Below, piece by piece: positions 1 to 64,000 of a stretch of DNA of 64,000 nucleotides (position 1 is the stretch's first letter; each line of letters opens with the position of its first letter). Below the pieces are notes generated by a model. That model was not told the DNA's origin, made no database searches, and saw only the letters and a list, made by a program, of their open reading frames with translations. Position numbers and translations under genes: made by a program. Origin of the DNA: an uncultured Flavobacteriales bacterium (GTDB taxonomy: Bacteria; Bacteroidota; Bacteroidia; Flavobacteriales_D; Sanyastnellaceae); NCBI GenBank assembly GCA_965658045.1, contig CBFHQO010000024.1:15134-79133 (forward strand), written 5' to 3'.

Positions 1-519
1 GACAACTTCTCCCAGCACATCGAAAGCATCACCAACGTGTCCACGGACGACTCCAACTTGGAACGGCTCAACCGCTGGTCGTGTGCGTTGGCCATGTTTG
101 AATCGCGACCGTTTTGGGGCTGGGGGCCTGGAACGTACCAATTCGAGTACGCGCCGTTTCAAACCTCCACCCTTCGCACCCGCATCAGCACCAACAACGC
201 AGACTTGGGCAACGCCCACAGCGAATACCTGGGCCCACTCGCCGAGCAAGGCCTCTTGGGTTTGTTGGCCATCCTCAGCTTGCTGATGGCCACCCTGCAC
301 TTGGGGTTCAAACTTCACAGGACCTTGACCGACCCGGAAAGTCGGGCCTGGGCGATGGGGCTTTTCCTGGGCATCATGACCTACTTCGTTCACGGCGTCT
401 TGAACAACTTCCTGGACACCGACAAAGCCAGCGCTCCCTTCTGGGGCTTCCTGGCCATCCTTGTGGTGATGGACATTCGTCAGTCCAACGAAGGAAACAA
501 GAACGCTGCGCTCACCTGA
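1..519 (+). CDS. O-antigen ligase (Wzy_C) family membrane protein, C-terminal part (5' end upstream of window)
   Basis: The frame is open from base 1. The translation ...LERLNRWSCALAMFESRPFWGWGPGTYQFEY...NAHSEYLGPLAEQGLLGLL, followed by hydrophobic helices, is the typical loop and C-terminus of O-antigen ligase/polymerase-like proteins. Confidence 0.7.
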   Translation, partial: DNFSQHIESITNVSTDDSNLERLNRWSCALAMFESRPFWGWGPGTYQFEYAPFQTSTLRTRISTNNADLGNAHSEYLGPLAEQGLLGLLAILSLLMATLHLGFKLHRTLTDPESRAWAMGLFLGIMTYFVHGVLNNFLDTDKASAPFWGFLAILVVMDIRQSNEGNKNAALT

Positions 520-1753
520 AGCGGCAGCTCAGCATCGCCGTGTCGTCCAACCGTGGGGTTTCACCCCTGAACGCCTCGAGCGCGCCGACAATTTGCCCAT
601 GTACGTCCTCGAGGGCTTGGCCTTCATGTCCCTTCAGCAACGACGCCAAACGCTCCGTTCCAAACGGCACTTCTACCGCGTCTTCCTGTTCCACGAGTCC
701 GTCGGTGTAGCAGCACAGCACGGAGCCTGCCGTCACTGGAACTTGCCCTTCCTCCACGCTGGGGATGTCGCGGAACATGCCCAAGCCCACAGACCCCAGT
801 CCGAGCAACTCGTGGCGCCCCCCAGGATGAAGGAACAGCGGGGGATTGTGGCCGCAGTTGACGTAGTCCAAGCGGTCGCCTTCGGCGTTGAGTTTGGCCA
901 CGAAAAACGTGATGTACTTCTCTCCGCGTGCGATGTCCATGACGCGGCGGTTCAAGACATGAAGCGTGTCCGTGAGGGTGCCTGTGTGGGCGCGGAACAA
1001 CGCCCGGACCTGCGCTTGAAAATTGCTCATCAGCAGGGCCGCACTCATGCCCTTGCCACTCACATCGGCCATGCAAATGACCGTCTCGTTCGACTCCGTG
1101 ACGAAGGCGTCGTAACAATCGCCACCCACTTCGGTGTGGGGCTGGTAATGCCCCGCCACGTCCAAGTCAATGTGGTCCCAGCACTCGGGCAACAGCATCG
1201 CCTGCATCTCGCCCGCGAGCTCCAACTCCCGCCGGAGCGCCTCCTGCTCCAGGTTCCGGCGGTTCATTTGACGGTTGCGTCGCGCCACCACCAAGATGTT
1301 GGTCAGCGTCACGAGGAAATTCAAGTGTTTCACCACAGGACTGACGCCCCGCGAATCCGAGGTGTCCCCTGCCAGCACCACCGCAATGGCCTCGTCGTGT
1401 TGGTGAATGGGCACCACCACGTCAGAGGGGTGCTGGTCCGCGTCCATGGCGCCTGCCAACCCAATGCCATCCAAGTCCAAGGACTCGAAAAAGGCAGAAG
1501 GTCTGGAAGCCGGCCACGCAGAGTCGGTGCCTTCAGACACGAGCAAGGACCAGCGCTCGCCGTCCAAATCTGCGGCGTACAACACAAGGCGATCGATGCC
1601 GAGGTTTTCCTTCAACGCCCCCACATACTGGGACATCAACTCGGCCTCGGACGTCTCGCTGTTGATGGCTTGGGTGACCTGAAGCAACGCATTCAACTTG
1701 AAGTCTCGCAATTCGAGCTTCTCCTTGAGGCGGCGTTCCTTCCCGTGGGTCAT
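512..1753 (-). CDS. SpoIIE/PP2C-family serine phosphatase with GAF-like N-terminal sensor domain
   Basis: The C-terminal half carries PP2C/SpoIIE motifs (GGDCYDAF, MADVSGKGMSAALLMS, CGHNPPL, YTDGLVE). The N-terminal half is GAF-like. ATG 1753 avoids overlap with efp; the track start 1792 is the alternative. Confidence 0.8.
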   Translation of the reverse strand: MTHGKERRLKEKLELRDFKLNALLQVTQAINSETSEAELMSQYVGALKENLGIDRLVLYAADLDGERWSLLVSEGTDSAWPASRPSAFFESLDLDGIGLAGAMDADQHPSDVVVPIHQHDEAIAVVLAGDTSDSRGVSPVVKHLNFLVTLTNILVVARRNRQMNRRNLEQEALRRELELAGEMQAMLLPECWDHIDLDVAGHYQPHTEVGGDCYDAFVTESNETVICMADVSGKGMSAALLMSNFQAQVRALFRAHTGTLTDTLHVLNRRVMDIARGEKYITFFVAKLNAEGDRLDYVNCGHNPPLFLHPGGRHELLGLGSVGLGMFRDIPSVEEGQVPVTAGSVLCCYTDGLVEQEDAVEVPFGTERLASLLKGHEGQALEDVHGQIVGALEAFRGETPRLDDTAMLSCRFR

Positions 1754-1763
1754 CCCCTCGAGC

Positions 1764-2330
1764 TCACTTTTTGATGCGCTCCGTGTAATCACCGCTGCGC
1801 GTGTCCACTTTGATCCAATCGCCTTTGTTGATGAACAAGGGCACCCGCACTTCAGCTCCTGTGTCCACCGTGGCGGGCTTGAGCGAGTTGGTGGCGGTGT
1901 CTCCTTTCACGCCAGGCTCGGTGTAGGTGATCTCCAACTCCACATGGCTCGGCAAGTCGCAGCTGATGGGGCGTTCCTCCTCGGCGTGGAAGACCACCAA
2001 GCAGTTCAATCCGTCTTTCAAGAATTGCGGGGCGCTGATCAAATGCTTTTCCAACCGGACCTGCTCGTAGGTCTCGGTGTTCATGAAGTGGTAGCCCTCG
2101 TCGTCGTTGTACAAAAACGTGTGCTCCCGGGTCTCGATGCGCACAGGGTCGATTTTGTGCCCGGCGTTGAAGGTGTTGTCCACCACTTTGCCGGTCTCGA
2201 TGTTCTTCAACTTGGTGCGAACAAAGGCCGCGCCCTTGCCAGGTTTGACGTGCAAAAACTCCACAATTTGCCACAACCCGTTGTTGTGGTTGAGGACCAT
2301 GCCGTTCTTGATGTCGCTGGTGTTTGCCAT
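1764..2330 (-). CDS. efp: translation elongation factor P
   Basis: 188-aa translation MANTSDIKNGMVLNHNNGLWQIVEFLHVKPGKGAAFVRTKLKN... is full-length EF-P. The start is an internal ATG of track ORF 1764..2498. Confidence 0.97.
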   Translation of the reverse strand: MANTSDIKNGMVLNHNNGLWQIVEFLHVKPGKGAAFVRTKLKNIETGKVVDNTFNAGHKIDPVRIETREHTFLYNDDEGYHFMNTETYEQVRLEKHLISAPQFLKDGLNCLVVFHAEEERPISCDLPSHVELEITYTEPGVKGDTATNSLKPATVDTGAEVRVPLFINKGDWIKVDTRSGDYTERIKK

Positions 2331-2367
2331 GTCTGTAGGTTCGTGAAGGCCAAGATAGGACAGCCCT

Positions 2368-4431
2368 TCACGCTTCCCACGACAATCGAAGCGCGCAACG
2401 AAAGGCGACTTGTTGAGAAGGTGCACAGGAGGCATGGACCGACCAAGTTCGATTTCCTTCTCTGTCGTTCCATGCCGCCCAAAGAGAAGCGCGCGCACCC
2501 TGCGCTGGAGTTTGCATCCACGTCATCCTGTCTGCCCACGGCAAGACCGCGCGTTGCGTGGCCCCTCCTTGGACGCCCTCCATCCACAACATCCCCAGCC
2601 TTGCGCGCCTTGGCCCCTCCAGCCTGTAGGTCATCTTCACTTGCCTCGCCAAAGCCCATCCCTCGCTGGAGCGGTGGACCGTCATCTTGACTTGACCCCT
2701 TTCGCGCTGGTGCCGCACCCCACATTCAGCTTCATCCTCGCCTGCGGTGAAGGCCAAGCGCCATCCAGGCTTGGGGCGCACCCTTGCTTCCAGCATGGCC
2801 GTTCTGTTGTCCACAGACAACCTCATCTGAAAGGGCACACCCCCCTGCCTGGGGCGGCAGGCCATGCTGTACAACGTGGCAAATTGAGAAGCCTCGGGCT
2901 CGTGAAACACCCATCGGCCCCGGCCTGTCGCTTGAAGCAACCAAGCGTCCCCCCAAGCCCGTCGGACAGAGGCGTGGCCCAGGACCGCCCGGTCTGGCCA
3001 AACCATGGCCAAGGCCCATTTGAACGTGGTGAGGCCCCACCACAAACGCCCCCGAAGCACCCAGCTTCTGGGTTCCTGTGGACATCCATCCTTCAAGGTC
3101 GAGCCACACGTCTGGTTCTTGTTGTGATCTGGCCAATGCCGCCACATGACTGGGTCCAATGGACGCCCCAAACGTGCGATCACCCAGGAACCACTCGCCC
3201 GCCAAACCACGCATCAGGCCGTGATGTCCCGTTTGCATGGACGGCGTCAACCGGCCCGGAGCCGGCAATCCCGGGTCGCCCACATGCCACTCCGTTCCGA
3301 AAGTCCGACCTCTCGGAATCGTCAGGCCTTGCCCCCATGCTGCGCTGTGGTCTCCAAGCGTCCAGTGCAAATCTCCACGACGGCCCCAAAGCGATCCAGC
3401 CCAAGTCGTGGGGTGGTCCGTGGTGCATGTCCATTTGGCCCGCGACGTCTTCCCCCTCCAAACGCCCATGCCTTCAGGCGTCAAGGATTGCGCGGACCAG
3501 GACCGTTGAATCACCCAGGAATGCTTGCTCGGGCTTGGGCGTTGTGCCGCACTTGCCACTTGCTCCATCGCCCACCGTCGTCACCAAGGTTGTCTTTCAA
3601 GCCAACGCTGCGTGGCCGCGTCCAGGCCTTCGACACGCCTGGCCGTTTCAACAGCCCAAGGCTTGCCGTGAAGCTCGACATGCCTCGCTACCGCCTCGGC
3701 CGCAGCCCAGCTGCAATGGCCCTGTTCCGCCGCCCGACTCAAGGTGCGCAGCACCTCCACCGCCACGTCGCACGACCATTCTGAAAGACCCTTTTGGGCC
3801 ACTGCAACCACGAAGGACGTGACCTGAATCCCCATCAAGACCGCCGCCTTGATCGCAGCCCTCCATGTCATTCTTCCCATCGCCAAGCCAGGTGATGAAA
3901 CGCCACAACACCGCGCTGTCCGCGGACCACACGCCACCCATGCCGCCTCGAGTTCACACGTCCCAACCGCGTCAAGGACTTGGATGTCTCCTCTGGGAGC
4001 GAGCCCGTGACGAGAGCTGGGGACCAAGACCACCCCACTTCAGCCACCCACCTCGGGCCTCCAAGCAAGACCTGGAATCCCCGACTCCAACGACGCCACA
4101 AACGCAGGTCATCCATCCAGTTTGGATCGGGATTCCACCGAACGCCCCACTGTCCTTCCTGAGACCACATCAACTCCGGACACCCCAATAAACCCGCTGG
4201 GTTGGGAGGCTGCCACGAGGCAGACCATGTCCATGGACCCTGAAAGGCCCCGCGCGCGGTCCATCCCACCACCGCTGCAAATATCCCCGACCCTTCCACC
4301 ACATGGCTGAACCGGGCCTCGGCAGAGGCCCAAGCGTCTACCTGCCGCAACTGCGGCCATCGGTCGACCCCGACCTGGACGAGCACGTCCAAGGAGAGCC
4401 CCCCGACGACTTTGTGCTGGCCTCCACTCAC
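2368..4431 (-). pseudogene. possible multiply frameshifted relic of a ~700-codon minus-strand gene (family unknown); could instead be non-coding or foreign DNA
   Basis: Minus-strand ORFs 3868..4431, 3581..4033, 2732..3568 and 2368..3210 tile the region in two frames. Two of them are separated only by one in-frame TGA. Codon-position composition is weak and the best frame changes along the region. No family is recognisable. Confidence 0.25.
2630..2694 (-). repeat. 14-nt near-identical direct repeat GTCATCTT[C/G]ACTTG, 51 nt apart
   Basis: Copies lie at 2630..2643 and 2681..2694. In the minus frame of ORF 2368..3210 both encode QVKMT, and the single difference is a synonymous Val codon (GTG/GTC). 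Confidence 0.6.
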
Positions 4432-4717
4432 GCTGTGTTGCTGCCATGCTGCCTAGCCTTGGTGATGCATCCCGGCAACCCACTGGGCACCAGGCATGTT
4501 GCGTCCGAACCGCGCGTCCATCCCAAACCAAGGGGCCCCCGCCACATGCTGATGGATGGCAATCTCCCCCCATTGGGAACGAAGGTCAGACGCCTGGGCG
4601 CAAGCCACGACCGCAGGAATCCACATGGCCGCAACCCAATCTCAACGACTTCACAACGCAAACAAATCATCCGCAAAGCCGCTGAAAGCGACCGGGTTGA
4701 CAAACGCAGCACATGGC

Positions 4718-4747
4718 TTGGCCTGCGAGAAAAACGACCTACCTTTG
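4718..4747 (+). promoter_or_regulatory. Bacteroidota-type promoter for tRNA-Leu (-33 TTG / -7 TAnnTTTG)
   Basis: TTG at 4718..4720, a 19-nt spacer, then TACCTTTG at 4740..4747. This is an exact match to the TAnnTTTG -7 consensus and ends 15 nt before the mature tRNA 5' end. Confidence 0.5.
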
Positions 4748-4762
4748 CGGCCCTTGAAAGAC

Positions 4763-4842
4763 GCGGGTGTGGTGAAATTGGTAGACACGCCAGACTTAGG
4801 ATCTGGTGCTTCGGCGTGGGGGTTCGAGTCCCTCCACCCGCA
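4763..4842 (+). tRNA. tRNA-Leu (anticodon UAG), class II with long variable arm
   Basis: Folded by hand. Acceptor GCGGGTG/CACCCGC plus discriminator A; anticodon stem CCAGA/TCTGG with loop CTTAGGA; long variable arm; T-arm GGGGG-TTCGAGT-CCCTC. No encoded CCA. Confidence 0.95.
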
Positions 4843-4880
4843 CACTTTCAGGAAACCATAAGGCAACCAGAATTTCCGCC

Positions 4881-6236
4881 ATGAACATTGCACAAACTGC
4901 ACTCGACGACCTCCGCATCGAATTGGCCGTCACCCTGACTTCAGACGACTACACCCCACGAGTTGATCGCGCGTTGAAGCGTCACCAACAGCAAGCCCAA
5001 ATGCCTGGCTTCCGCAAAGGGAAAGTGCCCATGCAGCTCATTCGTCGTCAATACGGCCAGTCCGTGTTGGCCGAGGAGTTGAACCAGATGCTCAGCGAAC
5101 AGCTTCAAAACCACATCCAGGAAAACAAGCTGAACGTCCTCGGCAACCCCATCCCAAGTGAGAAGACAGAGGACACTGGAGATTGGAACAACCCTGGCGA
5201 TTTCACCTTCAACTACGAAGTGGGTCTCGCGCCAGAGTTGAGCCTGGAGTTTGGGAAAAGTGCCAAGTTCACCCGCCACAAAATCAAAGTGGACAAGGCC
5301 GCCATTGAGCGCCAGGTCACAGACCTGCAACGCCGCCACGGCAAGATGACCGACCCCGACAAATCGGAGGCCAACGACATGCTCGTCGGCGCCTTTGCGC
5401 AACTCGACAGCGACGGCAACGTGTTGGAAGGCGGCATTGCCAGCGACAGCACCATCAGCGTGGAGTTTGTGGAAGACAAGAAGACCAAGAAAGCCCTTGT
5501 GGGAATCGAACCAGGTTCGACCGTGGACGTCGACCCGCACAAAGTGAGCCGTGGGCATGACGATTTGGGCCGCATGTTGGGCATCAGCCACGAGCAAGTC
5601 CACGACCTCCAAGGGAACTTCCGGTTCACCGTGAAAGAGGTGAAGCGCCTCGAGCCCCACGACATCAACCAGTCGCTGTTCGACAAAATCTACGGCGAAG
5701 GCGTCGTCACCGACGAGAAGGCTTTCCGCGAGCGCGTGGCCGAGGACCTCGACGGGCACTTTGACCGCGACGCAGAATGGGTGTTTCGACGCCGCTTTGT
5801 GGTCGACCTGCTTGAAAAAATCGACGTCAAGCTTCCCGACGCTTTCTTGAAACGCTGGATTGCGTTGACCAACGAAAAGCCCCTCACGCCTGAGCAGCTC
5901 GAGGAGGAGTACCCTGGTTACGCCGAGTCGTTGCGCTGGCAAATTCTCCAGCAGACCGTGGCCCAGGCCATCGACCTCAAGGTGGACGCCGCTGAACTCG
6001 AGGCCGAGGCCAAGCGTCAAGTGGGTGCCCAGTACGCGCAATATGGCATGCCCATGGACGAGGAAACCCTCGGCAACGTGGCCAAAAACGTCCTCAACGA
6101 CGAAAACGAGCGCCGCCGCATCGCGGACGTGCTCGTCGAGCGGAAGGTGGTCGACGACCTCAAGACGCGCGTCAAGATTTCAGAGAAGTTGGTGAGCTTC
6201 GACGAGTTCGGAAAGCTCGCCGCAGAGGTGCGTTGA
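4881..6236 (+). CDS. tig: trigger factor
   Basis: Translation MNIAQTALDDLRIELAVTLTSDDYTPRVDRALKRHQQQAQMPGFRKGKVPMQLIRRQYG... shows the trigger-factor N-terminal signature. The tig-clpP-clpX order is conserved. Confidence 0.95.
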   Translation: MNIAQTALDDLRIELAVTLTSDDYTPRVDRALKRHQQQAQMPGFRKGKVPMQLIRRQYGQSVLAEELNQMLSEQLQNHIQENKLNVLGNPIPSEKTEDTGDWNNPGDFTFNYEVGLAPELSLEFGKSAKFTRHKIKVDKAAIERQVTDLQRRHGKMTDPDKSEANDMLVGAFAQLDSDGNVLEGGIASDSTISVEFVEDKKTKKALVGIEPGSTVDVDPHKVSRGHDDLGRMLGISHEQVHDLQGNFRFTVKEVKRLEPHDINQSLFDKIYGEGVVTDEKAFRERVAEDLDGHFDRDAEWVFRRRFVVDLLEKIDVKLPDAFLKRWIALTNEKPLTPEQLEEEYPGYAESLRWQILQQTVAQAIDLKVDAAELEAEAKRQVGAQYAQYGMPMDEETLGNVAKNVLNDENERRRIADVLVERKVVDDLKTRVKISEKLVSFDEFGKLAAEVR

Positions 6237-6323
6237 TTCTACCCCTGCGGTTGTGAACAACCTGCCCTCATGAGGGGTGGGGTGTCCTGAGGTGGGTGTA
6301 ATTTGGTCCAACAGATTCGCACC

Positions 6324-7016
6324 ATGAACAACCGCAAAGAATTCCTGAAGTATGCCGTGGGACACCATGGCATGAGCAGCCACACTGTCGAAGACTACAT
6401 TTCAGCCACCCACGGACCTGTTTCGGGGCCTGAAAGCATGACCCGCACCGTGATTGAAGAGCGCCCCATGCCCTTTCGCGAGGTGGACGTCTTCTCGCGC
6501 TTGATGGCCGACCGCATCATCTTCCTCGGCACCGGGGTGGACGACTACATCGCCAACATCATTCAAGCCCAGTTGCTCTTCTTGGAATCGACCGACCCCG
6601 GGAAGGACATCCAGATCTACATCAACTCTCCCGGCGGAAGTGTGTACGCGGGATTGGGCATCTACGACACCATGCAGTACATCCGTCCTGACGTGGCGAC
6701 CATTTGCACCGGCATGGCGGCGTCCATGGGTGCCGTGCTTTTGTGTGGCGGGGCCGCAGGCAAGCGCACAGGACTCAAGCACAGCCGGGTCATGATCCAC
6801 CAGCCCCTTGGAGGTGCACGAGGCCAAGCTTCCGACATTGAAATCACGGCGCGCGAAATCCAAAAGCTCAAGAAAGAGCTCTACGACATCATCGCCCAGC
6901 ACAGCGGTCAGACCTACGACAAGGTGTGGGAGGACAGCGACCGAGACTATTGGATGATCGCCGAGGAAGCCAAGGAATACGGCATGATCGACGAGGTCCT
7001 GGTTCGTCCCAGCTGA
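6324..7016 (+). CDS. clpP: ATP-dependent Clp protease proteolytic subunit
   Basis: Motifs [20 protein letters not shown] and [15 protein letters not shown] (catalytic Ser), plus IHQPLGG. The ATG at 6324 is preferred over the TTG at 6303. Confidence 0.95.
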
Positions 7017-7019
7017 TTC

Positions 7020-8240
7020 ATGGCAGACAAAGACCTCCAATGCTCGTTCTGCGGACGCCCCAAGGCGGACGTGGACATTCTGATTGCTGGAGCCACAGGC
7101 CACATCTGCGAACGCTGTGTGGACCAGGCTCAGGCCATCGTGGCGGAAGAAGGTGGCACCCAAGCTTCGGCACAATCTTCCATCGACTTCACCCTGCGCA
7201 GACCAGCTGAAATCAAGGCCCACCTCGACGAGTTTGTGATTGGTCAGGACGCCGCCAAGCGCACGTTGAGCGTCGCGGTGTACAACCACTACAAGCGTCT
7301 GACCCACGAACATGCCGGCGGTGATTCGGGCATTGAGTTGGACAAGAGCAACGTCATCTTGGTGGGCGAAACAGGCACGGGAAAGACACTTCTGGCCAAG
7401 ACCATCGCACGCATGTTGGACGTGCCCTTCTGCATCGCCGACGCCACCGTGTTGACGGAGGCAGGCTATGTGGGGGAGGACGTGGAAAGCGTGCTGTCGC
7501 GGCTCTTGCAAGCGGCCGACTACGACGTGGAGGCCGCCGAGCGAGGCATCGTCTTCATCGACGAGATTGACAAAATTGCCCGGAAGAGCGACAACCCCTC
7601 CATCACCCGCGACGTGAGTGGCGAGGGTGTCCAACAAGCGTTGCTGAAACTGCTGGAAGGCACTGACGTGCAGGTCCCGCCCCAAGGCGGCCGAAAGCAC
7701 CCCGAACAGAAGCTCATCACCGTGAACACCGCGAACATCTTGTTTGTCTGCGGCGGGGCATTTGCCGGGATGGAAAAAATCGTCGCCCGCCGGTTGCGTC
7801 AAAGCACCATTGGCTACGCCAACCAAGGCATGACGGTGGAGGACTCTGAAGCGCTGGCTTACGTGGATCCCTCGGACCTTCGGGCCTTTGGATTGATTCC
7901 GGAATTGATCGGCCGATTCCCCGTGCTGACGGCCTTGCGGCCCCTCAAGCGGGATGCCTTGCGACGCATCCTGACCGAGCCCAAAAACGCCCTCGTGCGC
8001 CAGTACGTGCACATTTTTGCCATGGACGACATCAAGCTCAGCTTCGACAGCGGCGCCCTCGATTTGATTGTGGACCACGCCGTGGAACGCAAGCTTGGGG
8101 CACGTGGCCTTCGGGGCATTTGTGAGGTGATTTTGCGCAACGCGATGTTTGACCTTCCAGGGAGCGACACCAAGACCTTGAAAGTCACGGCGAAATACGC
8201 CCAATCCCAGCTGGACGCGCAACACCAACAAGCTTCTTGA
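7020..8240 (+). CDS. clpX: ATP-dependent Clp protease ATP-binding subunit ClpX
   Basis: N-terminal zinc ribbon CSFCGR...CERC, Walker A GETGTGKT, and the [10 protein letters not shown] Walker B. Confidence 0.97.
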
Positions 8241-8242
8241 CC

Positions 8243-8704
8243 ATGCTCCGAATCTGCGTTCCCTCCTTCCTTCTTGCATGCAGCATGATGACTGCGTGTT
8301 CCGAATCCCAACCCACGGCTGGGACCGACAACCACGTCGTTTCTGAGGAAGTCACCCGTGCAATCATGGAAGACGTGGACGCAGCCCAATTCCAACGGTT
8401 GATTGCCGAATTGGATGGGGCCCTCTTGCTCGACGTGCGGACGCCAGAAGAATGGGCGGAAGGACACCTTGCTGGGGCAGCGCACAGAGATTATTGGGGC
8501 GACGACGACTTCGACGTGGCCATGAACAGCATCCCCCGAGACAGGCCTGTGTTGGTGTACTGTGCGGGTGGGGGCAGGAGCGGTCTGACCGCCCAAGAGT
8601 TGAACAAAGCAGGACACCTCGAAGTGTACAACCTCGAAGACGGCATCTCCGGTTGGCAAGACGCAGGACTTCCCGTCACGACCGGACCAGCTGTCGACTT
8701 CTGA
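8243..8704 (+). CDS. rhodanese-domain lipoprotein
   Basis: Lipoprotein-type signal MLRICVPSFLLACSMMTAC followed by a rhodanese fold with the active-site loop VLVYCAGGGRS. The ATG at 8243 is 3 nt after the clpX stop. Confidence 0.8.
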   Translation: MLRICVPSFLLACSMMTACSESQPTAGTDNHVVSEEVTRAIMEDVDAAQFQRLIAELDGALLLDVRTPEEWAEGHLAGAAHRDYWGDDDFDVAMNSIPRDRPVLVYCAGGGRSGLTAQELNKAGHLEVYNLEDGISGWQDAGLPVTTGPAVDF

Positions 8705-8805
8705 GCGTGCGCCGTGTGAACTCCTTGTGAACAACGGAGTCGCCGGAAACACAGGGGCGGCCTGGCCTCCATGCTACATTCGGCGTTCACCGAAAGAACC
8801 TCGAC

Positions 8806-11445
8806 GTGGCAGGCAAGGAAACCCCATTGATGAAGCAATACAACCGGATCAAGGCCAAGCATCCGGATACCGTGTTGCTCTTCCGTGTGGGCGATTTCTA
8901 CGAGACGTTCGGGTCTGACGCAGTGGCGGCAGCCAACGTGCTCGACATCGTGTTGACCAAACGCGGCAACGGCAGCGCCTCTGAAATCGAATTGGCCGGA
9001 TTCCCGCACCACAGCCTGGACACCTACCTCCCCAAGCTTGTCAAGTCTGGCCTGAAGGTGGCGGTGTGCGACCAGCTGGAAGACCCGAAACAAGCCAAGG
9101 GCCTCGTGAAGCGCGGTGTCACGGAGCTCGTCACCCCGGGCCTTGTGATGCACGACCACGTGCTGGAAAGCAAGGCCAATCACTACGTCGCCGCCATCCA
9201 TTGGACACCCAAGGCCGTCGGACTGGCGTTGCTTGACCTGAGCACGGGGGAATTTCAAGCCGCAGAAGGAGACGCCCGATGGGTGGACCGCATCCTGAAA
9301 AGCCTTGAACCCAAAGAGTGGCTCATCGACCGGAGGCATGAAGCTGATGTCCGGGCGCTGTTTGGCGACGACGTGCCTCGGACCAAGCTGGAGGACTGGG
9401 TCTTCACCCAAGCCTACGCGGAGGAATGGATTGCCAAACAGTTCGCCACAGGATCCTTGAAGGGCCTCGGACTGGACGATGCGCCCCTCGCCACCATCGC
9501 GGTTGGCGCCGTGCTGCATTACCTCGACCTGACCCACCACAGAGAGACGGCGCACATCCAAGGCGTGGCCAGGTTGCGGCCCACCGACGGCATGTGGCTT
9601 GACCGATTCACGGTGCGGAACCTCGAAATCCTGCACACGAACCACGAAGACGGCACCTCTTTGGTGGAGGTTCTGGACCGGTCATGCACCCCCATGGGTG
9701 GTCGGGCACTCCGCCGGGCACTCGTGGCACCGTTGACCGACCTGGACACCTTGGCCCAACGGCACGAAGCCGTCGATCGGTTGGCCGAGGAAGTTGCCCT
9801 TCACCACGAATTGAGGACCATCCTCGGACGTGTGGGGGACCTCGAGCGATTGACCTCCAAGGCGAGTTCTGGCCGCATCAACCCCCGCGAATTGGGCCAC
9901 GTCCGCCGAGGGCTGCACGCCGTGCAAGCCGTGGCCGACGCGACAGCCGGGGAAGCCTCGTTGTTGCCGTACCTCGAATCGTTGAACCCTTGCAGTGCCC
10001 TTCTGGCCAGGTTGGACCAGGAGCTTGTCGACGAGCCCGCCGTGGCCATTGGGAAGGGGGAGGTCATCGCCGCCGGGGTCAATGCCGAGCTCGACGACGT
10101 GCGGAGGTTGGCGTTCAACAGCCAGGAAGCCCTCGACGCCATCCGCGACCGGGAGGCCGAGGCCACGGGAATCTCAGGGTTGAAGGTGGCGTTCAACAAC
10201 GTGTTTGGGTACTACCTCGAAGTCCGCAACGCCCACAAGGACAAGGTTCCCGAAGGCTGGATTCGGAAGCAGACCCTGACGCAAGCCGAGCGCTACATCA
10301 CCGAGGAATTGAAGGACTTGGAATCCCAAATTCTCTCGGCCAAAGACAAGGCCCAAGCCTTGGAAACCACCGCATTTTCCAGCCTTGTGGCTGCCTGTGC
10401 ACAAGAACTTCCCGCGCTGATGGGCAACGCCAGGGCGATGGGGCTGTTGGACATGCTGTCCTCGCATGCCGAGTCGGCCGTGGAATTGGGGTACACCCGC
10501 CCCCGCATGCACGACGGGCGAAGCATCTCCATCTCAGAGGGCCGGCACCCTGTCATCGAACGACAACTGCCCCCGGGCGAAACCTACGTCGCCAACGACA
10601 TCCAACTCGATCCCGACACCCGACAAATCCTGATGGTCACAGGGCCCAACATGTCGGGCAAAAGCGCACTGTTGAGGCAAACCGCACTCATTTCCCTGAT
10701 GGCGCAATCGGGGTCGTTTGTCCCCGCCAAACACGCCGATTTGGGCATCCTCGACCGAATCTTCACCCGAGTCGGTGCGTCCGACAACATCAGCAGCGGC
10801 GAATCCACCTTCATGGTGGAGATGAACGAAACCGCGGCCATCCTCAACAACCTCACGCCCCGCAGCCTGGTGCTGTTGGATGAGATTGGGCGCGGCACCA
10901 GCACGTACGATGGCGTCAGCATCGCCTGGGCCATTGCCGAGCATTTGCACGAGACCAGCAAGCACCGGCCCCTGACGCTGTTCGCCACACATTATCACGA
11001 GCTCAACGACATGAGCCAGCGTTTGTCTCGGATTGTGAACGTGAACGTGAGCGTGAAGGAGATGAACGGCAAGGTGGTCTTCCTCCGCAAGTTGGCTCCA
11101 GGCGGCAGCAACCACAGCTTTGGCATCCATGTGGCCCGCTTGGCGGGCATGCCACGAACGTTGGTGCTCCGTGCAGAAGATGTCCTGGAATCGTTAGAGT
11201 CGGCGCGAAGTGGCGAGGGGGTGACGGCCCAAGCCGACCACATGCCCCGTCACGAAGCCCCCGATTTGTCCGCGATTGTCCCCGCTGCGGAGGGCATGCA
11301 AATGAGCTTCTTCCAACTGGACGACCCTGCCCTAGAGTCGATACGGGACCAACTGATGGAAGTGGACATCGACCACTTGACGCCTGTGCAGGCCCTGATG
11401 AAGCTTCACGAAATCAAAGCGACCCTCTCGGGCAAAAAAGCCTGA
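8806..11445 (+). CDS. mutS: DNA mismatch repair protein MutS
   Basis: N-terminal TPLMKQYNRIKAKHPDTVLLFRVGDFYETF, Walker A GPNMSGKS, and DEIGRGTSTYDG. The start is GTG 8806 or ATG 8830. Confidence 0.95.
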   Translation: MAGKETPLMKQYNRIKAKHPDTVLLFRVGDFYETFGSDAVAAANVLDIVLTKRGNGSASEIELAGFPHHSLDTYLPKLVKSGLKVAVCDQLEDPKQAKGLVKRGVTELVTPGLVMHDHVLESKANHYVAAIHWTPKAVGLALLDLSTGEFQAAEGDARWVDRILKSLEPKEWLIDRRHEADVRALFGDDVPRTKLEDWVFTQAYAEEWIAKQFATGSLKGLGLDDAPLATIAVGAVLHYLDLTHHRETAHIQGVARLRPTDGMWLDRFTVRNLEILHTNHEDGTSLVEVLDRSCTPMGGRALRRALVAPLTDLDTLAQRHEAVDRLAEEVALHHELRTILGRVGDLERLTSKASSGRINPRELGHVRRGLHAVQAVADATAGEASLLPYLESLNPCSALLARLDQELVDEPAVAIGKGEVIAAGVNAELDDVRRLAFNSQEALDAIRDREAEATGISGLKVAFNNVFGYYLEVRNAHKDKVPEGWIRKQTLTQAERYITEELKDLESQILSAKDKAQALETTAFSSLVAACAQELPALMGNARAMGLLDMLSSHAESAVELGYTRPRMHDGRSISISEGRHPVIERQLPPGETYVANDIQLDPDTRQILMVTGPNMSGKSALLRQTALISLMAQSGSFVPAKHADLGILDRIFTRVGASDNISSGESTFMVEMNETAAILNNLTPRSLVLLDEIGRGTSTYDGVSIAWAIAEHLHETSKHRPLTLFATHYHELNDMSQRLSRIVNVNVSVKEMNGKVVFLRKLAPGGSNHSFGIHVARLAGMPRTLVLRAEDVLESLESARSGEGVTAQADHMPRHEAPDLSAIVPAAEGMQMSFFQLDDPALESIRDQLMEVDIDHLTPVQALMKLHEIKATLSGKKA

Positions 11446-11466
11446 GCGTGGTACGACGGGAGGCGG

Positions 11467-12684
11467 TCAGAGCGCGGCCGTCAACAAGTCGAGGGGCTTC
11501 CAAGGCATGCCCCGGTCCACAGCCAATTCCTCGTGCGTGAGCGTGCCGTTGAACATGTACACGCCTGTGGCCATCAAATTGCGCTCCTTGATCGAGGGCA
11601 CCAGCCCTCCGTCTGCCGCCAGCCCCAACAGCAACGGGGCGGCCAGGTTGCTCATCGCCTTGCTGGCCGTACGAGACACTCGGGAGGGGATGTTGGGCAC
11701 GCAGTAATGGATGACGCCGCACTCGATGAACGTGGGGCGCTCGTGGCTGGTGAGTCGCGAGGTTTCAAAAACCCCACCTTGGTCGATGCTGACGTCGACC
11801 ACGATCGAGCGTTCACGCATGCCGGCCACCATGGGTTCGCTGACAAGCATCGGGGCCCGGGAACCGGAGCCTCGTACGGCCCCAATGGCCACGTCGGCCG
11901 TCTTGAGCGCCTCTTCCAGCACCGAGGGCTGAAGGGTGGACGTCCACAACCGCTGGCCCACGGCGTTTTGAAGCCGGATCAAGCGGTGCACGCTGTTGTC
12001 GAACACCTTGACCGTGGCGCCGAGACCCAACGCGGACCGGGCCGCGAATTCCCCCACGGTGCCTGCACCGAGGATGACCACTTCGCTGGGACGCACCCCA
12101 CTGACCCCACCCAGCATGTTCCCCATGCCTTGCTCGCTGGCCATGAGTTCTCCTGCAATGAGGATGGCTGTGTTGCCGGCGATTTCGCCCATCGCCCGGA
12201 CCAAGGGCTGGATGCCGTTTTCATTTTGGACGAAGTCCCACGCAATGGCCGTGGTCTTCTTGGTGCTGAGGGCTTCGAGCAGGCCTTCGTTTTGAACGCT
12301 CAACTGCAAGGCCGAGATGAGGGTTTGGCGCATGCCCATCAAGGCGACTTCTTCCAAGGAGGGCGGCTCCACCTTGAGCACAATGCTGGCCTGGAAGACC
12401 TGACTCTTGTCATAGACAATTCGGGCGCCCGCCTCGCTGTAATCGTTGTCCGAGAACTGTGCGTTGGCTCCGGCTTGGGTTTCCACCAACACTTGGTGAC
12501 CATGCGCGGCCAAAAGTGCGACCGCTTCAGGCACAAGGGCCACACGCTTTTCCTGCAAGCTCGTTTCCGCTGGGATGCCGATGGTCAACTCGGCTTGCCC
12601 CTTCTTGGCCTCGAGCAATTCTTCTTGCGGGAGCAGGGCGGCCTCTCGAGCGAGGGCTTTGATGGCTTTGCGTCCAGTATCCAT
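11467..12684 (-). CDS. ald: alanine dehydrogenase / PNT-family NAD-dependent dehydrogenase
   Basis: AlaDH/PNT N- and C-domains, with NAD fold VVILGAGTVGEFAARSALGLGATVKVFD. The start is the internal ATG at 12684 of track ORF 11467..12771. Confidence 0.8.
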   Translation of the reverse strand: MDTGRKAIKALAREAALLPQEELLEAKKGQAELTIGIPAETSLQEKRVALVPEAVALLAAHGHQVLVETQAGANAQFSDNDYSEAGARIVYDKSQVFQASIVLKVEPPSLEEVALMGMRQTLISALQLSVQNEGLLEALSTKKTTAIAWDFVQNENGIQPLVRAMGEIAGNTAILIAGELMASEQGMGNMLGGVSGVRPSEVVILGAGTVGEFAARSALGLGATVKVFDNSVHRLIRLQNAVGQRLWTSTLQPSVLEEALKTADVAIGAVRGSGSRAPMLVSEPMVAGMRERSIVVDVSIDQGGVFETSRLTSHERPTFIECGVIHYCVPNIPSRVSRTASKAMSNLAAPLLLGLAADGGLVPSIKERNLMATGVYMFNGTLTHEELAVDRGMPWKPLDLLTAAL

Positions 12685-12715
12685 GACGGCCCCAAAATAG
12701 CCAAGCCCAACCGAT

Positions 12716-13171
12716 TCAACCCCGCAGGGCCGACAAAATGCACTGCCTTGTGCCGTCGGGGAGCTCTTCAATTTGGAGCAGATGCGCGTCGTCGGGCATC
12801 AACCCAGGCACGCGCTCGGGCCACTCCACCAACGTGAGCACGTCTTCAAGCAGCATGTCGGCAATGCCGGCGCGCTCCGCCTCTTCCTCGTGCTCCAACC
12901 TGTACAGGTCCATGTGCCGGACTTGGCAAGGCTCACCATGCCGTGACACTGTGTGGTGGTGCACCAGCCCAAACGTGGGGCTCGCCCCCTCCTCCTCGGT
13001 GCCCCACACCTGCAACATCGCACGGACCAAGGTGGTCTTCCCAGCCCCCATGGTGCCATGCACGGCCACGACGCCAGCCACTGGCAAGGCCGCAGCCACT
13101 TCCGCAGCCACCTTGGGCAATTCTTCCAGGCTGTAGCCCTTCCAGGAGGCGAGTTGGGTCAATGTCGGCAT
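12716..13171 (-). CDS. tsaE: tRNA t6A37 biosynthesis ATPase TsaE
   Basis: 151 aa with P-loop HGTMGAGKTTLVR and SPTFGLVHHH, typical of TsaE/YjeE. Confidence 0.9.
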   Translation of the reverse strand: MPTLTQLASWKGYSLEELPKVAAEVAAALPVAGVVAVHGTMGAGKTTLVRAMLQVWGTEEEGASPTFGLVHHHTVSRHGEPCQVRHMDLYRLEHEEEAERAGIADMLLEDVLTLVEWPERVPGLMPDDAHLLQIEELPDGTRQCILSALRG

Positions 13172-13172
13172 G

Positions 13173-14738
13173 TCACTGCGTGTTTTTGGGGTCCAACACC
13201 ACCCAAGGAATGATCATCTCTTCCATGCTCACGCCGCCATGCTGGAACGAGTTCCGGAACGTCTTGACGTAGCGGGACGCGTTGTTGGGGTACACCAAAA
13301 AGTCCCTCGTCTTGGCAAAGATGTAGGTGCTAGAGACGTTGGGTTTGGGAAGTCCCACCTTGTCCGGTTGCTTCACTTCCATCACCTCCTCGGCGTTGTA
13401 CCCAAGGTTCTTGCCCACTTTGTAGCGCAGGTTGGCGTTGGTCGCGCGGTCGCCACGCACCTCCACGGGGTGGTCCACCCGCATGGTGCCGTGGTCGGTG
13501 GTCAACACCACGCGCCCGCCCATCTCCGCCATGGCGTCGAGCATGTGCTTCAACGGGCTGTGCACAAACCACGAATGCGTCAAGCTCCGGTACGCCGCCT
13601 CGTCGTCGGCCAATTCCTTGATCACCTCCATCTCTGACCGGGCATGGCTGAGCATGTCCACGAAATTGTAGACCACCGTGGTCACGGATTGGCCTTTTTG
13701 CTCATGGAAGCGGTCGGCCAAGCGCTTGCCCGCTTCGAGGCTGGTGATCTTGTGGTAGGCGGTCTTTCCTTTCACCCCCATGCGCTCAAACAGCGCTTGC
13801 TGCAGCTTGGCCTCGTGGGCGTTTTTGGAGCCTTCGGCCGATTCGTCGATCCAGCAATCGGGCATCGTCCTGGCGATGTCGGCAGGGGTCATTCCCGCGA
13901 ACAAGGCGTTTCGCGCGTACTGCGTAGCCGTCGGCAACAGGCTGAAATACGTTTTCTCTTCCGCGACGTTCCAATCGTCCGAAAGCACCGGCGCGATCGC
14001 ACGCCATTGGTCCCAGCGCAGGTTGTCGATGACCACCAAAAACAGCGGGCGACCCTCGGACCCGGCCACCGCGTCGGGCAGCCACGTGGGCAGCACCTCG
14101 TGGGACATCACAGGGCCTTGCTCCAACCCCGTCATCCAGTGTTCGTAGTGGTCTTCTATGAACCGCGCGAATTGGTGGTTGGCCTCGGCATGTTGATTTT
14201 CCAAAATCTCCAACATGCCGCCGTCGCCAGAATCGCCCAACGTAAGATGCCAGTGGCACAGCCGGCGGTAGACCTCGGACCATTCCTCCGCGTTCAACCG
14301 CCCGCCCAACTGCATGGCCAACTCACGGAACTCCCGCATGTAGGCCGACTGCGCTTGCTCGCCTTGAATCCGTCGGTTGTCCAAGATTTTCTTGACCGCC
14401 ATCAAGATTTGGTTGGGGTTCACCGGCTTGATCAGGTAATCGCTGATTTTGGAACCGATGGCCTCCTCCATGATGCGTTCCTCCTCGCTTTTGGTGATCA
14501 TGATGACGGGCAACTCAGGCCGTTTGGACTTGATGCGCTGAAGCGTCTCGATGCCATTCAAGCCGGGCATGTTTTCGTCCAAGAACACCACGTCGTACGC
14601 GTGCTCGTCCACCCGCTCAAGCGCCTCGACCCCGCTGTTGACACCCGTCACGTCGTACCCCTTTTCGTCGAGGAACAACATGTGGGGCCGGAGCAATTCG
14701 ATTTCGTCGTCAGCCCAAAGAATGTGTGGTCGTGCCAT
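13173..14738 (-). CDS. porX: PorX-type response regulator (receiver domain + PglZ/alkaline-phosphatase-like domain)
   Basis: From ATG 14738: MARPHILWADDEIELLRPHMLFLDEKGYDV...VVFLDENMPGLNG...KP receiver, then a long PglZ-like domain. The upstream 418 codons of track ORF 13173..15995 are antisense to the HD gene. Confidence 0.88.
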   Translation of the reverse strand: MARPHILWADDEIELLRPHMLFLDEKGYDVTGVNSGVEALERVDEHAYDVVFLDENMPGLNGIETLQRIKSKRPELPVIMITKSEEERIMEEAIGSKISDYLIKPVNPNQILMAVKKILDNRRIQGEQAQSAYMREFRELAMQLGGRLNAEEWSEVYRRLCHWHLTLGDSGDGGMLEILENQHAEANHQFARFIEDHYEHWMTGLEQGPVMSHEVLPTWLPDAVAGSEGRPLFLVVIDNLRWDQWRAIAPVLSDDWNVAEEKTYFSLLPTATQYARNALFAGMTPADIARTMPDCWIDESAEGSKNAHEAKLQQALFERMGVKGKTAYHKITSLEAGKRLADRFHEQKGQSVTTVVYNFVDMLSHARSEMEVIKELADDEAAYRSLTHSWFVHSPLKHMLDAMAEMGGRVVLTTDHGTMRVDHPVEVRGDRATNANLRYKVGKNLGYNAEEVMEVKQPDKVGLPKPNVSSTYIFAKTRDFLVYPNNASRYVKTFRNSFQHGGVSMEEMIIPWVVLDPKNTQ

Positions 14739-14828
14739 GCGCGTGTGTGTTCGAGCAAAACAGGCCGCCGCAAGCGTTCTCGGCACCCGTATCTTGCGAC
14801 AAAGTAACGCCGAGACGCGCGACATCGT

Positions 14829-16079
14829 ATGCCAGCAAGCAAGGTCAACCGACACAAAATCCTGAACGATCCGGTCTACGGATTTGTCACCCTGCGTCAC
14901 GCCCGTGCGCTGGACCTCATGGACCACCGCTACATGCAGCGTCTGCGCCGCATTTCGCAACTGGGTTTGTCGCATTTGGTCTACCCCGGGGCGGTCCACA
15001 ACCGCTTTCACCATGCCGTGGGATGCATGCACCTCATGCAAGAAGCCATCGACAGCCTCCGGAACAAGGGCGTGGACATCAGCGAAGCGGAAGCGGAGGG
15101 GGCTTGCCTGGCCATTTTGCTTCACGACGTGGGCCACGGCCCGTTCAGCCATGCTTTGGAGCACAGCATTGTGCAAGGGGTGCACCACGAGGACGTGAGT
15201 GCCTTGATCATGGGACGGTTGAACGAGGAGTTCAGCGGGGCGTTGGATTTGGCAATTGAAATCTTCAACGACCACCATCCCAAGAAATTCCTGCACCAAC
15301 TCGTCAGCAGCCAGCTCGACATGGACCGCCTGGATTACCTCGCCCGGGACAGCTTCTACAGCGGAGTCACCGAGGGCAAAGTGGGCAGCGAGCGCATCTT
15401 GAAGATGCTGGACGTGGTGGACGGCCAATTGGTGGTCGAGGAAAAGGCCATCTACTCCATCGAAAAATTCGTGGTGGCGAGGCGCTTGATGTACTGGCAG
15501 GTCTACCTGCACCGCACCGTGCTCAGCGCGGAGCACATGCTCATGCTCGTCCTGCGCAGGGCCAAACACCTGGCCCGCCAAGGGGTCGACGTGTTCGCTT
15601 CCCCGGCGCTGTCGCTCTTTCTTCACGACGACCTCGACCGGGCGAAGTTTTTGGCCGATCCGGCGGTGCTGGAGCGGTTCTGCGAGCTCGACGATTCCGA
15701 CATTTTCGTGGCCATGAAAGCCTGGCGCCATCACGACGACAAGGTGCTGTCCATGCTCAGCACTCGGCTGCTCGACCGGGGCTTGTTCCGCATCGAACTT
15801 CGCCCCGAGCCGTTCACGGACGAGGACGTGCAAGAGCGCGTGGCCGCCACCGCAGCCCACTTTGGCTTGGACGAGGAAGACGCCCAATTCCTGGTCAGCA
15901 ACGCCATGATTGACAACAAGGCCTACGTACCCCGAGGCATTTTGGTCCACTACAAAGACGGGTCCATCCGCGACTTCGCAGAAGCCAACGACCACCTTAG
16001 CCTCCAGTTGCTCAGCAAACCGGTGGAGAAGAGCTTTTTGTGCTACCCGAAGGAACTCGCGCCGCCCACGCGGTCGTGA
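14829..16079 (+). CDS. HD-domain metal-dependent phosphohydrolase (dNTP triphosphohydrolase-like)
   Basis: Motifs RFHHAVGCMHL, LLHDVGHGPFSH and QLDMDRLDYLARDS match the HD superfamily / SAMHD1-like architecture. Confidence 0.85.
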   Translation: MPASKVNRHKILNDPVYGFVTLRHARALDLMDHRYMQRLRRISQLGLSHLVYPGAVHNRFHHAVGCMHLMQEAIDSLRNKGVDISEAEAEGACLAILLHDVGHGPFSHALEHSIVQGVHHEDVSALIMGRLNEEFSGALDLAIEIFNDHHPKKFLHQLVSSQLDMDRLDYLARDSFYSGVTEGKVGSERILKMLDVVDGQLVVEEKAIYSIEKFVVARRLMYWQVYLHRTVLSAEHMLMLVLRRAKHLARQGVDVFASPALSLFLHDDLDRAKFLADPAVLERFCELDDSDIFVAMKAWRHHDDKVLSMLSTRLLDRGLFRIELRPEPFTDEDVQERVAATAAHFGLDEEDAQFLVSNAMIDNKAYVPRGILVHYKDGSIRDFAEANDHLSLQLLSKPVEKSFLCYPKELAPPTRS

Positions 16080-16088
16080 ATCTTCACG

Positions 16089-17642
16089 TCAATCTGGGGT
16101 GATGTCCTCGCCCAGGGCGTTGTACACGTGGTACTCCAAGAATTCCAGGTTGGAATTGGATTCCACTGCGAGCTTGATGGCGAATTCCTTCTCCCAAGCC
16201 CGACGCCTGGATTTCCACCAGCCCTGCTGCAAGTAGGCCTCCAGCACAGGGTGCACCATCAGCGTCATCCGCTTTCGGTTTTCCCCTTCTGCGAGGTACT
16301 TCAGGGCAGAAGCAATCTTGTCTGTGATCAAAATGCTGGCCTCGACCTTGCCGGTCCCGTTGCACGACGGACAGGCGTCGGTCGTCACAACCTCGGCCAC
16401 ATCTCGGACGCGCTGACGCGTCATTTCCACCACGCCAAACCGGCTTGGTGAAGCGATGTTGTGCTTGGCCTTGTCGCGTTTCATGGCCTCTTTGAGGGCG
16501 TCGGTCAACTGCTTGTTGTGCTCGCGCTTGGCCATGTCGATGAAGTCGATGGCGATGATGCCTCCCATGTCGCGAAGGCGCAACACCCTGGCGATTTCTG
16601 GAACCACGTCCAGGTTGGTCAACAACGCATTCTCTTCCTGGCTCGACGCGCCCTTCTTGCGGCCGCCGCTGTTCACGTCGATGACGTGCATGGCTTCCGT
16701 CTGCTCAATCACGAGGTAAGATCCCGACCGCAAGTTCACTTGACGACCAAACGCCGCCTTGATCTGGCGGTGGATGGACATGTTGTTGAACAGGTCTTTG
16801 GCCCGGCTCAATTTGACCATGGCCTCGTCCCCGGATTTGCTTTGGGCCAAGAACTCCTTGACCTCATCTGCCACGCGAGGGTCGTTGACGTGAATGGCGG
16901 TGCACGACTTGGTCATGACGTCGCGAAGGACGGCGCTGACCTGGTTCACTTCGCCCAACACACGCTTCCCTGGTTTGGCACTTTTGAGGTTGGTGTACAG
17001 CTTTTGCCAACGGTCGACCAAATCCTGCAAGTCTGTGTGCAGGTCTGCCGAACCCTTGTTTTCCGCCACCGTCCGCACGATGATGCCAAACCCCGGGGGT
17101 TGGATGCTTTGCATGAGGCGACGCAACCGGCTGCGTTCTTTTTCCCCTTTGATGCGCGAAGACAGACTCACCTTGTCGCTGAAAGGCACCAGCACCAAAT
17201 AGCGCCCCGGCAGGCTGACCTCAGCCGTCAACCTCGGACCCTTGGTGCTGATGGGTTCCTTTGCAACTTGAACCAGGACGAGCTGGGATGCGGACACGTA
17301 ATCCTTCATCTTGCCCTTCCGGTCGATGTCTTCTTCCCGCTTGAATTTGCTGATGTCGGATGTGGGTTGCTTGCCTGACATCACGCGCTTGACCCAAGTC
17401 TGCTGCGTCTTGTACTGGGGACCGAGGTCGGAATGGTGCAAGAAGGCATCCTTTCCGTGGCCCACGTCGACAAAACCTGCATTCAGGTTGGGCATGACTT
17501 TCCTCACGCGGCCGACGTAAATGTCGCCCACGGCGTATTGCACGTCCCCACGGTCGCGGTGCAGCTCCACGAGCTGACCGTCTTCCAGGACGGCAATGTC
17601 AACGCCCTTGGGCGTTGAATTGATGACGAGTTCCGCGTCCAT
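16089..17642 (-). CDS. rng: ribonuclease E/G family endoribonuclease
   Basis: S1 domain (GDIYVGRVRKVMPNLNAGFVDVG), catalytic core (IDVNSG, GGIIAIDFIDM) and a CPSCNGTG zinc link. ATG 17642 is preferred; GTG 17645 is the track start. Confidence 0.9.
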   Translation of the reverse strand: MDAELVINSTPKGVDIAVLEDGQLVELHRDRGDVQYAVGDIYVGRVRKVMPNLNAGFVDVGHGKDAFLHHSDLGPQYKTQQTWVKRVMSGKQPTSDISKFKREEDIDRKGKMKDYVSASQLVLVQVAKEPISTKGPRLTAEVSLPGRYLVLVPFSDKVSLSSRIKGEKERSRLRRLMQSIQPPGFGIIVRTVAENKGSADLHTDLQDLVDRWQKLYTNLKSAKPGKRVLGEVNQVSAVLRDVMTKSCTAIHVNDPRVADEVKEFLAQSKSGDEAMVKLSRAKDLFNNMSIHRQIKAAFGRQVNLRSGSYLVIEQTEAMHVIDVNSGGRKKGASSQEENALLTNLDVVPEIARVLRLRDMGGIIAIDFIDMAKREHNKQLTDALKEAMKRDKAKHNIASPSRFGVVEMTRQRVRDVAEVVTTDACPSCNGTGKVEASILITDKIASALKYLAEGENRKRMTLMVHPVLEAYLQQGWWKSRRRAWEKEFAIKLAVESNSNLEFLEYHVYNALGEDITPD

Positions 17643-17657
17643 CACATGAAGTACCGC

Positions 17658-17688
17658 GACTTGAGGCTGCTCCTCACAGCCTCAAGTC
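17658..17688 (-). promoter_or_regulatory. perfect 12-bp stem / 7-nt loop hairpin in the rng leader
   Basis: gacttgaggctg (17658..17669) pairs perfectly with cagcctcaagtc (17677..17688). On the minus strand it lies 7 nt after the small-ORF stop and 15 nt before the rng ATG. No U-run follows it. Confidence 0.45.
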
Positions 17689-17695
17689 ACGCACA

Positions 17696-17785
17696 TTACT
17701 TCTTCTTGTGACGGTTCTTGCGAAGACGCTTCTTCCGCTTGTGCGTGGCCATCTTGTGACGCTTGCGCTTTTTTCCGCTTGGCAT
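17696..17785 (-). CDS. 29-aa Lys/Arg-rich peptide, probable small ribosome-associated protein (bS22 / AURKAIP1-COX24-like)
   Basis: ATG 17785 to TAA 17696 translates to MPSGKKRKRHKMATHKRKKRLRKNRHKKK (17 of 29 residues K/R). It is below the 60-aa cutoff of the ORF track and sits on the same strand between the TPR gene and rng. Confidence 0.65.
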   Translation of the reverse strand: MPSGKKRKRHKMATHKRKKRLRKNRHKKK

Positions 17786-17796
17786 GATGATGATGT

Positions 17797-18411
17797 TTAA
17801 ATGCTTGTTTCTGCAAGGGCAGATTCAAGCCGTTCGATGATTCCTTCCACGCTCTTGGCCACGGCTGTGTCCGGAGCGAGAGGAAGGTAAGATTTGTATT
17901 CAGTCAGGGCGAGGTCGGGTTTCTCCATGGCTTCGAGGCATCGCGCCTTGAAGAACCGGCCGTTGACGTAAAGTTCGTCAGCAGACACGCAAAGGTCAAA
18001 TCCTTCCACGGCGTCTTCGAGGAACCCTTCTTCCATGTCCAGCATGGCGCGTTCCCAATAGGCCTCCACACGGTCAGGTGCCGCGTCGATGACCTGGTTG
18101 AATCGCTCGCGGGCTTTGTCCAATTGACCGCTCTGAACGCTGAAGCGGCCGAGCCACATCACGGCGTCCAGGTTGGGCGGGGTGGATTCGGCCAATTGAC
18201 GGAGTTCGAGGATGCCCTCCATGGGGTTCTCGCCGCTCACTTTGGCCACAGCCACGTCCACAGGATCGGTCCCGATGTCTTCCAACGCGACTCCATTCTC
18301 CAAAGGCAACGCAGGCTCAGACGAGCCGGGTGTCCTGGGCATCAACACAAGTCCCAACGCCAATGCACCCGCACCGGCAATCAAGACCCACGATGATTTG
18401 GAAATCGCCAT
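17797..18411 (-). CDS. membrane-anchored TPR-like repeat protein
   Basis: N-terminal anchor WVLIAGAGALALGLVL followed by helical repeat sequence (LDKARERFNQVIDAAPDRVEAYWERAMLDMEEG...). Confidence 0.7.
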   Translation of the reverse strand: MAISKSSWVLIAGAGALALGLVLMPRTPGSSEPALPLENGVALEDIGTDPVDVAVAKVSGENPMEGILELRQLAESTPPNLDAVMWLGRFSVQSGQLDKARERFNQVIDAAPDRVEAYWERAMLDMEEGFLEDAVEGFDLCVSADELYVNGRFFKARCLEAMEKPDLALTEYKSYLPLAPDTAVAKSVEGIIERLESALAETSI

Positions 18412-18423
18412 CAGGACGCCTTC

Positions 18424-18714
18424 TTACTTGACCTTCACGTTCGCCTTCACGTTGTCCAAGAAATCACGGCTTGGCTTGAATGAAGGGATGTTGTGGGCGG
18501 GGATTTGGATGGACTTCTTCGCGAGGATGTTGCGGCCGGTCTTGGCGGCACGCGTCTTCACGACGAAGCTTCCGAAGCCACGCAGGTACACGTTGTTGCC
18601 GTTCTCCAAGTTGTTGCGGACAGCGCGCATGAACGCTTCCACTGTCACTTGAATGTCTCCTTTTTCCATTCCGGTTTGTTCCGAAATCTGGCTAACGATG
18701 TCTGCCTTGGTCAT
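18424..18714 (-). CDS. HU-family DNA-binding protein
   Basis: 96 aa. MTKADIVSQISEQTGMEKGDIQVTVEAFMRAV...LRGFGSFVVKTRAAKTGRN...IPAHNIPSFKPS is canonical HU/IHF. Confidence 0.93.
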   Translation of the reverse strand: MTKADIVSQISEQTGMEKGDIQVTVEAFMRAVRNNLENGNNVYLRGFGSFVVKTRAAKTGRNILAKKSIQIPAHNIPSFKPSRDFLDNVKANVKVK

Positions 18715-18798
18715 GGGTCGAGAGGGGGATGTTGTTTGAATTCAATGAAGTAGACCTCGGGCGGGGCCCTTGGTTTTCGGGGTGCGAAAATACACCCA

Positions 18799-18806
18799 TA
18801 CCTTTG
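18799..18806 (+). promoter_or_regulatory. candidate -7 promoter box TACCTTTG upstream of mutY
   Basis: Exact TAnnTTTG match 8 nt before ATG 18815, which would imply a very short leader. It is the same octamer as the tRNA-Leu promoter. Confidence 0.3.
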
Positions 18807-18814
18807 GAAACGAC

Positions 18815-19885
18815 ATGAGTAAGGGGGGTTTTCTGCAAAAAAATTGGCACCAAACGGACGCCGAACGCGCTCGGCAGTCCTTGTCCAAGTGGTATGCAAG
18901 CGACGCGAGGGACCTCCCTTGGCGTCTGACCCCCAGCCTCTACGGGACATGGCTCAGTGAAATCATGCTCCAGCAAACCCGCGTAGACACAGGCATTCCC
19001 AAGTGGCACCTCTTTCTGGACTTGTTCCCGACGGTGGACGATTTGGCCCAAGCCTCTGAGGCCGACGTGATGAAGGCTTGGGAAGGGCTGGGGTACTACC
19101 GCCGTGCCAGGTTGCTTCACAAGGCCGCGAAGGTCGTTGCCGCCCGCGGGGCCTTCCCCGAAAGTCGGGAGGACTGGCTCGCCTTGCCCGGTGTGGGGCC
19201 TTACACGTCGGCCGCCATCGCCTCCATCGGTTTGGGCGAGGCCGTGGCTGCAGTCGACGGCAACGTTCAACGGGTGTTGAGCCGGTGGGGCGGAGTGACT
19301 GAACCCGTGGACGGCAAGCTTGGCGCCCAAGCCATTCAAGAGGTGGCCGACGCGTGGCTCGACCACGAGCGTCCAGGCGACCACAACCAAGCTGTGATGG
19401 AGTTGGGCGCATTGGTGTGCTCGCCGAAGCAGCCTCGATGCGCCGATTGCCCTGTGCGGTCCACCTGCGCCTCCGCCGACACCCCTGAGATGTGGTCTGT
19501 CTTGCCGAACAAAACGCCCAAGCGCAAGGCTGTCCGCTGGGACCTCACATGGCACGTCGCGCACCACGGCAACCAGGTGGTGGCCATCCAACGCCCCGAC
19601 ACCGGGGTGTGGGCCACCCTTTGGGCGTTTCCGGAGCAGGCTCCAACCGGCTCTGCGTCCCCCAGCCGGACGCTGATTCCTGAAGTGATGCATGTGTTGA
19701 CGCACAAGCGGATTCACGCACGCATGGAAGGTACGTCAATGCCTTCAGCACAATCCCTCCACGCCTGGGCCCAGGAGGTGAACGGCGTGGTGATGACCTG
19801 GGAGGAATGCGAAGCCAAGGCCTGGCCCAGGTTGGCGACCAAGGTTTGGCCTGAATTGAAGGCCGCGTGCATGGCGCGCAACTGA
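18815..19885 (+). CDS. mutY: A/G-specific adenine DNA glycosylase MutY
   Basis: [24 protein letters not shown], Hh[10 protein letters not shown], Fe-S cluster Cys C-x6-C-x2-C-x5-C ([17 protein letters not shown]), and a C-terminal NUDIX-like domain. Confidence 0.92.
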
Positions 19886-19908
19886 GGCGGAAGAAGTACC
19901 TTCGAAGC

Positions 19909-20388
19909 ATGGCTGGCATCAACAAAGTGATCCTTGTGGGCAACCTCGGGCAAAACCCCGAACTGCGCTACACCCCCAACGGCGTGGCCGTGTGCTCCCT
20001 CCGCGTGGCAACGTCTGAATCGTACACCGACCGCGCCTCGGGCGAACGCATCACCAACACCGAATGGCACAACGTGGTGCTTTGGCGCGGGCTGGCTGAA
20101 ACCGCCGGCAAATACCTCAAAACCGGATCCCAGGTGTACCTCGAAGGCAAGCTCAAAACACGCCAGTGGCAGGACCAGCAGGGCCAAAACCGCTACACGA
20201 CAGAGGTCGTGGCCGACGTGATGCAATTGTTGGGGCGCGCCCCGGGGCGCGACGACAACGCCCCGCAGGCCTCCGCACCTGCTGCCGCTCAACCTGCCGC
20301 AGCGCAACCTGCGGCGGCGCAACACGCGCAGCCAGCTCCTGCAAGTCCGAGTGCTGCACCCGGCACGGCCGACGACCTGCCTTTCTGA
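19909..20388 (+). CDS. ssb: single-stranded DNA-binding protein
   Basis: [37 protein letters not shown]...[11 protein letters not shown] fold, a low-complexity linker and the acidic tail DDLPF. Confidence 0.95.
20281..20325 (+). repeat. 3 x 15-nt imperfect tandem repeat inside ssb linker ([15 protein letters not shown])
   Basis: gctgccgctcaacct / gccgcagcgcaacct / gcggcggcgcaacac. The units differ mostly at synonymous Ala codon positions. Confidence 0.8.
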
Positions 20389-20403
20389 ACCGAAGCCTGC
20401 TGA

Positions 20404-21744
20404 ATGGAGAGTGAACCTTTGTTGAGCGCTTGGGCTGAACATGGCTGGTCGATGTTGACCGTGTTCGTCCTCCTCGTGCTGTCGGCCCTGGTGTCCGGGT
20501 CTGAAGTGGCGTTTTTCAATTTGTCGCCGCAAGCGCTGCACGACCTTGAACAAGATGACAACCCCAGGTCCCAAAAAGTCCTGGACCTCATGCGTTCCCC
20601 CAACAACGTGGACGGACCGCGCAACCTGCTGGGCACCATCCTGGTGATCAACAACCTGGTGAACGTCTCCATCGTCTTGATCGCGACGGTCTTGGCGGAA
20701 CAATTGTTTCCAAGCGACGCGATGCCGCTGTGGCTCGGCACGTTGATCCACGTGGTGGGTGTCACCTTTTTGTTGGTGCTCTTTGGAGAGGTCATCCCCA
20801 AGATTTACGCCACGTCGTTTGGCGTGGATTTGGCCAAACTCATGGCCGCTCCCCTCTTGCTCTCTCAACAAGTGCTCCGCCCCATTTGGAATCCCTTGGT
20901 CAGCATGGGGCGTTGGATGGACAACAAACTCGCCAACCCTGCCGCAGACATCAGCGTGGAAGACCTCGAGCAGGCGTTGGAATTGACCGACAACGCGGAG
21001 CGGTCGGAAGAAGAGCAACGCATTCTGGAAGGCATCGTGAACTTCGGCTCCAAGGACGCCAAACAGGTCATGACCCCAAGGACGGACATGCTGTCGTTCA
21101 GCATTGACGACACGTGGGAACACGTTAGGGCCACCATCGTCGCTTCCGGGTTCAGCCGCATCCCAGTCCACGGAGGCTCCGTCGACCAAATCCAAGGGGT
21201 GTTGCACGTGAAAGACCTGTTGCCTCGGCTCCAAGACGATGCCGTGGCGTGGACGGAAGTCCTGCGCGCCCCGATGTACATCCCGGAGAGCAAGAAAATC
21301 GACGACCTCTTGAGGGAGTTTCAAGAAAAGAAAATCCACCTCGCCGTCGTGGTTGACGAGTATGGGGGCACCAGCGGCCTCGTGACGTTGGAGGATGTCC
21401 TGGAAGAAATTGTGGGAGAGATCGCCGACGAGTTCGACGAGGAAGACATCACCCACTCCGTGCTGGACGAATTCACCTATTTGATGGAGGCCAAAACGCC
21501 GTTGCTTGACGCGTACCGCATCTTGCAACTTGACGAAGAGGTGTGGGAAGCGGCCAAAGGCGAAAGCGACACCCTCGGCGGGTTCATGCTGGAACAAGCC
21601 GGCCGCATGCTGAAGCGCGGCGAGTCCATTGAATTCGCAGGCACGGTGTTGCACGTCGACGCCCGCGACGCCCGGCGCATCCACCGCATCAAAGTGGTCT
21701 TGTCCCCTTCCTCCGACGAGCCAACCTCAGATTCTGAAGCGTGA
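20404..21744 (+). CDS. gldE: gliding motility protein GldE (CNNM/DUF21 + CBS pair + CorC_HlyC)
   Basis: DUF21 membrane domain, CBS pair and CorC/HlyC C-terminal domain. It lies immediately upstream of a GldD-like gene and downstream of mutY-ssb, as in Flavobacterium johnsoniae. Confidence 0.85.
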   Translation: MESEPLLSAWAEHGWSMLTVFVLLVLSALVSGSEVAFFNLSPQALHDLEQDDNPRSQKVLDLMRSPNNVDGPRNLLGTILVINNLVNVSIVLIATVLAEQLFPSDAMPLWLGTLIHVVGVTFLLVLFGEVIPKIYATSFGVDLAKLMAAPLLLSQQVLRPIWNPLVSMGRWMDNKLANPAADISVEDLEQALELTDNAERSEEEQRILEGIVNFGSKDAKQVMTPRTDMLSFSIDDTWEHVRATIVASGFSRIPVHGGSVDQIQGVLHVKDLLPRLQDDAVAWTEVLRAPMYIPESKKIDDLLREFQEKKIHLAVVVDEYGGTSGLVTLEDVLEEIVGEIADEFDEEDITHSVLDEFTYLMEAKTPLLDAYRILQLDEEVWEAAKGESDTLGGFMLEQAGRMLKRGESIEFAGTVLHVDARDARRIHRIKVVLSPSSDEPTSDSEA

Positions 21745-22328
21745 AGACACGACCGAAAATTTGGCCCTGGCTTGTGGCAATGGCGATCGTGGTCGCCGCT
21801 GGGCTTTGGTGGATCAAACCTGAACATGTCGGAGTGCCCAGGCCTTTTGGACACATCCGAATTGCCCTCCCCGACACGGCCACTTCCTCCTACACGACGC
21901 CTTGTGGGGGCCAATTCCGCATCCCCAACCACGCCAAGGTGGAGCTGAGAAACCTGCCGGAGGAGGACGGTTGCTGGTTCAATGTATCCTTCCCGAGGTT
22001 CAACGCGAAACTCCATTGCACCGAAGTGCCTGTCACCGATTTGGGGGCCTTGTTGAACGACGCCCAGTCGCTGGTGTTTGGCCATGAGGTGGCCGCCACC
22101 GGCATCCGACGTCAGGCCTTGGACCTCCCTTCCAAAAGTGGCATGCTCTACGCGTTGGAAGGACCGGTGGCCACCCCCCTGCAATTCTTCGTGACCGACA
22201 GCGTCGACCATTTCATGCGGGGTTCGCTGTATTTCAGCCACAAGCCCAACCCAGACAGCGTGGCGCCTGTCCTTCAGCGCCTCGAGACCGACGTTCGCAT
22301 CATGATGGAAAGCATGCAATGGCCATGA
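21741..22328 (+). CDS. gldD: gliding motility protein GldD
   Basis: 195 aa with an N-terminal anchor. The GTGA overlap with the gldE stop and the gldE-gldD order are conserved. The translation (FGHIRIALPD...NVSFPRFNAKLHCTEV...LYFSHKPNPDSVAPV) resembles the GldD family; this is from memory and not searched. Confidence 0.75.
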   Translation: MKTRPKIWPWLVAMAIVVAAGLWWIKPEHVGVPRPFGHIRIALPDTATSSYTTPCGGQFRIPNHAKVELRNLPEEDGCWFNVSFPRFNAKLHCTEVPVTDLGALLNDAQSLVFGHEVAATGIRRQALDLPSKSGMLYALEGPVATPLQFFVTDSVDHFMRGSLYFSHKPNPDSVAPVLQRLETDVRIMMESMQWP

Positions 22329-23095
22329 GCACTTGGATTCTTGAAGTGGGCAACTCCCGGGCCAAATGGGCGCAATTTTCCGCCGAGGCGTCCCCCCACG
22401 ACGATCCGCTCTCTGTGCAGGTGTTCCCCCTTGAGGGAGCCCTGCCCGACTCCTCCGCAAAAGCCTGGACCCAGGACATCGCCACGGGAGACCACGTGGT
22501 GGTCACCGGATCCGGCAATTTGGACCCTTGGGTCGAGACGCTTCGCCCCACCAGGGTGTTTCGCCCCGGCGACGCCGTCCCCCTTCTCACAAACGTGACG
22601 GAACCTGGCAAGCTGGGGCTGGACCGTGTTGCGAACGCCTGGGCCGTGGCCTCAGGCTGCGTGCCCGAGGCTGACCCGTCCATGTCTTGGTTGGTGGTGG
22701 ATGCTGGCACGTGCGTGACCGTGGACCTTGTGTGCGGGGGACGTCACATGGGCGGTTCCATCGCGCCAGGCATTCGAATGAGGCTTGACGCCATGCACGC
22801 GCACACGCATGCGCTTCCTTGGGTCCAGGACCCCGTGTCGGCGATGGGCGACGTACCCATCGTGGGAACCAACACCAAGGAGGCCATGGTCTCAGGGGCC
22901 TTTCACAGCCTCGGCGCCGAGTTGACGGGAATGTGGATGCGCTTGAGGGACGAGTTCCCAAATCTTGGCATCATTCTGACCGGCGGAGACGCCCAGCACT
23001 TGCAACTCCGTGCGGTCTCCCCGAGATTCGCGGACGCAAATTTGACCCTGAAGGGCCACCATGCATTGCACAAACACCTCCATGACACGCACTGA
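22319..23095 (+). CDS. coaX: type III pantothenate kinase
   Basis: ILEVGNSRAKW, VVDAGTCVTVD, GGSIAPGIRMRLDAM, VGTNTKEAMVSG and ILTGGDA are CoaX motifs. The alternative ATG 22325 gives an ATGA overlap with gldD. Confidence 0.9.
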   Translation: MAMSTWILEVGNSRAKWAQFSAEASPHDDPLSVQVFPLEGALPDSSAKAWTQDIATGDHVVVTGSGNLDPWVETLRPTRVFRPGDAVPLLTNVTEPGKLGLDRVANAWAVASGCVPEADPSMSWLVVDAGTCVTVDLVCGGRHMGGSIAPGIRMRLDAMHAHTHALPWVQDPVSAMGDVPIVGTNTKEAMVSGAFHSLGAELTGMWMRLRDEFPNLGIILTGGDAQHLQLRAVSPRFADANLTLKGHHALHKHLHDTH

Positions 23096-23114
23096 ATCCC
23101 AGTTTGTTTCCCTG

Positions 23115-24506
23115 ATGCAATGGGCCTTGGGGAGCGTCTGCATGTGGGGGATGGCCCTTGGCATGTGGGGGCAAGAGACCGACTTCAGCCCCTACGCCCG
23201 TTTTGGGTTGGGCACGCACCAAGGGTTGTTGAGCCCAGGGCTTGCCAGCACGGTCGGCCTGGTGTCGGTGACGCCTGACAACGTCTTTTTGCACGCCGAT
23301 CAACCCGCCTCAGCTGCAGGATTGGCCAACCCCACCTTCCAGGTGTCGGCACACAGCCAACGGATGCACCTCAGCGAGGGTGAACGCACCTCCAACGCAT
23401 GGACTGGCGGACCCGGCAACATGGGGTTGGTGGTGAAAAAACCCCGTTCGAACAGTGCTTTGAGTTTGGGGTTGACCCCGTTGACGTCCAAGGCATTTTC
23501 TGTCCAACGCGTGGCGGAGGACAGCCTGGTGGGGAACTTGCTTGAGCGCTACGAAGGAACCGGAGGTGTGGCCCGTGCCCACGCAGGATTGAGTCACGGA
23601 TGGCGCGGCAAAACGTGGATTCAGGCTGGCGGAGACAGTGTGTTGGTGACCCACCGTGGCTTGGACGTGGGGGCGCAGGTTGACCACTGGTTTGGGGACG
23701 CCCGCCAAATCTCCACCCTTGACTTGGAGGATGCCTCCTTCAGGGACGTCCAAACTGTCACCTCCTTCCGCCACCGCGCAGCAGGTTGGATTCTCGGGGC
23801 CCAGGGGTTCCAAGTACTCCAGGCGAAATACGACGAGAACAAACAATTCAAGGGCAGTTGGGTGATGAGGTTTGGCGGCACGTACAGCCCGGCCAGGACG
23901 CTCAACACCGACTACGAGCGCCTCGTGCAGTCCACCCTGCCGCTGGGCGGCGTGACCACGGGCATCGACACCACGAGCTTCGAACAATCTGAACGCTCGG
24001 GCACCGTGCCCCAGAAATGGACGTTGGGTGGCGGCATCCAACGCGACGGCGCCACAGGAAATCGACTCGGCATCTTCGTGGACGTGCACGGCCAAGATTG
24101 GTCGGAGGCCAACGCCACGTTGGGGCACCTGATGGATGGGGCAGGCTCTTGGGGCGACGCGCGGTCCAAGTCGTTGGCGGTGGTTTGGACCCCTGCGAGA
24201 AAACCTGGGAAAGTCAACCGCCCGACCTACCGCATGGGCATCAACACCTCCACATTGCCTTTGCGCATCTCCACGCAATACGGAGCTGCCCCTGTGGCGT
24301 TGGAAGAATGGCGGGTGAGTGCCGGCGTGAACAAGCCCTTGTCCGGAAGCCGCAGTGCGAGCCAATTGCACTTTGGCATGGACTTTGGCAGTCGGTACAC
24401 TGAACTCGAAACCCTTCACACTGAAACCAACCTCCGCATCCATGTGGGCGTCACCTTGACCCCCTTCGTGAAGAACCTTTGGCTGACGCCTCGGTTGTAC
24501 GATTGA
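23115..24506 (+). CDS. uncharacterised secreted / outer-membrane-like protein
   Basis: Signal-like MQWALGSVCMWGMALGMWG|QETD, then a Gly/Thr/Ser-rich sequence with many short alternating stretches. I recognise no family. The start was chosen downstream of the coaX stop; the track start is 23061. Confidence 0.55.
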   Translation: MQWALGSVCMWGMALGMWGQETDFSPYARFGLGTHQGLLSPGLASTVGLVSVTPDNVFLHADQPASAAGLANPTFQVSAHSQRMHLSEGERTSNAWTGGPGNMGLVVKKPRSNSALSLGLTPLTSKAFSVQRVAEDSLVGNLLERYEGTGGVARAHAGLSHGWRGKTWIQAGGDSVLVTHRGLDVGAQVDHWFGDARQISTLDLEDASFRDVQTVTSFRHRAAGWILGAQGFQVLQAKYDENKQFKGSWVMRFGGTYSPARTLNTDYERLVQSTLPLGGVTTGIDTTSFEQSERSGTVPQKWTLGGGIQRDGATGNRLGIFVDVHGQDWSEANATLGHLMDGAGSWGDARSKSLAVVWTPARKPGKVNRPTYRMGINTSTLPLRISTQYGAAPVALEEWRVSAGVNKPLSGSRSASQLHFGMDFGSRYTELETLHTETNLRIHVGVTLTPFVKNLWLTPRLYD

Positions 24507-24534
24507 TGCACACGAACCTGCACAACCTCAGACC

Positions 24535-25932
24535 ATGAAACTCTCTTCCATCCTTTTGTCCGCGGGCTTGATGCTGTTGGCCCCGTTGGCCTCCCAAGCT
24601 CAGAACGACAGCAAATACGGTGAAACCGAGGAGCAGCAGCTGCTCTGCAAAGAAGCCTTGAGCGTCTACAAGTCGTACAAGAAGCAGAAGAACTACGACG
24701 AAGCCTACATCCAATGGCGGAAGGCGTGTGAAGTCTGCCCAGAGACGGCCAGCGAAGGGTTGTACGCAGACGGCACGTCGTTCATCGGCAAGGAGCTCAA
24801 AAAGGTGGACGCCGAGGACCCTCGTCACGCTGTGCTCGTCGACAGCCTGTTGTACCTCCACGACAAGCGAATGGAGTTGTACCCCAGCACCAAGCGCAGC
24901 CCCAACAACCGTTGCGTCGTGCTTGGACGCAAAGCCACCGACTTCTACAAGTACAACAAAAACGCCCACCAAGAGGCTTACACCATGTTCAAGGAAAGCC
25001 TGGACTGCTTGGGCGACGAGGCCTCTGCCACCACATTGTACCAGTACTACACGGCCAGCTTCTATACCATGAAGCGGTCGCTCAAAGGCGACACATTGGC
25101 CCAAAACAACATGCGGGCCCAGATGCTGACCGACTACTTGAACCTCGTCGACTACGTCGAGGCGGGCGTGGCGCGCGCGACCGAGGCTGGCAAGGAGCGT
25201 GATTTGAAGCGTTATGAGAAGGCCAAGAAGAACATCGAAACGGTGTTCGTGGCGATTGCAGATTGCGACGACATGGTGCCTGTGCTCGCGACAGCTGTGG
25301 CCGCGGATTCCAGCAACATGGAATTGAAGCAAAAGGTCTTGCGTTTGTTGAACAAGAAAGAGTGCACCGACAACAACCTCTTCTTGCCTGTGGCCACGTC
25401 GGTCTACAGCGTGGAGCCGTCAGCACCGGCGGCCTTTGCCATCGGCATCGGCTTTGCCAAGTCCAGCCAGCTCGACTCGAGCTTCGCGTACATGGAAGAC
25501 GCCGTGGAGCGTTGTGGCGACTGCAGCGACAAGTTGACCTACCTCTTGAAGACCGGTCAAATCGCCAGCGCCCTGGGACGCAGCACCACGGCCAAGTCTT
25601 ACGCCCGCAAGGTGTTGGACCTCGACGCCGAGAACGGCGACGCGTACATGCTCATTGGAGATGCCATTGCCGGAAGCTCCAGCGCATGCAACGATGGCGC
25701 GTTGGGCAGCCGCTCCGTGTACTGGGTGGCCAGCGACTACTACGCGAGGGCCAAGCGCTTGAACGAAGAGCTCGCTGAAAAGGCAGGAAAGAAGATGGCC
25801 AACATGGCCAAGCAATTCCCCACGGTGGACGACATCTTCACCTACGGCAAGCAGGCGGGCGGTTCCTTCACGGTGCCCTCCAAGCCAGGTTGCCCATGTT
25901 CAGGTGAAACCACCACCATTCGGGTACGCTAA
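24535..25932 (+). CDS. secreted TPR-like helical repeat protein
   Basis: Signal peptide MKLSSILLSAGLMLLAPLASQA|Q followed by helical repeats. It lies upstream of lptC, as is common in Flavobacteriia. Confidence 0.75.
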   Translation: MKLSSILLSAGLMLLAPLASQAQNDSKYGETEEQQLLCKEALSVYKSYKKQKNYDEAYIQWRKACEVCPETASEGLYADGTSFIGKELKKVDAEDPRHAVLVDSLLYLHDKRMELYPSTKRSPNNRCVVLGRKATDFYKYNKNAHQEAYTMFKESLDCLGDEASATTLYQYYTASFYTMKRSLKGDTLAQNNMRAQMLTDYLNLVDYVEAGVARATEAGKERDLKRYEKAKKNIETVFVAIADCDDMVPVLATAVAADSSNMELKQKVLRLLNKKECTDNNLFLPVATSVYSVEPSAPAAFAIGIGFAKSSQLDSSFAYMEDAVERCGDCSDKLTYLLKTGQIASALGRSTTAKSYARKVLDLDAENGDAYMLIGDAIAGSSSACNDGALGSRSVYWVASDYYARAKRLNEELAEKAGKKMANMAKQFPTVDDIFTYGKQAGGSFTVPSKPGCPCSGETTTIRVR

Positions 25933-25937
25933 GGGAC

Positions 25938-26570
25938 ATGTCCCTGACCCCGAGATTGACAACCAGCCGTCCAGCCCTGTGGGCTCGGGCGGCTGTTGTG
26001 TTCTTGGGGGTGGGCACGTGGGTGGGATGCCACTCCACCCCAGCTCGGGATTCTTCGGGCGAAGCGAGGGAGTCAGGGTCGCCCGACATCCTCCGAGAAG
26101 GCGCCCCCATCCAAGTGGTCGAGCAAGGCTACTTCGAATACACTGAACGGGGAAAGCTGGTTCAATCCCTGGAAGCCAACAGGCTCGAACGCTGGGACAA
26201 CCCCGAAGGCGAAGGAAAAAGCAACCAAGAAAACGCACCCCTGTGGCAGGTGTCGGAGGGATTCACCCTCTTCATTGGCGGCAACCGGAACCGCCATGCC
26301 GCAACCCTTCAAGCCGACCGCGGCACGTACAACGACCAAGCTGGCCGCTTGGAAGCGTGGGACAACGTCGTGCTGGTGAACAACAAAGGTGAACGACTCG
26401 AAACCGAACACCTGGTGTGGTCGCACGATTCCGATCTGGTCTACACCCAGCGTCCTGTCTCCATCGAAACCGCCCAAGGCTTGCTGCGGGGCCGAGGCCT
26501 TCGGTCCGACAGCCGGTTTGAGCGTTACGAAATCTTGAACCCCACGGGGTCGTTTGAAGTCGGGAACTGA
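25938..26570 (+). CDS. lptC: LPS export periplasmic protein LptC-like
   Basis: N-terminal anchor plus an OstA/LptC-like beta-jellyroll sequence (ATLQADRGTYNDQAGRLEAWDNVVLVNNKGERLETEHLVWSHDSDLVYT...GRGLRSD). Confidence 0.72.
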   Translation: MSLTPRLTTSRPALWARAAVVFLGVGTWVGCHSTPARDSSGEARESGSPDILREGAPIQVVEQGYFEYTERGKLVQSLEANRLERWDNPEGEGKSNQENAPLWQVSEGFTLFIGGNRNRHAATLQADRGTYNDQAGRLEAWDNVVLVNNKGERLETEHLVWSHDSDLVYTQRPVSIETAQGLLRGRGLRSDSRFERYEILNPTGSFEVGN

Positions 26571-26599
26571 CTTTCCTCCTGTTGCCCGACATTCGCATC

Positions 26600-26821
26600 A
26601 TGTCTGACCCTCAACCCGTCGAACAAACGCTTCCGTACAAGACGGCACGTGCCGCCGAGTGGTTCTGGCTTGTGGCCTCCATCGTGGGCACGCTCTACGT
26701 CGGCTGGCTTTGGATGAGCGCCGACACGCCGGCGTGGTCCATGGGGTTGTTTCCCTGCATTTCGTGGCTTTGGTACGGCGTTCGACGAATCTTCCGTTTG
26801 CGCATGACGTCGTCCAATTGA
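26600..26821 (+). CDS. small two-TM membrane protein (73 aa), hypothetical
   Basis: ATG 26600. Two hydrophobic, Trp-rich helices (WFWLVASIVGTLYVGWLWM, MGLFPCISWLWYGV). It lies between lptC and the CNNM gene on the same strand. Confidence 0.45.
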   Translation: MSDPQPVEQTLPYKTARAAEWFWLVASIVGTLYVGWLWMSADTPAWSMGLFPCISWLWYGVRRIFRLRMTSSN

Positions 26822-26843
26822 CGTCGGTCGTATCTTTCCTTTC

Positions 26844-28133
26844 ATGGACCCTGACCCTTCGAGTTCGATCCTGATTCTGGTGCTGTCGCTGTTCGCATCG
26901 GCGTTTTTCTCTGGGATGGAAATGGCGTTTGTGGCTTCAAGCCGGCTCCAGACTGAACTCGACGCCACCCAAAGCTGGCGTGGCCGGGTGGTCGCCTTTC
27001 TGAATGCACGTCCCCAGCTCTTCATCGCCTCCATGCTGGTGGGCAACAACCTGGCCCTCGTGCTCTGTGGCATCGAATCGGGGTCCCTTGTGGGCGAGTG
27101 GGTGTTTGGCGTGTCGGATTGGCAAAGCGCCTCGCAACCCTTGCTCGTCCTGGCCACCCAGACCCTCGTGACCACCTCCGTGGTCCTCGTGTTGGCCGAG
27201 TTCATTCCGAAGTCTTTGTTTCACGCTTCGCCCAACGCTTGGCTGCGGAACTTGGCGTACCCGCTGCTCCTGATATTCATCGTGCTTGCCCTGCCGGCTT
27301 GGCTCATCACCAAGCTCAGCCAAGGCCTGCTCAAGCCCTTCGTCCGCGGGAAGGAGTCTCCGGAAGCCGAAACCCTCGGGGCCCAGGACTTGGACCACTT
27401 CTTGGAGACCCTCAGTGGCCGCATGGAGCCCGAGCAAGAGCTGGAACACGAATTGCAAATCCTGAAGAACGCCTTGGACCTGCCGAGCGTGCAAGCCCGA
27501 GACAGCATGGTGCCACGGAACGAGGTGCAAGGCGTGGAAATCGACACCACCGTGGAGGCCTTGACGGCGACGTTCGCAGGAACTGGGTTTTCCAAGCTCG
27601 TGGTGTTCAAAGGCGACATGGACCACATCGTGGGGTACGTCCATGCGAAAGACCTTTTTGACTTGCCTGAGTCTCTCAAAGAAATTCTGCTGCCGACGTT
27701 TGTCGTCCCTGAGGCCATGGCCGGCGACGAACTGTTGCGTCAATTTTTGAAACGCCGGAGACACCTGGCCGTCGTGGTGGATGAGTTCGGCGGAACGGCA
27801 GGCATCTTGACCATGGAGGACATTGTGGAAGAACTGCTCGGGGAAATCGACGACGAGCATGACTTGGTCGAAGACGATGTGGAACATGCCCTAGGTGACG
27901 GCGTTTGGCGCGTCCCGGCCCGTCGGGAAGTTCGGGCGCTCAACGAAACCCACGGGTGGGAATTGCCCGAGTCAAGCCATTACGACACCTTGGGTGGGTT
28001 GCTTCTCCACCACGCGGAAGACATCCCGGAATCAGGCAGCGTTGTGGAGGTGGAAGGGCTTGAATTTGTGGTTCGTGAAGTGGAAGAAAACCGCATTCTT
28101 TGGGTGGAGTTCAAGCCTGCCAAAGACGCCTGA
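26844..28133 (+). CDS. CNNM/hemolysin-type transporter (DUF21 + CBS pair + CorC_HlyC), GldE paralog
   Basis: Same domain order as gldE (FFSGMEMAF...CBS...RHLAVVVDEFGGTAGILTMEDIVEELLGEI...CorC). Confidence 0.9.
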   Translation: MDPDPSSSILILVLSLFASAFFSGMEMAFVASSRLQTELDATQSWRGRVVAFLNARPQLFIASMLVGNNLALVLCGIESGSLVGEWVFGVSDWQSASQPLLVLATQTLVTTSVVLVLAEFIPKSLFHASPNAWLRNLAYPLLLIFIVLALPAWLITKLSQGLLKPFVRGKESPEAETLGAQDLDHFLETLSGRMEPEQELEHELQILKNALDLPSVQARDSMVPRNEVQGVEIDTTVEALTATFAGTGFSKLVVFKGDMDHIVGYVHAKDLFDLPESLKEILLPTFVVPEAMAGDELLRQFLKRRRHLAVVVDEFGGTAGILTMEDIVEELLGEIDDEHDLVEDDVEHALGDGVWRVPARREVRALNETHGWELPESSHYDTLGGLLLHHAEDIPESGSVVEVEGLEFVVREVEENRILWVEFKPAKDA

Positions 28134-28200
28134 ACCAACGTGGTTTCCAGTAAACTGGGAAACGTTATCTTCGCAATCCTTACAACTAGACTTTGAGACG

Positions 28201-30264
28201 ATGGCAATGATTGAACAAATCCGCAACAGGCAAGGCTTGTTGCTCGGCATGATTGGCGTGGGCATGCTCGGCTTCTTGATCCCTTACGACGCGGTGCTCG
28301 CATTGATGGGACAGGGGAACGCGCGTGACGTGGGAAGTGTGGGCGGCGAAAGCATTTCTGCCTTGGATTACCGCATGGAGCTCGACGAACGTCGTCGCCT
28401 CGGATTTTCCGGGGAGCAACTCCAGGACGAAGTGTGGGGCGACATCACGTCCAACATCGTGTTGGAAGACACCTACAACGAACTCGGCATTGAAGTGACC
28501 GACGCTGAATTCCAAGAAATGCTGTTTGGCAACCTCGACTCACCTTACATGAGCCGCGCGTTCTACAGCAATGGGGAGAACAAGGCCATGTGGCAGCAAA
28601 ACTTTGGCGCCATGTTGACCACCGACCAAGGCAAAGTCAACCTCTTGAGCTACAAGAAACTCATCTTGGCCAAGCGCAAGAAAGAAAAGTTGGACGCCTT
28701 GATGGCCGACGCGGTGTACACCAACTCCATCGAAGGCAAGTACGAGCACATCAACGCCGAGCGCACCGCTGAAATTCAGTATGTCGCGAAGTTGTACAAG
28801 AACATCCCCGACGGAGAGGTGAGCGTGAGCGACCGCGAAGTGAAGGCCTACTACAACGCACACAAGGGCGATCCGCAGTATCAGCAAACCGAGGGCCGCA
28901 ACATCAGCTACGTGAAGATCCCTGTGGGGGCCAGCGAGTCGGACATCAAAGCGATGGAAATTGACTTGGAAGATGTGGCTGACGAGTGGAAAGGTGCAGA
29001 GGACGCAGAGGCGTTCGCCAAGGCAGCCAACGATGGGAAGGAAGACATCCGAAACTTGCGCCTCGCCCAAGTTGAACTCGACGTCAACGAAAGCAAGTTC
29101 TTCGATGAGCCCGTCGGAACAGTCGTCGGCCCGTACACCAAGAACGGCGTGATGTCCGTGGCCCAGGTGCTCGAGCGCACCATGGTCCCTGACGAAGCTG
29201 CCAAGTGCCGTCACATTTTGTTGACTGCGAAAGACGCCAAGGACGAAGCTGAAATGGCTGAGCTCGGACAGCGTGCAGACAGCCTGAAGCGCGTGCTCCG
29301 CAACGGCGGAGACTTCGACGACTTGGTTCAGCGCTTCAGCGGAGACCCTGGGTCGAAGAGCACCGGTGGTGTCTACGACTTCTTCCCCCGGGGCCGCATG
29401 GTGAAGCCATTTGAAGACTTCTGCTTCGACAAGCCCGTGGGCGCCATTGGCTGGGTGGAAACCACCTACGGGGTGCACCTCATCGAAGTGCTCGACCGCC
29501 GGAGCGAAGTGGAAGAAGCGCGTGTCGCCTACATCACCCGCAAGGTCGGCGCCTCTGCCACCACAGCGCGTGATGCCTACGCCCAAGCGAGCGAATTCGC
29601 CATCAACGCCACCGACAAGGAAAGCTTGATGGCCGCGGCCGCTGAGGCAGGCTACTCCACTGGGGAAGCCAACAGCATTGCCCCAGCCGCGCGCAGCATC
29701 GCTGGTGTCCGTGACGCCGCCGAGATCGTCGGTTGGACCTTCCGCAGCGCGGAAGGAGAGATCTCCAACCCCATTTTGACTTCAGACTTCTACATCGTGG
29801 CCCACTTGGACCAAATCACCGAAGCGGGAGAACCCACTTTGGAAGCCGTGGAAGAAGAAATGCGGACCGGAGCCATGAACCAGGCCAAGGGCGAACTGTA
29901 CGCCGAAAAGATGGTGGGTGCCAACTTGGACGAAGTGGCTGCTGCGGTGGGTGAGACTGTGAAAACCGGACGCAACCTCAGCGTGAAGTTCCCAACTGTC
30001 CGCGGAAGCGGCGCTGGGGCAGAGCCCAAGGTGGCAGGCGCGGCCTTGTCCATCCCCATTGGCAACATGTCCAACGCCATCGTTGGCGAAGAAGGTGTGT
30101 GGGTCATCGCTCCGCAAAAGGTCACTGAGGCCAGCAGCAAAGACAGCTACCTCGAAGAGCAAAGCACCATCGCCACACGTGCCCGTGCCAACTTCCCGTT
30201 CACAGTGTTGAGCGCCATGCAGAAGAAGGCGGACATCGACGACAACCGTCGTTCTGCGAACTGA
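28201..30264 (+). CDS. PpiD/SurA-like periplasmic peptidyl-prolyl isomerase (parvulin domain)
   Basis: ATG 28201 MAMIEQIRNRQGLLLGMIGVGMLGFLI anchor, a SurA_N-like chaperone region, and a parvulin domain (CRHILL...GDPGSKSTGGVYDFFPRGRMVKPFEDFCF...YGVHLIEV). Confidence 0.85.
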   Translation: MAMIEQIRNRQGLLLGMIGVGMLGFLIPYDAVLALMGQGNARDVGSVGGESISALDYRMELDERRRLGFSGEQLQDEVWGDITSNIVLEDTYNELGIEVTDAEFQEMLFGNLDSPYMSRAFYSNGENKAMWQQNFGAMLTTDQGKVNLLSYKKLILAKRKKEKLDALMADAVYTNSIEGKYEHINAERTAEIQYVAKLYKNIPDGEVSVSDREVKAYYNAHKGDPQYQQTEGRNISYVKIPVGASESDIKAMEIDLEDVADEWKGAEDAEAFAKAANDGKEDIRNLRLAQVELDVNESKFFDEPVGTVVGPYTKNGVMSVAQVLERTMVPDEAAKCRHILLTAKDAKDEAEMAELGQRADSLKRVLRNGGDFDDLVQRFSGDPGSKSTGGVYDFFPRGRMVKPFEDFCFDKPVGAIGWVETTYGVHLIEVLDRRSEVEEARVAYITRKVGASATTARDAYAQASEFAINATDKESLMAAAAEAGYSTGEANSIAPAARSIAGVRDAAEIVGWTFRSAEGEISNPILTSDFYIVAHLDQITEAGEPTLEAVEEEMRTGAMNQAKGELYAEKMVGANLDEVAAAVGETVKTGRNLSVKFPTVRGSGAGAEPKVAGAALSIPIGNMSNAIVGEEGVWVIAPQKVTEASSKDSYLEEQSTIATRARANFPFTVLSAMQKKADIDDNRRSAN

Positions 30265-30297
30265 GTCCAGAACAACCACGGACCCCGTCCGATGTGA

Positions 30298-30327
30298 AGC
30301 AAGCCCTGCCTTTTGGTGGGGCTTGTT
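30298..30327. terminator. hairpin between convergent ppiD-like gene and queA (candidate bidirectional terminator)
   Basis: 9-bp stem agcaagccc (30298..30306) / gggcttgtt (30319..30327, one G-U) with a 12-nt loop. No clean U-run on either side. Confidence 0.35.
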
Positions 30328-30344
30328 CGTGTTGAGCCTTGTGG

Positions 30345-31547
30345 TCAGCTGCGCAAGAGCAAACTCCCGTCCCCGTAGCTCAGGAAGCGGTACCCTTTGG
30401 CAAGTGCGTCGGCGTACATGTCTTTCCAGTCGCTTCCGCCCACAAACGCGGCCACCAAGCAAAGCAAGGTGCTGCCCGGCTGGTGGAAATTGGTGATGAG
30501 TCCGTGCACCATGCGCACCTTGTAGCCTGGCACGATCATCAGTTGGGTTTCAAAGCTCAGCTGCCCCCCACGCCAAGGACCTTGCGCCAAGAGGTGGTCC
30601 AACGCGTCCCGATCCGTCCAACGCCATTCGGCGCAAGCCACACCGAGCTCGCCGTAGGGTGCGCGTTGGGGGACCCTGTCCAGCCACTCGCCATGCAGGC
30701 GATGGTGGGCGGCAAGCCAAAACAAACTCTCCAACGTGCGGAGGCTCGTCGTCCCGGTGGCCACGCGTCTGGATTGGTGGGCCATCGCTTCCAGGCTTGA
30801 CCTGCCCACCACACACCGCTCGGCGTGCATGACATGGTCTTCCACGGCGCCTTCTGTCAGAGGTTTGAACGTGCCCGCCCCGACGTGGAGCGTCAAGCGG
30901 TCCAAGGGCAAACCCACCGCCTCCAATTCAGCCAACAACGAGTCGTCAAAATGAAGGCCGGCCGTGGGCGCAGCCACGCTTCCAGGGGCCATGGCGAACA
31001 CGGTTTGGTAATCTTCCTTGTCGCCTTCGACGGCCGCCCTGCGCATGTACGGAGGGAGTGGCGTCTTGCCAAGGTCTTCAAGCACCTCCGCAAACGTGGC
31101 GTCCGAATCCCATTCCAACCGCACCGTCCAAGTTCCATCCTCTCCACGCGTTTCACGCTCGACGGTCATGTGGGTCGCAGTGCCGGTCACAGAAGCGTGG
31201 CCGTCCGTCCAGCGTTTGGCGTTCCGGACCATCGCTTTCCAGCGGCAAGGTTGTGAGCTCGCGAGCACCGACTCCATGGGCGCCGACTCTGGAGACAACA
31301 GGAACACCTCCAGCCCTCCTCCCGTGGTTTTGGTGGCCAAAATCCTGGCGTGCAACACCTTGGTGTCGTTGGCCCACAGGCCGTCCACCCCTTCACGCTG
31401 AAGCAGGTCGGGCAGGGCCTCGAACGTGTGGTGCGACACCTCACCCTCGCTGGTGCGAACGAGCATCTTGGCCGCCCTTCGCGGGTGCACCGGCTCCGTG
31501 GCGATGGCCTCCTCTGGCAACGGATATTGAAACTCCTCTGAATTCAC
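30345..31547 (-). CDS. queA: S-adenosylmethionine:tRNA ribosyltransferase-isomerase
   Basis: The C-terminal 400 codons of track ORF 30345..34220: EFQYPLPEEAIA, LPPYM, VAAPTAGLHF, LHVGAGTFKP, GTTSLRTLES, FHQPGSTLL. There is no in-frame ATG nearby, so I infer a GTG start at 31547 (or 31550). Confidence 0.9.
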   Translation of the reverse strand: MNSEEFQYPLPEEAIATEPVHPRRAAKMLVRTSEGEVSHHTFEALPDLLQREGVDGLWANDTKVLHARILATKTTGGGLEVFLLSPESAPMESVLASSQPCRWKAMVRNAKRWTDGHASVTGTATHMTVERETRGEDGTWTVRLEWDSDATFAEVLEDLGKTPLPPYMRRAAVEGDKEDYQTVFAMAPGSVAAPTAGLHFDDSLLAELEAVGLPLDRLTLHVGAGTFKPLTEGAVEDHVMHAERCVVGRSSLEAMAHQSRRVATGTTSLRTLESLFWLAAHHRLHGEWLDRVPQRAPYGELGVACAEWRWTDRDALDHLLAQGPWRGGQLSFETQLMIVPGYKVRMVHGLITNFHQPGSTLLCLVAAFVGGSDWKDMYADALAKGYRFLSYGDGSLLLRS

Positions 31548-31580
31548 CACCCAAAGGTACCCTCGGTGTATTTTCGTTGC

Positions 31581-32531
31581 ATGAGCAATTATCTCATTGT
31601 GGGTGCAGCAGGGCAACTTGGCATCGAATTGATGCTGGCCCTGCAACAAAAACATGGCCCAGAACGGGTGGTGTTGGCCGACATCCGGCCGGTGGACCAC
31701 CCCGACGCCGCGCTGAGCACATTCGTGCAATGCGACGCCACCGACAAAGCGGCCATGGCCGAGCTGGTGGATCAAGCCCAACCCGCCGAGATGTACATGC
31801 TGGTCGCCATGCTCTCCGCCAAGGGCGAAGCTGCCCCCCTTCAAGCGTGGGGGCTGAACATGGACCCGTTGCTGCATGCGTTGGAATTGGCCAAAGACGG
31901 CCGCGTGGCCAAGGTGTTCTGGCCGAGCTCGATTGCGGTGTTTGGGCCTGACGCCCCCAAGGACGCCACCCCGCAAGACACGGGACTCCGCCCCACCACC
32001 GTGTACGGGGTGTCGAAGGTGTCTGGGGAATTGTGGTGCCAATACTACCATCAGAAATACGGCGTGGACGTGCGCAGCTTGCGCTATCCGGGGTTGATTG
32101 GCTTCCGTTCCCAGCCCGGCGGCGGCACCACCGATTACGCCGTGGAAGCGTTCCACGCCGCAGTCGAAGGGCGTCCCCTGCATTCCTACCTCGAGTCCAG
32201 CGAGACTTTGCCGATGATGACCATGGAGGATGCTGTGCGCGCCACCTTGGAATTGATGGCCGCCGACGGCGATGCATTGAGCGTCAGGACGTCGTACAAC
32301 CTTCAGGGGTGCAGCTTCTCCCCGGCCGAACTCGTGGCTGAGTTGCATGCGCAGGGCGTGGCTTTGGACGTGCTCTATGCCCCGGACACCCGACAAGACA
32401 TCGCGGCTTCTTGGCCCAACAGCCTGGACGACACGGCGGCACGAAGCGATTGGGGATGGCAGGCGGCCCACGACACCTCCGGGCTGGTGCGCTCCATCTT
32501 GGAGGGACTTTCCCAACCTGCCGTTGGTTGA
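31581..32531 (+). CDS. NAD-dependent epimerase/dehydratase family protein (L-threonine 3-dehydrogenase-like SDR)
   Basis: Rossmann motif VGAAGQLG and catalytic YGVSK. The overall layout matches extended SDRs of the UDP-glucose-4-epimerase-like TDH group. Confidence 0.82.
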   Translation: MSNYLIVGAAGQLGIELMLALQQKHGPERVVLADIRPVDHPDAALSTFVQCDATDKAAMAELVDQAQPAEMYMLVAMLSAKGEAAPLQAWGLNMDPLLHALELAKDGRVAKVFWPSSIAVFGPDAPKDATPQDTGLRPTTVYGVSKVSGELWCQYYHQKYGVDVRSLRYPGLIGFRSQPGGGTTDYAVEAFHAAVEGRPLHSYLESSETLPMMTMEDAVRATLELMAADGDALSVRTSYNLQGCSFSPAELVAELHAQGVALDVLYAPDTRQDIAASWPNSLDDTAARSDWGWQAAHDTSGLVRSILEGLSQPAVG

Positions 32532-32603
32532 AAGGCCTGACTGCCCGGTGAATGACGTGCAGGGTTTGGTCTTTTCTTTGCATTTGAACACGAACCCCAC
32601 GAC

Positions 32604-34085
32604 ATGGACGCCCTGCACATCGCCAACAGCCTGACACGGCAAAAAGAACGCTTTGAGCCAATCAACCCGCCCTTCGTGGGCATGTACGTGTGCGGTCCGA
32701 CAGTCTACAGCAACGTGCACTTGGGCAACGTGCGCACCTTCTTGACGTTCGACATTGTTTACCGGTACTTGCAGCATTTGGGCTTCAAAGTCCGCTACGT
32801 CCGAAACATCACGGACGTCGGACACCTGACTGGGGACACCGACGACGGGGAAGACAAGATTGGCAAGAAGGCGCGGCTGGAGAACCTCGAGCCCATGGAA
32901 GTGGTGCAGCAATACACCAACGACTTCCACGACGTGATGAACGTCTTCAACATCCTGCGCCCCTCCATCGAGCCCACCGCCACGGGCCACATCGTAGAGC
33001 AAATCGAAGCGATCAAACAAATCGTCGACAACGGTTACGCCTACGAGGTGAACGGCAGCGTGTACTTCAGCGTTCGCACCTTCAGCGAAGACCATCCCTA
33101 CGGCGAATTGTCTGGCAGGAAGATTGACGAACTCCTCAACTCCACCCGGGAACTGGACGGCCAAAGCGAAAAGCGCGACCCTCTGGACTTCGCGTTGTGG
33201 AAGGCCGCCGACGCCAGCCACCTCATGCAATGGCCTTCGCCTTGGGGCATGGGCTTCCCAGGTTGGCACCTCGAGTGCTCGGTGATGAGCACCAAATACC
33301 TCGGCGAGACCTTCGACATCCACGGCGGCGGCATGGACCTGAAGTTCCCCCACCACGAGTGCGAAATCGCCCAAAACGTGGCGTGCAACGGCGAAAGCCA
33401 GCCTGTGAAATACTGGATGCACGGCAACATGCTGACAGTCAACGGCCGGAAAATGGCGAAGTCCGAAGGCAACGGCTTCACCCCCGAAGAACTCATCACA
33501 GGCAACCACAAATTGCTGGAACAGGGCTACAGCCCCATGACGGTGCGCTTCTTCATGTTGATGGGACACTACGCCAGCACATTGGACTTCAGCAACGAAG
33601 CGCTTCAAGCGGCAGAGAAGGGACTGGCCAAGCTGGAAAAAGCGGTGGAGACCCTGGCCAAGCTCGAGCCTTCCACAGGCGACGCCACCTACGACGTGGA
33701 GGCATTCGCCGCCAAGTGCAGCGCCGCCATGAACGACGACTTCAACACCCCCATCCTCATCGCCACCCTGTTCGACGGCGTGAAAGCCGTGAACGGCGCG
33801 GCTGCAGGCCGTGTGTCGCTCTCGGCCGAGGACATCGCGTCGCTTCAGGGCACCTTTCAGGCCTTCCTGCGAGACGTGCTGGGGTTGACCTCCGAAGCCA
33901 GCCAAACCCAATCGGAGGGTGGCGGCGAAGAAGCGGGTGCGTTGTTGGATTTGTTGGTGGACATGCGCACCGACGCCAAAACGAACAAGGACTGGGGAAC
34001 GGCGGACAAAATCCGCGACGTCCTCGCCGCGCAGGGCATCACGATCCAGGACGGCAAAGACGGAAGCAGCTGGAGCCGTGGGTAA
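32604..34085 (+). CDS. cysS: cysteine--tRNA ligase
   Basis: MYVCGPTVYSNVHLGN (HIGH-type), WPSPWGMGFPGWHLECS, and KMAKS (KMSKS-type). Confidence 0.97.
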   Translation: MDALHIANSLTRQKERFEPINPPFVGMYVCGPTVYSNVHLGNVRTFLTFDIVYRYLQHLGFKVRYVRNITDVGHLTGDTDDGEDKIGKKARLENLEPMEVVQQYTNDFHDVMNVFNILRPSIEPTATGHIVEQIEAIKQIVDNGYAYEVNGSVYFSVRTFSEDHPYGELSGRKIDELLNSTRELDGQSEKRDPLDFALWKAADASHLMQWPSPWGMGFPGWHLECSVMSTKYLGETFDIHGGGMDLKFPHHECEIAQNVACNGESQPVKYWMHGNMLTVNGRKMAKSEGNGFTPEELITGNHKLLEQGYSPMTVRFFMLMGHYASTLDFSNEALQAAEKGLAKLEKAVETLAKLEPSTGDATYDVEAFAAKCSAAMNDDFNTPILIATLFDGVKAVNGAAAGRVSLSAEDIASLQGTFQAFLRDVLGLTSEASQTQSEGGGEEAGALLDLLVDMRTDAKTNKDWGTADKIRDVLAAQGITIQDGKDGSSWSRG

Positions 34086-35085
34086 GTTGACCTTCGCGAC
34101 GCCTTGGTTGGCGGGGTTGGCAGTGCTGGCCTTCGCCACATGCGGCACCGATGCTGGGTCGGGCGCAACCCCAGCCCCGAAGAGCCCTTCAGTGGACGAC
34201 ATTGTCGCCCCTGCATTCAACGAAGACTCGGCGTACGCCTACGTGGCGACGCAGGTGGCCTTTGGACCCCGGGTACCCAACACCGAGACGCACGACGCAT
34301 GCGCCGAATGGTTGGCCAGCGAGTTGGCCCGCCACGGAGCCCAGGTCACGGTGCAAGAAGGCCGGGCCCGGGCGTTTGACGGCACCATCCTGAACATGAA
34401 AAACATCGTGGGATCGTTCCATCCGGAGTCCCGCGACCGGGTGTTGCTCTTTGCCCATTGGGACACGCGTCCGTTTGCCGACAAAGACAGCCTGCGTCAA
34501 CGGGAACCCATCGACGGGGCCAACGACGGCGGATCTGGCGTCGGCGTGCTGTTGGAAATCGCGAGGCAACTTGGCCAAATCCCCGCCGACATCGGGGTGG
34601 ACATCGCCTTCTTTGACGCGGAGGACTACGGCCGTCCTGAATGGTTGCCCTCCACCCAAAATGGGTACAAGGATTGGTGCTTGGGCAGCCAATTTTGGGC
34701 TGCCAACCCACACCGTCCAGGGTACCGCGCCCGGTTCGGCATCCTCCTTGACATGGTCGGGGCCCGCGACGCGGTGTTCCACCAAGAAGGCACGAGCCTG
34801 AGGCTGGCGCCACACGTCGTGCGAAAAGTGTGGAAACGGGCTTCGGACTTGGGGTTTGGAAGCCGTTTTTCATCGCGCAGCACCCCGCAGACCATCGACG
34901 ACAACCTGTTCGTGTCTGAACTCGCAGGCATCCCCAGCGCCAACATCGTCGATTACCGGATGAACGTCCGTCCCATGGGCTACGGGCCTTTCCACCACAC
35001 CCACGCGGACAACATGGACATCATCGACCGCCAAACCCTCGACGAGGTGGGCACCACTGTGCTTTCCGTGGTCTACAATCCGTGA
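34078..35085 (+). CDS. M28-family zinc peptidase / glutaminyl-peptide cyclotransferase-like lipoprotein
   Basis: Lipobox LAFATC. HWDTRPFAD, GANDGGSGVGVLLEIAR, FFDAEDYG and HHTHADN match the M28/glutaminyl-cyclase fold. The start is GTG 34078 (overlaps the cysS end) or TTG 34087. Confidence 0.82.
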   Translation: MGKLTFATPWLAGLAVLAFATCGTDAGSGATPAPKSPSVDDIVAPAFNEDSAYAYVATQVAFGPRVPNTETHDACAEWLASELARHGAQVTVQEGRARAFDGTILNMKNIVGSFHPESRDRVLLFAHWDTRPFADKDSLRQREPIDGANDGGSGVGVLLEIARQLGQIPADIGVDIAFFDAEDYGRPEWLPSTQNGYKDWCLGSQFWAANPHRPGYRARFGILLDMVGARDAVFHQEGTSLRLAPHVVRKVWKRASDLGFGSRFSSRSTPQTIDDNLFVSELAGIPSANIVDYRMNVRPMGYGPFHHTHADNMDIIDRQTLDEVGTTVLSVVYNP

Positions 35086-35141
35086 TCAAATGATTCACGG
35101 CATGCTGTCAGAAACCGTCTGACGGCCCCTCCCTCAGCCTG

Positions 35142-36860
35142 TTGGACTCAAGTACCTTGGATGCCATGCGCCAAGGTCTGTTTCTGTCGTGGATTGCCTT
35201 CTCCCTGATGGCCTTGCCCTTGGACACATGGGGCAGTTCCCTCGACCTGGAGCGCGCCGACAGCCTTCGGCAATCGGGCAAGATGGTTCAAGCCCTGACC
35301 TTGTACCGGAGGCTGGCGACCGAAACGTTGACCGGCTGTGACTTCGCGAGGATTGAGGCCGGAATGGGGCACATCCAATGGAATGCAGGCAACGCCTCAG
35401 AAGCGCGTCCCCACCTCATGGCTGCCTCTGCGCAATGTGGCACATGTCCGACGGCCGTGAGAACACCCTTGGTGTTGGACATTGCCCACCACTTGCTCTC
35501 CAGCGGTTGGACGACTGACGCGATCGACCTGCTCGAGCAAGAACTGGAATGGGGACCCCATGCCACGGCTGTGAACGACGTCCACCTCTCCCTCGCCAAG
35601 TTGCACTTTGCGGAAGGGCATTGGCAGCGGACGTGGGACATGGCCTCGCAAGCCCAAGGCCCGGAAGCAGCAGGGATTGGGTTGCAAGCGGGGGCCATGC
35701 TGGGCAAAGGCTTGGCCGAATTGCCTTTGAACGAATTCATCCGCCAGGCCAAACCCTCCCAGCGCCGCGTGGTCACCGACGAGTTGAACCACCTGCACAC
35801 CTTGCTGACCGGCGAAGGCCGTCACGCCGAGGCCTTGACGTTGTCGCGCAAAATCAACACCCTCACCGACCCCATCGCCGACCCCACAGCATGGACCTTG
35901 TCTCAGCTCAACGTGGCCCGTTCCGCCGAACTGGCCAACAAGCCCCTCGAGGCGTTGTTGGCCTTTCACGAGGCGGGTCGGACGGCCGAGCAGTTGGACG
36001 ACCTTGGCCTGCGGGCACGCGTGGCACGAACCCAGGCGCAATTTGAAGAATCGCGCGGCGCCACGGCTTCAGCCTTGCGGCACTTGAGTTTGGCCGACAG
36101 CCTCACCTTGGCCATGCTGAACGCCACCAAGGCGTCCAAGGAAGCCAAGACCTTCGAAACCCATGCTGTCCTCCCCCAAGACCCCTTTGAACTGGCGGCG
36201 GCCGAGGCCATGGCCTCCAGCACCAACCCAGGCGCGTGGCCCTTTGCCTGCGCACTCATTTTCCTGGGGCTCTTGGCCACGGGCATGCGGGCGAACGAAC
36301 TGAAGCACACCTTGCGCCGCGAGCGTGTCCGCTCCCTCCGAATGCAGCGGATGATCCAACCACAAGACGCGTTGAATGGCACCGTCTCGGCGGACCTGGC
36401 CGTGAATGCAGAGGGCGGCGTGGAGGAAATCCTGACGCGGCCCAACCGTTTGGACTTCGAGGACATCATCGCCTCCTTGGAAATGGACCACGGCACCGAC
36501 GTGGAATGGGAATTGCAAGGCAATGCAGAAGGGCAGTCCGCGCCCGAAGGGCTGCTTTCCCTGCTCTCCGTCACCGTGAAGCGCTTGCTGGCCCACAAAC
36601 CCAAAGACGCGTCCATTCAAGGGGTCATCCGCAACGATTGGCACGGCATCCACGTGGAATTGGACGGACCGGATTCACCCTCCACCCAGGAGCTTCAGCG
36701 CATGTTTGCAGGAGGGGAGCACAGCTCGACTTGGAACCCCGTGCTGGTCCAGATTGAAAAGTTGGCCGGCCGGTTCACGGTCGAAAAGAAAGCCACAGGC
36801 GAGTTGGCGCTGACGTTCCTCCTCCCCCACACGGAGGATCAGCGCTCTCCAGCGAACTGA
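35142..36860 (+). CDS. TPR-repeat membrane protein with degenerate C-terminal HATPase-like domain
   Basis: N-terminal signal/anchor, about 330 aa of TPR-like helices, one TM (WPFACALIFLGLLATGM), a coiled segment, then a GHKL-ATPase-like C-terminus lacking clear N/G1/G2 boxes. No H-box is recognisable. ATG 35166 is an alternative start. Confidence 0.65.
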   Translation: MDSSTLDAMRQGLFLSWIAFSLMALPLDTWGSSLDLERADSLRQSGKMVQALTLYRRLATETLTGCDFARIEAGMGHIQWNAGNASEARPHLMAASAQCGTCPTAVRTPLVLDIAHHLLSSGWTTDAIDLLEQELEWGPHATAVNDVHLSLAKLHFAEGHWQRTWDMASQAQGPEAAGIGLQAGAMLGKGLAELPLNEFIRQAKPSQRRVVTDELNHLHTLLTGEGRHAEALTLSRKINTLTDPIADPTAWTLSQLNVARSAELANKPLEALLAFHEAGRTAEQLDDLGLRARVARTQAQFEESRGATASALRHLSLADSLTLAMLNATKASKEAKTFETHAVLPQDPFELAAAEAMASSTNPGAWPFACALIFLGLLATGMRANELKHTLRRERVRSLRMQRMIQPQDALNGTVSADLAVNAEGGVEEILTRPNRLDFEDIIASLEMDHGTDVEWELQGNAEGQSAPEGLLSLLSVTVKRLLAHKPKDASIQGVIRNDWHGIHVELDGPDSPSTQELQRMFAGGEHSSTWNPVLVQIEKLAGRFTVEKKATGELALTFLLPHTEDQRSPAN

Positions 36861-37855
36861 TCGAGGAAACGGCGGTCGTTCTCGAAGAAGTGGCGCAGGT
36901 CGCCAATTTGGTAGCGCAGCATGGTGATGCGTTCGATGCCCATGCCAAAGGCGAAACCGCTGTACACGTTGGGGTCGATGCCGTTGGCCTCCAGCACGTT
37001 GGGGTCAACCATGCCGCAGCCCAGGATCTCGAGCCACCCCGTGCCTTTGGTGATGCGCTTGTCCACCTCGGTCTTCAATCCCCAGTAGACGTCCACCTCC
37101 GCGCTGGGCTCTGTGAATGGGAAGTACGAAGGACGCAGGCGGATGTCGGTGTCTGGCCCGAAGAAGCAGCGCGCGAAATGTAGCAGGGTTTGCTTCAAAT
37201 CGGCGAACGAGACGTCCTTGTCGATGTAGAGGCCTTCGATTTGGTGGAACATGCAGTGCGCGCGTGCCGAAATCGCTTCGTTGCGGAACACACGTCCTGG
37301 CATGATCAACCGCATGGGCGGCTCGCGCTTTTCCATCTCACGCACCTGGACAGAGCTGGTGTGCGTGCGCAACAACACGTCGGGATTCCGCTCCACGAAG
37401 AACGTGTCCTGCATGTCGCGGGCCGGGTGCTCAGGCGGGAAGTTGAGGCCGCTGAACACGTGCCAATCGTCTTCAATTTCTGGGCCTTCCGCCACGGCAA
37501 ATCCCATGTTCTGGAAGATGTCGACGATTTCTCGTCGGACCACCTGCAAGGGATGGTGGGTGCCGATTGGCACACCTCCGGAGGGGCGGGTGGCGTCGAG
37601 GCCGGAAGCCTTGACTTTGGATGAACCGTCTGTCGACGCGGCTTTCACCTTGTCCTCGACAGCCTGCTTCAGCGCGTTGAGCATCGGGCCCAGCTCTCGC
37701 TTTTGGTCCCCCGGCACCTCCTTGAAGGCGGCCATGAGGTCCTTCATTTTGCCCTTTCGGCCCAGGTAGGCGACGCGAAACGCCTCCACCTCGTCCGCGC
37801 CAGAAAACTCTGCCGCGGCCACTTCAGCCATCAACTGCCCAATGCGGTCCTTCAT
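36839..37855 (-). CDS. pheS: phenylalanine--tRNA ligase alpha subunit
   Basis: Class II aaRS motifs (HPLQVV, FPPEHPARDMQDTFF, FRNEAISARAHCMFHQIEG, GMGIERI). Confidence 0.97.
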   Translation of the reverse strand: MKDRIGQLMAEVAAAEFSGADEVEAFRVAYLGRKGKMKDLMAAFKEVPGDQKRELGPMLNALKQAVEDKVKAASTDGSSKVKASGLDATRPSGGVPIGTHHPLQVVRREIVDIFQNMGFAVAEGPEIEDDWHVFSGLNFPPEHPARDMQDTFFVERNPDVLLRTHTSSVQVREMEKREPPMRLIMPGRVFRNEAISARAHCMFHQIEGLYIDKDVSFADLKQTLLHFARCFFGPDTDIRLRPSYFPFTEPSAEVDVYWGLKTEVDKRITKGTGWLEILGCGMVDPNVLEANGIDPNVYSGFAFGMGIERITMLRYQIGDLRHFFENDRRFLDQFAGER

Positions 37856-37862
37856 GGAATCC

Positions 37863-38642
37863 TCAGTTCAAACGCTTCATGCTCATCACCACATCTTCCA
37901 CAGGGCGGTCGCCTCGGCGGCGGTCCGTTTCCACAGCGGCGATGCTGTCGATGATGCTCAACCCTTCCACGACGTACCCAAAGACGGTGTACTGCATGTC
38001 CAAGAAGGGCGTGCCGCCCAACCGTTGGTAAGCTTCTCGGGATTCAGCAGAGTAGACGAACTGGCCGTTCTCCACGTTTTGCAATCCGTTGCCGTACTCG
38101 TTGGCGAAGTTGGCGATGCGACCCTCAATGCCGGACATCTCCACCTCGCTGAACGGACGACCTTGCACCAAGTAAAACTGACTTCCAGAACTGCGCTTTT
38201 CAGGGTTGATGTTGTCGCCCTGACGTGCCGCCGCGAGCGCCCCCTTGATGTGCAAGTGGTCGGGGCGAATTTCTGCTTCGATGGTGTAGCCAGGGCCTCC
38301 GCTTCCAAGTCGTGCGTTTTCTGAGGCGCCCTTGCTTTGAGGGTCGCCTCCTTGCACCATGAACTCTTTGATGACACGGTGGAACAACAAGCTGTCGTAA
38401 AACCCTTCTTCCACCAACTTGACAAAGTTGTCACGGTGTTGCGGCGTGGAATCGCTCAATTGCACGACCATGGGACCAAACCGGGTGTCGATTTGCACCT
38501 TCACGGGAGCGGTGGGCACCTCTTGGCCATTTGCCGCAGAATCGCAGCCGGACGCCGACATGAACAACAGGGCCACCGCAGTCAACAACGCCGCGGTGAA
38601 GAAGGTGGAAGTGGACAAACGCATTTGTGCTTTTTTCATCAT
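37863..38642 (-). CDS. cyclophilin-type peptidyl-prolyl isomerase, lipoprotein
   Basis: From ATG 38642: MMKKAQMRLSTSTFFTAALLTAVALLFMSASGC lipobox, then the cyclophilin core (FHRVIKEFMVQGGDP, SGSQFYLV, VFGYVVEG). Confidence 0.9.
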   Translation of the reverse strand: MMKKAQMRLSTSTFFTAALLTAVALLFMSASGCDSAANGQEVPTAPVKVQIDTRFGPMVVQLSDSTPQHRDNFVKLVEEGFYDSLLFHRVIKEFMVQGGDPQSKGASENARLGSGGPGYTIEAEIRPDHLHIKGALAAARQGDNINPEKRSSGSQFYLVQGRPFSEVEMSGIEGRIANFANEYGNGLQNVENGQFVYSAESREAYQRLGGTPFLDMQYTVFGYVVEGLSIIDSIAAVETDRRRGDRPVEDVVMSMKRLN

Positions 38643-38693
38643 CTTTGAGGTCTGACGGACAAAGTTAGACCCTGCCCTGACAAGAAGAAGACC

Positions 38694-39074
38694 ATGATTC
38701 GCATTTTCTCCACCGCCCTCGCTGCCGCTTCCATCCTCCTCATGGCCGGATGCTATGAAATGGATGAAACCATCGCCAACGTGTACGTGGTGCGCATGGA
38801 AGGGGGTGAAGAAGTGCCCGTATCCGACGCCTCGGTCCGGTTGTTTGCGTTGGGGTCCTTGGACGAAGATTTCGTGGGTGAGCCCCGTTTCGACACCACA
38901 CAGGTGACGTCCAACGAAGGGTTCACTTCCTTCAACTTCTCCCCATACTACGTGGCAGGACAAGCTGGGTTTGCGGTGCTCGACGTGGAATGCACCAAAG
39001 GTGCGTTGAGCGGCACCGGCCTCATCAAGATTGAAGAAATGATGACCAACGAAACCACGGTCATCATGGAGTGA
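38694..39074 (+). CDS. small lipoprotein, hypothetical (126 aa)
   Basis: Lipobox ILLMAGC followed by a beta-rich sequence. No family recognised. Confidence 0.55.
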   Translation: MIRIFSTALAAASILLMAGCYEMDETIANVYVVRMEGGEEVPVSDASVRLFALGSLDEDFVGEPRFDTTQVTSNEGFTSFNFSPYYVAGQAGFAVLDVECTKGALSGTGLIKIEEMMTNETTVIME

Positions 39075-39080
39075 CCTCGG

Positions 39081-39449
39081 TCAATCCATTCCCTTGTTCT
39101 CCTCTACCTCCCTTCCGATCCACGCGGCGAAGTAGTCCAACAGGGCCCGCTTCATCATGGTCTCTTGCTCCGCTGGGCTCAGCGCTGGCAAAGGATCGCC
39201 TGCAGTGAAATGAGGCCATCCGTCCTCGTCCTCTCCCTCGCGCACGTAATGGCCCAATGGCTCCAGCAACGTGCACACGCCCACGTGCATCAGGTCCATC
39301 TTCTCGTCCTTCTTGTACCTGCGTGCGCCCTGGCCTGCTTCCTGCAACCCCACGGCGAACACCATGGTGGTCACATCCGGCTCTTCTCCGAAGCGGTCCG
39401 TCATTTTGGCGACCAGCGTGTTCCAGTCTTTTTCGAATGCGTAATCCAT
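39081..39449 (-). CDS. acidic cytoplasmic hypothetical protein (122 aa)
   Basis: Internal ATG 39449 of track ORF 39081..39542 (the upstream part overlaps the tRNA-Pro terminator). MDYAFEKDWNTLVAKMTDRFGEEPDVTTMVFAVGLQEAG... has ordinary globular composition. No family recognised. Confidence 0.5.
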   Translation of the reverse strand: MDYAFEKDWNTLVAKMTDRFGEEPDVTTMVFAVGLQEAGQGARRYKKDEKMDLMHVGVCTLLEPLGHYVREGEDEDGWPHFTAGDPLPALSPAEQETMMKRALLDYFAAWIGREVEENKGMD

Positions 39450-39483
39450 GGGCGTTGCAAAGGTTGCCAAAGGGGCACAAAAA

Positions 39484-39505
39484 AAGCCACGTTTGACCGT
39501 GGCTT
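39484..39505 (-). terminator. intrinsic terminator after tRNA-Pro
   Basis: 8-bp stem aagccacg/cgtggctt with a 6-nt loop. On the minus strand it is followed by a T-run (plus-strand aaaaa 39481..39485). Confidence 0.5.
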
Positions 39506-39509
39506 TCTG

Positions 39510-39582
39510 TCGGGATGACTGGACTTGAACCAGCGACCACACGTCCCCCAGACGCGTACTCTACCAACTGAGCTACATCCCG
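39510..39582 (-). tRNA. tRNA-Pro (anticodon GGG)
   Basis: The reverse complement folds as acceptor CGGGATG/CATCCCG plus A, D-arm GCTC-AGTTGGTA-GAGT, anticodon stem CGCGT/ACGTG with loop CTGGGGG (G37 as in Pro tRNAs), and T-arm GCTGG-TTCAAGT-CCAGT. Confidence 0.92.
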
Positions 39583-39638
39583 ATGGAGGGGTGCAAATGT
39601 AGGCGTTTTTCTCCCACTGAAAAAAGGGCTTGACAAAG

Positions 39639-39646
39639 TAGATTTG
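39639..39646 (+). promoter_or_regulatory. candidate -7 promoter box TAGATTTG upstream of pheT
   Basis: Exact TAnnTTTG match 34 nt before ATG 39681. No well-spaced -33 TTG was found. Confidence 0.35.
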
Positions 39647-39680
39647 CAGAAGGCCATTTGGCCGGAATCAACCGCATCCC

Positions 39681-42179
39681 ATGAAAATTTCTGCCAGCTG
39701 GCTCCGAGAGTTGTTCCCACACGACGTGGATGTCCAACAAGCCGCCCAAGTCTTGACCGCCACAGGTTTGGAAGTGGAAGGTGTGGACCACGCCGAAGCC
39801 GTTCCAGGCGGGTTGCGCGGTGTGGTTGTCGGCCACGTCACAGAAGTGGTGCAACACCCCAACGCCGACCGCCTGCGCATTTGCACGGTGGACGTCGGGC
39901 ACGAGGACGGTCCCTTGAGCATCGTGTGTGGCGCGTCCAACGTCGCAGAAGGCCAAAAAGTGCCTGTGGCCACTGTCGGCACAACCCTCCATCCCACAGG
40001 CGGTGAGCCATTCAAAATCAAAAAAGGCAAGATCCGTGGCGAAGTGTCCTTGGGCATGATTTGCGCCGAGGACGAGTTGGGCCTTGGATCAGGGCACGAC
40101 GGCATCATGGTGTTGGCCCAAGACGCCCCCGTAGGGGCAGACATGGCCCAAGTGGTGGGCCTCGAAGGAGACGATGTCATCGAAATCGGACTGACCCCCA
40201 ACCGAAACGACGCCATGGGCCATTGGGGCGTGGCCCGGGACCTCCGGGCCGGGTTGCTGCACGGCACCGTGGAAGGCATCGGCCCCATGTCCACAGACGA
40301 TCTCGTGTTGCCTGCGTGCAGCGATTTGAATGCCGCCTTGAAGGAATCCACGTCCGTGTCGTTGTCCGTGGCGGCAGCAGAAGACTGCCCCCACTACCTG
40401 GCCGTGGAACTGCACAACGTCCAGGTGGGTCCCAGCCCAGACTGGGCCCAAAAGCGGTTGCGCGCCATTGGCGTCCAGCCCTTGAACAACGTGGTGGACG
40501 CGACCAATTTGGTGCTGCACGAATTCGGCAACCCCTTGCATGCCTTTGACCTCGACAAGATCGGCGGAGGCCAAATCGTGGTCCGCAAGGCCACCCAAGG
40601 CGAGCCCTTCACCACCCTCGACGGCGAACGCCGCGAACTCGACACCAAAGACCTCGTCATCGCCGATGCGGCCGAACCCATGTGCCTCGCCGGCGTCTAC
40701 GGCGGCTTCGACAGCGGGGTGTCAGAAGGCACGACCAAAGTGATCCTCGAAGCGGCTTGGTTCAACCCTGTGACTGTGCGCAAGAGCGCCAAGCGTCACA
40801 CGCTCAGTACAGACGCGAGCTTCCGGTTTGAGCGCGGCGTCGACCCCAACACCGTGCGCTTGGCTGCGGAACGTTGCGCCCAACTCTTGACGGAATGGGC
40901 CGGGGCGCACGTGGTCGCGGCCACAGAACATGTGGGTACGGTGACCGTCCAAGACGCGCAGGTGGACCTTGACTTGGGTTGGCTCGGGCGCTTTTTGGGC
41001 ACCGATATCGCAGAAGACCGGTTGAAGTCCATCCTGGACGCGCTGGACATCGCGGTCACCAAAGAACAAGGCGCGACATGGACCCTCACGGTTCCCGCGT
41101 ACCGCAGCGACGTGACCCGCCCAGCGGACGTGGCGGAAGAGATTTTGCGCATCCACGGCTTCGATCACGTTCCGTTGCCAACCCGAATGACGGGGACGTT
41201 GGAGGTGCCCGCCAAGCCCAACCGCGAAGACGTGTTGTTCGGGTGGCGTGAGCTGTTGGTCAGTCAAGGGTTCACAGAAATCATGTCCAACTCCTTGACC
41301 AAGGCCAAGTACGCTGAGCTCGTCAAAGACCGCGACTTGGACCCTGAAGCGTCGGTCCACATGCTCAACCCTTTGAGCTCCGACTTGGGGGCCATGCGCC
41401 AAAGCCTGCTGTTCCAAGGCCTCGAAGCCGTGGCACGCAACAGCAAGCACAAGCAACCCGACCTTCGCTTGTTCGAATTTGGTCGGACCTACACCCAGCG
41501 GGACGTGACCGACGAAGACGGCACTGTGCGCAAGGCGTACGACGAGAAGGAGCACCTCAGCCTGTGGGTGACCGGAAGGGACAAGCCCGAAACCTGGAAT
41601 GCGCCCAAAGGCAAGGACGGTCAGGCCGACATGTTCACGCTGAAACACGCCGTGGAGTCGTTGCTGGCGAAGGTGGGCTTGAACGTCTTCTCCGAAGCCG
41701 AAGCAAACACCGACGGGCTGTTGGCGGAAGGCATTGTTCTTCGGCATGCGAACGGCCAAGAGGTCGGACGCTGGGGACTGGTCCAGCCTTCCGTGACCCA
41801 GGCGTGCGAGGTGGATGTGCCTGTGTTTTGGACCGACTTCGACGTTGCCAAATTGTGGAAGGCGGTGAAGAAGCGACGCGTGAAGGCACACGACCTGGCG
41901 CGGTTCCCCGCGGTGCGTCGCGATTTGGCCTTGGTGGTGTCCAAGGCTGTGGCGTACGAAACCCTCAAAGTGGCGGCGGAAAAGGCCGAGCGCAAACTGC
42001 TCAAAGGCGTCGAATTGTTCGACGTCTACGAGGGCAAGGGGCTCGAAGAAGGCGAGAAGAGCTACGCCATGGCGTTCACCTTGCAGAACCCCGACGCCAC
42101 GCTGAATGACAAGCAAATCGATTCTGCGATGTCCCGAATCTTGAAGGCCCTTGAATCGGCTGGCGCCCGCCTGCGTTGA
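39681..42179 (+). CDS. pheT: phenylalanine--tRNA ligase beta subunit
   Basis: MKISASWLRELFP..., a tRNA-binding OB domain (GLRGVVVGHV...HPNADRLRICTVDVG), and the B3/4, B5 and FDX-ACB domains in order. Confidence 0.97.
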   Translation: MKISASWLRELFPHDVDVQQAAQVLTATGLEVEGVDHAEAVPGGLRGVVVGHVTEVVQHPNADRLRICTVDVGHEDGPLSIVCGASNVAEGQKVPVATVGTTLHPTGGEPFKIKKGKIRGEVSLGMICAEDELGLGSGHDGIMVLAQDAPVGADMAQVVGLEGDDVIEIGLTPNRNDAMGHWGVARDLRAGLLHGTVEGIGPMSTDDLVLPACSDLNAALKESTSVSLSVAAAEDCPHYLAVELHNVQVGPSPDWAQKRLRAIGVQPLNNVVDATNLVLHEFGNPLHAFDLDKIGGGQIVVRKATQGEPFTTLDGERRELDTKDLVIADAAEPMCLAGVYGGFDSGVSEGTTKVILEAAWFNPVTVRKSAKRHTLSTDASFRFERGVDPNTVRLAAERCAQLLTEWAGAHVVAATEHVGTVTVQDAQVDLDLGWLGRFLGTDIAEDRLKSILDALDIAVTKEQGATWTLTVPAYRSDVTRPADVAEEILRIHGFDHVPLPTRMTGTLEVPAKPNREDVLFGWRELLVSQGFTEIMSNSLTKAKYAELVKDRDLDPEASVHMLNPLSSDLGAMRQSLLFQGLEAVARNSKHKQPDLRLFEFGRTYTQRDVTDEDGTVRKAYDEKEHLSLWVTGRDKPETWNAPKGKDGQADMFTLKHAVESLLAKVGLNVFSEAEANTDGLLAEGIVLRHANGQEVGRWGLVQPSVTQACEVDVPVFWTDFDVAKLWKAVKKRRVKAHDLARFPAVRRDLALVVSKAVAYETLKVAAEKAERKLLKGVELFDVYEGKGLEEGEKSYAMAFTLQNPDATLNDKQIDSAMSRILKALESAGARLR

Positions 42180-42188
42180 TTTTTGACC

Positions 42189-43517
42189 ATGGCGAAGACC
42201 CGACCCATTTTGACTCCGCCAGTGCAGGTGTCCCACTTGTACTACAGGCTGACCCGTGTGCTGGTCTGGAGCGGCATCACCCGGTACTTCCGCATCCGCG
42301 GCCTCGACGGATTCGACACCCTGCCCAAGCCAGGCACGCCGGCCATCTTCATCAGCAACCACCAAAACGGCATGATGGACCCCATGCCCATCTGCGCGTT
42401 CATCCCGCAACAGATGCACTATTTGACGCGGGCCGATGTGTTCTGGAACCCTGTGTTCAGGCACTTCCTGTACGGCTACAACCAAATGCCGGTGTACCGC
42501 CAGCGCGACCGGCTTGCGGACTTGCGCCACCGCAACGACATCATCTTTGACGTGTGCGTGGACCGCATGGAGGCAGGCGCCGCGATGGCCCTTTTTCCAG
42601 AGGGCAACCACAACCCCTTCCCCTCCCTTCGTCCCCTGAAAGGCGGGTTGGCGGAAATGCTGGCCCGCGGGGCACGCAAGCACGACAGCCTTCGCGACAT
42701 CCAGTTGATCCCAATCGGGTTGGATTACGAACACTACGCCGATTGGCGTCGACAGCTGCGCGTGCGGGCCGGGGAACCCATTCCCTACGCCGATTGTCTG
42801 AATGACGATGGCACCATGGACAAAGCGGCTTTCCACGAACGGGTGGCCACGGCCATGAAGAAGGTCATGGTGGACATCCAACCGGCAGAGGCCCAACACG
42901 TGTTCCACGACGGGTTGCGCGCCAAGCGCACGACAGAACGCGACGCCCATGAATGGGCATCCATCCCCGCCACGCTCGAAGGGTGGCGCAAGCGATGGGA
43001 AGAAGACCCTGCTTGGGCCACGCGCGTGACCGAAGCGCATCAAACCTGGCAAGATGCCCACCAAGCCCATCCAGCCCCAGGACGCCCTGAAGCCTGGGGG
43101 CAGGGACCTGAAGACGTCCGTGTGCGCCGTCCATGGGTGCGGGTGTTGGACCCGTTCGCACGCCTCGCCCAACTGCCCACCTGGCCCATTGCCGCGTTGA
43201 TTCGGCAGCGGGTGAAGAAGAAAGTGCGCAAGCTGGAATTTGTGTCCACCATGCGCATGGGCTTTGCGATGGTGTTGTTCCCCATTGTGTGGTTGATCGA
43301 ATCGGCGGTGGCCGGCGCCTTGGCCCCAGACGGATGGGGTGTGGTGGCCGCAGCGGGCATGTGGGTTTGGGGGAACGTGGGCTCCCGGCTGTTCGGCCGG
43401 TTCAACGACGCCATGCACACGTTGCGAGACGCAGAGGACGGACACGCGTTTTGGCACGACGCCAAGCACAGCACCGTTCGCGACGCGTGGAAGAACTACC
43501 TCGATGCGCTGAAATGA
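42189..43517 (+). CDS. PlsC-family acyltransferase with C-terminal membrane extension
   Basis: Acyltransferase motif I NHQNGMMD (HX4D) and motif III FPEGNHN, with a hydrophobic C-terminal region. ATG 42189 is preferred over TTG 42183. Confidence 0.82.
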   Translation: MAKTRPILTPPVQVSHLYYRLTRVLVWSGITRYFRIRGLDGFDTLPKPGTPAIFISNHQNGMMDPMPICAFIPQQMHYLTRADVFWNPVFRHFLYGYNQMPVYRQRDRLADLRHRNDIIFDVCVDRMEAGAAMALFPEGNHNPFPSLRPLKGGLAEMLARGARKHDSLRDIQLIPIGLDYEHYADWRRQLRVRAGEPIPYADCLNDDGTMDKAAFHERVATAMKKVMVDIQPAEAQHVFHDGLRAKRTTERDAHEWASIPATLEGWRKRWEEDPAWATRVTEAHQTWQDAHQAHPAPGRPEAWGQGPEDVRVRRPWVRVLDPFARLAQLPTWPIAALIRQRVKKKVRKLEFVSTMRMGFAMVLFPIVWLIESAVAGALAPDGWGVVAAAGMWVWGNVGSRLFGRFNDAMHTLRDAEDGHAFWHDAKHSTVRDAWKNYLDALK

Positions 43518-43566
43518 GCGGAAATCCGCGGAAGGTGTTGCATCTTCGTAGAGAACCACGCTTCAC

Positions 43567-44289
43567 ATGCCGTTAACTCCAGCACAACATAGCCCTGACG
43601 AACTTCGGGCCATGGGCAAGCAACGCATCCTCCTCGTCGACGATGAACCGGACATCCTGGAATTCATCGAATACAATTTGGTGAAAGAAGGCTACGACGT
43701 CCACACCGCCGGCAACGGTCGGGTCGGCGTGGAAATGGCCAAGAAGTTGTTGCCCGATCTCGTGCTCTTGGACGTCATGATGCCCGAGATGGACGGGGTG
43801 GAGGCGTGCGCGGAAATCCGTGAGCACGGCCCGCTGGCCCAAACCGTGGTGGCTTTCTTGACCGCCCGGGGTGAAGACTACAGCCAAATTGCGGGCTTTG
43901 AAGCTGGGGCCGACGACTACATCTTGAAGCCCATCAAGCCCAAGGTCTTGGTGTCGCGTGTCCAAGCGTTGCTTCGCCGAAAGAAAAACTCCGGATACGT
44001 GGGAGGCAACTACGACGGCACGGGCCTCATGATCGACCCTGAACGCTACGTGGTGATGCACCAGGGCCAAGAATTGAATTTGCCCAAGAAGGAATTTGAG
44101 TTGTTGAGCCTGTTGGCCTCCCAGCCAGGCAAGGTGTTCAGCCGGGAGAAGATCCTCGCCAGCGTGTGGGGCACCGACGTGGTGGTGGGCGATCGGACCA
44201 TCGACGTGCACATCCGCAAGCTTCGGGAAAAACTCGGGGACGAATACTTCAAGACGGTCAAGGGCGTCGGGTACAAATTCGTCGGCTGA
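43567..44289 (+). CDS. OmpR/PhoB-family response regulator
   Basis: Receiver (ILLVDDEPDI...DLVLLDVMMPEMDG...KP) plus winged-helix output (LTKKEFELL..., GYKFV). Confidence 0.92.
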   Translation: MPLTPAQHSPDELRAMGKQRILLVDDEPDILEFIEYNLVKEGYDVHTAGNGRVGVEMAKKLLPDLVLLDVMMPEMDGVEACAEIREHGPLAQTVVAFLTARGEDYSQIAGFEAGADDYILKPIKPKVLVSRVQALLRRKKNSGYVGGNYDGTGLMIDPERYVVMHQGQELNLPKKEFELLSLLASQPGKVFSREKILASVWGTDVVVGDRTIDVHIRKLREKLGDEYFKTVKGVGYKFVG

Positions 44290-45332
44290 TGGCCGGCATG
44301 ACCCCAAGGGCGGTGGCCGTGCAGGCGGCCGTGACTGCTGGCCTGACCTCGTTGGCCGCGACAGCGCTGGCCACCCAGTTTGCTTCGGGCAAAGTGCACC
44401 TCGCCATGTCGTTGGCGTCTGGCGCCGTGGTCGGGACGGTGTGCTTTCTTTTGGTCTACAGGCAACTCGGGCTGTACATCCAAGATCGGGTGCGCATCAT
44501 TTACAAAACCATCCGTCGCCTGAAGGGATCCACCAGCCACGCGCACTTGGACATGGGACAAGACATTGTCGAGCAAGTCAACCGCGACGTGATGGCATGG
44601 GCGGACAGCCAAATCGAGGAAATCACCACGCTGAGGGAAGCGGACACTTTCCGGAAAGAGTTCATCGGAAACCTCGCCCACGAGCTGAAGACCCCGATTT
44701 TCAACATCCAAGGATTCATCCTGACGTTGCTCGAAGGCGGGTTGAACGACCCGGAGATCAACCGCAAATTCCTGCTCAAGGCTGCGAAAAACGTCGACCG
44801 GCTGGCGGGATTGCTGGAAGATCTGGACGTCATCACCAAGATGGAATCAGGCACGCTGGACATCGAGTTGGTGCCCTTCGATTTGCTGGAAATCATCCGC
44901 GAAACGATGGAAAGCCTCGAGCCCAAAGCAAGGCGGAGCGAGATTGACTTGAGGCTGAAAAAGGGGTTCGACGCGTCCCAAATCATGGTGAAAGGGGACT
45001 CGGCCAAGATCGTCCAAGTCCTCACCAACCTCATCGTCAACTCCATCAACTACGGCTCGGAGGAAGGGCACACGGAAATCCGTTATTACGACGCAGACGA
45101 CGCGATTTTGGTGGAGGTGGCCGACAACGGCATCGGCATCAGCGAATCGCACCTCGCCCGGGTGTTTGAACGGTTTTACCGCGTGGACAAATCGCGCAGC
45201 CGGCATGCGGGCGGATCAGGACTGGGGCTGGCCATTGTCAAGCACATCCTGGAATCCCACGGCCAAACCATCAGCGTGCGCAGCACCGAGGGCGAAGGTT
45301 CAACCTTCAGCTTCACGCTGGAGAAGGCCTGA
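44289..45332 (+). CDS. sensor histidine kinase (HisKA + HATPase_c), cognate to the upstream regulator
   Basis: TGATG 1-nt overlap with the regulator. Two TM helices, H-box FIGNLAHELKTPIF, N box NLIVNSINY, and G boxes DNGIGI and GGSGLGLAIV. Confidence 0.9.
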   Translation: MAGMTPRAVAVQAAVTAGLTSLAATALATQFASGKVHLAMSLASGAVVGTVCFLLVYRQLGLYIQDRVRIIYKTIRRLKGSTSHAHLDMGQDIVEQVNRDVMAWADSQIEEITTLREADTFRKEFIGNLAHELKTPIFNIQGFILTLLEGGLNDPEINRKFLLKAAKNVDRLAGLLEDLDVITKMESGTLDIELVPFDLLEIIRETMESLEPKARRSEIDLRLKKGFDASQIMVKGDSAKIVQVLTNLIVNSINYGSEEGHTEIRYYDADDAILVEVADNGIGISESHLARVFERFYRVDKSRSRHAGGSGLGLAIVKHILESHGQTISVRSTEGEGSTFSFTLEKA

Positions 45333-45971
45333 CCCAGCCCCATTCACAAACGGGTTTCCCTGCTTTTCGTCCCCCACGGTCGTGGGCCCGCCGTGACCTG
45401 GCCACACCACCATGGATTCAGGCAGGGTGAAGATTTGGGCTTCGATGCTCTGGGCCAGGGCCGCGGCGTCGCATCCTGGCAAGTCGGTCCGTCCCACGCT
45501 GCCCCGGAACAACACGTCCCCGCCCAAGGTCCACCCTCCACGGTGGCACACGAACGCCACGTGACCAGGGGCGTGGCCCGGCACAAAACGCACCTCCAAC
45601 TCCACTTGACCACAATCGACGATGTCGCCGTGCGCAAGGTCAAACATGGCCTCTGGCACAGGGTCCATCCGGACCCCGCAGACTTCAGCGACTCGGGGCG
45701 CCTGCTCGTAGGTCTCGCGGTCCGCAGGGTGCAGCCTGGGGACAAGCCCGTAGGTATCCTTCATCCACGCGCATCCCATGACGTGGTCCAAATGGGCATG
45801 GGTCAACACCACCTGGACGGGCTTGGCGTCAAAGCGGTCGCAGAGCTCCTGAAAAGCCTTCCGCTCTTCCACGCTGGCCATCCCTGGATCGACCACGGTC
45901 AACCCGCCATCTCCATGTTCGACGACGTAGGTCTGCTCGCCAAAGGCGTTGCACGTGAGAGTATGCACCAT
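45300..45971 (-). CDS. MBL-fold metallo-hydrolase (glyoxalase II-like)
   Basis: Metal motif THAHLDHVMG plus downstream PGHAPGH and a conserved Asp/His. Confidence 0.9.
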   Translation of the reverse strand: MVHTLTCNAFGEQTYVVEHGDGGLTVVDPGMASVEERKAFQELCDRFDAKPVQVVLTHAHLDHVMGCAWMKDTYGLVPRLHPADRETYEQAPRVAEVCGVRMDPVPEAMFDLAHGDIVDCGQVELEVRFVPGHAPGHVAFVCHRGGWTLGGDVLFRGSVGRTDLPGCDAAALAQSIEAQIFTLPESMVVWPGHGGPTTVGDEKQGNPFVNGAGSGLLQREAEG

Positions 45972-45991
45972 GGGGCGTAATTTCGGGAAGA

Positions 45992-48900
45992 ATGTGCGCG
46001 CGTCGAGTCCTTGCTGTCCTGGTTTGGTTGTGGGTCCTCGGATCCACCCACCCCCACGCCTGCGCCCAGTTCACCGACGGCATGAACGTGGCGTTCGGCA
46101 AGAACCGGGTGCAGCACCGCACGTTCGAGTGGCAGGTGTTTGAGCAAGGCAACTTCGAGGTGCACCATTACCGCGAGGGCGACCAAATCGCGGGCCAGGT
46201 CACCCGCATGCTTCAACGCGAGGCGGACGCCCTGGCGCCGATGTTTGGCCGTCAATTAGAAGGGCCGCTTCAGGTCTTGGTGTTCAACTCTCAAGAAGAA
46301 TTCCGGCAGAGCAACGTTGGCGTGATGCTCGGCCAAGACGAAGCCTCCAACCTCGGAGGGTCGGCCCGGTTGGTGGGCAGCAAGATGTTCGTCTACGCCA
46401 CGGGCGACCGCAGGTCTGTGGCGTGGCAAGTGCGAGAAGGGCTGGCGCAGGTGCTGTTCAACCAAACGATGTACGAGACCGATTGGAGCCAAGCCATCCG
46501 GTCGGGCAACGTCGTCCAGTCCCCATCTTGGATGTCCGACGGCCTCGCCCGTTACGCGGCGCGGGGGTTGGATGCCGCCAGCCAGGAAACCATCCTCGAC
46601 CTCTGCCGTCGCGACGCCTTCCGCCAATTGGAATTGGCCAGCGGGATGGATGCCGCCCTCCTCGGCCAAGCCATGTGGTCGTACGTGGCGGACATCTACG
46701 GCCTCCCGACGGTCGCCAACGTGCTGTACATGACCCGGGTGACCCAAAGCGTCGAGAGCGGGTTCCGCCTTGCCACGGGGTCCTTCCTGCAGGATTTGGC
46801 CTTGGAAGTGCAAGCCCACCACCTTCGTCAAGCGCCAGAAGGGTACGCCGCCCTGTTCCCGCCATTCCGCGACCGCAAAGAGATGCGCCAAGCTGGGCGT
46901 TCCCTGGGGCCAAGCATGCCGATGCGGCCGGTGTCCAGGCTCGCGTACACCCAGTTTCTGCCCAACCCTGAGGGCAACCTGGCGGCGTTCACGACCGACG
47001 AACGCGGTCAGCTGCGGGTGGGCACGGTGGACTTGGACAGTGGCGCACGCACCTGGCACGCCACGCTGGGCCACCGCCTCGACCGGTTGGACAACGAGTT
47101 GCATCCTCGGCTGGCCTGGGGGCCTCAGGGCCAGCTCCTGTTCTTTTCGGTGGACTTGAAGGGTGCCCCCCACCTAGGCATCGTCAATCTGGGCACGGGG
47201 GAAATGGACCTGAAAGAGCTGTTCCAAATCGACCAAGTGCTCGACATGGCGTGCTCCCCCGACGGGAGGTACTTGCTCATGTCCGCCCTCCAACACGGCC
47301 AGAGCGACCTTTATCGGTACGACATCGTGGCGAACAACCACACCCCGCTGTGGCGGGACCGGTTCGACGACTTGCAACCTGCGTTTTGGCCAGGAAGCTC
47401 GACGTTCATGTTCTCGTCCAACCGACCTGACGACACCCTTCGCAACGACCGGCTCGACCACCCCTACCCCGAGGCGCTCGACTTGTACGTCGGCGACCTC
47501 GCGGACGACCCCATCACATTGACCCGTTGGACCGCCACGCCCGACGTGGACGAGCGCCATCCCCAACCGCTTGAGGGCTGGGAATTCTTGACGGTGACCA
47601 CCGACGATGCCGGTGCGCATGGGCTGGGGTTTGGCTGGCGGGACAGCTCCATTGTGGCCGTCGACACCGTGGTGCGCTACCGCACATTCACCCAATTCCG
47701 GGATGCCTTGCCCCTGCCTGTGGCCGGGGACATGCCCGTGATGGACCGAGACCTCACCCACGTCATGGCCACCCGGGGAGGACGGACGCAGTGGACTGAA
47801 GTGGCCATGCCGGACTTGTCCGCCCTGCACGCGGCGCCTTCCTCTGCGAAGGAGTCGTTCACCCCCTTGCCCTTTCCCACAGAATTGCCCTCATGGGAAC
47901 AAGCCTGGGCCGAGGACGAAATCAACTTCCGAGCTTACGTCTTTGAGTCGGAGCGCGAGGCAACCCCCGAGGTCAAACCCGAGCAGGAGGAAGTGCCCGT
48001 GGCGGAGAACCACGCCCCGCTGACCCCCAAGAACAGCCGTTTGAACTTCGCCTTGGACAAGATCCAAACCCGCTTGAACAACACCTTCGGGTCCAATTTC
48101 TACCAGGTGTACAACGGGACGGTGAACGCCCAGCCGGGACTGGGGAACGCGTCTGAATTGCGCATCAGCGACGTCATGGACGACAAGCACATCGTGGGCG
48201 GCTACACGATTCCTGCGAATTTGTCCAACACGTTTTTTGGGCTGGCCTACTTGGACCTGGAACGGCAGGTGGACCGCATCCTGTCGCTGGAACGCCAGAC
48301 CACAGCCCGGGTCGATCCCCAATCAGGACAATTGGTGGAAACGGCCACGCACCTGTTGAGGCGCGAATGGCGGTGGGCCTTCGACGAGGTGCGAAGCCTA
48401 CGATGGGGCGCCGCGTTTCGGTTCAACCACGACGTGGTCCAAGGGACAGACCTGTTTTCAGCCTCGACCCCCAACGGGACGGGCGAGCAATTGGGGCTTC
48501 AAGTCGCCTACGTGCACGACGACACACGCAGCCCTCGGCTGAACATCCGGCACGGCCTGCGCGCCCGGGTGTGGGCCGAGATGTTTGTCGACGGGGTGGC
48601 CACCGCCTCGGCTGCGGGAGGGGAATTGACGGGGCCAGAACAAGGCTGGACGTTTGGCACGGTCGGGTTCGACGCCAGGAGGTACGTGCCCTTGGTGGGG
48701 CCAAGCATTTTGGCGCTTCGTCTGGCCGGCGATTGGAGCATCGGCCAACGCAAACTGCTGCACATGCTCGGCGGGACCGACAACAGCCTGTCCCTGCAAG
48801 GCAACGCAAACACCCCCGTCGACCCCGACGTGCCCTTCGCCTACCAGGCACGGATTGCCCCGCTGCGTGGCTTCCAAAGCAACGTCCGCAACGGCGCCAA

Positions 48901-49246
48901 CGTCGCCCTGGCCAACGCCGAGGTGCGGGTGCCCGTGTTCTTCAGCGGGGCAGGACGGGGCGACTTCCTCAAGCATCTGCAAGCCGTGGCCTTTGCAGAC
49001 GTCGGTGCCGCCTGGACGGGCCTCCACCCCTACTCGGATGAGAACGCCTTCAATTTTGTCACCGTGCAGTCCAATCCCATCACCGTCACGGTCAGCAACA
49101 ACCGTGAACCGGTGCTGTACGACTTGGGCTTTGGGCTTCGGTCCAGGCTGCTCGGATATTGGGTCGCGGCGGACTGGGCCTACGGTGTGGACGACGGAAT
49201 CACCCTGCCACGACGCTTCACTTTGTCCCTGAATTTTGATTTTTGA
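45992..49246 (+). CDS. large secreted protein (1084 aa) with PD40/TolB-like beta-propeller repeats and C-terminal beta-barrel-like region
   Basis: Signal peptide ending ACA|Q. PD40-like segments (FLPNPEGNLAAFTTDERGQLRV, CSPDGRYLLMSALQHGQSDLYRYD). The C-terminal ~350 aa have an alternating pattern ending ...FTLSLNFDF (aromatic terminus typical of outer-membrane barrels). Confidence 0.7.
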   Translation: MCARRVLAVLVWLWVLGSTHPHACAQFTDGMNVAFGKNRVQHRTFEWQVFEQGNFEVHHYREGDQIAGQVTRMLQREADALAPMFGRQLEGPLQVLVFNSQEEFRQSNVGVMLGQDEASNLGGSARLVGSKMFVYATGDRRSVAWQVREGLAQVLFNQTMYETDWSQAIRSGNVVQSPSWMSDGLARYAARGLDAASQETILDLCRRDAFRQLELASGMDAALLGQAMWSYVADIYGLPTVANVLYMTRVTQSVESGFRLATGSFLQDLALEVQAHHLRQAPEGYAALFPPFRDRKEMRQAGRSLGPSMPMRPVSRLAYTQFLPNPEGNLAAFTTDERGQLRVGTVDLDSGARTWHATLGHRLDRLDNELHPRLAWGPQGQLLFFSVDLKGAPHLGIVNLGTGEMDLKELFQIDQVLDMACSPDGRYLLMSALQHGQSDLYRYDIVANNHTPLWRDRFDDLQPAFWPGSSTFMFSSNRPDDTLRNDRLDHPYPEALDLYVGDLADDPITLTRWTATPDVDERHPQPLEGWEFLTVTTDDAGAHGLGFGWRDSSIVAVDTVVRYRTFTQFRDALPLPVAGDMPVMDRDLTHVMATRGGRTQWTEVAMPDLSALHAAPSSAKESFTPLPFPTELPSWEQAWAEDEINFRAYVFESEREATPEVKPEQEEVPVAENHAPLTPKNSRLNFALDKIQTRLNNTFGSNFYQVYNGTVNAQPGLGNASELRISDVMDDKHIVGGYTIPANLSNTFFGLAYLDLERQVDRILSLERQTTARVDPQSGQLVETATHLLRREWRWAFDEVRSLRWGAAFRFNHDVVQGTDLFSASTPNGTGEQLGLQVAYVHDDTRSPRLNIRHGLRARVWAEMFVDGVATASAAGGELTGPEQGWTFGTVGFDARRYVPLVGPSILALRLAGDWSIGQRKLLHMLGGTDNSLSLQGNANTPVDPDVPFAYQARIAPLRGFQSNVRNGANVALANAEVRVPVFFSGAGRGDFLKHLQAVAFADVGAAWTGLHPYSDENAFNFVTVQSNPITVTVSNNREPVLYDLGFGLRSRLLGYWVAADWAYGVDDGITLPRRFTLSLNFDF

Positions 49247-49250
49247 CGCC

Positions 49251-49649
49251 ATGGATCCCCTCACCCTTCTCACGTTGTTGGTCATTGGGCTGTTCGCTGG
49301 CATCGCCTCTGGATTTGTGGGCGTTGGCGGCGGCCTCATTCTGGTGCCCGCCATGGTGGCTTTCGCAGGCCTCGGGCAACACGCGGCCCAAGGCACGAGC
49401 CTCGCCATGATGTTGCCACCTGTGGGCATCTTGGCCGTCATGCAATACCACAAAGCTGGGGAAGTGCACTGGGCCTACGCGTTGGTCCTTTGCGTGACCT
49501 TCGTGGCCGGCGCATGGGGCGGGTCCAAGATGAGCCTGAAGCTTTCTGAGGCTTGGGTGAAGCTCGTGTTTGGCCTGGTCATGCTGTACGCCTCCCTTCG
49601 CATGCTGTTTCACGCGTGGAACCAACTCAAACCCACCCTCTTCCCATGA
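49251..49649 (+). CDS. half-size TauE/SafE (TSUP) family membrane protein (132 aa)
   Basis: GFVGVGGGLILVPAMV signature and about four TM helices. ATG 49251. The stop overlaps the next gene start (ATGA). Confidence 0.72.
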   Translation: MDPLTLLTLLVIGLFAGIASGFVGVGGGLILVPAMVAFAGLGQHAAQGTSLAMMLPPVGILAVMQYHKAGEVHWAYALVLCVTFVAGAWGGSKMSLKLSEAWVKLVFGLVMLYASLRMLFHAWNQLKPTLFP

Positions 49650-50842
49650 GCCTTCTTGCACGCATCCAAGCTTTGGCGGCAGAGCATCACTCGGAATGGG
49701 TGGGCATTCGGCGGCACCTGCACGCGCACCCCGAATTGTCTTTTGAGGAGCACCAAACGATGGAGTACGTGTCGTCCGTGCTCACCTCTTGGGGCGTGGA
49801 CCACCAAACCCATGTGACGGGCACGGGCATTGTCGCCCACGTTCACGGCCAGCAGCCGGACTCCCGAACTGTGGCCTTGCGTGCAGACATGGATGCCCTT
49901 CCCATCACCGAAGCCAACGAGGTGGACTACGCGTCCACCAACCCAGGCGTCATGCACGCCTGTGGCCACGACGTCCACACCACCTCCCTGCTCGGGGCGT
50001 TGCGCATCCTTCAACTGACGTCCGACGGTTGGCAGGGCACCGTGCGCTGCATCTTCCAACCGGGCGAAGAAACCATCCCAGGAGGGGCGAAGGACATGGT
50101 TGCCGCCGGCGTGTTGACCAACCCAGAACCCGCTGGGATTTTCGGTCAACACGTGTTTCCAGACCTGCCCGCCGGGCATGTGGGCGTGCGCGGCGGAGCC
50201 TACATGGCGTCGGCCGACGAGATTCACCTCACCGTGAAAGGAAAAGGAGGCCATGCGGCCTTGCCGCACAAGTGCCGGGATGCCGTCTTGGCTGCGTCCA
50301 ACGTGGTCGTGGCCGCCCAGCAACTCGTGGCCCGGTTGTGCCCACCGGGGCAACCCTCCGTCCTGTCGTTTGGCTTCATGGAAGCCGTGGGGTCGACCAA
50401 CATCCTGCCCAACGAAGTCCGGCTGAAAGGCACCTTCCGCGCCATGGACGAAGGCTGGCGCCACGAAGCCCACAAGGCGTTGGCCGCCCTGATTCAATCG
50501 ACGTGCCAGGCCTACGGCTGCGAAGCCGACCTTGAAATCCGTAAGGGCTACCCCGCCGTGAACAACCATGTGGGCATGGCTGCCGCCTTCAAGGCTGTGG
50601 CCTGCGAATACCTCGGGACTGCGCATGTGCACGACCTCGACATCCGCATGACGGGCGAGGACTTCAGCTACTTTGCCAACGAAATTCCTGGGTGCTTCTA
50701 CCGGTTGGGCACCGCCTCACCGGAGCCCGGAAACGCATTGGGGACGCACGGATTGCACACGCCGAGGTTCGACGTGGACGAAGAAGCGTTGAAAGTCGGA
50801 ACGGGGTTGATGGCGTACGCGGCCGCCACCGCCGCGTGGTGA
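49646..50842 (+). CDS. M20-family amidohydrolase (N-acyl-L-amino acid amidohydrolase-like)
   Basis: From ATG 49646: RRHLHAHPELSFEE, LRADMDALP, MHACGHDVHT and FQPGEE are M20D motifs. Confidence 0.9.
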   Translation: MSLLARIQALAAEHHSEWVGIRRHLHAHPELSFEEHQTMEYVSSVLTSWGVDHQTHVTGTGIVAHVHGQQPDSRTVALRADMDALPITEANEVDYASTNPGVMHACGHDVHTTSLLGALRILQLTSDGWQGTVRCIFQPGEETIPGGAKDMVAAGVLTNPEPAGIFGQHVFPDLPAGHVGVRGGAYMASADEIHLTVKGKGGHAALPHKCRDAVLAASNVVVAAQQLVARLCPPGQPSVLSFGFMEAVGSTNILPNEVRLKGTFRAMDEGWRHEAHKALAALIQSTCQAYGCEADLEIRKGYPAVNNHVGMAAAFKAVACEYLGTAHVHDLDIRMTGEDFSYFANEIPGCFYRLGTASPEPGNALGTHGLHTPRFDVDEEALKVGTGLMAYAAATAAW

Positions 50843-50844
50843 GG

Positions 50845-53043
50845 TCAATGGGCGACCTCCGACATGAATTTGATCTTGGCAAGCCTCAGCTCCTCCTCGG
50901 AGTAGGCGTCGTCGAATTCCTCGGTCGCCGCGGCCAACCCGTCGTCTTCCGATTCTGAAAAGAAGTCGAACAACTCCTCCAAGCACTCTTCGTCCAACGA
51001 CTCTTCCAAAATGTGGTCGAGGTTCAACTTGGTGCCTGCGCCGACAATCTTCTCAATCTCATTCAACACCATGTCTCGGTTGCCGTGGATGCCTGCCGCG
51101 ATGTCGTCGAGGCCCAGCTTGCGATCGAGCAATTGGATGATGGTGACTTTGTGCTTGGACTTGGCGGCGCTGCTCCGAACGAGCATGGCCTCGGACTTCT
51201 CAATGCTTTCGGCCTCCACATGCTCGGCAATCAGCGCCAAGAAAGGGGCGCCGTACTTGGCTGCCTTGCCTGAACCCACCCCCGTGATGCGGAGCAACTC
51301 GTCGGGTGTGGTGGGGTAGTGCGTGGCCATTTCGTCCAAACTGACGTCCTGGAAGATGACGTAGGGTGGCAATTCTTTCTCGGCACTGACCTCCTTGCGA
51401 AGGACCGTGAGCAGGTCACGAAGCTTGGGGTCGAGCACACCGCCGGCTGAGCCTCGGGTTTGGACCAACGAGTCTCCGGCGTCGGTCTCGCTGAAATCGC
51501 GTTGCTTGGCCAGCATCAAAGGCTGAGGGTTGGACAGGAACGCCATGCCCTTGTCGGTCAAGTGGAGCACGCCGTAGGTCTCCACCTCCTTTCGCAGGTA
51601 ATTGAGCACGACCAACTGTCGGAAAATGCCCTGCCAGTGGTCCAGGCCTTCTTTTTCACCGCGGCCCCAAAAGGCACTTTCGACCGCCCCGTAATCCTCC
51701 ATTTGGCGGTTTTTGGTGGCAGTCAGCAACGCGGTGTAGAAGGCCATCCGGTGCTTGTTCTTGTGTTCCAAGACGGCACTCAACACCAGGTGGGCGTCCT
51801 CCTGACGGTCCTCCAGCGTGGGCGGGTTTTGGGTGTTGTCGCAATTCTTGGCGCCTGGGCCGTTCTCCTCGTCAAACTCCTCGCCAAAGTAATGCAGCAG
51901 GAATTTGCGCCGGCTGGTGGCGGTCTCCGCGTAAGCCATGACTTCCTGCAACAGCTGCATGCCCACCTCTTGTTCCGCAATGGGTTTGCCTTGCAGGAAC
52001 TTTTCCAACTTGTCGATGTCTTTGTGGCTGTAAAACGCGATGCAATGGCCTTCGCCTCCGTCGCGTCCCGCGCGCCCCGTCTCTTGGTAATAGCTCTCCA
52101 AAGACTTGGGCATGTCGTAGTGCATCACGAAGCGGACGTCCGGCTTGTCAATGCCCATGCCAAACGCGATGGTCGCCACAATGACGTCCACATCCTGCAT
52201 GAGAAATTGGTCCTGGATCTTGCTTCGCTGGTTGCTGTCCATCCCGGCGTGGTAGGCCAAAGCCTTCACTCCGTTCACGCGCAACGTCTCTGCAATCTGC
52301 TCCACACGCTTGCGGCTCAAACAGTACACGATGCCGCTCTTGCCAGCGTGTTGCAAGCAGTGTCGCACGATTTGTTGGAGGGCGTCTTTCTTGGGGCGCA
52401 CCTCATAGAACAGGTTGTCCCGGTTGAAGGAAGACTTGAGCACCACGGCGTCCGTCATGTCCAGGTTTTTCTGAATGTCCAGCTGAACCTTCGGGGTGGC
52501 CGTGGCCGTCAACGCCATGATGGGGACATTGGCGATGTCTTTCACAATCGGTTTGATCCGGCGGTATTCCGGGCGGAAATCGTGTCCCCACTCTGAGATG
52601 CAGTGCGCCTCGTCCACCGCCACGAAGCTGATGCGCACGGAGCGCAGGAACGCGATGTTCTCAGCCTTGGTGAGGCTCTCGGGGGCAACATACAGAAGCT
52701 TGGTCCAACCCTCGGCCACATCTCGCTTCACCTGCTCGGCGTCCGATTTGCTCAGCGATGAATTCAGGAAGTGGGCCACGCGTCGGTCCTCGTGATGGCC
52801 GCGGATCGCATCCACTTGGTTCTTCATCAACGCGATGAGCGGGCTGATCACCAAAGCCACCCCGTCCATCATCAACGCCGGAAGTTGGTAGCACATGGAT
52901 TTGCCGCCACCGGTCGGCATGATCACGAATGTGTCACGTCCGTCCAGCACGCTTTGGATGGCATGTTCTTGCTCACCCTTGAATTCGTCGAATCCAAAAA
53001 ACGTCTTCAGCGCCTCTTGGGGCGCCAAATCGACCAGGCTCAT
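50845..53043 (-). CDS. recQ: ATP-dependent DNA helicase RecQ
   Basis: FGFDEFKGEQEHAI, MPTGGGKS, DEAHCISEWGHDFRP, the zinc/RQC region and a C-terminal HRDC domain. Confidence 0.96.
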   Translation of the reverse strand: MSLVDLAPQEALKTFFGFDEFKGEQEHAIQSVLDGRDTFVIMPTGGGKSMCYQLPALMMDGVALVISPLIALMKNQVDAIRGHHEDRRVAHFLNSSLSKSDAEQVKRDVAEGWTKLLYVAPESLTKAENIAFLRSVRISFVAVDEAHCISEWGHDFRPEYRRIKPIVKDIANVPIMALTATATPKVQLDIQKNLDMTDAVVLKSSFNRDNLFYEVRPKKDALQQIVRHCLQHAGKSGIVYCLSRKRVEQIAETLRVNGVKALAYHAGMDSNQRSKIQDQFLMQDVDVIVATIAFGMGIDKPDVRFVMHYDMPKSLESYYQETGRAGRDGGEGHCIAFYSHKDIDKLEKFLQGKPIAEQEVGMQLLQEVMAYAETATSRRKFLLHYFGEEFDEENGPGAKNCDNTQNPPTLEDRQEDAHLVLSAVLEHKNKHRMAFYTALLTATKNRQMEDYGAVESAFWGRGEKEGLDHWQGIFRQLVVLNYLRKEVETYGVLHLTDKGMAFLSNPQPLMLAKQRDFSETDAGDSLVQTRGSAGGVLDPKLRDLLTVLRKEVSAEKELPPYVIFQDVSLDEMATHYPTTPDELLRITGVGSGKAAKYGAPFLALIAEHVEAESIEKSEAMLVRSSAAKSKHKVTIIQLLDRKLGLDDIAAGIHGNRDMVLNEIEKIVGAGTKLNLDHILEESLDEECLEELFDFFSESEDDGLAAATEEFDDAYSEEELRLAKIKFMSEVAH

Positions 53044-53053
53044 CGGTTGGTTT

Positions 53054-53061
53054 TAGCTTTG
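53054..53061 (+). promoter_or_regulatory. candidate -7 promoter box TAGCTTTG upstream of kpsF
   Basis: Exact TAnnTTTG match in the recQ/kpsF divergent spacer, 62 nt before ATG 53124. Confidence 0.3.
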
Positions 53062-53123
53062 CGAAAAGAAAGATACACACCTGGGCGACTTCACCAAGCA
53101 CCAGAAGCAACATTTATGTCAAC

Positions 53124-54092
53124 ATGACAAATCGCCCAGAACCCCATTCCGGCAAACACACGCTGACCTTGGCCGCCCAAGCGTTGGGCCAAGCGGCTGA
53201 GCGCATGGGAGATGACTTCGACAAAGCGGTCCATTTGCTGGGAACATCGGCTGGGAAAATCGTGGTGACCGGCGTCGGCAAGAGCGCCCACATCGCGGCC
53301 AAAATCGCGGCCACCCTCAACTCCACAGGCAGTTCCGCGATGTTCCTGCACGCCGGTGAAGCGCTGCATGGGGACCTCGGAGCGGTGCAACAAGGGGACG
53401 TTGTGGTGTGCCTGTCCAAAAGCGGCCGCAGCGATGAAGTGACGCAGCTTCTTCCCTCCCTCGCCCAACGAGGTTGTGCCCTTGTGGCCTTGACGGCCGA
53501 TGCTGATTCACCGTTGGGCACGGCCGCCAGCGTCGTGTTGGACGTGTCCGTGCCCGAAGAAGCGTGCCCCTTGGACCTTGCCCCCACCACCAGCACCACC
53601 CTTCAGCTCGCCATGGGCGACGCGTTGGCCGTCGCGTTGATGGCCGCGAACGCCTTCCAAGCGAAGGACTTTGCCGCCAACCACCCCGCGGGAAGCCTGG
53701 GCAAGAAGTTGACCTGGACCTTGGCCTCCTTGGTGGACCCTGCGCGGAAACCTTCAGTGCCTTGGGACGCCTCCTTGGCTGAAGTGCTGGAAGCCATGTC
53801 CGAGGCGCGGTACGGCGCCACCGTGGTTTGGGCGCAGAACAACCCGGGCCAAATCGGCGGCATCGTCACCGATGGCGACCTCAGGCGGGCGTTGGCCCAA
53901 GGCGCCTTGGCCGACGTCACGGCAGGCGCACTGGCAAGCCCACACCCCCACACCATGCAAGCCCATGAATTGGCGGCCCAAGCCGTGAGCTGGATGAAGA
54001 CGCACAGCATCAGCCAAGTTGTGGTGATGGAAGGCGAACGCTACGCAGGCATGGTTCACCTCCACGATTGCCTGCGCGAAGGCCTCGGTTGA
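53124..54092 (+). CDS. kpsF: arabinose-5-phosphate isomerase (SIS domain + CBS pair)
   Basis: SIS motif VTGVGKSAHIAAKIAATLNSTG and a C-terminal CBS pair. Confidence 0.9.
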   Translation: MTNRPEPHSGKHTLTLAAQALGQAAERMGDDFDKAVHLLGTSAGKIVVTGVGKSAHIAAKIAATLNSTGSSAMFLHAGEALHGDLGAVQQGDVVVCLSKSGRSDEVTQLLPSLAQRGCALVALTADADSPLGTAASVVLDVSVPEEACPLDLAPTTSTTLQLAMGDALAVALMAANAFQAKDFAANHPAGSLGKKLTWTLASLVDPARKPSVPWDASLAEVLEAMSEARYGATVVWAQNNPGQIGGIVTDGDLRRALAQGALADVTAGALASPHPHTMQAHELAAQAVSWMKTHSISQVVVMEGERYAGMVHLHDCLREGLG

Positions 54093-54106
54093 CCGACATT
54101 TGCGCC

Positions 54107-54919
54107 ATGGCCCTGGACCAAGCCCACGACGAAGCCCAAATGGGGTTCCTCGACCACCTCGAAGAGTTGAGGCGGCGCCTGTTTGTGTCCGCCGTGGCCA
54201 TCATGGCCGCCGGCATCGGGGTGTTTGTGGCAAAGGACTGGGTGTTTGACCGCATCCTGTTTGGGCCGCGGAATTTGGACTTCATCAGCTACCGCGGTTG
54301 GTGCGCCTTGTCCCACGCCATCGGCTCCGGAGACGCGCTTTGCGTGGAACGCATCTCGTACGAATTGATCAACACCACCATGCTGGGCAACTTCTCGGCG
54401 CACTTGATCGTCAGCGCCGTGGGCGGTTTGATTGTGGCGTTTCCCGTCCTCATCCACCAAGTTTGGGCGTTCGTGAAGCCGGCCATGAAAGCCCAAGAGC
54501 GCAACGCCGCGCGGGGGGCCGGACTCGCTTCCTCCGTGCTGTTCTTGATGGGGGTGGCGTTTGGGTACTTCGGGATCGCCCCACTCAGCTTGCAATTCTT
54601 GGGCAACTACGAGCTCGGCGACGTGGCCTCCCGCATCGCGGTCATGAGCTACGTCAAGACGGTGGCGAGCATCACCCTCGCTGCGGGCATCGTCTTCCAA
54701 CTCCCGGTGTTGGTTTACTTCCTGAGCAAAGCCGGCCTTGTGACGGCCGCCACCCTCAAGTCGTACCGTCGCCACGCCTTGGTGGGCATTTTGGCCTTGT
54801 CCGCGGTGATCACCCCGCCCGACGTGACAAGCCAAATCTTGGTGTCGCTCCCTGTGCTTCTGTTGTACGAGTTGGGCATTTGGATTGCCCGCCGCCAAGA
54901 CAAACGACGCGCGCGCTAA
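54107..54919 (+). CDS. tatC: twin-arginine translocase subunit TatC
   Basis: FLDHLEELRRRL and six TM segments with the typical TatC pattern (...PPDVTSQ...). ATG 54107 lies inside track ORF 54068..54919. Confidence 0.9.
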   Translation: MALDQAHDEAQMGFLDHLEELRRRLFVSAVAIMAAGIGVFVAKDWVFDRILFGPRNLDFISYRGWCALSHAIGSGDALCVERISYELINTTMLGNFSAHLIVSAVGGLIVAFPVLIHQVWAFVKPAMKAQERNAARGAGLASSVLFLMGVAFGYFGIAPLSLQFLGNYELGDVASRIAVMSYVKTVASITLAAGIVFQLPVLVYFLSKAGLVTAATLKSYRRHALVGILALSAVITPPDVTSQILVSLPVLLLYELGIWIARRQDKRRAR

Positions 54920-57354
54920 TGCCCCAACTTCTGGCCTCTTGCCTCGCCCTGTTGCTGACCTTGCCCATGTGGGGCCAAACCGCGGTCTCCGGCCGGGTTT
55001 TTGACGGCGAATCGGGCCTGCCCCTGCCGTTCGTCAACGTCAGCTTCGCCGGCTCCAACCTCGGCACCATGACCGACGTAGAAGGGATTTACAGCTTGGA
55101 CGCTGGCGCGGAACGGGTCACCAAACTGGTGGTGTCCACCCTCGGTTACCAAAGCCAGACCATCCCCATCCAGCGCGGGGTGCCCCAAGTGATCAACGTG
55201 GCCTTGGAGGCGCGCAGCGTGGACCTCGAAGCGGCGGTGGTGCGGCCCGACCGAAAGGCCAAGAATCCCGCCAAACCTTTGATGCAGCGCGTGGCGGAGG
55301 CCAAAAAGGAAAACGATCCCTCGTCCATCCCCGCCTTGAAGTACGACTTCTACGAGTTGTTGGAAGTGGCCGTGAACGACTACCCCGAGAAGTGGCCCGA
55401 GCGCAAGGTGTGGGGCCCGTTCACGTGGGTTTGGGACCAATTGGACTCGAGCGAACACCGGGTGGCCCTGCCCATGTTCGCCACGGAAATGTCCGGGACC
55501 ATGCGCACCTCCAAGCGCCGACGGGAGAAACGCATTGAAGCCGCCCGCGCCACCTGGCTGCAAGACGGGGAGAACACGGCCAGTGTGCAGTCCGAATTCC
55601 TCAACATCAACCTCTATGAGAACCAACTGTTGCTGTTGGATCGGGCCTTCACAAGCCCCTTGCACGACCGTGGCAACGTGCACTACCGCTATTACATCCT
55701 GGACACCTTGGACCGCGGGGGGCGGCCTTGCTTCCACATGGCTTTTGTGCCCAGGCGCCGGGGCGAATTGACCTTCGAAGGGGAGATGTGGATCGACACC
55801 TTGAGCCTTGGATTGAGGCACGTGGAGGCCAAAATCAGCGAAGGCGCCAACATCAACTTCGTCCGGAATTACGCGTGGAGCCAGACGTATGAACTCGACT
55901 CGGACCGCTGGGTGTTGGCCCGTGAAGAAAACCTGGCGGACATCAGCCTTCGCGAGGGTGGAATGGGGATTTACAGCCACCAAACCATCGTCAACCACAA
56001 CTTCGAACAGGCCACGAGTTGGCCCGACTCCGTGTGGACGAGTGGTCGCGACATGAGCTTCGCCAAAGGCTCCCACGAAATCCTCGAATCCACGTGGCAA
56101 GACTTGAGGCCTGAGCCGATTCCCGCCCGAGCCAAGCGCACGTACTGGATGGTCGACTCCATTCAAACCATGCCGCAATACAAGTTCCTCGAAGGGTTTG
56201 CCATGCTGGCCGGCACGGGGCACATCGTCACCGGTCCAGTGGAGTTTGGGCCCTTTTACGACACCTACAGCACCAACCTGATCGAGGGGGAGCGCTACAG
56301 CTTGGGCGTGCAAACCAGCAACGACTTCTCCCGCAAGGTTTGGCTGCGGTCGTTCGTGGCCTACGGGACGTTGGATCGAAGGTGGAAGTATGGCGGATTT
56401 GCAGAGTGGGTGTTGCGCAAGACCCCACGCACTGAGGTGTTTGTGGAGCACATCCGAGACATGGACCAGCTCGGCATGATGGGGTTCTTCGACCAAGGGA
56501 ACGGGTTGAACAGCGCCCTCCAACTCAACGACCAAACGCGACTCACCCAGGTGACCCGGACGGAAATGAGCATGCTCCACGAATTCGGTTCCGGGTGGAC
56601 CCAGTCGGTGGAACTCCGTCACCGTTCTGTGGCCGCCACCGACACGGTGCGGTTCATCCGAGAGAGCGACCCCACGGGGTTGTCCCCCTTGGTGACGGCC
56701 GAGCTGACGTTGCAAACACGGTACGCCAGGAACGAGAAATTCCTCTCCGGCGCATTCGAGCGCATGAGCTTGGGGTCGCGGTGGCCAATCCTCACCGCCA
56801 CAGTGACGTTGGGCCTGCCCAACATTGCACGCAGCGAATTCAACTACCAGCGTTGGACCCTCGACGCGGAAGGCACCCGGAGGCTCGGCCCCTTGGGCAG
56901 GATTGAGTGGTGGACCCAAGGGGGCATGTACACCGGCAAGGCACCCGTGCTCTTGACCGAATTGCAGCCGGCGAACGAAACCGCCTTGAGCATCAACGAA
57001 GCCTTCAACCTCCTGCGCTTCATGGAATTTTCCAGCGACCGATGGTGGCGGTCGTATGCCGAGTGGCACGGGGAAGGTGTGGTGCTGGGGCGCGTGCCCT
57101 TGATTCGTGGGTTGGGGCTCCGAGAGGTGGTGGGGGTCAAAGCCGTGCGAAGCGCATGGGATGCGCGCCACGAAACCGTCACCGCCATGCCTTCCACCAC
57201 CACGGGGTTGGACGGCTGGTACGGCGAGGCGGTGTTTGGGGTGGAGAACATCTTCAACGTCTTGCGCCTCGACCTTCACCGCAGAATCACGCCGAGTGCC
57301 CCAGGCATGCTCGACCCCTGGGGATGGCGCGTGGGACTGGGGTTCGAATTGTAA
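54919..57354 (+). CDS. carboxypeptidase-regulatory-like domain + DUF5686-type outer-membrane protein (811 aa)
   Basis: ATG 54919 (TAATG overlap with tatC). Signal peptide, CarboxypepD_reg-like start VSGRVFDGESGLPLPFVNVSF...TDVEGIYSL, then a long beta-rich region. The architecture is recalled as DUF5686 (not searched). Confidence 0.75.
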   Translation: MPQLLASCLALLLTLPMWGQTAVSGRVFDGESGLPLPFVNVSFAGSNLGTMTDVEGIYSLDAGAERVTKLVVSTLGYQSQTIPIQRGVPQVINVALEARSVDLEAAVVRPDRKAKNPAKPLMQRVAEAKKENDPSSIPALKYDFYELLEVAVNDYPEKWPERKVWGPFTWVWDQLDSSEHRVALPMFATEMSGTMRTSKRRREKRIEAARATWLQDGENTASVQSEFLNINLYENQLLLLDRAFTSPLHDRGNVHYRYYILDTLDRGGRPCFHMAFVPRRRGELTFEGEMWIDTLSLGLRHVEAKISEGANINFVRNYAWSQTYELDSDRWVLAREENLADISLREGGMGIYSHQTIVNHNFEQATSWPDSVWTSGRDMSFAKGSHEILESTWQDLRPEPIPARAKRTYWMVDSIQTMPQYKFLEGFAMLAGTGHIVTGPVEFGPFYDTYSTNLIEGERYSLGVQTSNDFSRKVWLRSFVAYGTLDRRWKYGGFAEWVLRKTPRTEVFVEHIRDMDQLGMMGFFDQGNGLNSALQLNDQTRLTQVTRTEMSMLHEFGSGWTQSVELRHRSVAATDTVRFIRESDPTGLSPLVTAELTLQTRYARNEKFLSGAFERMSLGSRWPILTATVTLGLPNIARSEFNYQRWTLDAEGTRRLGPLGRIEWWTQGGMYTGKAPVLLTELQPANETALSINEAFNLLRFMEFSSDRWWRSYAEWHGEGVVLGRVPLIRGLGLREVVGVKAVRSAWDARHETVTAMPSTTTGLDGWYGEAVFGVENIFNVLRLDLHRRITPSAPGMLDPWGWRVGLGFEL

Positions 57355-57377
57355 CGGCGCTCCACGACCTTTGAACC

Positions 57378-58121
57378 ATGGCTTCCGACCTCGTCGCCCA
57401 CAACCTTGTGAAGATTTACGGCAAACGCACCGTCGTCGACCACGTGTCGTTCCGGGTCGCGCCCGGCGAGGTGGTGGGGCTGTTGGGGCCCAATGGCGCC
57501 GGCAAAACCACAAGCTTCTACGCGGTGGTGGGGTTGGTTCGTCCCGACGGAGGCAAAGTCACCCTTGGAGACGACGACTTGACCCGCGATCCCATGCACG
57601 TCCGCGCACGGAAGGGCGTGGGGTACTTGCCCCAAGAGCCCAGCGTCTTCCGCAAACTCAGTGTGGAAGACAACATCGCGGCCATCCTGGAGTTGCAAGG
57701 GTTGGACAAGGGCGAAGCGGCCGACAAACTGGAAGCCCTCCTGGACGAATTCAACCTCCAGAAAGTCCGAAAAAGCATGGGCGACGTGCTGTCAGGCGGC
57801 GAGCGGCGACGCACCGAAATTGCCCGAGCCCTCGCGTCCAACCCCGCCTTCATCTTGCTCGACGAGCCCTTTGCCGGGGTCGACCCCATCGCCGTGGAAG
57901 ACATCCAGCGCATCGTCGACCAGCTGAGGCACAAGGGCATCGGCGTGCTCATCACCGACCACAACGTGCAAGAAACCTTGCACATCACCGACCGGGCCTA
58001 CCTCTTGTTTGAGGGCAAAATCTTGAAGGAAGGGAGTGCAGAAGAACTGGCGGCCGACGACACCGTACGCCGCGTGTACCTCGGGCAAAACTTCACCCTC
58101 AGGCCACGCCCCGCGCGCTGA
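57378..58121 (+). CDS. lptB: LPS export ABC transporter ATP-binding protein LptB
   Basis: Walker [10 protein letters not shown], signature LSGGERRR, Walker [10 protein letters not shown]. About 247 aa with no membrane domain. Confidence 0.92.
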
Positions 58122-58707
58122 GTTGTGCGTCCAGCAACCGGGCCACGTACTTGCCCATCACGTCAAATTCCAAATTCATGGGTGCACCCACCGGGGTCCT
58201 GTGCAGGTTGGTGTGTTCCCAGGTGTAAGGGATGATGGCCACTGAAAATTCCCCTGGGGCGCTGTCCACCACGGTGAGGCTGATGCCTGCAAGCGCAATG
58301 CTGCCCTTGGGCACGGTGATCCACTCCGGCGCCACGGGATGAGAAATCCGCACAATCCAGCTCCCGTCTTGTTCCTCGACCGCCTTCAGCGTGCCCGTGG
58401 TGTCGACGTGTCCCTGGACCACATGACCGTCGATGCGGTCCCCCACTTTGGCGCAGCGTTCGAGATTGAACACATGCCCCACCTCCATTTGGCCAAGGTG
58501 CGTCTTCTTCAACGTCTCGTCGATTGCGGTGACCGTGTAGACGTCCCCGTCCAGGTGCACCACCGTGAGGCACACCCCATCGTGGGCCACGCTTTGGTCG
58601 ATTTGCAACTCGGAGGTGAACGGCGCCTTCACGTCCAAATGAACGTTGGTGCCCTCCTTGCGGAGCCCCACCAATTCTCCCTGCGCTTCAATGATGCCTG
58701 TAAACAT
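58099..58707 (-). CDS. ribE: riboflavin synthase
   Basis: [12 protein letters not shown]...[13 protein letters not shown] and the internal repeat ...[13 protein letters not shown] are the duplicated lumazine-binding motifs. Confidence 0.93.
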
Positions 58708-58732
58708 GAAACAAAGCTACGGGCGGCGGGGG

Positions 58733-61462
58733 TCAATCGGTGGTCACCCCTGTCCCACTGAACACATGGAGTTCCTGGACGAATCGCTCAGGAACAATCC
58801 CTTCCAACCTCCTTGTGAAGGCGGTGACAGTGCAGGTGTACACCCCGTCGGACACGGCCTCACCTGTGGCCATGTGCGTGCCGTCCCAACCCACGTCGGG
58901 GTCGCTCGTTTGGAAGACCAGCTCACCCCAGCGGCTGTGGATGCGTACGTCCACGCTGTCGATGAATTTCCAGGGGAACGCTTGAAATGAGTCGTTGGTG
59001 CCGTCTTGGTTGGGCGAGAACACGTTGGGCAGAAAATAGAAGGGGCAGTTGTCGACGCAGACCGTGTCCAACGCAGGCCCTTCGTTGCGCCTGAGGTTGC
59101 CGTCGGGGCCAGGCATCAAACTGTCGAGGGCGGTCACGGTGAAGCACCCGGCAATGGTGCCCAAGGCGTTGTCCTCGTTGAACACGTCCGTGAGGATGTC
59201 GACGTCTTCAATTTCTTTCCACACCTCAAGCGAGTCGCCCAAAAACGGGGCCCATCGAATCCGATACGCCACGATGTCGTCGGATTCGCAACCTTCCGGA
59301 CGCGACCAGGTGAGCGTGTCGCGCTCATGCTCGCAGGAAGGCTGCACGTCCAAGTTCAACGCACAAGGTGGGGTGTAATCGTAGGGGGTCCCGCATGCTT
59401 CCTGACTCACGTTCACCAGCGGGGCTTCCGTCGAGGGATCGTCGTAACGACCCAGGGTGGTGACGCGATAGCAGTAGGTCTCGCCGTTGACCAAATTGGT
59501 GTCCACAAAAAAGGAGGTCGCCACCGTGTCCAGCACCACGTACCCTCCCCCAGTGGGCACCTGACGCTCAACCACGCAATGCTCCACCGCCCACGGCGCG
59601 TTTTGAAACACATCCAGCCTCAATTCGTTGTCGTCAGGGGTGAAGGCCAGCCACGGCGTGGACGCGGCAGGCGGCACCCCAACTGAGTTGCCTGTGCTGG
59701 CCAACGTGACATCGAATTCCCATGCAGAGGACTCGGTGTCCAACCCACCCAACGTCACGAGGGTGTCCAAATCCAAGAGTTCCTCAGACGCCTCCGACGA
59801 CCACAGCACGTCCTTGGGACTGTCTGTGCCATCCACAGGGGCGCCTTGCAAGGTGTAGGTGTAGGGACCCGGAAAAGCCACCGTGTCCAATTCGGTGGGC
59901 GGCGACCAGCCCACGAGCACCGAATCCAACGGCCCTGTGCTGACCACCGAGGCCCGGGTCATGACGGGGACGTCCTTTTTGATTCGGCCGCAGGCTTCCC
60001 CGCTGGCCAACGACAACGCGCCATCCGCATACCGGGTCACCACGCGGTAGCAATACGTGACCCCAAAACTCAATCCTACCTCGTCGACCCACCCCATGCT
60101 CGCCAACTCGTCTACTGAGCCGACCAAGGTGTACCCCACCCCGTCTGGGATGCCGGTCTCGCACAGCTCGGGTTCCCAATCTGTCTCGTCCAGCGCCCGC
60201 CGTCGGTGCACTTCGTACGACCCTCCTGACACTTGAGCCGTCGGCAACGCGTCCAGACACGCAGAGGGCGCCCACATGACCTGGAGGGTGTACCCCTCGG
60301 GATTCACGGCGACCCCCTCGACCGGCGGAGACACCACGGTGATTTGACGGGTTTCGAGGTCGGACAGGGGGATGGGGCTGGCCAAATCTTTGGCTTTGAA
60401 GACCACCTGGTGGGGCTCGGCCCGGACCTCGGCGCATGTCGGTGTCCACGCGAAGGTGCCCAGGCCATTTCCCCAATAGGTGAAGTCCGCAGGATGGTCG
60501 ACCTCGGTGAGCGCGCCGCCCACCGCCGTCATGGTCACGGGATGGTTGTCGGGATCTGAGGCCAGCACGTCGAACGTCAACTCGGTCCCAGCCAACATAC
60601 AAGTGTCCGCCATGGGCACCACCTCAGGAGGTTGGTTGGCGCACAGTTGAACGTCAATTTGAATGTCGCGCACCACTTCGCCCACTTTGCGAAGCGTTCC
60701 GTTGACAGGCCGCCACTCCTCAATGCGGATGGCCACGTTGTATTCGCCCACCAACTGCGGGGTGGTCCAAGTGAGGTCCCCGGTCTCTGGGTCAATGGTG
60801 AATTCGTCCTCCCCGGGACTCACCTCGTCCGGAAAGACGTACGTCGGAATGGGGTCGCCGTTGAAGCCACGGCACGGCACCAAACTGTAGGTCAACACGT
60901 CGCCGTCGGGGTCGTGGGCGGCCGGGTTGTGAATCCAAGGCTGGTTCAGGCACGCGTTTTCCGTGGCCGGATTCAACAGTTGGACGCTGTTGTTGTGGCC
61001 CGCTTGCGGGTCGACGATGAGCAAGGATCGAATGGCGAACGGGGTGTCCACCGAGCCCACCATGTTGAGCACGCCTTCGTTGCGGTTGGGGTCTTCCACG
61101 GAAAGCTCGTACACCCCAGGACCACCGTAAGTGTGCGTGCCCCGGTAGGTGTTCACTTGGACGTTTCCGCCGAGTTGACTTACCGGCAACTCACGGGCCA
61201 GGCTGTCCAGGTCGTTTCCTGTTTCGTCGCCCCACCTCAAGAACAAAAAGGGCCGGTCCGCCAGGGCGTCGGACTTCGTGTAGGTCGTGATGACCACTTC
61301 GTAGGTCAACCCCTGGACGTGGGTGTAGGTGATCTCGCCCGCGCGGTTGTGGGTCGCCCATCCTGTGGTGGCGTGAACGACCATGGCCCACACCACCGCC
61401 ACCCACGTGCGCCACCCCGAGAGTGGGGGGACGTGGGGGTTGGGATTTTGGCGTGAAGTCAT
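58733..61462 (-). CDS. large secreted adhesin-like protein with T9SS type-B C-terminal sorting domain (909 aa)
   Basis: ATG 61462. Signal peptide, an N-terminal ATHNRAGEITY module, cadherin/Ig/Fn3-like repeats, and the C-terminus CPFYFLPNVFSPNQDGTNDSF...RWGELVF...GWDG...GVYTCTV (gliding-motility-associated CTD). Confidence 0.85.
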   Translation of the reverse strand: MTSRQNPNPHVPPLSGWRTWVAVVWAMVVHATTGWATHNRAGEITYTHVQGLTYEVVITTYTKSDALADRPFLFLRWGDETGNDLDSLARELPVSQLGGNVQVNTYRGTHTYGGPGVYELSVEDPNRNEGVLNMVGSVDTPFAIRSLLIVDPQAGHNNSVQLLNPATENACLNQPWIHNPAAHDPDGDVLTYSLVPCRGFNGDPIPTYVFPDEVSPGEDEFTIDPETGDLTWTTPQLVGEYNVAIRIEEWRPVNGTLRKVGEVVRDIQIDVQLCANQPPEVVPMADTCMLAGTELTFDVLASDPDNHPVTMTAVGGALTEVDHPADFTYWGNGLGTFAWTPTCAEVRAEPHQVVFKAKDLASPIPLSDLETRQITVVSPPVEGVAVNPEGYTLQVMWAPSACLDALPTAQVSGGSYEVHRRRALDETDWEPELCETGIPDGVGYTLVGSVDELASMGWVDEVGLSFGVTYCYRVVTRYADGALSLASGEACGRIKKDVPVMTRASVVSTGPLDSVLVGWSPPTELDTVAFPGPYTYTLQGAPVDGTDSPKDVLWSSEASEELLDLDTLVTLGGLDTESSAWEFDVTLASTGNSVGVPPAASTPWLAFTPDDNELRLDVFQNAPWAVEHCVVERQVPTGGGYVVLDTVATSFFVDTNLVNGETYCYRVTTLGRYDDPSTEAPLVNVSQEACGTPYDYTPPCALNLDVQPSCEHERDTLTWSRPEGCESDDIVAYRIRWAPFLGDSLEVWKEIEDVDILTDVFNEDNALGTIAGCFTVTALDSLMPGPDGNLRRNEGPALDTVCVDNCPFYFLPNVFSPNQDGTNDSFQAFPWKFIDSVDVRIHSRWGELVFQTSDPDVGWDGTHMATGEAVSDGVYTCTVTAFTRRLEGIVPERFVQELHVFSGTGVTTD

Positions 61463-61503
61463 GGAAAGACCAAGGTACTCGTCGCTACCTTTGACCAACC
61501 TCC

Positions 61504-62568
61504 ATGAGCTCCAAGAATTCAAAAATCAGGGTTGGCATTTCCTGCGGCGACCCCAACGGCATCGGGTTGGAAGCGTTGGCTGACGCGTTTCGCGACGAGC
61601 GCACCCTCGCAAGCATTGTGCCTGTGGTCTTTGCACCGCGCGCCCTCGCAGAGGGTGCCTTTGAAAACATCGCTTGGGGCGAGGTCAGTGATGCGTCGGA
61701 AGCGGGCCATGGCCAAATCAACGTGCTCGACTTCGACGCGCCCGAGTTCACGCACCAGCCAGGTGAAGCGACCCAGCAAGCCGGCGCCGTGGCCATGGAA
61801 AGCCTTCAACGCGCGGTGGGCCAGTTGGCCAAAACCGCCGTGGACGTGCTTGTGACGGCGCCCATCAACAAGGACACCATCCGCCAGGCGGGGTTCTCCT
61901 TCCCTGGCCACACCGAATACCTGGCCAGCGAAGCCGGGGTGGACGAGGTGCTCATGTTGCTTTGTTGCGACGGTCTTCGGATCGGCATGGTCACGGGCCA
62001 CGTCGCGTTGAAAGACGTGAGTGCCCAGTTGACCCCAGACCGCATCATGGCCAAGCTGCGGTTGATGAACGACAGCTTGATCCGTGACTTTGGCATCCCC
62101 ACCCCACGCATCGCCGTGTTGGGGCTGAACCCCCACGCCGGCGACAACGGCATGATGGGCGACGAGGAGAAACGCATTTTGGCCCCGGCACTGGACAAGG
62201 CCAAGACCGAAGGCATCGAGGCCATGGGGCCTTACGCCGCCGACGGGTTCTTCGGGTCTGGGGCGTTCAAGCACTTCGACGGGGTGCTCGCCATGTACCA
62301 CGACCAAGGCCTCGCCCCTTTCAAGGCCTTGAGCTTTGGGCGCGGGGTCAACTTCACCGCCGGCCTGCCCGTCGTGCGGACCAGCCCGGACCACGGCACC
62401 GGTTTTGACATCGCGGGACAAGGAAAAGCCCAAGGCGCGTCCATTCGGGAAGCCATTCGTTTGGCGTGCGACGTGCGGAAACACCGCCTCGAACACCGCG
62501 AATTTGCTGGGAATCCGCTCGAAATCGCCCCACCCAAACCCGAATACAAGGGGCGCGGTCGGGGTTGA
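61504..62568 (+). CDS. pdxA: 4-hydroxythreonine-4-phosphate dehydrogenase
   Basis: GDPNGIG, FPGHTEYL, LNPHAGDNG, YHDQGL and SPDHGT motifs. Confidence 0.93.
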   Translation: MSSKNSKIRVGISCGDPNGIGLEALADAFRDERTLASIVPVVFAPRALAEGAFENIAWGEVSDASEAGHGQINVLDFDAPEFTHQPGEATQQAGAVAMESLQRAVGQLAKTAVDVLVTAPINKDTIRQAGFSFPGHTEYLASEAGVDEVLMLLCCDGLRIGMVTGHVALKDVSAQLTPDRIMAKLRLMNDSLIRDFGIPTPRIAVLGLNPHAGDNGMMGDEEKRILAPALDKAKTEGIEAMGPYAADGFFGSGAFKHFDGVLAMYHDQGLAPFKALSFGRGVNFTAGLPVVRTSPDHGTGFDIAGQGKAQGASIREAIRLACDVRKHRLEHREFAGNPLEIAPPKPEYKGRGRG

Positions 62569-62634
62569 CCCCCACAGGGGTTGCCAAATCCACCCGCTTT
62601 GGCTACCTTTGCACTCCCCAAAAATTTGGAGGAC

Positions 62635-63147
62635 ATGGATTTGATGGCCGATTACCGCATCCCATTTGTGGGTTTGAAGCCTGGAAAACATGAGTTCCAA
62701 ATGCGTGTGGACCCGGAGTTCTTTGCTTGTTTTCCCCATTCCGACGTGGACCAAGTCCATGGCGAAGTTCATGTGGAGTTGGACAAACTCGACACCACCA
62801 TGACCCTCCGCCTGGACCTCGACGCCCAACTCACCGCCCCGTGCGACCGATGCTTGGACGACGTGAACATCCCGCTCACCAGCAGCGACCGAATTTCGAT
62901 TCGCTTTGGAGACGACACGGTGTTGGAAGACGACTTGTGGATCCTTGGCACCAAGGAGTACGAATTGGACGTGGCGCATGCCATTTTTCAATTGGTGCAC
63001 CTGGCCAAACCTTCCCGAGTCATCCACGAACAGGAAACCGACTGCGACCTCAGCATGACTGAGTGGCAAGACGATTCTGCGGAAGATGGAGAAGACGGCG
63101 ACGACATCGACCCACGCTGGGCAGCATTGAAAAGACTCGACAACTAA
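62635..63147 (+). CDS. YceD/DUF177 family protein
   Basis: Conserved position upstream of rpmF. CDRCLDDV motif and an acidic C-terminus. ATG 62635 is preferred over TTG 62581. Confidence 0.78.
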   Translation: MDLMADYRIPFVGLKPGKHEFQMRVDPEFFACFPHSDVDQVHGEVHVELDKLDTTMTLRLDLDAQLTAPCDRCLDDVNIPLTSSDRISIRFGDDTVLEDDLWILGTKEYELDVAHAIFQLVHLAKPSRVIHEQETDCDLSMTEWQDDSAEDGEDGDDIDPRWAALKRLDN

Positions 63148-63153
63148 CGCACC

Positions 63154-63342
63154 ATGGCACATCCCAAAAGACGGCAGAGCAAAACGCGCACGCGCAAGCG
63201 CCGCACCCACGATGCTTTGACTCCTCCCAACGTGAGCACCTGTCCAACCACGGGTCAAGCACACCTGTCTCACCGCGCCCACTGGCACGAAGGCAAGCTC
63301 TACTACAAGGGCAAGGTGGTGATGGAGCGCGAGGAAGCGTAA
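63154..63342 (+). CDS. rpmF: 50S ribosomal protein L32
   Basis: [22 protein letters not shown]... is the canonical bL32 N-terminus. Confidence 0.95.
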
Positions 63343-63377
63343 CTCCCCCAACACATTGGTCACGTATGGGTGACATG

Positions 63378-63406
63378 AAAAAGGATTCCAAATGGAGTCC
63401 TTTTTT
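63378..63406 (+). terminator. intrinsic terminator after rpmF
   Basis: Stem aaaaaggattcc / ggagtccttttt (7-bp GC-containing core, one G-U) with loop aaat, followed by a T6 run (63401..63406). Confidence 0.7.
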
Positions 63407-63509
63407 CGTGCCGCAACTTTTCCACGGAACCCGTTGAAGACTCACGCGTTCACGGACTGCCCCCCTCAGAAGGGCCTTCTACCTTTGGCCAACTCTGAAT
63501 ACAACACCG

Positions 63510-64000
63510 ATGCCTACAGCCATCACATGCGTCTCCGGATACTTGCCCGAAGACAAGCTCACCAACTTCGACCTGGAAAAAATGGTCGACACCACCGACG
63601 AATGGATCCGAACCCGCACGGGCATCCAAGAACGTCGCATCCTCAAGGACCCCAACAAGGCCACGTCCGACATGGGTGCAGAGGCGGTGAAGTCCTTGTG
63701 CGCCAAGTCTGGATTGGCCCCTGAAGACATCGACATTGTCATCTGCGCCACGGTGACGCCAGACATGCTCTTTCCCTCCACCGCCAACCTCATTGCCCAC
63801 AAGGCAGGGGCGACCAAGGCGTGGGGATTTGACCTGTCGGCGGCATGCAGCGGATTTTTGTTCGCGTTGACCACCGGCGCCCAATTCGTGGAAAACGGCA
63901 CCGCCAAAAATGTGGTGGTCGTGGGGGCCGACAAAATGAGCTCCATCATCGATTACACCGACCGCACCACGTGCGTCCTGTTTGGGGACGGTGCGGCAGC
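63510..64000 (+). CDS. fabH: beta-ketoacyl-ACP synthase III (3' end beyond window)
   Basis: ATG 63510. MPTAITCVSGYLPEDKLTNFDLEKMVDTTDEWIRTRTGIQERR...FDLSAACSGFLFAL (active-site Cys). The frame is open to the window end, so it is absent from the ORF track. Confidence 0.93.
   Translation, partial: MPTAITCVSGYLPEDKLTNFDLEKMVDTTDEWIRTRTGIQERRILKDPNKATSDMGAEAVKSLCAKSGLAPEDIDIVICATVTPDMLFPSTANLIAHKAGATKAWGFDLSAACSGFLFALTTGAQFVENGTAKNVVVVGADKMSSIIDYTDRTTCVLFGDGAA

Follow-up and report, generated by a model that had tools for sequence, protein, structure and literature searches.

The question raised by this locus is what is encoded in the 2.3 kb that separate efp from a tRNA-Leu gene in the window, a stretch of 64,000 nucleotides from an uncultured Flavobacteriales bacterium. 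The initial annotation had recognised no gene here, and this observation stands. GC content between 2400 and 4800 shows nearly no codon periodicity, spanning just 0.07-0.20 among codon phases in 300-nt blocks (2401-4800) versus 0.29-0.49 in 300-nt blocks inside the flanking genes. The plus strand of the region is C-rich, with a GC skew of -0.14 to -0.30, and 2523-4799 is the window's longest stretch lacking a normally periodic open reading frame (ORF) of at least 200 codons; the runner-up, 21742-23051, is explained by two shorter genes. The seven ORFs first listed for the region are all present at their coordinates. ORF translations from the region match nothing in Pfam (nine translations, E<=1), NCBIfam, PHROGs, PADLOC or PDB sequences.

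Comparison with relatives provides the answer. Four sister genomes (L001, L003, L065 and L002) align along the entire stretch, 75-93% identical and with hardly any indels, and their variable sites favour one codon phase 2-5 fold, which is the third position of minus-strand frames only. All four carry two intact ORFs, A (263 codons) and B (500 codons). B starts on A's stop through an ATGA overlap that is kept in relatives and by which intact A and B are translationally coupled. Positions 2368-4654 (minus strand) very probably represent a recently inactivated two-gene operon, A followed by B, upstream of efp. The layout is as follows:

4763-4843, plus strand: tRNA-Leu (Rfam match)
4655..4762, divergent: intergenic spacer from A's ancestral start (minus) to tRNA-Leu (plus), near-identical in L001, L003, L065 and L002
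3868..4654, minus strand: pseudogene A, remnant of a 263-codon gene with an ancestral GTG start at 4654-4652 and a TGA stop at 3870-3868
2368..3871, minus strand: pseudogene B, remnant of a 500-codon gene with an ATG at 3871-3869 and a TGA stop at 2370-2368
2331..2445, minus strand: efp-proximal conserved segment, consisting of B's last 25 codons, its stop and a 37-nt spacer before efp

Intact 263-aa orthologs of A (MKSLRLGWV..MWIPAVVACAQA...HHLAWRWEE*) occur in the four sister genomes and as proteins P0131-P0137, and intact 500-aa ORFs of B in the same genomes and as P0001. The reconstructed window proteins are 95% (A, to P0131) and 94% (B, to P0001) identical to these orthologs. Variable sites in A are 3-periodic in the minus-strand frame of 3868..4654. 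Along the region, the frame of ORF 2368..3210 applies at 2371-3018, that of 2732..3568/3581..4033 at 3019-3871, and that of 3868..4431 at 3868-4654. The hand-tallied mosaic of frames in the initial annotation was therefore largely correct, except that its assignment of 4201-4260 to ORF 4109..4573 finds no support. Its proposal of a multiply frameshifted minus-strand relic of about 700 codons was right as to a disrupted coding relic on that strand, which in fact comprises two genes of 263 and 500 codons. The switch of frame at about 3870 marks where A naturally gives way to B and is not a lesion.

The same alignments bear on whether the region specifies a long non-coding RNA, structured or regulatory, or is plain spacer DNA, as its weak compositional periodicity and strong strand skew might suggest. 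Substitutions are codon-periodic, and at 75% identity the coding part holds just two indels that belong to the window, a 5-nt deletion and a +1 insertion, beside one 3-nt event among relatives. Four relatives keep the 263- and 500-codon ORFs unbroken, and Rfam 15 (E-value mode, 1500-5500) returns tRNA-Leu alone at E<=1, with no match to the region itself. A non-coding origin is scarcely credible on this evidence. Intact conserved ORFs, which had been named as the mark of an ordinary gene, do exist at this locus in relatives; the window copies are broken by four mutations, all read on the minus strand:

4634..4635: lesion 1, 5 nt deleted between these two bases, within the signal peptide of A, a gap found in the window only against four relatives
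4453..4455: lesion 2, a TGG>TAG nonsense mutation in A (plus strand cta, cca in relatives)
3581..3583: lesion 3, a TGG>TGA nonsense mutation in B at Trp97, invariant in the family
3018..3019: lesion 4, one nucleotide (+1) inserted into B next to a substitution (window cccatttg, relatives ccc-cttg)

Lesion 1 places A's start codon and the n-region of its signal peptide out of frame with the remainder of A, and lesion 2 removes a Trp that is nearly invariant across family A. Lesion 4, the sole 1-nt indel against all four relatives, shifts B from the frame of 2732..3568 into that of 2368..3210. It is also the single true frameshift within a gene, the others being the 5-nt deletion and two TGG>stop changes, so the description of the region as multiply frameshifted does not hold. 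Together, the four mutations abolish the A and B reading frames in this genome. Since both genes are intact in sister genomes and disabled here, the locus is a decaying gene pair and no new kind of element.

Selection on the two genes is consistent with this reading. In relatives, dN/dS of the pair is 0.18-0.29 (A 0.18-0.29; B 0.20-0.26), versus 0.01-0.07 for efp and tig (0.15 in one pair), showing that intact A and B are under purifying but weak selection. On the window's branch, dN/dS is about twice the value of approximately 0.25 seen in relatives. Changes unique to the window number 39 nonsynonymous to 28 synonymous versus 52:76 on two sister branches, an excess of modest significance (Fisher p=0.024), and they strike the invariant B residues W97 and W482. 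Judged from these substitutions, constraint appears to be relaxed on the window's lineage, and the A/B DNA of this genome would now be drifting.

Sequencing, assembly or binning-consensus errors could mimic such lesions and leave A and B intact in the organism. The window is apparently metagenome-assembled, lesion 4 is seen in one assembly only, and the long-read contigs L083 and L084 are artefactually frameshifted here as well as in tig, SpoIIE-domain and glycosyltransferase genes. Error is nevertheless an unlikely explanation. Logan contig L081, an independent assembly from run ERR15116859 that is 100% identical to window positions 3351-4791 and possibly derives from the same sample, carries three of the four lesions (1-3), its span excluding the position of lesion 4. 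Two of the lesions are substitutions and not homopolymer indels. Across 12.3 kb aligned to L001 and L003, the window shows two gap openings, both inside the A/B region, and no further indel. The nonsynonymous excess on the window's branch, invariant Trp included, also argues against error, and independent deletions in relatives indicate that loss of the locus is genuine.

Continued expression of A and B, whether by recoding (read-through of stops, programmed frameshifting) or in the form of split but functional proteins, is highly improbable. In its favour, the premature stops both fall at Trp codons and large ORF fragments stay open. However, TGA is the genuine conserved stop of A and B in all relatives, the 5-nt deletion takes away A's export signal, and a beta-barrel cannot form from fragments that lack a signal peptide. 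Position 3018 carries no slippery or repeat tract, and the raised omega on the window's branch likewise speaks against a functional product. The window copies of A and B are instead young pseudogenes of a small, fast-evolving and uncharacterised family.

The unusual composition of the region is a property of this family and not a product of decay. Intact orthologs are equally flat (GC1/2/3 of about.63/.60/.67), so the weak periodicity is not due to the lesions. The composition reflects a Trp content of 7-11% and a GC-rich second codon position. Trp reaches 7-11% in high-GC homologs (9-11% in A) versus a mean of 1.3% across the window's genes, and its share tracks locus GC (r=0.84 for B, r=0.75 for A), while the sum of Phe, Tyr and Trp remains roughly constant, at about 8-16% in every homolog. 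The aromatic positions accept any aromatic residue and, in these genomes of 55-61% GC, Phe and Tyr, with their AT-rich codons, have given way to Trp (TGG). The periodicity is flattened because this replacement, added to an abundance of Gly, Ala and Arg, pushes up GC at codon position 2.

Homologs of the pair are found in the same position well beyond the sister genomes. Syntenic A/B homologs of only 24-32% identity sit between tRNA-Leu/tig and efp in genomes whose tig and efp retain 79-87% and 88-96% identity, respectively, and the pair occupies this slot across genomes spanning 72-99% efp identity, its divergence proceeding in step. The family is small: of 1.84 billion cluster representatives, only 87 belong to it. 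Loss is recurrent. L060 carries a 1.97-kb deletion between CCGAC microhomologies and retains segment 2331..2445; because it keeps A's 5' end and B's 3' end, it is the product of deletion, as opposed to an unoccupied site. The pair is degraded in L082, a stop codon interrupts A in L013, internal parts are deleted in L006 and L017, and in L020, L022 and L030 the pair is wholly absent. A and B have been deleted or degraded independently in other relatives, and the pair is, as far as these genomes indicate, dispensable. A more widespread decay, as many database proteins with apparent frameshifts (P0008-P0018) might imply, was rejected: L083 and L084 are long-read 'pilon' contigs, which were discounted because their flanking genes are frameshifted too. 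Among the suspect contigs, only L082, with clean flanks, was counted as real decay.

This distribution also weighs on the possibility of recently acquired foreign DNA with alien codon usage, such as an islet beside tRNA-Leu. GC1/2/3 values are atypical for the genome, the region adjoins a tRNA gene, and neither the close relative L060 nor L020, L022 or L030 has it. Against this stand the constant slot across genomes of 72-99% efp identity and a divergence in step with them, the fact that L060 is a deletion retaining both ends of the pair, and an amino-acid content that accounts for the composition. Within the region, no integrase ORF and no PHROGs or PADLOC match was detected, and a repeat search revealed no terminal or tandem repeats suggestive of a mobile element or phase variation. 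A foreign origin is very unlikely, and the earlier suggestion of a foreign gene set gives way to a syntenic pair inherited vertically across the clade.

The efp-proximal end of the pair behaves differently from the rest. Segment 2331..2445 is the sole part of the region found by blastn in more distant relatives (L004-L019 and L032), and it is here that the B alignment is best conserved, SPSQQETFRCALRWRWEA. This segment probably carries the efp promoter or leader, an overlap that may explain why B's 3' end is retained. A sigma-70 promoter scan, with a tool that does not cover Bacteroidota promoters, returned no site, and a terminator scan gave results below shuffle expectation.

The A/B family probably encodes outer-membrane proteins of marine Flavobacteriales. 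A signal peptide, with a basic n-region, a hydrophobic core and an A-x-A or AQ cleavage site, is present in most of 18 B homologs, and A bears one as well; those of both proteins were read by eye from sequence and carry no predictor score. An AF2 model of B (mean pLDDT 77, barrel mostly 80-92) consists of five helices forming a helical domain of about 75 aa, followed by approximately 24 strands over residues 116-499. In Foldseek searches of the PDB with this model, all 12 matches at E<=0.001 are transmembrane beta-barrels, including the PapC and FimD ushers, FecA, VDAC and the mitochondrial SAM-Mdm10 barrel subunit; TM-scores are low (0.2-0.37), so the support is limited to fold class. According to the model, intact B probably sits in the outer membrane as a beta-barrel of about 24 strands and carries a small helical domain in the periplasm. 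The loop GDHxxxWGxGLTxPRxxxFG, which is highly conserved, would be inserted after strand 5. The last strand, FRCALRWRWEA, alternates as a barrel strand should, and the chain ends W-E-A or W-E-P, which places an aromatic residue at position -3, whereas classical beta-signals end in a terminal aromatic residue. The AF2 model of A (pLDDT 35) is unusable and hhalign detects no homology between A and B; A may be a beta-rich exported partner of B.

Ushers (PapC and FimD), FecA and LptD are the closest known counterparts of modelled B, in which a signal peptide and a soluble N-terminal domain precede the barrel (Foldseek E-values of 4e-5 for PapC, 1e-4 for FecA and 1e-3 for LptD). In the model, the conserved insert between early strands of B also recalls the usher plug between beta6 and beta7. 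However, B is much smaller than ushers and TonB-dependent transporters and shares no sequence similarity with them in Pfam, NCBIfam or PDB sequences. Unlike usher, TonB-dependent and LptD systems, the locus has no chaperone, pilin, TonB box or LptE-like partner, and A, the putative partner of B, is unrelated and presumably beta-rich, with a length of 250-310 aa. B was rejected as a chaperone-usher usher: it has no Usher Pfam domain, its TM-scores of 0.21-0.37 lie below the criterion of >0.5, and its neighbours are A, efp and tRNA-Leu. The N-domain motif A-x-x-I-x-x-H-x-x-x-x-G-x-P-x-x-x-E-E-A-x-x-I-x-G-L resembles the ComEA pattern, A..I...R...G.F....L..V.GIG. A ComEA-type helix-hairpin-helix (HhH_3) domain, which binds DNA in the periplasm, was tried for it and dropped, since Pfam gives no HhH match at E<=1 and the PDB profile search finds neither ComEA nor any other HhH protein, its best match being a weak Myb-repeat.

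Wider searches place the family outside current catalogues. Ten orthologs and ten remote relatives yielded just two sub-threshold DUF matches in Pfam (E 0.015 and 0.088), and 18 B homologs gave scattered single-member NCBIfam matches (best E 0.0034), none common to members. Profile searches of PDB sequences with whole B and with its N-domain revealed no credible relative, protein searches found no characterised or named family member, and a literature search on flavobacterial outer-membrane proteins rich in Trp yielded no relevant paper. Like other bacterial surface-protein pseudogenes, the window copies have intact sister orthologs, several independent lesions, raised dN/dS and parallel deletions. 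They differ from ordinary pseudogenes in that the parent family is unannotated and extreme in composition, which makes the relic invisible by eye.

These results do not overturn current understanding, and the window's own A/B copy is dying. They offer a lesson for annotation: a conserved gene pair can mimic 2.3 kb of non-coding DNA when extreme amino-acid composition and absence from family databases are combined with a few fresh lesions, a case that comparative alignment resolved here. The family is also a clean example of genomic GC pressure turning Phe and Tyr into Trp at constant total aromatics. Intact A and B would together form a dispensable cell-surface or channel structure. It is a tentative possibility, short of an even chance, that the pair constitutes an undescribed, efp-linked two-protein outer-membrane module of marine Flavobacteriales with an exposed surface role. 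Such a module would combine a barrel of about 24 strands, the strictly conserved lumenal or plug-like loop GDH..WG.GLT.PR..FG, a periplasmic helical domain and a coupled beta-rich partner. The rapid evolution of the pair, its doubled synonymous rate and its recurrent loss would then reflect an exposed surface structure, for instance one targeted by phages or grazers, or a channel for uptake. Retention beside efp across marine Flavobacteriales, combined with repeated discarding, is a typical sign of an exposed, conditionally useful surface structure. If this proposal is true, the 7-11% Trp of these proteins would represent a natural experiment in GC-driven aromatic replacement in membrane barrels.

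The open reading frames (ORFs) listed by the initial annotation, which recognised no supportable gene between 2420 and 4715, were all recovered at their listed coordinates. The weak 3-periodicity was also confirmed: in 300-nt blocks, GC by codon phase spreads by only 0.07-0.20 within 2401-4800, against 0.29-0.49 in the flanking genes. The plus strand is C-rich all along the stretch, with GC skew down to -0.30. Nine ORF translations gave no Pfam match at E<=1, in keeping with the absence of a recognisable protein family, and a permissive Rfam scan of 1500-5500, proposed as a check, returned nothing but the tRNA-Leu at 4763-4843. Since 2523-4799 is moreover the window's longest stretch to lack any ORF of 200 or more codons with normal periodicity, the description is accurate and not a chance fluctuation. 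The second-longest such stretch, 21742-23051, was ruled out as another gene-free gap, as it is filled by two shorter genes of an ordinary kind:

21741..22328, gene of 195 aa
22319..23095, gene of 258 aa

Spurious open frames arise easily in this GC-rich genome, as illustrated by three antisense "shadow" ORFs of 366-625 codons with inverted GC1/GC3 profiles opposite real genes:

593..1774, plus strand, opposite the SpoIIE-domain gene
4941..6041, minus strand, opposite tig
6402..8279, minus strand, opposite clpP-clpX

ORF 4109..4573 and the plus-strand ORFs of the stretch are spurious too, frames that merely stay open in GC-rich DNA.

With the neighbouring efp protein as query, 80 related loci were fetched from genome assemblies; the close ones all come from uncultured marine Flavobacteriales, some labelled Crocinitomicaceae. 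Comparison of the efp/tRNA-Leu/tig junction, another of the proposed checks, found the whole 2.4-kb interval in four loci (L003, 93% identity; L001, 92%; L065, 76%; L002, 75%), whose translations reveal two uninterrupted minus-strand ORFs:

Gene A, minus strand, 263 codons, GTG start (GTG...MKSLRLGWV..MWIPAVVACAQA...HHLAWRWEE, stop)
Gene B, minus strand, 500 codons, its ATG overlapping A's TGA as ATGA (window 3871-3868)

Indels are almost absent from the alignment at 75% identity, and variable columns are 2-5 times commoner at one position in three, in a phase that fits the minus-strand frames only. A has a dN/dS ratio of 0.18-0.29 and B one of 0.20-0.26 (0.45 in the window-L003 comparison), compared with 0.01-0.07 for efp and tig (0.15 in one pair); A and B are thus genes on which purifying selection is real, though weak. 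Codon-phased variable sites, intact ORFs in relatives and dN/dS exclude both plain spacer and non-coding RNA; the long non-coding transcript that had been left open thus gives way to coding by descent. Between the two sub-clades, dS is about twice as high in A/B (0.8-0.95) as in efp/tig (0.29-0.52). Possible explanations are a looser constraint on codon usage, a mutation rate raised at this locus, or exchange by recombination with alleles from further away.

Compared with each of the four sister genomes, the window's copies of A (3868..4654) and B (2368..3871) carry four lesions:

Lesion 1, between 4634 and 4635, gene A, 5-nt deletion cutting off the start codon and signal-peptide n-region from the remaining gene
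Lesion 2, 4453-4455, gene A, TGG>TAG
Lesion 3, 3581-3583, gene B, TGG>TGA at Trp97, invariant in the family
Lesion 4, 3018/3019, gene B, +1 insertion

Besides the two length changes, the alignment with the four relatives contains one 3-nt indel, and over 12.3 kb the window differs from L001 and L003 by two gap openings only, both in this region. Lesions 1-3 are present in a 1441-bp Logan contig (an independent assembly from run ERR15116859, which may come from the window's own sample) that is 100% identical to window 3351-4791, the +1 insertion being the sole lesion without independent support. The window branch has 39 nonsynonymous and 28 synonymous substitutions of its own, compared with 52 and 76 on the two sister branches combined (Fisher p=0.024); those of the window include invariant W482 to Cys. 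As the nearest undisrupted alleles among the collected proteins are 95% (P0131, for A) and 94% (P0001, for B) identical, these lesions mark the window's A and B as an apparently young pseudogene pair with four fresh disabling mutations. The proposed relic of a ~700-codon minus-strand gene therefore stands as to relic and strand, and is corrected from one gene to two translationally coupled genes (263 and 500 codons). The mosaic of best-fitting frames is produced exactly by the four lesions and, at 3870, the normal change of frame between A and B, its ORF 4109..4573 excepted.

The weak periodicity belongs to the genes themselves and did not arise by decay, since intact A/B orthologs have the same flat GC1/2/3 profile (~.63/.60/.67) as the window relic; efp and tig lie at ~.52-.65/.33-.34/.77-.82. 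The compositional extremes noted initially are likewise real: in 55-61% GC genomes A and B contain 7-11% Trp (mean 1.3%, maximum 4.8% in the window's genes), are rich in Gly, Ala and Arg, and almost lack Tyr, Lys, Asn and Ile. When homologs are compared over genomes of 43-61% GC, the F+Y+W total is steady at ~8-16% and the Trp share climbs with GC (r=0.84 for B, 0.75 for A). Phe and Tyr codons are AT-rich, and Trp is TGG. On the simplest reading, GC pressure would have moved weakly constrained beta-strand aromatic positions from Phe/Tyr to Trp, a shift that would also account for the abundance of Pro in the antisense translation (CCA) and of G on the coding strand.

By tblastn and profile searches, A/B homologs hold the same slot, tRNA-Leu/tig to efp, in many relatives, with only 24-32% identity against 79-87% for tig and 88-96% for efp in the same genomes, and in loci with efp identity as low as 72% a B homolog immediately precedes efp. 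The pair is accordingly inherited vertically and evolving fast, rather than a foreign gene set with alien codon usage, which had been considered. In most homologs B starts on, or a few bases from, A's stop, and both proteins have a recognisable N-terminal signal peptide. A and B show no homology to each other. Word-indexed homology searches returned unnamed proteins without Pfam domains only; Pfam gave no matches for remote members of normal composition, and no family or relative emerged from NCBIfam, PHROGs, PADLOC or the PDB sequences. Run exhaustively against 1.84 billion cluster representatives, an HMM profile of 27 B sequences matched only 87 of them at E<=0.001. The family, confined to marine Flavobacteriales, is small, fast-evolving and unannotated, its products being predicted exported proteins. 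In loci L034-L056, from Flavobacteriales further removed, B is still directly upstream of efp and the tig-efp interval is ~4.1-4.4 kb (~1.5 kb longer); the A profile found nothing there, and the interval must contain either other genes or an A that has diverged strongly. Contigs L010 and L016 (efp 92-95% identical; "uncultured Comamonadaceae"), of which L010 has the same tig/A/B/efp synteny, and L021 ("Methanobacteriota archaeon") look like mis-binned or mislabelled MAG contigs.

The locus appears dispensable: loss of or damage to the pair has occurred in several relatives as separate events. From L060 (efp 99% identical), window 2445-4416 is missing; what is left is A's first 97 codons and B's last 24, joined at a common CCGAC microhomology, and this is thus a deletion rather than an empty site. 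In L082, between clean flanks, the pair is a shrunken, gap-ridden remnant; A is interrupted by a stop in L013, L006 and L017 are each missing ~1.1 kb internally, L021 retains fragments only, and in L020, L022 and L030 the tig-efp interval is empty. Some frameshifted database proteins were discounted as decay evidence, coming from long-read "pilon" contigs with broken flanking genes too. In L083 and L084 (ENA "contig_*_pilon" records), tig and the SpoIIE-domain phosphatase and glycosyltransferase genes are each split into two calls, and the frameshifts of these contigs, A and B (P0008, P0018) included, arose in assembly; several chimeric "proteins" of the family have entered protein databases through such errors.

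One segment is kept in every derivative, including the L060 deletion:

2331-2445, minus strand, 115 nt beside efp: B's last 25 codons (conserved C-terminal strand), stop codon and 37-nt spacer

It is the sole part of the region that blastn detects in more distant relatives, with 76-93% DNA identity where remaining B is below 30% in amino acids. It appears to carry the efp promoter or leader, and thus probably has a dual role, also encoding B's terminal beta-strand. A TAtcTTgG box read by eye ~25 nt upstream of the efp ATG resembles the Bacteroidota -7 motif TAnnTTTG.

For P0001, the AlphaFold2 model (27-sequence alignment; mean pLDDT 77) comprises a signal helix, five short helices (38-110) and ~24 beta-strands (116-499); B's most conserved motif, GDHxxxWGxGLTIPRxxxFG, falls within the loop joining strands 5 and 6, which is modelled with low confidence. 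All 12 Foldseek PDB matches at E<=0.001 are large transmembrane beta-barrels, namely the PapC and FimD ushers, FecA, VDAC and a mitochondrial SAM-Mdm10 barrel subunit, with LptD just above this threshold. TM-scores are low (0.15-0.37) and support the fold class only; on this model B is very probably an outer-membrane barrel. A resemblance of B's N-terminal domain to HhH/ComEA was unsupported by Pfam or by profile search against PDB sequences. The model of A (pLDDT 35) was unusable.

The stretch is useful as an annotation lesson and as an apparent case of Trp enrichment driven by GC. The A/B pair represents an uncharacterised envelope module, adding to known outer-membrane barrel genes and their pseudogenes.
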